Assembly: GCF_035594765.1 (NCBI RefSeq)
Contig: NC_085845.1
Location: forward strand, 58,088,024-58,152,023
Origin: Anolis carolinensis
Taxonomy: Eukaryota
DNA: 64,000 nt
Direction of reading: 5' to 3'
In this document: positions 1 through 64,000 of the stretch, piece after piece
Layout of the letters: every line of letters starts with the position of its first letter
Position numbering within the stretch: the first letter of the stretch is position 1
The notes under the pieces: model-generated
What the model was told of the DNA's origin: nothing
The model's input: the letters and a program-made list of their open reading frames with translations, nothing else
Databases searched by the model: none
Made by a program: the position numbers and the translations under genes

Positions 1-899
1 AATTTCTAGACTTATACATGACTATGCAGGCTATTCAATTTACAGTATTAATTTCAGAATTAGTCACTGGTAGTTCCCAGACACCCAAGAGTCTGGTTTT
101 TCAGTTCTCAATTCAAATCACCTCCCCACAGCCTCTATATTACTGGGAGTGTAAATCACCAAAGGTGTTTCTCTTCTAGTTAATTTATATCTCACCCTTT
201 TTTAGCTCTTCTAGCCACTTTAAACAGCATGAAAAAGAATGGGGAAGAATTAGAAGCTATACATGACAACAGATCATTGAGGAAGTGAAAGATTTGGATT
301 ATTGGCCTTACCATGTGTTGGACAATTTTAAAAACATTGCAATCAAAGCATTATACTTTCGTTGAGAAAAACCAAAAGAAGAGTCTGACCATTCTATGTC
401 CCATATAGCTTAAAACTTACTGATATTATCTTCATACATCCCCAAGGCCAAGATTAAGAGACAGGGAATAGAAGCTATGCTGAATGTTGCCTCTTCTCTG
501 TATTGAAGAATAGCTCCAAACAATTCCTTACGTAAGATAGAAAATGGAGTGATTTGGCAGTGTGCTTATAAGGAAATGTACATATTCAGGGGTAGCAAGT
601 AATAAAATTTGAGTTGGAAATACATTATTTCATGCATGAAATTAACTTGGTGATATGGTTGCTCAAACATCTTATTTTGCTAAATATCTATGGTTGGAAT
701 GATGTTGAAGACTCAGAACACTTTTTAATAATCAGAAACCAATCATTCACTGGTCTTGGTCAGTGGTTCTGTGCTAGCAGATAAATGACTGATTTATCAT
801 CCAGGTAACCTGGAAGACACTGGAGTGCAATATACAAATCAGCTACTGTTTTGTATGCCTGTGAGAATCTGGTAATACATGCAACACAAGTTAAGACAT

Positions 900-2017
900 A
901 TGAAAGTAGCAATAGTTACAAAATTAGCAAAAGTTTCACAGTGTTCTTACAGCCTTTACTTTAAAAACACAAGTGTTTCACTGACCACCACTATTGCTCA
1001 AACATCGTAAAATTGTCTCTTAGCCATGCAAATCACTTTGAAAAGGTAAAGAAACAAACATTTCTTGACATATTTGGACAGTGTGTGCAACTGTTGAAAT
1101 TCAGTTTTGGAATCCTGTAAGCTAATCATTCATACAATTTCTCACTTCTTGCAAGTGTTTTGTTACTAGCATCTTTTTAAATCTCATTTATATTCTGTGG
1201 TGCTGTGTGCCCAAAGAGCCAGCCAAATCTGCAAAGCTAGATCCTGACAGATATTCAAAACATTTGAACAAACAGAAGCTAGAGGAAGTTGATTTCCCCC
1301 TTTTTTATTTTCACTTTGAGAATGTTAAGATTTAAAATTAAGGTTTTAAGGTTGCACAGTTGCAATTCTGCCATTAAAAATGTTACCTTATCTGGGATAT
1401 TTAGACTTGCTATTGGCAGACAGTTTCTCATCCAAAACAAGAAAAACCCACAATGCCATTTTATCCCACTTTTCATGGTTCAATTTGACACCACTTCACC
1501 ATCAAAACAACCAACAATACCCTATGAAACAAACTCACATCACTGTCATATACAGTGGGAGAAAGCCATGTGCCAATCATTATGCCTTTGAATAAGGAGA
1601 TAATCCAGCTTCTCCTTACCTTATTTCATAAATTAATAATTTGTTAATCACAACCACTAAGATTTAACTATAATAACAGAATTCAAGTTTAGGAAACCAA
1701 GAATAAATTAATTGCAGCCTTGTAAACAATTGCTCCTTTGTGTTATACATTTTAAAAAACGATTCCTTTGTAGAACAAATCAGATATTACAAGGCACGCA
1801 TTATACTTAAAAATTCAAAATGATAAAAAAACAGCCAGAAAATATTTCATCACCTTTCTTTGCTGGCTGAATTGTGCTGTGGGATACTGGAAAACATAAA
1901 TATAAATTTGTTTATATTACAGTCAGTTAAAAAGTCTTCCATGGCTGCATACTCTCTCGTAAAATATTTGTGCTATTTTATAGTGCTGTGTGATTTGAAC
2001 GTCTGAAAAGCGTCTTC
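900..2017 (-). other. SH3RF1: SH3RF1 3'UTR (3' end uncertain)
   Basis: Repeat-free AU-rich sequence after the stop; AATAAA on the minus strand at 1309-1304, AGTAAA at 960-955, ATTAAA at 729-724; contains miRNA seed matches. Confidence 0.6.
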
Positions 2018-2186
2018 TCAGATACTCTCTACAAAGCTTCCAGGGAAAAGGCCAGTTTTTCCGTTCCGCTGCAATGTGCCTTTGAACCAGCCATCTTCAC
2101 GCTTTTTGTGTACGAAAACAATGTCTCCTTCTTTAAGTTCAAGCTCAGCTTCACTTTGAGGAGGATAGGATACCACAACTCTGTGT
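2018..2186 (-). CDS. SH3RF1: SH3RF1 terminal coding exon 12: SH3-4 and stop
   Basis: [55 protein letters not shown]; acceptor cag ending at 2187, TGA at 2020-2018. Confidence 0.97.
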
Positions 2187-2742
2187 CTGCAGAGTAAGAC
2201 AGATAGATATATTTAGTACAAAATATTATGAAAGCTGTTAATGATTGTTAAAAATGTGAGATAACTTCCACAGGAAGCTTGTTTTGAACTGCTTACAGCC
2301 TGAAGATAAATATATTTTCTGAACAAAAAGTATACATACAAGTTATCTTCTCAGAACTCTTACTGAGTAACTAAATGTTACAAGTAAGAAACCATTGTTA
2401 TTACAATTTTGTCCAACAGGAGAGAATAACAACATTTTATATTTGATATACATCAAGAGATTTCAATTTTTAAAATGCAAGAGTAGCACACATGACTAAA
2501 GATTGCAGAGGAATTCATCATAATATATATTATTATTATATGTTTACATTAAAATCACTGATTTCATTACAGCTGTAGACAAAAACAAGTCAGTCAACAG
2601 GAGTAGAACTACCAACTATAACATGGCACATTAAAATGTTAAGTTTTTACTTGCACCTATTATACTCATTCAAATTTAGGGAATTCAATACATTTCCATG
2701 TATTTGCAGATAATTGTCAATTCAGATGCTATTTCTCCCATA

Positions 2743-3015
2743 CAGGTTGCACATCCTTATCCAGAATTCCAGAATCCAAAATATTCCAACACCCAAAACT
2801 GCCCACATGGGTGATTGAGATAGTGTCACCTTTACTTTCTGATAGCTCAATGCACACAAACTTTGCTTTGCACAAAATTATTGAAAATATTGTATAAAAT
2901 TACTTTCAGGGTTTGTGTTGAAGAATATATGAAAAAATAAATGAATTCCGTGTTTAGATTTGGGTCCCATTTCCAAGATATCTCATTAGGTATGTATGTA
3001 CAAATACAGTATTTC
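2743..3015 (+). mobile_element. Tigger4/MER46-like Tc1-mariner (pogo) non-autonomous element, 3' truncated
   Basis: Starts TA|CAGGTTG..ATCCTTATCC; the body (gcacaaaattattgaaaatattgtataaaattac...gtgtttagatttgggtcccatttccaagatatctcatta) resembles the Tigger4 consensus as I recall it. Confidence 0.7.
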
Positions 3016-4100
3016 AGAAACCATTTGGGTTGAAAACTTAGATGCCTCTTCATATCCATAGGAAATACATATCCTGGCAATGAAGTCTGTGGATTCTGCA
3101 CTAATTAGGGTTTCACATGGTTATCATATAAAGTCTTGTTCATATAAAGTCTAAGGCCTAACAATGACACAGCTTCTTGTCTTTGCTCCTGTTCCCTGGT
3201 TTCTTTGGCAGGACTTGGATTAGATGAACCAGTGGTAGACACTGCAGTTTCCATTTTCCTCAATTTTCAACTGCAATCCAGGTGTGCATGTTCTGGGTCT
3301 TCATCAATACCAGCTTCTGCAATGGTTCCCAATCTGCTGCCTTCTTGGTCTTCAATATTTGGCTTTTTCTTTTTTACCATGAACTCAAAAACGTTCAGTT
3401 ACTCTGATAGACATTTAGGCATCTTCTGGAGTCAGGTGGATGAAAGGAAACACTAACAGCAACTAACAAGGCTTTATGTCTCAGATCAGCAATATAAGCT
3501 AGCAGACAATTGCACAGTAAGACAGCTTTATTTAGAATGACCCACAGCTGCTTTCATGCATTCCTTTTATACCTCAGTGGGAGGAGCAAGAAGGCAAACT
3601 TAATAGAGAACTTAGAAAGGTGGAAGAGGAAGAGATTGATGAGGTGTTGATTAGAATCAGAGATACAATATTTTGAAAGATTTCTTATACATATATCTTC
3701 ATTTTAAATTGGAATATCTAAGAAATCAAACTTTATGACCCACACATATTATTAAAGAAACCACAAAAATGCATTTAATCTGGTACCTAGTTATTAAAAT
3801 AGTTGGAAAAATTAAAGTATAAACTTTTAAAGCAAGCACAAATTATTATTCTGATGAGAAGATGACATAACCCACCTAAACTAACATCAAAATGTTGATT
3901 AAACATTCGTGACATCAAAACTTGGTCTCTTCTACTTGTTGGCTATTGCTGCTATTGTAATATAAATTGGCAGAAAGGTAGGTAATGATAGTGTAAATAA
4001 TTTTTCAAAATTAGGTTGACATAGTACTTGCAGTAACTGCCAGCGCCTCCCCCACCCCCCCACCCCCCCCCACCCCCCCCCCCCCCCGGCTACGGGCTTG
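3010..4100 (-). mobile_element. Decayed hAT transposon 5' part with a pseudogenic transposase N-terminus
   Basis: Terminus CAAGCCCGTAGCCGGGGG at 4100; the minus frame 3422-3010 reads MPKCLSE*LNVFEFMVKKKKP...LVQNPQTSLPGYVFPMDMKRHLSFQPKWF (lead-in to a TTF-type Zn finger of hAT transposases); paralogous to 59790-60430. Confidence 0.65.
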
Positions 4101-5386
4101 AGCCAGAGCCTGAAAAAGTTACTTTTCGGACTACATTTCCTAAGATCTCCTGCTAACATTTCTACTTATTTCTACTTTTATGTAGCAAAAAAGTTTGTCC
4201 TTGAACATAATCCAAGCAAAAAATGTGAAATTGGAATGAGGCTGTAGGATGTGAACAGACATATAGGACACTAGTTATTGTAAAGTAAACGGTTACATAT
4301 ACATAGCTGTATGAGAAATGAGTGCTTCTTTTAAATAAACACACACATTCAAATAATAGGTTTAATTCAAAGATCCCCAGTTTAAACATACTGCCATTTT
4401 ATATAAAAAGTACCTCTAAAACTAAAAACCAGTGGCAAACATGTGGATTTGAATGTCAGAGTTACTTCTGAAGCCAGGTGACAATAGGTATTAAGATAAA
4501 TGAAAGAAGGATCATAGTTCATGACATATAAAATCTACCTGCTTTCTCATTCTAATAAATACATTTTGCAGATTTTGTCCTGTTTTGAAAAGGATCAAGC
4601 AAAGGATGAGGAAACAAGTGATATTAAAAGATTATTTTTTGTGATTCCAGACAGCCAGTGCAAGTCTGGCCTCTGGCCCTCTGGCCAACAACACTGGCAG
4701 TCAGATTTGGCATAAAGTCACTTCCTGTGTTTCTGAAGCTGAAATGCCATGCCATGCAGGATATACTTTTAAGTACATTTGCACAGGATTGCACTGTTCA
4801 GTAGCATTTGCTCATTAATAAGACTACAATTTGACTTTAATCTAAGATTTAATAATGATCAGCTTTCAAAAATAAAGAGTCCCCTCGAATATTGCATATA
4901 TTTTGATATGCTGATGCAATATATCACATTTACTGGGGACCTGAATCCTGCTTCAAAATTCGGACATTCTTCTGAGTTAGTTTAGCTCAAGGCAAGCTTG
5001 TGTTAAGTGTCTTTCCCATGAGTTAATTCAGATCAGTCCTGGGCAGCACTTAGCCACCACTAGGCTGATTACATCACACAATGAGCTAAGGGGTCAGTGT
5101 AGACAGGGCCTATGTCTAGATCCAGCCCAATAAATCAAATCGAATTTTCCTTCAGATTTGAAATATTTTAAAGTATTAATATGTCAAAAGCAAATATTAT
5201 GTGTCATTAAAATATAGAACAGACTGTATAAATTAATCTACATAAACAGTACTCCATGAGAAAACTCAGGTCCTACAAACTGGGAAACTGCCATGTGACA
5301 AAACTGCAATCAGGGAAAATGCTACTTTATGAAGAAATGGAAATAAGGCTAAGAGCTCAAATGTCTGTCTAGACTCTTTTCAAGTA

Positions 5387-5709
5387 CAGTAGAGTCTCAC
5401 TTATCCAACATAAACGGGCCGGCAGAATGTTGGATAAGCGAATATGTTGGATAATAAGGAGATATTAAGGAGAAGCCTATTAAACATCAAATTAGGTTAT
5501 GATTTTACAAATTAAGCACCAAAACATCATGTTGTACAACAAATTTGACAGAAAAAGTAGTTCAATATGCAGTAATGCTATGTAGTAATTACTGTATTTA
5601 CGAATTTAGCACCAAAATATCACTATGTATTGAAAACATTGACTACAAAAATGCGTTGGATAATCCAGAACGTTGGATAAGCGAGTGTTGGATAAGTGAG
5701 ACTCTACTG
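5387..5709 (+). mobile_element. Tc1/mariner-type MITE, family A copy 1
   Basis: TIRs CAGTAGAGTCTCACTTATCCAAC / GTTGGATAAGTGAGACTCTACTG with TA target duplication. Confidence 0.92.
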
Positions 5710-6322
5710 TACTAAAAATACGTAGTTACAGCTATAACAACAGCAACAACATATTTCTGCATAAACCCACTTCTGTTAAAATATAGTATTTTGCACTATA
5801 AAATATTACGCCGTATACCAAGATTTAATATAGGAAAGAGCCCTATTCAATTATATCAAAAAGTACCTGTGTGCATGTGCATATGTATGCAAGTGTGTGA
5901 ACTGTTCCAAGAAATAGTTACTGAAAGACAATGTACAAATTCTGAAATTAATAAATATATAATAAAAGCAAACATTTCCAACAGCTGTAATTGTGGGCAG
6001 CTGTCTTTAGATTCTTGGTTGGCTCTGCCTTTTGCATTATTCCTCCAACCATGGGAATTATTTTGGCATGGAAAAAAGCTATGTTTCAGTGACAAGAGAA
6101 CGAATGGACATCTGGAATGTAGCCAGTGTCTCAAGTGGTGAAAGATGTCACTTTAGACATAACTTTAAAATCCACACCAAAGTTTGTTCTACATAACAGG
6201 AAATCACAATTCCGTTATCATTTTTAATAATGAGCATTTCCAGATATGAGCAAATGGAATATGTATACGTAAATGATAATTAAGCAAAACATCACACTTT
6301 TAGTTACAGCAAAACAACGCAC

Positions 6323-6657
6323 CGCTCACAGATCACAGGTCTAGATTCATTAAGGACTGGAGCCAATGAAGAGCAGGGCTGGCGTGGGGGTGGAGCAATT
6401 GGGATATTTGACTCCAGAGTACTTCCTTTCCGATGGCTATTCTCCTGCACTGTTGTTGATGCTTCGTTGTCCATGGGACAGGATTCAGCTCTTCCATTAT
6501 TGGAATTTGATGAAATCTCTGGGCCCACAGCACCTTGTAAGACAACCTCTGCAGCTGCCTGCTCAACCTCCAGAGTCGGTGATGATGGTGGAGATACTCG
6601 AGGTCTACGCTTGGTAGATGCTCCTGAAAGTAACTTCAGCAAGCCCTTTTTTTCTTT
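6323..6657 (-). CDS. SH3RF1: SH3RF1 exon 11
   Basis: [30 protein letters not shown]...[25 protein letters not shown](R); 335 nt, phase 0-2. Confidence 0.96.
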
Positions 6658-7248
6658 CTGGAAAAAAAATGAGTACTGTTTTGAAACAAAAATACTACAT
6701 AAAATCCCTAGATTGCTCTGTTTTGAACAGATCAGGCCCTGCTGCTCTCACCAGACTAATTATGGATTTTTTTAAAACTATGGCTGATTATTATTACTTT
6801 TATTTCTATCCCTCTTTATGTTTCTTAAAAAGAGACCCAAAGCGGCTAACAATAAAAGCAAAACAATGTATATTTTAAAACCTTAAAAATAAACAACTAT
6901 CCTAATTCAAAAGTAGGTTTTGGCCACTACATTAGCATAGAAAGTTTTTCCAGGTTTCTAAGTATATAACATGATCTATTTAGCTACAATCTATGCAACA
7001 GAGCTGATAGGCAAATGTGTCTATTACCTTCTTCCAGAAATGTGTTTGTATGCCTTCATAATTTAAACAGAATACCATTTTACTTTTGATGTTAACATGT
7101 ACTACTGATTCAACCCTGTTGCCCAAACACCTAGAGTACATTAATTTCATATTTGATTATACCATTAAATATATAGACCACAAAATGTAAAATAAGCAAT
7201 TGATCTGGAAATCTACAACAAAATTAAGAAGCCAAATTCCATGCCCAC

Positions 7249-7604
7249 CTTCCCATCTCTGTCAGGTTTACTGAGAATAGTAACCCCTGAAGCTACTAGA
7301 GTATTCTCAGGGGAAGATGGAGCTCCAGTGTGAACTGTCACAATCCTTCCATTTGTATCTCCATCCAGAGATGCAGAAGTGCCAGGAGAGTTTAATGAGG
7401 ATGATGCACAAGCCAGTGGGACATTGGCCCGATTGATATTCACAGCTGTGATATAAGCAGCAGCATTTGAAATTTGAGGTTGCAGTTGTTGAGGGACAAC
7501 AGAATGGTGTGGAATAATTACAGCAGCAGGAATAAGGCATGCTGAATTTTGGGCCTGAATTGGTGTCACGGTGGCTGTAGGTCTTTCTTGGTTGTGTATT
7601 GCAA
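7249..7604 (-). CDS. SH3RF1: SH3RF1 exon 10
   Basis: (V)AIHNQERPTATVTPIQAQ...VPLACASSSL...KPDRDGK; 356 nt, phase 1-0. Confidence 0.94.
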
Positions 7605-7704
7605 CTGGAATGAGAGGGAGAAGTGCATTTCAAAAGAACGAAAAAGAACACACACCATCAAATCATGATAAAATGTGTAATTCAAAACATCTGTAATTTT
7701 GAAA

Positions 7705-7881
7705 TTTTATTTATTTATTTACAGGGGGCTCACATTGCACATATAAGACAAACATTCAATGCCATAACATAGAACAGAGACAGAGACAGACGCAGGCACG
7801 GGCTGGCCTCGAACTCATGACCTCTTGGTCAGAGTGATTTGTTGCAGCTGGCTGCTAACCAGCCTGCGCCACAGCCCGGCC
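7705..7881 (-). mobile_element. tRNA-derived SINE (Anolis SINE2-like)
   Basis: Minus strand GGCCGGGCTGTGGCGCAGGCTGG (A box)...GAGTTCGAGGCC (B box), ending in a (TAAA)n tail. Confidence 0.8.
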
Positions 7882-8334
7882 TATAATTTTATATTCATCG
7901 CATTTATTATCTTGCCTCATCCTTACTCTTTCTTTGAAGTGACATGTAGCTTATCTGGAAATAGCCTACCTTATCCTCAATATGAATATGAATGATTTCA
8001 AAAAGCTTTTGGTGATTGCTTTTGTTACAACCTATAATTGTATAGTTCAATAAACTGCTACGTGGGTTTGTTCCATCCATATCCTAACAATTTTTTAAAA
8101 ATAATAATAACAAATCCATTTTTATTACATGGCATGTGGGTGGCCCAATTCAGACACTGAATCAGCCTCCCAATCGAGGATTCCAATATATATTACAACA
8201 CACTGGATGTCCTCCTGTACCTATCTCTAAATCAATTTCTAGAACTGACATGAGAACCAACAAATAAGCACATTCTGAAGATATTCATTCTGACCATATT
8301 TTCACCTAAGCCAAATAAAAAAGAATTTTTTTAC

Positions 8335-8594
8335 CTGTTCTAACTGCATTGCGAGCCTGGTTGACTGTCATTTGGCCAGTCATATGCATAAGAACCTTGG
8401 TCTGTGGACTTGTTTGTATATGAGCTGCAGAAACTACAGCAGTGGGTACTGCACTGGAATTCATTGTTACACCATTTCCCTGAAGTTTCTGCAATGTTCC
8501 TCCAGCAGTGGAAGTACTGACCATGGTCACCACCCGCCCTGATTGGCCAGCAGTAGATACAGGAACCTTTGTTTGGGAGCCACTCGTCACTGCC
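8335..8594 (-). CDS. SH3RF1: SH3RF1 exon 9
   Basis: [17 protein letters not shown]...[31 protein letters not shown]; 260 nt, phase 2-1. Confidence 0.96.
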
Positions 8595-8829
8595 CTGTAA
8601 AAAACGTAATGGGAAGTTTAACTGCATGTGTCCTTGTGAAACTATTAGCTTCTTAGGGATAAAACTGAAAACAATCTGTGAGAAAACAAATCTGCTTGCA
8701 TTTTTTGTGGCAGGAGGATTCCAGCCTTGAACTACACCTTATTAAATAAGCCATGCCACATTTTTTCCTCCCCCAACAAACTATTCCCATCATACAAAAA
8801 AAAAATCAGAAGAAGTTGCTTTAGCATAC

Positions 8830-9000
8830 CTAGTAACTGGTGCCACATAATTGCCAGGAAACACACCAATTTTGCTTGTATGCATGGAAGTTCCTTTAAA
8901 CCAGCCATCCTGACAACGTTCAAACACCAAAAACATCTCGCCTTTTCTCAGTTCCAGTTCATCTTCTTTTCTAGGAACATACGGATAAATAGCAATATAC
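8830..9000 (-). CDS. SH3RF1: SH3RF1 exon 8: SH3-3
   Basis: [56 protein letters not shown]; 171 nt, phase 2-2. Confidence 0.97.
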
Positions 9001-9989
9001 CTGAAAAAGAAAAACATTCACACAGGTCTATAGGCTAAATAACAGGAAGGTAAGAAACCTCTTTGGAGCCACTTATTATCTACTGTCTCAAAGAGTACAA
9101 ATCATAGGTTCACTTGCATGGTGGTTACTGCCCCAAAATAGAACCACAGTTTTCATTCAAAGTGGGAAGTTCCTTATATAGTCACAATAATTTTGGCTAC
9201 TAAAATGACTGCTAAGAAACCACTAAAGGGGTTAAGTTTCATGCCTATCAATATACTTCTTGAATAGTACCTATAATGTGAATACAATTGAAGATTATAA
9301 TCCCAATAGTTGTAATATCCTTTTCATGATTTAATCTGCCTTCAGTCATTTGTGTTATCTTCTTAAAGGCCTATCTTAAAACGACTTGTCCACTGAATGT
9401 TTCAAAACAGAAATGTCGGTAAGCTCTTGCTCTTCTTATTTGACTAAGCATAGAATCCCCAATAAACAGAACAAAACACAAACGTGCCCTCCCCTTTCTA
9501 TCTCTTAAGAAATACTGTGAGTAAAATCCAATTGACTGCTTGCGCAGCTGGAACAATCAATGGCATTAGCCCACAATTTTCCTCTGTTTATTTCACTTTG
9601 GAATTTGCCATCACTTGTAACACGCAGTTATAGTCTATCAACTTCACATTTTAGATAGTTTTTTTCATGTATGAGAAACATATTAATAGTTCATAGGATT
9701 AGTGCTTCCATATCTGTCAGGAAGCAGCTTACAGTGACCTATTACACATTAAAACTGTAAAATACTGTCCTAAATCTAACACATGGTAAAAAAGAGAAAA
9801 TGTATCCAACCATATTTTTTTGCTTTTCTTTCCTTGCTAGGCTAGATGGACCAAGCATTTTTCAACCAGATAGTAAGTCAAATATGTTTTAGTCTAGTCC
9901 ATAAATTCCACAATTCTTGTTCCTTTAGACAATTCTGGATTTCTATACCATTAGAAATTAAACCACCAATACATTTCTATTTCACTTAC

Positions 9990-10150
9990 ACACTTGGTCT
10001 TGTCTGTGGTCTCAAATGTGTTATTTGCTCAGTGGATACTGGTGCAGACTTTTGAGCCATGCTTGAAGGAAGCCCAGTAGGAGCTGGGGCAATTATTGTA
10101 GCAGACAACAGAGGTGGGGGCGGTGGTGGAAGCAGAGGGGGATTCATATT
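9990..10150 (-). CDS. SH3RF1: SH3RF1 exon 7 (Pro-rich linker)
   Basis: [18 protein letters not shown]...HLRPQTRPS(V); 161 nt, phase 0-2, donor gtaagt. Confidence 0.93.
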
Positions 10151-11834
10151 CTAAAAATAAAATAATGGTTTGTTTTTTTAAAAAAAGATGTGACATTCTA
10201 GCACTAGTATTAGCAGCAAACTGTATGCACAAACAGGTACATAGCTCTACTAACATTCTAAAACGGATGCAGATTTGATAATAAACCTATCTTGCCATCT
10301 CTTGATACAACAGAAGCTGACAAACATCAGCGTTTCTTTTTCCGAAAACAATTTTTATGGACCAAATAAACTAAAACAGCAACTTTGAAATGTGACCATT
10401 TGAATGCAAACTCTTGGCAAACATTCAAAATGTTTTCAAAGGATTTGAATTGGTTTAAATTGACTACAATTTATGGTTGCTCTTGAAAAATAAAAGCTGA
10501 AACACAGTAAGAAGAAAATTTCAATACAATCCACCCAAGCTATTCACTGAAGAATAAAATCCCCCTTGATACCTCAGTTACAAAAGCCAAGTACAAAGCA
10601 AAACATGGTTTCTATTCTGTTGCAACTAGTTTTTATAAGTCTATTTTGAATGCTAGCCTTTGAAATCCATATTTATTAACAGTGATAATTTTTAACAAGA
10701 TGAACATTGGAAAGTCAGTTATTTTAAGGGGAAGGCTCTAATGGGGCTCTACTTTCCCCTCAGATTTCTGTTTCTTTCATAAGAACACCATCCAATGAAA
10801 TATTTGAAAACTTAAATTTAGATCAGGGCTTACAACTGGGGGTGTCTTGGTTTTCTTGAAGAACACACACAAAGTTGTGTGGCAAACAGTTTTCTAAATG
10901 GAGGGACATTTGAAATCTAACTGATAGCATGATACAGAAATCAGCAAGATATAGATTTAGGAAATAGAAGAGGAGGAGAATGAGGAAAAGGAGAGTGAAA
11001 GAAGAAAGAGGTGCCCATTAAAATTTCAGCTGGGCAAACACAGTCCTGTGAACAAACTATAGTATTCCATTGTATGCCAGCCTATTATTCCTAAATTAAC
11101 CAAAATATATACAATCAAGGTGAGAAATGTGTCATTAAACAAGACTACACATTTCTCTTTTTGGTTTCACACACTATTTCCTGCACAGTAAATACTATTG
11201 TGATAAACTGTTTAGTAAAATGCTGAAATGTATACTGGTAGGAGTATGAAATCTAGTAGATGACTGGAATAACATATATTGCTCTAGACTAAGTCTCTTG
11301 CAGGTCTCTCATTCATAGAGTCATGATAAGTCAAAGCTGACTTCATGGCATGTAACAACAATAAAGAGATGCAATAAGAATTTATGTTTAACAAAAAAGA
11401 AAAAAACTCATGTACTTTATTTGATAACAAATATTCCTACATTCAATGGTTTGAAATTGCTTTTCCTTTGGGTTCCATGTCCTTTATTCAAAATGTAGTT
11501 AAGAAATTCTTTTATCCATTTAATTATTAGAACATTTTCAATTTCGCATTTCAAAATATAGTCACAAAAACTATATTTTCATGTCCATAGTCCCAAAATG
11601 TTCATTTAATGAATCAGTCTTTTTTAATGTGAGCCAAATTACAGAAGTTAGCGACAACAGTATGATGACACAAGTCCACATGTTTACTTCAAAGTACTCT
11701 GTTTCCATTACAGACAGTACCCAAATTAGAAACATCCAACTTACTAACAACTCATATTTAAGAACAGGGGTGAGATGACAGGAAGTGAGAGAAATCTACC
11801 CCTAGGAAGGGAAATCCACTCCTGAAAGAGTTAT

Positions 11835-25414: not shown

Positions 25415-25721
25415 CCTTTATTTGATCTTCTATGTCTTCCAGGACATAGCTTCAAAAATGAAATTTTTTATGAAAACATGTGTCAGAACACTTCTTGAAA
25501 AAGGAAACTATTTTAAACTCAAATTTGATATATGGTCGTAGACTGTATCACAAAGATGTAAGTAATCTTTGGAACAAAGCAACAATAATACCTATACTCC
25601 ATACAGCACATAGTCAGAATTATCTTTGTTATAAACATATGCAGCAAATAGTAAAAATATCATGGAAGATATTAACACAATCAAGGAACATGGAAGGCAC
25701 TGCAGACTAATCCAACCAGAT
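25415..25721. repeat. 307-bp direct repeat, copy 1 (target duplication of the L1 insertion)
   Basis: Matches 29189-29495 with one substitution seen (C25491 vs T29265). Confidence 0.95.
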
Positions 25722-28700
25722 CTTTGTTAACCAACAGTTTACATCAGGTGTTTCTTTATTTTTCCACATTTTGGCAAAGTTCATTCTCGCTGCGGTGGTG
25801 AGATAGTTAAAAAGGATCTCTTTGTTCCTATCTTTTTCTATGTTTAACATCCCCAGGAGGAAATGTTTCGGGTCTAGATCAATTCTAATCTGCAGTATCT
25901 TTTGAATTATTTGGTGAACTTCTTTCCAGTATGACCTTGCCTTTTTACATGTCCACCAACAGTGGAAAAAGGTCCCTACTTCCTCCCCACACTTCCAGCA
26001 TTTATTTGATGTTTTATTGTAAAATTTTGCAATTTTTTGTGGGGTCCAGTACCATCTGTAAAACATTTTTATCCAATTTTCTTTCATATCTGTGGCATAT
26101 GTGAGTTTGAGTCTGATATTCCAACTTTTTTCCCATTCTGCCAATTGTATCGGTTTCCCAATATTTTTTGCCCATTCTGTCATGCACGTTTTAACTGGTT
26201 CTGTTTCTGTTTCCCATTCCAGTAATTTTTTGTAAATTTTGGATATTGTCTTCTTTTCCGATTGCATTATCTTGTCCCAAAAACTCTCTTTTCCTTCAAA
26301 TCCTAATTTTTTATCTTTATTGTAGTAATCTTTTAGTTGTAGGTACTGGAACCAGCCTACATTTTTGAATTCAGCAGTTATTTCTTCCTGGCTTTTCAAC
26401 TTATAGGTGTTGTTTTCCCTAACTACTATATCTTTATACCTTGGCCAGTTCTCCGTACCCAATTCCCTTCTCTGGCACGCCTCTAGCGGGGATATCCATA
26501 ACGGAGTTTTCAAATATAGTCTCTTCTTATATTTGTCCCACATTTTTAGTAAAGATGAACGAATAAAATGATTCCCAAAATTTTTTTCTATTAATTTCTT
26601 ATTATACCATAAATATGCGTGCCACCCTGATCTTAAATCTGCCCCTTCTAGCGCTGTGATTTTTGTTTTTTGAAGAGTAGCCCAATCTTTAACCCACAAT
26701 AGTCCGCAGGCATCATGATAAAGTTGTAGACTTGGGAAGCCTAGCCCCCCCCTGTTTTTCTCATCCATCAAATATATTCTTTTGATTCTTGGTTTCTTCC
26801 CCATCCATATAAATTTGCTCAAATCTTTATTCCATCTTTTAAATCTTAACGAGTTTCTTATAATTGGGATATTCTGGAAGAGAAAAATCATTTTTGGCAA
26901 TATAGTCATTTTTATTGCAGCTACCCTCCCTAGTAATGATAATTTTAGGTGTTTCCACTTTTCTAAATCTTTTTTGATTTCCTTCCATTTGGAGTCGTAA
27001 TTATTTTCTAGGAGCTGGGAGTTTTTAGCAGTTAATATTATTCCCAAGTATTTGATTTTTTTTTTAACTTGGATACCTGTTAGTTCTGTCAATTCTTTTT
27101 GTCTAGTATTCGTCATGTTTTTTGTTAATATCATAGTTTTATCTAAATTGATTTTTAGTCCTGATACTCTCTCAAATTCTTTAAATTTGGCAAGCCAGCA
27201 ATTTATTGTTTTTATTGGTTCTTCTATTACACATATCAAATCGTCGGCGAATGCTCTAATTTTATACTTATGCTTTCTAATACTTGCTCCTTTTAATTGG
27301 GGATCATTTCTAATATTGTTTAGTAACAGTTCTATTGCAAAGATAAATAAGAGAGGGGACAGAGGACAGCCCTGTCTCGTTCCTTTCTGAATTTTAAAGT
27401 TCTTAGATTCCAAAGAGTTTATTTTTATTTTTGCTTCTTCTTGATCGTAAATTTGACTAATCGCGCTAGTAAATTTGTACCCCATGTCCAATTCCTTTAT
27501 CAACAATTTAATCAGGTCCCAATTTAGATTGTCGAAAGCTTTTTCCATGTCTATCGCTAAAAGTGCCAATTCCTCCTTTTTTGTACCCTCATAATATTCA
27601 ATTATGTTTATGATTTCCCTCACGTTATCTCTCATATGTCTTCTGGGCAGTAAACCCGTTTGATCCTCCCCTATCCAATCGGTCAAAAACTCCTTCAATC
27701 TCTCTGCTAGTATATTTGAAAAAAATTTGTAATCCGAATTTAACAGAGATATGGGTCTATAATTCTTCACTAAACTTAAATCTTGCCCTTCCTTTGGGAT
27801 AACTGTTATTGTAGCATAGCGCCATGAATCTGGCACCTTTTTATTATCTAAAATTTCGTTCATGATTTTCTTTAAGAATGGGATCAGTTCTTCCGCGAAC
27901 GTCTTGTAGTATAGCCCATTTAGACCATCAGGGCCTGGTGCCCTGTCACTCTTCATGTTGTTAATTGCTTTTTGGATTTCTATTTCCGTTATTTCCTTAT
28001 TTAGTAATTCCCTCTGTTTTTCTGTTATTTTAGGTAATTTTTGGTTACTAAGAAATTCCCCTACCTTGTCCTTTTTGATGTTGTCTTTGGCGTATAGTTT
28101 ACTATAGAATTTGTTAAAATGGGCCGCTATCTCGGGTTCTGTTGTATATCTCTTCCCATCTGAATTTATTTCTGTTATTGTCCTATCCTTTTTTTTCTTT
28201 CTGATTTGCCAGGCTAACCATTTTCCTGGTTTGTTGGCGTTTTGAAAGTACTGCTGTTTCAGAAATTTTAACTTATTAGCCATCTCTTCTAAATCTATCG
28301 AGGTCAGTTGTTTCTTCAGCATTTCCAATTCCTGTTTTACTTTGCCATTAGTCGGGTCCTGTTTTAGTTTGGTTTCATTTTGTTTAATTTCTTCCTTTAA
28401 ATTAGATCTAATTTTATTCTTAATTTTGTTTTTCTGGGCGTTTTGTTGAATGAAATGTCCGCGCATAAATGCTTTACTCGCGTCCCAAATTATTTGTGGG
28501 GGTACCTCCGCAGTGTTGTTTATTTCGAAGTATTCCTGGAGGATTTTTTATTTCTTAAAATATCTCCTTCTGTTTTAATAAGATTGGCATTTAATCTCCA
28601 GTTATAGTTTCTTTGTTTCTTATTAATTGTGAATTCTATTGGGCAGTGGTCTGAGATGTACCGGGGCAAGATGTTTATTTTTGTCACTTTGAGGCTTAGT

Positions 28701-29188
28701 AGCGAGGTCATCCAGACCATGTCTATTCTCGTCCATGTGTTGTGTCTATTAGAAAAATAAGTGAAGTCCCTTTGTTCACCATGGTGAATCCTCCACACAT
28801 CTTTTAATTCCCAGTCTACTAAAGCCTTCACAAATTTCTTAGGTAATAAGCCTGACCGTGTTTCTACCCTTTTCTCTTTACCTGTGCAACTTCCCTTTTT
28901 ATCTATCTCAGGATCAATTATTCCGTTAAAGTCCCCCAGTATTATTAGATCGTCAAATTCTTGTTCCTCTATTTTCTTTTTTAAATTTTCTAGGAATGAT
29001 GTTTTTGGACCATTCGGGGCATAAATATTGCAGATTAGAATTGTCTGATTGTCTGTCCTGATCTTTGCACCCACCCATCTTCCATCCTCGTCCTTGAATG
29101 CCAATTCCGGGTTCAGCTTCTCATTTATATACAGCACCACCCCCTTTTTTTTTCTCCTTAGCTGTCGATGAGAATACAGCCCCCAGAC
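25722..29188 (-). mobile_element. L1-clade LINE, internal ORF2 fragment (APE endonuclease + RT + Cys-rich domain)
   Basis: EN motifs NIYAPN, LGDFN, RIDMVW, SDHCP; RT motifs YRPISLLN, DMEKAFD, GTRQGCPLSPLLF, FADD; CWKC..HCWWTC; one frameshift at ~28545; no ORF1, 3'UTR or poly-A. Confidence 0.96.
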
Positions 29189-29495
29189 CCTTTATTTGAT
29201 CTTCTATGTCTTCCAGGACATAGCTTCAAAAATGAAATTTTTTATGAAAACATGTGTCAGAACATTTCTTGAAAAAGGAAACTATTTTAAACTCAAATTT
29301 GATATATGGTCGTAGACTGTATCACAAAGATGTAAGTAATCTTTGGAACAAAGCAACAATAATACCTATACTCCATACAGCACATAGTCAGAATTATCTT
29401 TGTTATAAACATATGCAGCAAATAGTAAAAATATCATGGAAGATATTAACACAATCAAGGAACATGGAAGGCACTGCAGACTAATCCAACCAGAT
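29189..29495. repeat. 307-bp direct repeat, copy 2
   Basis: See 25415-25721. Confidence 0.95.
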
Positions 29496-30056
29496 AAGTC
29501 AGCCATAGCAGTAGCACTTGATGAACCAACCTGGACACAGTTTATTATTTGAGAACACAGAAATGCTACACACAGAAGCCATTGAAATTCACAAGTATGT
29601 GGGCAATTTCAACAGAAAGAAGGAAACCATGAAAATGAATAAAATCTGGCTACCAGTATTAAAAAAGCTCTAATATCAGAACAGTAAATAAAGAACAACA
29701 TTCTGAAAACGGAAGAATTCCTAACATGAATCAATCAGGGCCAGCTAACACCTCTAACCAAAGGATTCCCAAAGGCAGGAAGAAGCCAGGCCTTGAAGCT
29801 GGCAAGGCCATTAATGCTAATCAAGGTGATTAATTACAAAATTCACACTGGCCTCCAATAGACAAGAGTTCTTTCTCCCACCCTGGACCTTCCACAGATA
29901 TATACCTCCCTTGCTTAGCTTCCATTATATCTCACAACCTCTGAGGATGCCTGTGTGTGAAACATCAGGAGAGAATCTTTCTGGAACATGGCCATACAGC
30001 CCGGAAAACTCACAACAACCCCAGGGATTCTGGCCATGAAAGCCTTCGACAACACA
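29448..30056 (+). mobile_element. Penelope-like element 3' fragment (GIY-YIG C-terminus + pLTR with hammerhead remnant)
   Basis: Reads KEHGRHCRLIQPDKSAIA... and EAIEIHKYVGNFNRKKETMKMNKIWLPVL; CCT-CTGAGGA...GAAACATC-AGG at 29938-29969. Confidence 0.85.
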
Positions 30057-31413
30057 CTAAATAGTTTCTTCGGGCAAGTTTGGCAGAAGCTTGTCTCTTC
30101 TTAGGGGGCATTGTGATGTTTGTCACTCTAAAGTAAACTGATGTACAATCTATAGTTGAATATCTCTTGGAACCTGTTGTTTTACTTTTCAAAATATACA
30201 CTGCAATTTAAATTTGCATATGGGGAGGGTGGGGGTTAGAGATAGAACAAAACTATATAGGTCATCTAAACACACTGTAAATTAAAAAAAACATTTTAGT
30301 TTACAAAGAAAGAGCAGAGATCAACATTCAAGGGATAAACTACAAATTCATGAACTCGTTACAGGAATGTTCCAAATGTCTATTTGTATGATATAACAGT
30401 AAACTGCATCACCTCCCATTCTATGTCAGACATTAGGACATGTGTATCAGGTCTAAGTTTGTCTTTATTCTGAATTAAGACTGAGAGAAAAATGAATACA
30501 TCTTTATAGTTTTCAGACTCATAGACTTGGGTTCCTTTTGTTTTTAGAATTTTAAATTAATGAAATCAATTATATTTGGTAAATTACATTGTCTTGGGCT
30601 ATAAATATTACAAATGCTTTTTTATATTGCATCACTTATTGTATAGGTGGCCAGAGAATAAGTCCTGTTGTAAAGGACTGTTGTAAAGAGCTGCCCTGAG
30701 TCCCTTCGGGTGAGAAGGGCGGCATATAAATGATGGAAATAAATAAAATAATTAATAAATAAATAAAGGAAATACTGCTAGAGCCACAAAGGGGGAAACT
30801 GACAAATAAAAATGACAAGACCAGTAAGTGAGAAATGCAGCTGTACCTAGTATATCAATCCAAAGACATAGCTGTTAGGCTTGATCGATCCATGAAAAAT
30901 TTGATTCTAAACTCGTTTCAAAACTAGAGGGGGCAGTTTTTCGTTTTTGTTGCTAATAACGAATTTGGCCCCCAAAAATTTTCGAAATTAACGAAAATTC
31001 GTTATTTTCGAAATTAATTCGTTAATGGCGGACGTGCATGCGCGGTGGCCCAAAAACAGCCCGAAGGGGGGGGGACTTAGGGGGCTCTCCCGCCCTCATT
31101 TTTTGAGTGATCTTCTTCAAACTTGGTACAGTGGTAGAACACATTTAACACTGATAGCTCACCAAAATGTGGAACGTTTCCCTTATCCTCTGATTTTTGG
31201 CAAATTTTCATAGCTTTTATAATAAACCTTTTTTTAATAATTGCAGTAATCTGTTCCTGGTTTGAAAGTCTTATTTCCTGTTAAATTGGGTTGTCTTTAC
31301 TGTGAAAGTCATTGTTCTACTTCAGAAACTTTGTTTTTGTGGCTGAAACTTTGTTAAATTGGTGTGTGTGTGATATATATTGTGTATATATATATATATA
31401 TAGAGTCCCTGCT

Positions 31414-31452
<39 letters not shown>

Positions 31453-31453
<1 letters not shown>

Positions 31454-31612
31454 GGTAAAGGTAAAGGTATCCCTTGACGTTAAGTTCAGTCATGTCTGAC
31501 TCTGGGGGTTGGTGCTCATCTCCATTTCTAAGCCCAAGAGCCAGTGTTGTCCATAGACACCTCCAAGGTCATGTGGCCGGCATGACTACATGGAGTGCCA
31601 TTACCTTCCCAG
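31453..31612 (-). mobile_element. Sauria SINE 3' fragment
   Basis: (ACCTTT)n tail; the body matches 49455-49650 in reverse. Confidence 0.85.
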
Positions 31613-31619
31613 AAACACC

Positions 31620-31975
31620 CAGAAAATGGGAATTCCAGACAGGAAACAATCAGGGCCAGCTAATACCTCCCAACAAAGGATTCCCCCAGGTAGGAAGCAG
31701 CCAGGCTTTGAAGCTGCAAGGCTATTCAATGCTAATCAAGGTGACCAATTGCAACATTCACACTTGCCTCCCACAGACAAGAGTTCTTTCTCCCACCCTG
31801 GACCTTCCACAGATATATAAACCCCACTTGCCTAGCTTCGCACAGACGTCAAAACCTCTATGTCTGCCACAGATGTGGGTGAAACGTCAGGAGAGAATGC
31901 TTCTGGCACATGGCCATAGAGCCCGGAATACATACCACAACAGTGTGATCCCGGCCATGAAAGCTTTCCACAACA
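31620..31975 (+). mobile_element. Penelope-like pLTR fragment
   Basis: Homologous to 29700-30056 and 38340-38665. Confidence 0.85.
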
Positions 31976-32819
31976 CAACCACAGTATCCATTCAAGTTCA
32001 TGTAGCGTGGTATGGACTGGAGACCTGTATTGGGGGGAGGGAGGGTGCGAATCTGGGCCCCTGGGAGCAGCCGAGGACGGGCCTGGCCCACACCCCCTCG
32101 CATCCCGGGCCTCTTCCTTCCTCTTCCTTTTGTTATTTAAACTATATATTGTGAAATTATGGTGTGTTTTTTTTCATGCGTGTTCTGTGTTCAAGATAGG
32201 GAGACCAAAGAGGAAAAGCAAGGGAGGGACGGAGGCCCCAACACTTCCGGCTCCCTTGCGAACTCCCCCCTTGTGTGCCTTGGAGGGTGGAGCATGCGCA
32301 CTGGCTCTCCCTTTCTCTATGGCTCTTTTCAGGTCGCTTGGGAACCCGAAGTGCCTCCTCCCTTTGCCTTTGTGTCCAAGAAGGAGAGAAGGACGTTGCA
32401 AGGTTTGCATTGAGGGTGTTTCTCTGGTGGGTTTGGCTTGGAAGGGGGCTCATTAAGGCCCAATTAATTAATGCACTGAGCTGAGGCGAGGCGGCGGCGG
32501 CCATTTCCCCCCTCCGTCTTCCTCCTCCTCCTCGGCCTCCTTCCCCCTCGCCCCCTCCCATTGCCTGAGCCTCCCATTGGCTGAGGGGCAAAAGGAAAGG
32601 AGTTTGGGTGCTTTGCAAAAGCTCTTTTTTCTTAACGAAAAAAACGAAGAAATTAGAAAAAACGGCCTCTCGCGATTCGAAACCGCGATATCCAGACGTG
32701 TGGACAACCAAGGTTCGATATTGCTTCAAAACAATAGAAAATAACGAATCAATAACGGTAAACGGGGAAAACGAATTATTTGAGCAAGCCTAATAGCTGT
32801 AATAGTCTGAAATTTAAGT

Positions 32820-32999
32820 ATGCAAAGAGATTTTGTAGCACGTTTGAGATTGAGGAAAAAAGTTGGTAGCATAAGCTTTTGTAGACTTAAGTCTACTTCC
32901 TCAAATGCACCTGAGGAAGTAAAGTTAAGTCTATGAAAGCTTATGCTACTAAATTCTTTTCTCAGTTAATCTCAACAGTACTACAAAACCACTTTGCAT
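32820..32999. mobile_element. Palindromic Penelope (Neptune-like) derivative with two degenerate hammerhead motifs
   Basis: Imperfect ~90-bp inverted arms centred at ~32906; each arm has (C/T)TGAGGA-stem-(G/A)AAA-GCTT-ATGC. Confidence 0.7.
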
Positions 33000-33484
33000 G
33001 GTTGGTATAACAATATAAAACATTCTTAAACCTACTGCATATTTGGACTAATACTGTGGAGTATCCATGTCACAGCAGAGGAATACACAGCACTCTGGAC
33101 AAAGGCTGAACAGGGAAAGCAATGAAAATAAGGAGTAATTAATTTCCCACAACTGAAGGAATTTCTTTTAGGTCAAAAGGATAAACAGCACTACAAACCC
33201 TATTGTATCCAATTTCCCCCCTCGATGTTGTATAGTCAGGATTGTCTTTGACAATGGAACAAAATAATAATCCTACATGAGACCAGAACAAAGAGAAAAG
33301 GCAAATAAACTGTTTCATCCACAGGCTTACATTAGCCAAGAGGAAATCTTGGAAGGATATTCTCCTACAGACCTATTCTCTCTGGGCAGAGGGGGTTTTC
33401 TCTACCAGTAGTGCTTTTGTTGGCTGCAGCAGGATGGGATTTTTGTTTAAGGCAAAAGGAGTATTAGATCTAATGGATACTAAA

Positions 33485-33590
33485 TATGATAGCCATGTTT
33501 AAATATTTGAAAGGATGTTATATTCAGGAAGGGGCAAGCTTGGATTCTGCTATTCTAAAGACTAGGTCACAGAATAATAGATTCAAGAAA
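33485..33590 (+). mobile_element. Old CR1 fragment
   Basis: DMIAMFKYLKG...GASL.S...TR.Q.NRFK motif of the CR1 ORF2 end. Confidence 0.65.
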
Positions 33591-33654
33591 GAATCTTAAG
33601 GTAACCTGGGATGCAACAGCAGTCATCATCCATTGAAGATGCCTGCTGAGGTAA

Positions 33655-33895
33655 AAATGGCATTTATTGTGTGTTGCTTCAAGGAGTTTCTCACTTACGG
33701 CAACGCTAAGGTGAACCTATCACAGGGGTTTTTGTGACAAGATTTATTCAGAGGGAGGTTTGCCTTTGCCTTCCCCCTTTGAGGATGAGAGGATAACTTG
33801 CCTAATATTATCCAGTGGGTTTCCACAGCTGAGCCAGATCTGAATCATGCTTTTGAAAGTTGTAGTCCAAAACTAAAATCACTACACCATACAGG
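33655..33895 (-). mobile_element. Old tRNA/CORE-type squamate SINE (related copies at ~23960-24050 and ~49000-49190)
   Basis: Similarity among the three copies; tRNA-like head and CORE-like segment. Confidence 0.55.
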
Positions 33896-34884
33896 CTCTC
33901 TCGAAAGTTGTACTACTGCAAGGTAATGACATCAAATATCATGGGGTCTTAACTGTGTAGCTGAAAATATATTGTTCCTGACTTTAGCAGCAAAATGAGT
34001 GGAGAACACAGTTTCAAAAAGCTAAGCTTGTCTAAACATTTGAGATACTAGTATAGAAGACCATAAAGGTAGGGCCCATTGTAAACTTTGTTCCTATAAT
34101 TTACAAGGGCTGTTATCACCTCTGCAACATTATCAACACTGAACAAGTTTATGCTCAGTAAGCATGTTGGGAGAATTTAAAAGATGGAGGAGTGAACTTG
34201 CCTCTTAAAGGGACTTCACAACAGTAATGTCATCTGAGAGGAAGGAGGATCCTAGAAATTATTTTCACAAGTCAGTGCTCAATGTGTTCCAGCAAAACAT
34301 TAGGGACCTTATCAGACAGGGTGAATTAGCATCCTAGGATACTTTTACCCAGTCTAGAGGACAGAGCCCAGCACTGGACATCACACAGCATTGTTTGGGT
34401 TCCAGCAGAGGCCCCACCCCCAACTTGGTGAAAGCCTCACTGGATGCTTTTCCCCCAACACAGGAGGCTTCCCGTGTTGTGCTGGCTTCAATAGAGCCAG
34501 TACGGGGCCTCTCTGCAGAGGGAACTGCAAGCGGTGGAGCGGGAGCTGCACAGTGCAACAGATGTGCCCTGATGTTCCCTCTTTCCTCCCAAATGTCAGG
34601 CGAAGCAGGACGCTTTTATAAGGAGGCTGTAGGTTCAAATCAGTGAGTCAGTACCATCCAGATAGAGAAGACGTATCTCAATCTAGTCTTCCTGCAGAAG
34701 AACAAAGCAATCTGAAGTGTGCTAAATGAAATGTGTATATGAATATGACTGATAAGGGGGTGGGGGAAGAATACAATGATGTTAAATGGCAAAACATTTT
34801 AAAATGTTTTCTAGAGAAATAGTTAATACACAAAATAAGGATTTGCTGTAATGTACAGGATTTTCATTGTTTTCAATTGTGTTA

Positions 34885-35150
34885 TTCCAGAACCACCCGC
34901 AATGAGTGAACATCTGCAAAGTAGGGATGCTATATTTATTTTAATATTTATACATTATTTTAGTAGTTATACACTATTTTAAGTCTTTATCAACCAATCG
35001 GGTGTTGATAAACCTCCTTCTCCTCCTGTTGCTCCTTTTTCTCTCCCTTTGGCTTCTTCTTCCTCCCTTCCTTAGGCTGTAAATTGTAATTTTTTATGAT
35101 TTATAATAGTCTTTTAGAGTTTATTGAAAAACCGCAAAACAGCGAATCTC
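34885..35150 (-). mobile_element. Degenerate copy of the Tigger-like MITE at 51568-51909
   Basis: Reverse complement of the 51600-51880 body. Confidence 0.75.
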
Positions 35151-35277
35151 CATTACATTTCAGAGCTGGTAATGAAAACTGAACTTCTAAAAGCAAGCGG
35201 TCTCATGATATCAGATAAATGATTGCATATTAACATTTCAATGTTCTATTAATTTAGCAGAGTTGCTATATTTAATG

Positions 35278-35412
35278 CAGTGGTTACCAGACTTTTATCC
35301 TCCAGGGATTTAGGACTTCAGCTCCAAGAACCCCAGTCAACCTGGCAGATGGTCAAAGATTCCGGAAGCTGAAGTCAAAAACTTCTGGAGCACTGAAGTT
35401 TAAGAATCACTG
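35278..35412. mobile_element. Old hAT (Charlie-like) MITE
   Basis: CAGTGGTT...AATCACTG termini, internally palindromic. Confidence 0.6.
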
Positions 35413-36503
35413 TTTCAATCACACAACAACTGAAATATATAGTTGCTTTTTCAGTTACCTGATATTGCTTGAGTTACACACTGAAGAGTTTTTTTAACCT
35501 ATAATCTTTGGAAGACAGAACTCCTTTTCCCATTTTGAATGTATGGGATAGATTTCTTTTTTAAAAAAACCCTATATTTATTTAGAGCCAGGAAACTACT
35601 TTCTCTCAGTAGCTTTTACTATTCTACAGACAATAGTAACTACTGTCCAGAGTTGAGATGACCTTTGCACCACCACCTACTTTGTTTCTTTTTGCAATGC
35701 TATCCATCCTTTTTGAAATACAATTCTACTCATTTATTGGTTTTTTCCCCCCTCCTAACATGTTTTTTTTTCTACTAGTGGAGAAGAGAAGGGGAGTATT
35801 ACTGTACAAGCAAAAATAGGTTTTATCTACTTCAGGAAGTACAATCAAGGACAATTATATGAAATGTCACATGTTGCTGATGACTGCAAGATCCAGAGGG
35901 TGAGGGAGGAATGTGAACTTTACTAGTATATTATTTGTAAAGCTGTTGTCAAATGACCGATAATGAAGTAAATCAATTCCAGAAAGTATCAGATTCTACT
36001 ATAGTTCCATGTTCCATACAATTAAAAATCATTAAAGAGAAAACTATGATTTATATATAAACTACTATTTGGAATCACTGACCAACATATAGAAACAACT
36101 ACAATAGTAACAGTTATGAACTGCTTGTTATTTCTACACCAGGAACTGTGTTTACTGGCATACAAATTATTATTATTTTTTGTTCTTTTGGTCAAAGATT
36201 TACATAATGAAATTAAAATGAGACACACATATCCCTATTCACTAACCACATCCCTAGATCCTTCAGATCCTAATTATGCTTCCCATTTGGCAGAAAGGAA
36301 CATAGGCATCTGTTTCTGAACTGGAAATCCCTAAATCACTGCACATATTATGGAACTGAGCTAATGCAAGAATTGTTATTCAAGATAAAAAATCTACCTG
36401 TTTAAAAGAGGGATCTTATATGATATCATATAGCATATGCTTTCAGTTGCTCAAGACATAAAATGGTTATTAAATATGATAATATACTACTCACTGGCTT
36501 ATA

Positions 36504-36823
36504 CAGTAGAGTCTCACTTATCCAACATAAAAGGGCCAGCAGAATGTTGGATAAGCGAATATGTTGGATAATGAGGCATTAAGGAAAAGCCTATTAAACA
36601 TCAAATTAGGTTATGATTTTACAAATGAAGCACCAAAACATCATGTTAGACAACAAATTTGGCAGAAAAAGTAGTTCTATATGCAGTAATGCTATGTAGT
36701 AATTACTGTATTTATGAATTTAGCACCAAAATATCACGATATATTGAAAATATTGACTACAAAAATGCATTGGATAATCCAGAATGTTGGATAAGCGAGT
36801 GTTGGATAAGTGAGACTCTACTG
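36504..36823 (+). mobile_element. MITE family A copy 3
   Basis: TIRs and TA TSD. Confidence 0.92.
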
Positions 36824-50533: not shown

Positions 50534-51098
50534 ATTGAGGTGGCTTGCCCCAGGGAAGGCATGACACAACTTTATATCTCAAACTCCGTAGTTACTAATA
50601 TACAAAGGCATATACTACCTCTAATACCAGGATGATATAGAGATAGTTAACCCGTAGCCATTGATGACCCCATCCTCCATTAATTTATCTAGTTAGCCCT
50701 CCACATTTATTGAGATTAAGGGCACAATACCCTGCAAAAGTAGAGAACCCAAAATTAAGCCAAACAAGATTATTGAATTTAGTGGGGCTGGAGCAATTGT
50801 ATAACAGTTTACTTCATGAATGTAGATAGCTAATACAGCCAAAAACTGTAGCAAAGGCTGCAGGAATCATGGCTCATCAGGCACCTATAAAGGGGGACAT
50901 AGATAAGAAACTTGTAGGCACTATGTCAAAGGCTCTATCTTATGAAAAGAAGTGTTATAGATTTTGGCAGACCTTAGCTAATGGAATATAATTGTCCCAG
51001 GCTCCCAAAGCAGACTATTTTACAAGAAAGCGGCATACTGGGGGTTAAACAAGACAGAAAGGGCTTAGGAATCTGAAAATTGGGCTGGTTGTAATGGA

Positions 51099-51450
51099 GG
51101 CTGGATCTACACTGCCCTATATCCCAGGATCTGATCCGAGATTATCTGCTTTGAATTGTATTATATGAGTTTACATTGCCTGATAATTAGGGATAAGAAG
51201 ATAATCTGGGATCAGATCCTGGGATACAGGACAGTGTAGATCCAGCTGGAGACAAAGGCCTATAGTGACCTAGATAATATACTGCCAGAGAAGCAGAATA
51301 AGGCTGGATTGACACTGCCCTATATCCTAGGATCTGATCCCAGATTATCTTCTTAACCCAAATTATCTGGCAGTGTGGACTCATATAACCCAGTTCAAAT
51401 CAGATAATGTGGGATTGAATTCTGGGATATAGGGCAATGTAAATCCAGCC
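51099..51450. mobile_element. Two adjacent PIF/Harbinger-type MITEs (51099-51247, 51302-51450); a partial third at ~62020-62131
   Basis: TIRs GGCTGGATCTACACTGCC / CAGTGTAGATCCAGC, 3-bp flanks (GGA/GGA, TAA/TTA). Confidence 0.8.
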
Positions 51451-51567
51451 TTATGTTTGCATATTGGTCACTATAGATTCAGTTGTGTAGAAAATTTGAA
51501 CAGAAGGTTAAGATCAATAAAATAATAGACATGAGTTCTGAGGGATACAGATGGTCAGCTCTGTGTA

Positions 51568-51909
51568 CAGTGTTCCCTCACTACTTCGCAGTTCACTTTT
51601 CACGGATTCGCTGTTTCACGGTTTTTCAATAAACTCTAAAAGACTATTATAAATTATAAAAAATACAATTTACAGCCTAAGGAAGGGAGGAAGGAGAAGC
51701 CAAAGGGACAGAAAAGGAGGCCAAGTGGCAACAGGAAGAGAAGGAGGCAATTTATCAACACACGATTGGTTGATAAAGGCTTAAAATAGTGTATAACTAC
51801 TAAAATAATGTATAAACATTAAAATAAATATAGTGTCTCTACTTTGCGGATTTTCACTTATTGCGGGTGGTCCTGGAACCTAACCCCAGCAATAAGTGAG
51901 GGAACACTG
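51568..51909 (+). mobile_element. Tigger-like MITE
   Basis: TIRs CAGTGTTCCCTCAC / GTGAGGGAACACTG, TA TSD. Confidence 0.9.
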
Positions 51910-52141
51910 TAGTTAACACCACCTGGTAACTCAAAACCATAGTAATGGCTGGAAAAACAAGAAGAATGAGATGGTCCTGCTTTTTCTGAACATATGGTCA
52001 GAGTGAACTTGAAGTACAATGACTAGTTAGTAGTGATATTGGTATGATTATTATTTGAATGTATATTTGCTCAGATATCAAATCAGGATGTCTAGGAAAA
52101 GAGATCCTATAACAGATGGCAATGTGAAATAAAGATGATGG

Positions 52142-53169
52142 TGATGAGATCATTTTCTCACAGAAAATGGCGACCCACGCCAGACCCAGGAGGCTAGCAC
52201 AACACCTGGTGAGCTTGCGAGAAGCAAAATAAAGATTTCCCTATTCCCAATAAAAAGCTCACCAAGTTTGAAGCAGAAGACACAGAGTTTATTCTGGTCC
52301 AGCTGGAGCAGGATGACGGCAGCAATAAGTTGCACGAAGAACTGGCATGCCATTACACAGAAAAATACACATTTTATACTTTTGCATTTTGAATTTCCCG
52401 CTACCGCCCACCTGGCCAGTTTCTCACTGATTGGTCGGGGGAGTCCCTGGCGTCAGGAGGCAGGAGAAGCGGTCTGGGGAGCTTGCGCACCTTAGCCAAT
52501 GGGAGCGTGAGCCCCACCTGTGACATCTCTCCCTCGCTAGCCAATGGGGGAGATGGAGGCGTGGCAACAGGAGAAACAAAGGCAATCATATGTTGATAAC
52601 AGGATTAATGAGTGACCTTATGTTAGGTCCATTATCAAGCAGTCTGACGAGAGCCCCAGGGCCCTGCATGCCAGACCTGTCTATTGATATACTGATTGAA
52701 ATAACAAATCCCTTGGATGGGAGTCTGACACATGAATGTCAGTTCTATTGTCAAAAGAGCAGCAGCATCGGAAATCTTGATGGGATTAAAAATGATTCGG
52801 AATCTGAGGAAGGGAGATGGCTTTGTCTTGACAGCTGCGGCTTACCCTTACCTCCCTGTGGAGGAGGTAAACCATTTAGGTGAATGATTGGAATGTCCAA
52901 AGGTTGCTTCATTCTCAAATGGCCTGGCATTGCCCTCTGAGGTTCGAGAAGAAGTCCATTGTTTTATTTCCAGAGGGTGATCATGGTAATCCATACTTGT
53001 AGTATATGGTCTGAAGCATCCTGGTGGTGCTCAGGTCAGGATGGTGTGCTGGTCAAAAGTTCACATCAGGAAGGGAAATTCAGGGTTCCTGTGAGCCTGT
53101 GGAACTCCTGGCAGAAATCAGCTGTGTGTCAAAACAATGTGAGTGCGGGGGCTTGTGTGCTTGACATCA
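52142..53169 (-). mobile_element. Probable solo LTR (~1 kb)
   Basis: TGATG...CATCA ends; on the minus strand CCAAT (~52430), TATAAAA (52378-72) and AATAAA (52293-88) fall in LTR order; TSD imperfect. Confidence 0.5.
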
Positions 53170-53299
53170 ATGAGACAGAAGCTTTACAAGATTGGGACTT
53201 TTTAAAGCTTAATTAATATAGAAGCCAATTAGATATATGAAAGTGCAAGGCAAACTACATAGGAAATCCCTATGTATAAAAACAAAATGCTGTGGAAAA

Positions 53300-54230
53300 A
53301 GCATCAACAGTTGGTAGTACATGTAAAGTACAAAGAACTATGGTTGGAGATGGTGCATGCAAGCCGTTTTGTTGGTCATCTAGGAATGAAAAAACCACCT
53401 GACAATTGATCCAAAACGTTTACTAGCCAACAGCAACCTTTGCTGTTGATCAACCTTTCTTGAATGTATGATAACCTGCCAACATATTGGGACAGGTCAG
53501 GTGAAAACAAAGCTGGATTTCATCCCATGCCTATATAACTGAGTTTTAAAAGAGTATGAATTGATATGTTTGAGATCTAAAGCAATTAGAAAGGGGAACA
53601 AATCTATTTTAGCTTTGATGATCTATTACTTTATCAAACCTTGAAATAGATGTTGTGGCCAAATGACATGGTGAAACTCTTGTGCAGATTAAGATTTTCT
53701 TAGTGAATTTCTTTCTGATTTGGGAACATCCTTACTCTATGACGAGACTGTGGGAAATGTGTGGTGTTAAGTACCTCACCCTTACCTCACCTAAAACTAA
53801 TGGGATAGTTGAGAAATTGAATAGAGTAAAATACAAAAAGCTTATGTAAAAGAACCAGAATGATTGAGATATAAAACTACAACACCTCCTGTTCACTTAT
53901 CAAGCAATCTCCCAAGACAGTTTAGGTTTTAGTCACTTTGACTTATTATATGGAAAGAAGAAAAGAGGACCTTTGGATTTAGTCAAGCGAGGTTGGGAAG
54001 ATCAACTGCCAGAAGCAATTATAAACTTTGTCTTCAAATTTCAAACACCACTAAAGAAAGGCTATGTATATGACTGGAGATATTTTTCAAAAAGATCAAA
54101 TGAAACAAAATAACTGCTGTGACCAGAATGTGAGAGCACAGTTATGAAGCTGGTGACAAAGTGCTGACTCTCCAGTCTGAGAAAAGAAATAAGCTGTAGT
54201 TTACATGGGATGGGCTTATTAAGATACAGG
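53300..54230 (+). pseudogene. Decayed Gypsy integrase
   Basis: Fragments QLVV.VKY, H...F.GHLGMKK, NGIVEKLNR, LQHLLFTY, GFS.FDLLYG, RGPLDLVK.GWE, GDKVL, WDG with many stops and frameshifts. Confidence 0.8.
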
Positions 54231-56404
54231 CTAAAATGGTTATGGTGTTAAGGAGGTCTCATTGTCCTTAATTGAGACTTCTGGCAGTTCCAATAGAGAA
54301 ATAACTTCTGAAGGAGAGAGGTTTTACATTGTTGCTTTAACATTTCATGGATCATAAAGTATCAGGAATATAAAGTTTGTTATATTAAAGGATCTCAGCA
54401 AAGTTGCTTTGTGTTTTGGAATAATGGAATAGCATAGAAACCTGATGATCAAAAATATTACTGAAATGCTTAAAAGAGGATCGATCATTAAGAGGAATTG
54501 TCTTTACATTATAGCCTTTCGGTTGTGAAAAAGCAACTATCACTAAATGTGTTAAGTATATAACAAAGCTTGATTCAATCACTGCCGCAATAAATCTGCA
54601 CTTTTTTTTAAAGCTGGTTCAAAATTTAAGACATTTTTTAATTCCATGGCAGAACAAATGTGAGAAACCTGGGTAATTAAAAACCTGTGCATGCTGAACT
54701 CAGAAATGAAAGTCATCTCATTTAAATAGGAAATATAAGTCTGGGAAGTACACAGCTTAATTGGGGACAAAAAATAACAAACATTGCTTTTTTTTAAAAA
54801 AAAATCACCTTACTAGTTTGCAATTAAACATCTGTTAAAATCCAAGTTTTTTTATTGAGCTTCTGAAAAGCAAAACATAGTGAATAAGCTCCAGAAAACT
54901 GTAAGCAGTTCATTGACCCAGAAAAGTCTTTAGGTCTTTTGTTTTGATAAATAGAGACCCCCTCACAGTAGTATCTCATGTGAATAAAGAAAGAAAAGGC
55001 AGTGGAATATGAGAAAGAACATCTGATATTCAAAATCAGAAGTCCCGCTAGGTGTACACAAAATCTTGGGTACATCTGCAGCTCTTTGGATCAGTCATGA
55101 AAATGTTTCAGACATAAAGTTATGGTATTTTTTAAAATCCACCTTGTCAAACTTTTTTCTAAGAAAGAACAAAATTGTGAACTACCTTAGATAGTATTCA
55201 AGGATGCTCTTGTTTAAAAACTGTGACCATGAATCCAAAAGTTACGGCCAAACAATGAACCTATCTAATAAGAATATCAAACTTAGCATTCAAATAATTT
55301 AGTTTCCACAGCACTCTGATGGAAAATGAAAAGCATAAGCAAAGCAACTGGATATTCACTATCCACGACAGAGACACACATTACATAAGTATTTTCATAG
55401 CTGAAGATTTTGGAGCAAGCATGCCAAAATGGATTTGAGCAAGTAGCCAGGAAAAGAAATACACTAGATTCTCAGTTAACAGTAACCCATGGGGATTGGT
55501 AGATGCTGAATAAATGTAGTTTCTGGTTGATCAAGAGTTACTATTAAAAACAGGCATCACTAATACTGTATCTCTATACAATACCATAAACTCTGTATTG
55601 ATTTTATTTATTTATTTATTTGCTACATTTATATGTTGTCCTTCTCATTCCAAAGGGGACTTAGAGCGGCTTACATATTACATTCACATACAATACATTA
55701 TATTATTAGCATAGTACAATACTAGCATTAAATTACTATATTGTACTATATCATTACATTGTAGTATTAATACTGAAATACAGCAATTAAAAGCTATTTA
55801 AGACAAATAAAGACAAACACAGCTTTACTGTATTATAAAAACACCTTTGTAAATGCATAATAATTATAAATCTTTATTTTGCCTGCTTACAACATTATAC
55901 AAAAGACAATACAAAACAATATACATATGTAAAACAACCTATAAAAACAAATTTGCAATAAGAAATAAATAAACATATTTAAAAACATTTATCTAAGACA
56001 ATTATTGCAGGCAACTCAACAATTTACAGTATTTCTTGGGTGGGGAGAGGGGGTTGTCAGTTGCTTGAGAGTTCCAGTTGCAGTTAACTGAGAGTCTACT
56101 GTATTTTTATGTTGGCAGGATGCAACCTGATGACAGCATAACGCTTCACTGATAAAAGAGCACACGAAGATGCCTGATAGATTTAATTATGAAAACGAGA
56201 CATCTGCAAAAGTTCACTTCAAAGCCTTCAACTTGGTTCCAAGACAGACAATACTGGCTTTAATAAAATGTTGTTTTTAAGGGAGTAAGGAAGATGATGG
56301 AACTGGCTTTTGAAAATAATGTTCTCCTTTCCAAATTTAGCTGAAAATGTGGTGCTTGCTTCCAAAAGGAACCAAATTGATCTGAAGCAATGGCATGGCA
56401 TCCT

Positions 56405-56530
56405 AGACCTGGAAGTGACCCCAAAGACCGTTCAGTCCATTTTGCCATGCTGGAACACAGAATCAAAGCATCCCTGACAGATGGCCATTGGCCTCTTCTT
56501 AAAAGACTCCAGAGAAGAAGTCTCCACTTA
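56405..56530 (-). mobile_element. CR1 3'-end fragment
   Basis: Similar to 12150-12280. Confidence 0.65.
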
Positions 56531-56763
56531 TCCTTAGGAAGTTTTACAGGAATTGGAAAAAATGTGCTGAAAATATGAATCCTTTTGCTATAAAATCCAA
56601 TTTCCCAAGCCCTGTACCGAAGTGATTTGATACATCCGGATAGCTTTGAACTGTAGATAACATTCAATGCCTTGCCAATGATGTGCTGCCACCTTACAAC
56701 TCATTTTCCAATATATATGGGAAACACACTTCATGAATGTAAATGCAGTTTGATATGTTAATG

Positions 56764-56848
56764 CGGGCATGGGCAAACTTCCAGCTGTTAGGAATTGTAG
56801 GAGTTGAAGTCCAAAACACCTGGAGGACCGAAGTTTGCCCATGCCTGC
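56764..56848. mobile_element. Internally deleted hAT MITE (same family as 15626-15760)
   Basis: GGCATGGGCAAACTT...AAGTTTGCCCATGCCTG. Confidence 0.8.
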
Positions 56849-56869
56849 ATTAACTCCTATGGAAGGAAT

Positions 56870-58150
56870 CCTGAGATTTGCAGCTTAATGAAGGCACCAG
56901 CCCTCTTTGACAGAGAAGGCGAAAGACCTGGAAAAACTACAACTCCATATAATCATGCCATGGATTTGCAGCAAGCCAAGGACCAACCCTATTTCACAGA
57001 GAAGGCGAAAGACCTGTTAAAACTATAGCTCCATGTAATTAAGCCATGGGTTTGCAGCATGCTAAGGCACCAACCCTCTTTGGCAGAGAAGCAGAAAGAC
57101 CTGTTAAAACTACAACTCCATATTTTTAAGCCATGGATTTGCAAAGAGCCTAAACCTGTTAAAACTACAAATCCATATTATTAAGCCATAGATTTTTAGT
57201 TTGCTGAGGACCAAGCTTCTTTGGTAGAGAAGGCGAAAGACCTGTTTAAACTACAGTAGAGTCTCACTTATCCAACACTTGCTTATCCAACATTCTGGAT
57301 TATCCAACGCATTTTTGTAGTCAATGTTTTCAATATATCGTGATATTTTGGTGCTAAATTCATCAATACAGTAATTACTACATAGCATTACTGCGTATAG
57401 AACCACTTTTTCTGCCAAATTTGTTGTCTAACATGATGTTTTGGTGCTTCATTTGTAAAATCATAACCTAATTTGATGTTTAATAGGCTTTTCCTTAATG
57501 CCTCCTTATTATCCAACATATTCGCTTATCCAACATTCTGCCGGCCCGTTTATGTTGGATAAGTGAGACTCTGCTGTACATGTAATTAAGCCATGGGTTT
57601 CCAGCATGCTAAGGCACCAACCCTCTTTGGCAGAGAAGCCAAAAAAACCTGTTAAAACTACAACTTCATCTTATTAAACCATGGATTTGCAGCAAGCCTA
57701 AACCTGTTTGACAAAGATGGCTAAAATACCTGTTAAAACTACAACTCCATATTATTAAGCCATGGATTTGTAGTTTGCTGGGGACCAACCCCCTTTGGCA
57801 GAAAAGCCGAAAGACCTGTTAAAACTACAACTCCATGTAATTATGTCATGGATTTGTAGTTTGCTGGGGACCAACCCTCTTTGGCAAAGAAGCTCAAAGA
57901 CTTGTTAAAACTACAATTCCATGTCATTAAGCCATGGATTTGTAGTTTGCTGGGGACCAACCCCCTTTGGCAAAGAAGCCAAAAGACTTGTTAAAACTAC
58001 AACTCCATGTAATTAAGCCATGGATTTGTAGTTCGCTGGGGACCAACTCCTTTTGGCAGAGAAGGCTGGTCGAACTACATTATCCACATTATGAAGCCAT
58101 GCCTATCCTCAAGCCTTCTTGGACAGAGAAGCTGGCCAAAACGAGTAACT
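56870..58150. repeat. Minisatellite, ~86-bp unit, interrupted by a MITE
   Basis: Unit aaagacctgttaaaactacaactccatgtaattaagccatggatttgtagtttgctggggaccaaccctctttggcagagaagcc; period 86 between 57796, 57882 and 57968. Confidence 0.9.
57254..57576 (-). mobile_element. MITE family A copy 5 (inverted), inserted in the minisatellite
   Basis: TIRs and TA TSD; near-identical to the reverse complement of 36504-36823. Confidence 0.92.
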
Positions 58151-58189
58151 CTACACAGCACTGAGCCAGGGGCTGGCTGAAGTGGCATT

Positions 58190-59010
58190 GAAGCGGCTTA
58201 ATTCCATCGGGTGTGGACGCACTGATTCTTCAGGGGACATGGAAGCAGATGCAGGCTTACCTCAGAAAGGAAGAAAGAGGAGGGAGGGAAGCCAAGGCAG
58301 GGCAAGGGCGGTCTCGATGGCGATTGAACACGAAGCCTGGCTTGTTCCAGAGGGTGAAGGAAGCGGGGGAAGAAGCCCTTCGCGGCAACCTGCTCCGAAT
58401 GGAGGCTTTTTTTCCCCTCTTCTCCGGGAAGGAGAGGCTCCTCTCCTCTCAGTCTTTGCCTCCTTCTTCGCCTTTCGCGCCTCTTTGTCTCCCTCAGAGC
58501 GCTTCTTCTCTCTCCATATTCCTTTCCCCCAAAGAGGGCTGATGCAGGGAAGGAGGAGAAAAGAGGAGGAGGAGGAGGAGGAAAAGGGCCCTCCTTCTCT
58601 CTCTCTCTCTTTCTCTCTTCCTGGAAACTCCTCGCCGCCTCCCTCGTCTGGCCTCTCCGGTGTCTCCCTTTTCTCTCTGTGAGGAAGAGAGCCAGCAAAC
58701 CCGCCTCCGTCCTAAAGGGGGGGGGGGGGCAAAAAAAAAGGAGAAAGCCACACACACACAAAATGCCCTCCCTCTTCTTCCCTAAGCCAGCCAGCCTTCC
58801 TTCCCAACCCTCAGCATATCTCCATTCCCCGCCCATCAACTCCTGCTTTGCCTCCTTCTTCCCTTCCCAGCCCCATTCGCCGCCCACTCTTTTCCCTCAG
58901 GCGGACCGAGTTCCCCCTTTCCCGCCCAACCTTCCTTCCTTCCTCTCAGGACTGTCTTGGTTTGAAAAAATGGAGAACAGGCTCATGTTTTGAATCCGCT
59001 TCCTCCTCGC
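58190..59010 (-). promoter_or_regulatory. CpG-rich promoter region with GC boxes
   Basis: Raised GC and CpG content; GGGCGG-type motifs on the minus strand near 58700, 58828, 58880 and 58921; no obvious TATA. Confidence 0.7.
58261..58700 (-). other. SH3RF1: Putative non-coding exon 1 (5'UTR) of SH3RF1
   Basis: Strong donor GAG|GTAAGC at 58261/58260 inside the GC/CpG-rich island upstream of the ATG exon; the 5' limit (TSS) is not determinable. Confidence 0.7.
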
Positions 59011-59084
59011 TTCTTCCACACAGCCCTATATCCCAGAATATCAAGGCAGGAAAGGTTGTAAAGCAACGTTTTTGGGTTGGAGAG

Positions 59085-59165
59085 GCCTGTTATTGAACCC
59101 CAGTTTAACTGCACAACAAGCAGGTTTCAGATCAGGGAAAAACTATACAGCTCAAATTCTTAATC
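59085..59165 (+). mobile_element. Short LINE RT fragment (Vingi/I-like)
   Basis: LTAQQAGFRSGKNYTAQILN matches the QxGFR motif of non-LTR RTs. Confidence 0.55.
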
Positions 59166-59469
59166 ATTGGCATCATTGGCTATCTAGATTGATCCGAAGG
59201 CATAACAAAAGGTCCCTTAGACCAATGACTTCACTTCTACGTAGAGAGGATGAAATGTTTAGTACTAATTGTGTGGGGAGAGTATAATGGAGTACTTAAA
59301 ATACCAAATTGTGAGCTTTTAAAATTCTTTTTTTCAGGCATTCAATAACATTCATTATTGGGGTCTTTCCAGTACAAGACATATTTGGAGTTCAAGAAAA
59401 TAAACGCATAGGTGGTGAGTTACCATAGAAAGACTCAACCACTGAATTTCAGGTCATAAAATAGAAAAT

Positions 59470-59745
59470 GGAGCCCCTGGTGGCTCAGCAGATTAAACCA
59501 CTGAGCTGTTGAACTTGCTGAACGAAAGGTTGGTGGTTCAAATCCGGGGAGTGGGGTGAGCGCCCGCTGTTAGCCCCAGCTTCTGCCAACCTAGCAGTTT
59601 GAAAACATGCAAATCTGAGTAGATCGATAGGTGTCACTCCGGCGGGAAGGTAAAGGCGCTCCATGCAGTCATGCCAGCCACATGACCTTGGAGGTGTCTA
59701 CGGACAACACTGGCTCTTTGGCTTAGAAATGGAGATAAGCATCAT
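59470..59745 (+). mobile_element. Sauria SINE (near full length)
   Basis: tRNA head GGAGCCCCTGGTGGCTCAG...GGTTCAAATCC followed by the same body as 49453-49650. Confidence 0.9.
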
Positions 59746-59789
59746 GATGAGCGCCTTTACTCCCAACTTCTCCGCCAAACACCACACCA

Positions 59790-60430
59790 TACTTACCTTG
59801 TACATGAAATGGGTAGGCCAACTAGGGAAATGTTCTGAACCATTTTATAAAAAACTTAGATGCCTCTTCTTATTCACAGGAAAGTACATATCCTGGCAAT
59901 GGAGTCTGGATTTTGCACTAATTGAGCTTTCACTTGGTCATCAGAAACAGTCTTGTTCATACAAAGTCTAAGGTATAACAATGACACAGCTTCTTGTCTT
60001 TGCTCCAGTTCCGTCATTTCTTTGGCAGGGCTTGAATTAGATGAACCAGTGGGAAACACTGGAATTTCCAGTTTTCTCCGTTTTGGCCTGCAATCCAGGT
60101 CAAATTCCACCCCTACCCTCACTCCCACTTCGTCCCATACTGTAGGCTTTGCCTACAGGCTGTGGATAGGACAACTTGGTCACTTCCACTATGTCAGCTA
60201 TTGCAATGTAAATTTAGTAGAAGGGAGGTAATGATAGTGTGAATAATCATAATTTGGTTGAGATCATGTTTGCAGTTCTGGAGGGATTCTAATTTTTGCT
60301 TGTCATAGACCTGGCATGGGGATTTGGTTAATCAGTTAAAATTCATGTGTAAACCAGGATACTTGTTTTTGACCTGAACATTTTTGAGGGTGGTTTGAAC
60401 TGCTAAACCGCCCCCTTGGCTACGGACTTG
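59790..60430 (-). mobile_element. Second decayed hAT 5' fragment (paralog of 3010-4100)
   Basis: Aligns with 3035-3285 and 3950-4100; terminus CAAGTCCGTAGCC; continues KWFRTFP*LAY. Confidence 0.65.
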
Positions 60431-60611
60431 TCTGCAATATGTCGACTGTCTCTTAGAAAAAGTCAGGGAGATGCGCAGAGAATCTGTGAAAGAATTTCAG
60501 AGCTGTTTGACACAGCAAGATCAGTGGTGGAGTCTATGGGTGGAGAAGTGAGGATTCTTTACATCTGTTCAAGGCGGACTTGTAAAAGCAACATGCAGGC
60601 AGCTTCACCTA

Positions 60612-61016
60612 CCGTGTTTCCCCGAAAATAAGACAGTGTTTTATTAGTTTTATTTATACTAATTTTGCTCCCAAAGATGTGCTACGTCTTATTTTCAGGG
60701 GATGTCTTATTTTTCCATGAAGAAGAATTCACATTTATTGTTGAACAAAAAAATGAACATTTATTATATACTGTATAGTAGCCATCACAAACCAGCATAA
60801 CCAGACAAACTGAATTCTATCAAGAATTTCTTGTTACTACCATTATTTCCATGTACATTTACCAATCCTGCATGCTCTGGTGTTCTTTTTGGCGGGCATG
60901 CTTTCAAACAAAAAATTTGCTACATCTTACTTTCAGGGGACGCCTTATATTTAGCAATTCAGAAAAACCTCTACTAGGTCTTATTTTCAGGGGATGTCTC
61001 TTTTTTGGGGAAACGG
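60612..61016. mobile_element. Tc1/mariner (Tc2-like) MITE
   Basis: TA|CCGTGTTTCCCCGAAAATAAGAC ... GGGGAAACGG|TA. Confidence 0.85.
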
Positions 61017-61129
61017 TATACTAATGGAATATTATAGGCTAAATGTGTACATCCCATTTCTGGACTTTTTATGCAGTCAGCTTCAAGAAAGGTTTACAAG
61101 TCACAGAGAAGTAGTTCAGGAACTGTCTA

Positions 61130-61290
61130 GTGAACCCTGGTTAGTACTTTGATGGGAGACCACCAATGAATTCCAGGTGCTGTGGGATGCATACAGAGAA
61201 GGGAACTGGCAAAACCACCTGTGAATATTCCTTGCTTCAGACAACCATATGCCATAAATCAACAAGCAACTTGATGGTACATAAGCACAT
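61130..61290 (+). mobile_element. 5S rRNA-derived SINE (SINE3) remnant
   Basis: ccctggttagtactttgatgggagaccaccaatgaattccaggtgctgtgg resembles the 3' half of 5S rRNA, followed by a non-5S body. Confidence 0.7.
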
Positions 61291-62254
61291 AGAACGGGAT
61301 CGAGTTATGGCCCTGTCCGAAACAGTAGACAAGAAGATAGTGCCCTGCCTTCCACATACAGAAGGCTAATATTAATGAAACAATTAATGGCTTCAGATTG
61401 CGATTGGTTCATTTGCAGGGATGGCCAACTGTGTTTTTTGTTTATTATAGTCATTTCACACATTGCTGTCTGGCACTTACTGCTGTATCAAGTGAGGACT
61501 TGGATGGATGAAGTCTCACAGATTAAGCACTAAGGGCAGAATGTTCATTGTGTAATGGTAATTCATACAGTAGTTTTTCAAAGTAAGAGGTCCATTCATT
61601 TCACTGCAAACATCAAGGGATAAGCTATGAAGCGGAGGATATAACACACACATCCACACATTCCACGAGATGATCAGATAAAGATTACTTTTGTCACAGT
61701 TAAAAGGAGCTAAAAGGTGGGGACACGGACCATGATTTGAAATTGCCTGATTGTCATTAAACCAATCAATCCTGACAATGATTGATGCCCCAAAAGGGTG
61801 ACACAACACTGAAACTATAAAAGCAAATGTACTGTCACGGCTTGGGGTTCCTCCATTTTAGTGGCATCACTGGATGCCACATCCAGTTCTCTGTATTGTT
61901 TTCTACCTCTTTCTGAGTTTTTCAGACTAAAACTTGCTTTCTGAGAGCAAGAAATGCCCAATTAATTTGCTGTCCATGTCTCTAAAGCTGCACCTTTTAG
62001 GAGATTGGGGTGACAAGAATGCAGATTAACTGCAGTGAACTGGATTATATGAGTCTACGCTGCCATATAATCCAGTTTAATGCACTTAATCTGCATTCTG
62101 AAACTGGATTATATGGCAGTGTAGATCCAGCCTCAGTTACAGCCTCCAAGAGGTTGGGAAACTCCTTCTCCAAAACTACATCTCTCAATAACACATCCAG
62201 CTTTTCACATGGGAAAGGAAACTGCAGGTGAAAGGATTGTTTCTGATCTGAGGT

Positions 62255-63850
62255 TGTGATCGAGGTGAATGTTTTAAAAATCCCTCTAACTGCCTTTAAA
62301 TATGAGGAGGGCATTACAGAGTCCAGGGGACCTTCCAGGCACAGCTGAAGAGATCCAGAGGACCGGACCCAACCACCTGACTGATGACATCAGACCAGAC
62401 TGCAAGACCCATAATCCATACCTGCCACCATGAACAGTTCTAAGACCTGGGTAAGGGCTCTCGGAGTGCGCTGTGGATTTCATGCAGCAGCTAGAACCCA
62501 GAGGCCATTGGAGATGGTCCTGTGAGGGTAAGCCGGGACCCCCAGTCACCCAGAAAAGACAGCCCCACCTGTGGCTGATCTGAGACCCCTACCGGGGAAG
62601 CAACACCATCTGCCTGGCTCAGGGGCTAGAGACTAAGACACTGCTGAAAGGATTCTTGCACATGGCAGGCTTTTATGGCCAGACCACCGTATAGTGCCCT
62701 CCAGCTGGCCTGGTTCTGCCCTGGCAAGGGGCTACTGAGTGCAGGTCTGCCTTTGACGCTGCCAAGGAGGCCCTCATGACATCACCAGGGGACAGAATTG
62801 GCCGCCATGGCAGGAGATGTCCCAGAAGAAGTGAACAGGATTCTACCAGTGACCACCATGAGGGAAGGATGTTCCGCCCTCACCAGAGCTGTGCCAAAGA
62901 AGAACCCCAGGACTGCTGGAGCCCTCACAAGGTATGAGTGACTTCCCTGACTAACCCCACCACGGGAGGGAGGGGGGGCTTATAATCTGTCCTTAGTTTC
63001 CCTAGGCACTCTCTCCTTTCCGTCTCCTCTGTTGGAGTGCTGGACCTGCCTGCAGTCACCAGGAGGCGCCGTGCTGTGAGGCGCAGAAGCTGTGCCCAGT
63101 TGCCCCCAGCTGCCAACTACAAAGGGGGGCCCAAGCTGCAGCCAAGAAAAGGCAGCCAAATGGGAGTACTGCATCACAGCCTCCATCATCCCCAGCCCTC
63201 ACCACCTCCACCTTCATGCTCCATTTCCCATGACTCCAGACCAAGGGACACCTGCTTCAACACCATGTGATCACCCACCACTGACTGAACCTCAGCTTTC
63301 ACCTCTTCAAGCTCCTGCCCTCCAACAAAAAGGCACAATCTGATCTACCAAGGCAGAGGCCCTGCATGCAGTGAAATGTCGGGGCTTTGGGAAATGTTCA
63401 TAGCCATTTCCAAGCCCCGAAGGGGGGAAAATGTGATCGAGGTGACCACCCTCCCCCCCAGGACTTTGTAAAAGATAGTTCAAAAATCAAGACTTTATGT
63501 TCTATATTCCATATATTTATAGTAGAAGGTGATTGAGACTTTTTACTGGAGTTTACTGTGACTCTCTGCACAAAAGGTGTTTGACCTTTTAGCCTGAGGC
63601 AAGAGATAACAACTTCATGAATTGTAAAGCCATGCTGCTAAAACTCCACTTTTATGAATTTCCATGCTGGGTTCTCCAGATGTTATGAACTTTGTTCTTA
63701 TCAAATATTTTCAATTGTTTATATCATTCATGATTCCCCTTTATGCAATGTAACTCACTTTTATGGATTCTCCCTTATTTCCATGAAATCTATCTATCTG
63801 CCTATATGTATTTGTACTCTTTGGGATCCCCGGAAAACATGTATTTTTCC
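62255..63850 (+). mobile_element. Deleted Gypsy-type LTR retroelement
   Basis: TGTGATCGAGGTGA at 62255 and again at 63432 right after a polypurine tract (GAAGGGGGGAAAA); internal ECRSAFDAAKEALMTSP RT-connection fragment; right end uncertain. Confidence 0.6.
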
Positions 63851-64000
63851 CAGCATGGTTTATATTCCAACTTTATTTTATTTTTTCATTTTATTTCATA
63901 TAATTGTCAAGTCATGAAATCAAATAGGAAATATTTTGAACTCAACCTGAACCCCAGAACCTATCCCATTTCCTATGACCCAGGCTTCCCTTCCCAAAAA

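What the first reader, a model, noticed from the sequence alone, without database searches (positions are those of the whole stretch)
25415..29495. L1 ORF2 fragment with no poly-A, bracketed by a 307-bp target duplication (LTR-mimicking structure)
Seen: 3.47 kb of L1 ORF2 that starts inside the endonuclease domain and stops before the ORF2 end (no 3'UTR, no poly-A). It is flanked by two 307-bp direct repeats with one visible mismatch. The repeat is host target, not an LTR: its last ~48 bp are the start of a Penelope GIY-YIG fragment (KEHGRHCRLIQPD) that continues seamlessly (KSAIA...) after copy 2 at 29496. Both junctions continue the L1 reading frame plausibly (..KI|W at the 3' side, N-K-G at the 5' side), which suggests microhomology. 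Known: ordinary L1 TPRT gives short TSDs and a poly-A tail. Inference: internally primed or endonuclease-independent capture of L1 RNA during break repair, with widely staggered nicks; a very recent event, possibly polymorphic.
Basis: partly seen in the sequence, partly recalled or inferred. Interest (0 to 1): 0.75.

Follow-up and report, generated by a model that had tools for sequence, protein, structure and literature searches.

The report
Tailless lizard L1, 307-bp target duplication
In an intron of an anole lizard gene, a 3.5-kb middle piece of an L1 jumping gene sits between two copies of 307 bases of host DNA, joined by 6- and 4-base overlaps; it is likely a natural case of the rare tailless, long-duplication L1 insertions already seen in repair-deficient cultured cells, though no independent reads confirmed the structure.

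Summary
The assembled structure is as described. A 307-bp direct repeat (25415-25721, 29189-29495; one mismatch) brackets 3,467 bp of minus-strand L1 ORF2, which lacks 51 N-terminal and about 41 C-terminal residues, the 3'UTR and poly-A. The locus is an intron of Anolis SH3RF1. Contigs of four other runs show the L1 family still matching 6 bases into the left repeat and 4 into the right, so both junction microhomologies are real. The repeat is host DNA at low depth and cuts through an older Penelope-type fragment: not an LTR. No listed contig bridged either junction, so the structure is not independently confirmed. 'Very recent' is not supported: the insert has about 7 own substitutions (3 at conserved RT residues) and 2 frameshifts. 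Both letters of the single mismatch occur in other individuals. Best reading (0.5): an L1 reverse-transcription intermediate, primed inside the RNA and closed 307 bp away, matching 13 of 63 inserts tabulated in NER-deficient human cells. Main rival (0.3): DNA-templated copying from a dead L1. A rare outcome of known processes at one locus.

The parts
25415..25721 (+). Repeat copy R1, 307 bp of host intron DNA (C at 25491)
29189..29495 (+). Repeat copy R2, 307 bp (T at 29265); continues into the right flank
25722..29188 (-). L1 ORF2 internal fragment, 3,467 bp: part of the endonuclease, RT, C-terminal Cys/His region; both ends missing, no 3'UTR or poly-A
25716..25721 (-). 3' junction microhomology, 6 bases (ATCTGG in L1 sense) shared by target and L1 family; an end mismatch inside the six is not excluded
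   Evidence: table 8: X1 record 1 and X15 record 9 fit to 25716 and leave 9 letters unfitted; table 3 from_end 45 at 25760 in 4 of 4 runs
29189..29192 (-). 5' junction microhomology, 4 bases (AAGG in L1 sense)
   Evidence: table 8: X15 record 14 fits to 29192 and leaves 40 letters unfitted (seen in one listed contig); K-G-L-G in P0014
28538..28543 (-). One-base frameshift in an A-run, between the endonuclease and RT frames
   Evidence: table 4 (family contigs differ in 4 of 4 runs; in X2 44.5 of 71.2 depth)
29145..29153 (-). One-base frameshift in a 9-A run, near the 5' end of the insert
   Evidence: table 4
25675..25721 (+). First about 47 bases of the Penelope-type fragment, duplicated as the end of R1 and cut by the L1
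   Evidence: start inferred from X9 record 32 leaving at 29448
29449..30056 (+). Older, 5'-truncated Penelope-type element (GIY-YIG C-terminal part and 3' end), running unbroken across the end of R2
   Evidence: (family consensus runs across 29495/29496); the name Penelope is recalled from the GVY..YIG motif of the hits, no call printed it
22947..49674 (-). Host context: 26.7-kb intron after the first coding exon of SH3RF1; the L1 lies in the gene's sense direction

Best explanation
An internal L1 ORF2 fragment lies between two copies of 307 bp of host intron with 6- and 4-base junction overlaps, and it likely arose in one aberrant L1 retrotransposition event in a germ-line cell. Inferred steps: (1) a nick or break left a plus-strand 3' end at the right end of R (site AGAT/AA); (2) its last six bases annealed inside the L1 RNA, about 125 nt before the ORF2 stop, instead of to the A-tail; (3) reverse transcription ran 3.47 kb and stopped in the endonuclease region; (4) the cDNA end joined the host 307 bp to the left through a 4-base overlap, and fill-in from a distant second nick or replication from the other end duplicated R. 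Afterwards the insert likely aged in place, and the one mismatch came from a point mutation or from conversion by a homologous chromosome. It has no promoter, ORF1, intact ORF2 or tail, so it is predicted to be dead; its main expected fate is loss by recombination between the two repeats.
For: Shown: repeat and insert limits. Microhomology 6 and 4 bases; chance 0.002 and 0.02, jointly 4e-5 if both are perfect. R is not part of the L1: its contigs have depth about 12 against 30-60 for L1 contigs in X1, X2, X15, and go on for 135 letters unlike L1; its first 260 bp share no 14-mer with the rest of the window. Polarity fits a host 3' end priming on sense RNA (sequence; this fits but does not discriminate). 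T/AA follows the primer end, chance 0.02-0.07. The donor is a young, low-copy family: 62 differences in 6,188 bases over 23 listed pieces, 1.0%; L1 has about 806 copies, 170 full-length, in this species (PMC5389967 table 1), so a random DNA template would seldom fall wholly inside one (inference). Precedent: 13 of 63 tabulated de novo inserts in NER-deficient human cells were tailless at atypical sites, all 13 with duplications of 275-3,685 bp; 0 of 17 in complemented cells (PMC5223499). One mismatch in 2 x 307 bp fits ageing in place (expected 0.9-1.6).
Against: No listed contig bridges either junction (158,157 pieces and 149 joints were not shown). The insert looks decayed (5 of 7 own substitutions change the residue, three at positions where 12 of 12, 12 of 12 and 10 of 12 relatives share the family residue; two frameshifts), which a fresh copy of an active element would not. 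Both letters of the mismatch occur in other individuals (X15 T, X1 and X2 C, X9 both): if these are empty alleles, the two copies carry two alleles of a SNP, which a single-duplex nick-and-fill model does not give without later conversion. AGAT/A is far from the human consensus TTTT/A; the lizard enzyme's preference was not tested. Nothing seen (no spliced junction, no untemplated bases) proves an RNA template.
Confidence: 0.5

Rival explanations
1. DNA-templated 'cycle of templated insertion': a replication or repair strand copied R, switched by 6-base microhomology to a dead L1 copy elsewhere, copied 3.47 kb and returned 307 bp behind its exit by 4-base microhomology (MMBIR/SDSA type), possibly onto the homologous chromosome.
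For: Both ends are internal with microhomology and no tail. Decay of the insert would be inherited from the donor. Both letters of the mismatch exist in other individuals, about 1:1 in X9 (52.9 of 105.2), as expected if R1 and R2 came from two homologues. The class is defined in cancer genomes as strings that return and re-replicate a host segment; 1,467 cycles in PCAWG (PMC7025897, passages); germ-line insertion with duplication at the site also reported (PMC5120786, passages).
Against: Low prior that a random template lies wholly inside a young L1 (inference). No donor seen: at 5 sites none of the laid contigs of 4 runs carried the window's letter, though contigs drop rare variants. Zero new differences between the repeats is not significant against ageing in place (P 0.2-0.4).
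Confidence: 0.3
2. Assembly artefact: the two repeats are two haplotypes, or a mis-join through an L1.
For: No independent contig listed across a junction; three runs hold one 429-letter contig entering R from a non-L1 side; the mismatch letters match alleles seen in other individuals; both frameshifts are in homopolymers.
Against: Assemblers join on long overlaps, not on 4-6 bases, and two independent non-random microhomologies to one continuous L1 piece would be needed. The window has no N, and the SH3RF1 exons match Anolis proteins with no frameshift (partly circular for P0121, not for A. sagrei P0123).
Confidence: 0.1
3. Two steps: an ordinary tailed L1 insertion with an even longer duplication, then a microhomology-mediated deletion that removed the L1 3' end, the tail and the adjoining part of the duplication.
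For: A 4-base overlap is usual at L1 5' junctions (recalled); large deletions in anole LINEs are reported as common (PMC3787681, passages); T-rich sites exist a few tens of bases right of R2.
Against: Needs two rare events; in the cell data a tailless end and a long duplication came together in one step.
Confidence: 0.07
4. The 307-bp unit is an element terminus (LTR or pseudo-LTR) that travels with this L1 or with Penelope.
For: Only the superficial repeat-RT-repeat layout.
Against: No TG..CA ends, no further short duplication outside the repeats, no primer-site or polypurine-tract-like stretch by eye; L1 family contigs leave at both junctions and R has low depth; only the last 47 of 307 bases are Penelope-type.
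Confidence: 0.02

Closest known systems
Tailless, atypical-site L1 inserts with 275-3,685-bp target duplications in NER-deficient human cells (Servant et al., PMC5223499; results section 17 read whole with tables 1-4, discussion passages; supplements not read)
   Same: 5'-truncated L1 of about 2.6-3.7 kb, no poly-A, non-consensus site, duplication of hundreds of bases; authors note such copies may be lost by recombination like solo LTRs.
   Different: Here a natural intronic locus in a lizard assembly, not an engineered element; the repair status of the cell and the template are unknown; junction overlaps are measured here.
Internal priming (IP) of L1/Alu (Srikanta et al. 2009, not read; as described in PMC5402677, passages)
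   Same: No tail, flanking duplication, no consensus endonuclease site, proposed at staggered breaks.
   Different: Duplication of 307 bp against the usual 5-30 bp for L1 (PMC5223499); the TSD lengths of the IP set were not seen.
Non-classical, endonuclease-independent L1 insertions, NCLI (Sen et al., PMC1920257, passages) and class 2 TSIPs (PMC5110952, passages)
   Same: 3' truncation, no tail, non-consensus site, microhomology at the junctions.
   Different: Both are defined by the absence of a target duplication and often carry deletions; NCLI screening rejected any element with a TSD.
Cycles of templated insertions (Li et al., PMC7025897, passages); small tandem duplications at L1 junctions read as large TSDs (bioRxiv 10.1101/2024.12.14.628481, passages; supplements closed)
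   Same: Inserted segment from elsewhere, host segment re-replicated, 2-7-base microhomology.
   Different: Described in somatic human genomes; here the single template is a young L1 piece and a DNA donor was not found.
HERV-K (HML-2) loci with 111-450-bp flanking duplications (Kahyo et al., PMC5488345; abstract, first part and passages)
   Same: Natural germ-line insertions with duplications of this size, 0-3 mismatches, and the same doubt whether empty alleles are ancestral or made by recombination between the copies.
   Different: Integrase-made LTR elements, not a doubly truncated LINE.

Membership tests
L1-clade LINE ORF2 | APE endonuclease followed by RT, with similarity to L1 ORF2 | tested here: met
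Canonical TPRT insertion | Intact 3' end with poly-A | tested here: not met
   ends about 41 codons before the stop
Canonical TPRT insertion | TSD of 5-30 bp | tested here: not met
   307 bp
Canonical TPRT insertion | TTTT/A-type nick site | tested here: not met
   AGAT/AA at the priming end; human consensus used, lizard preference not tested
Internally primed L1 insertion | 3'-truncated, tailless, flanked by a target duplication | tested here: met
Internally primed L1 insertion | Target 3' end complementary to internal L1 sequence | tested here: met
   6 bases, table 8 (at least 5 of 6)
Internally primed L1 insertion | RNA template copied by L1 RT | not testable with these tools
   needs the whole genome to exclude a DNA donor; none held
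Internally primed L1 insertion | Empty site with one copy of the target | tested here: inconclusive
   unbranched 429-letter contigs in X1, X2, X15 favour it; depth 1.2-2.6 times the right flank does not
NCLI / class 2 TSIP | No target duplication of any length | tested here: not met
   307-bp duplication; definition
Cycle of templated insertion | Insert returns behind its exit and re-replicates a host segment | tested here: met
Cycle of templated insertion | Template is an identifiable genomic DNA locus | not testable with these tools
   no genome; contigs drop rare variants
LTR retrotransposon / TRIM | TG..CA ends, outer short TSD, primer site and polypurine tract | tested here: not met
   by inspection of the ends
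LTR retrotransposon / TRIM | Terminal repeat recurs with the element | tested here: not met
   R low depth, L1 contigs leave at both junctions; no other copy in window; genome not searched

The most novel reading that the evidence does not exclude
The two 'target duplication' copies are the two alleles of a segregating SNP, brought together in one germ-line event in which a repair strand left one homologue, copied 3.5 kb of an already dead L1 from DNA and landed on the other homologue. LINE fragments would then spread without reverse transcription, gain host-derived pseudo-LTRs, and mark hidden crossovers between homologues.
Probability: 0.12. Interest if true: 0.55.

Novelty: new member of a known kind. 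Interest (0 to 1): 0.3.

Why it matters
It is a likely natural example, in a reptile, of an insertion type known mainly from repair-deficient cultured cells. Pipelines that demand a tail and a short TSD, or that reject any TSD, would miss or misfile it, and an LTR finder could call it an LTR element. Because the locus has both a SNP between its repeats and an insert with its own mutations, it is a small, cheap test case for whether such structures are copied from RNA or from DNA. It is one intronic locus with no predicted function; the repeat pair only makes it prone to clean excision.

Tried and rejected
No whole genome is held, so the genome-wide search for R and for a donor could not be run. 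A 25-base L1 pattern found 0 matches in metagenome contigs. Run search: 18 of 24 listed runs hold part of the left flank, best share 0.93, so probably none is the assembled individual; 4 were laid. The single read-laying run included the high-copy Penelope-type flank, which filled the joints and loose-end tables (149 joints, 2,399 loose ends, 158,157 pieces, 299 letter rows not shown); no junction-spanning contig appears in the listed rows, which proves nothing about absence. The 135 unfitted letters of the R contigs were not printed; that they are the left flank is inferred, because 135 bases left of R1 end at 25280 in the tail of a repeat. Using repeat identity against insert decay to date the event was inconclusive (P 0.2-0.4). 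Insert orientation does not separate RNA from DNA templates. Earlier scan notes: nothing near this place or like R. No tRNA genes in the window. Literature searches listed no paper on this locus or on a natural reptile L1 of this anatomy; the library is limited to open papers, and none of these searches named the gene. Rejected: LTR or element terminus; NCLI membership; canonical TPRT; the N-K-G reading of the 5' junction.

Full report
Observation. The window holds a 307-bp direct repeat at 25415-25721 (R1) and 29189-29495 (R2), with one mismatch (25491 C, 29265 T) and no similarity beyond either end. Between them are 3,467 bp of minus-strand L1 ORF2: RVT_1 at E 4e-32 with weak endonuclease hits, and Anolis carolinensis L1 proteins as best relatives (94%, 86%, 77%). 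The piece starts at K52/G53 of P0014 and ends at the K-I-W motif about 41 residues before the C-terminus of P0002 and P0003, so 3'UTR and tail are absent. It has two one-base frameshifts in A-runs. The host gene is SH3RF1 on the minus strand; the locus lies in the intron between the exons at 50055-49675 and 22946-22671.

The repeat is host target. The last 47 or so bases of R belong to an element whose relatives carry an RT and a GVY..YIG motif (Penelope-type; name recalled). The protein match stops at 25721 after R1 but runs on through 29454-29664 after R2. The other 260 bases share no 14-mer with the rest of the window. The ends are not TG..CA and there is no outer short duplication.

Other individuals. 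No genome is held. I searched runs with the left flank and laid contigs of four, from four studies, on 25675-30300. L1 family contigs of depth 56-58 (X1 record 1, X15 record 9) fit to 25716, six bases inside R1, then leave; the aligned end is the same in all four runs. X15 record 14 fits to 29192, four bases inside R2, then leaves. So the junction overlaps are 6 bases (at least 5 of 6; an end mismatch cannot be excluded from the output) and 4 bases (one listed contig, consistent with K-G in P0014). By chance these have probabilities of 0.002 and 0.02. In X1, X2 and X15 a single 429-letter contig of depth about 12 fits 29189-29482 and goes on for 135 letters that are not L1, most likely the left flank (inferred). 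An unbranched contig favours individuals without the L1-R junction. Against that: contigs drop rare paths, most rows were not shown, and R is 1.2, 1.7, 1.9 and 2.6 times as deep as the right-flank bin, where a two-copy R predicts about 1.6. I put about two to one on these individuals being non-carriers. No listed contig bridges either junction, so the structure rests on the assembly alone.

The mismatch. At 29265 X15 shows T, X1 and X2 show C, and X9 shows both at about 1:1. If these are empty chromosomes, R1 and R2 carry two alleles of a segregating SNP. That needs later gene conversion, a consensus mosaic in a heterozygote, an inter-homologue origin, or empty alleles remade by recombination between the repeats. 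If instead the insertion is common and the contigs collapsed R1 and R2, the mismatch is just a mutation after insertion.

Age. Of the 26 L1 positions listed (40 of 339 rows were shown in all), 7 differ from at least 80% of family depth in all four runs; 5 of the 7 change the residue, against 3 of the other 19 (Fisher p=0.014). Three hit RT positions where 12 of 12 (Q), 12 of 12 (F) and 10 of 12 (I) relatives share the family residue. With the two frameshifts this is at least 0.14-0.26% unselected change. Two repeats of the same age would differ at 0.9-1.6 sites, so one mismatch fits ageing in place, and zero new ones is not excluded. Either way 'very recent copy of an active element' is not supported. 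General sequencing error is an unlikely cause, as the SH3RF1 exons show no frameshift against three Anolis proteins (partly circular).

Mechanism. Shown: limits, overlaps, host nature of R, decay. Inferred: a plus-strand 3' end at the right end of R (AGAT/AA) paired with six bases inside the L1 RNA, was extended for 3.47 kb, and was joined 307 bp to the left by four bases, with R filled in twice. I give this 0.5, mainly because the template is a young, low-copy L1 (1.0% from listed family pieces; 806 copies, 170 full-length in the species, PMC5389967), which favours capture by its own RT, and because the same anatomy has been recovered experimentally. DNA-templated copying from a dead L1 gets 0.3, since it explains the decay and possibly the SNP directly. 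Assembly artefact 0.1, tailed insertion with later deletion 0.07, element terminus 0.02.

Comparison. In PMC5223499 (section 17 read whole; discussion passages), my count from tables 1, 3 and 4 is 13 of 63 inserts in NER-deficient cells without a tail, all with duplications of 275-3,685 bp, and 0 of 17 in complemented cells; duplications over 100 bp never exceeded 10% in HeLa cells; an endonuclease-dead L1 gave no events. The paper's text names AM7 where the table shows AM.6 as tailless; its supplements were not read. Internal priming is described second-hand in PMC5402677 (passages). NCLI (PMC1920257, passages) and class 2 TSIPs (PMC5110952, passages) lack duplications by definition, so this is not a member. 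Cycles of templated insertions (PMC7025897, passages) have the same topology. A preprint on L1-caused rearrangements treats small tandem duplications as large TSDs made by break-induced replication and includes non-polyadenylated inserts (10.1101/2024.12.14.628481, passages; supplements closed). Natural duplications of 111-450 bp flank some HERV-K loci (PMC5488345). Anole studies report most non-reference LINE insertions at low frequency but many truncated reference L1s fixed (PMC5389967, PMC3787681, passages), so neither carrier state is surprising. Searches listed no report of this locus or of a natural reptile case.

Verdict. A well-formed, probably real, single-locus example of a rare but known outcome: a tailless L1 fragment with a long target duplication. 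New member of a known kind; interest 0.3. The open point worth a cheap test is whether the insert was copied from RNA or DNA and whether the two repeats came from two homologues.

Noticed in passing
window 29261-29448, run X9 record 32: A 457-letter contig fits R up to 29448, with a 2-base insertion at 29287, then goes on for 267 letters unlike the Penelope-type piece: possibly a haplotype that lacks that element.
   Followed up: no
window 24424-25368: A 945-bp imperfect palindrome (nested arms 76-100% complementary), like a foldback or MITE element, ends 46 bases left of R1; it could form a secondary structure near the left breakpoint.
   Followed up: no
window 5377-5717, 19239-19582, 36501-36829, 45997-46355, 57245-57585: Five copies of an about 330-350-bp element with 27-33-bp terminal inverted repeats, 80-96% alike; the last interrupts a tandem array at 56875-58066.
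   Followed up: no
window 12124-14111 and 44750-45961 (-): Two 3' fragments of another RT-encoding LINE (CR1-like by recall), 90% alike, one with frames of 447 and 231 codons.
   Followed up: no
window 29604-30056, 31614-31977, 38230-38663: Three Penelope-type 3' fragments, 81-86% alike; the family reaches very high depth in all four runs.
   Followed up: partly
P0242, P0245, P0027 (protein hits): Annotated Anolis proteins (A-kinase anchoring protein 7 isoform, phenylethanolamine N-methyltransferase, GOT1B isoform) contain Penelope-type or L1 ORF2 sequence, probably mis-annotated or exonised repeats.
   Followed up: no
window 16257-16364 (-): A 36-codon SH3RF1 exon matches the A. sagrei protein fully but is skipped in the two A. 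carolinensis proteins used.
   Followed up: no
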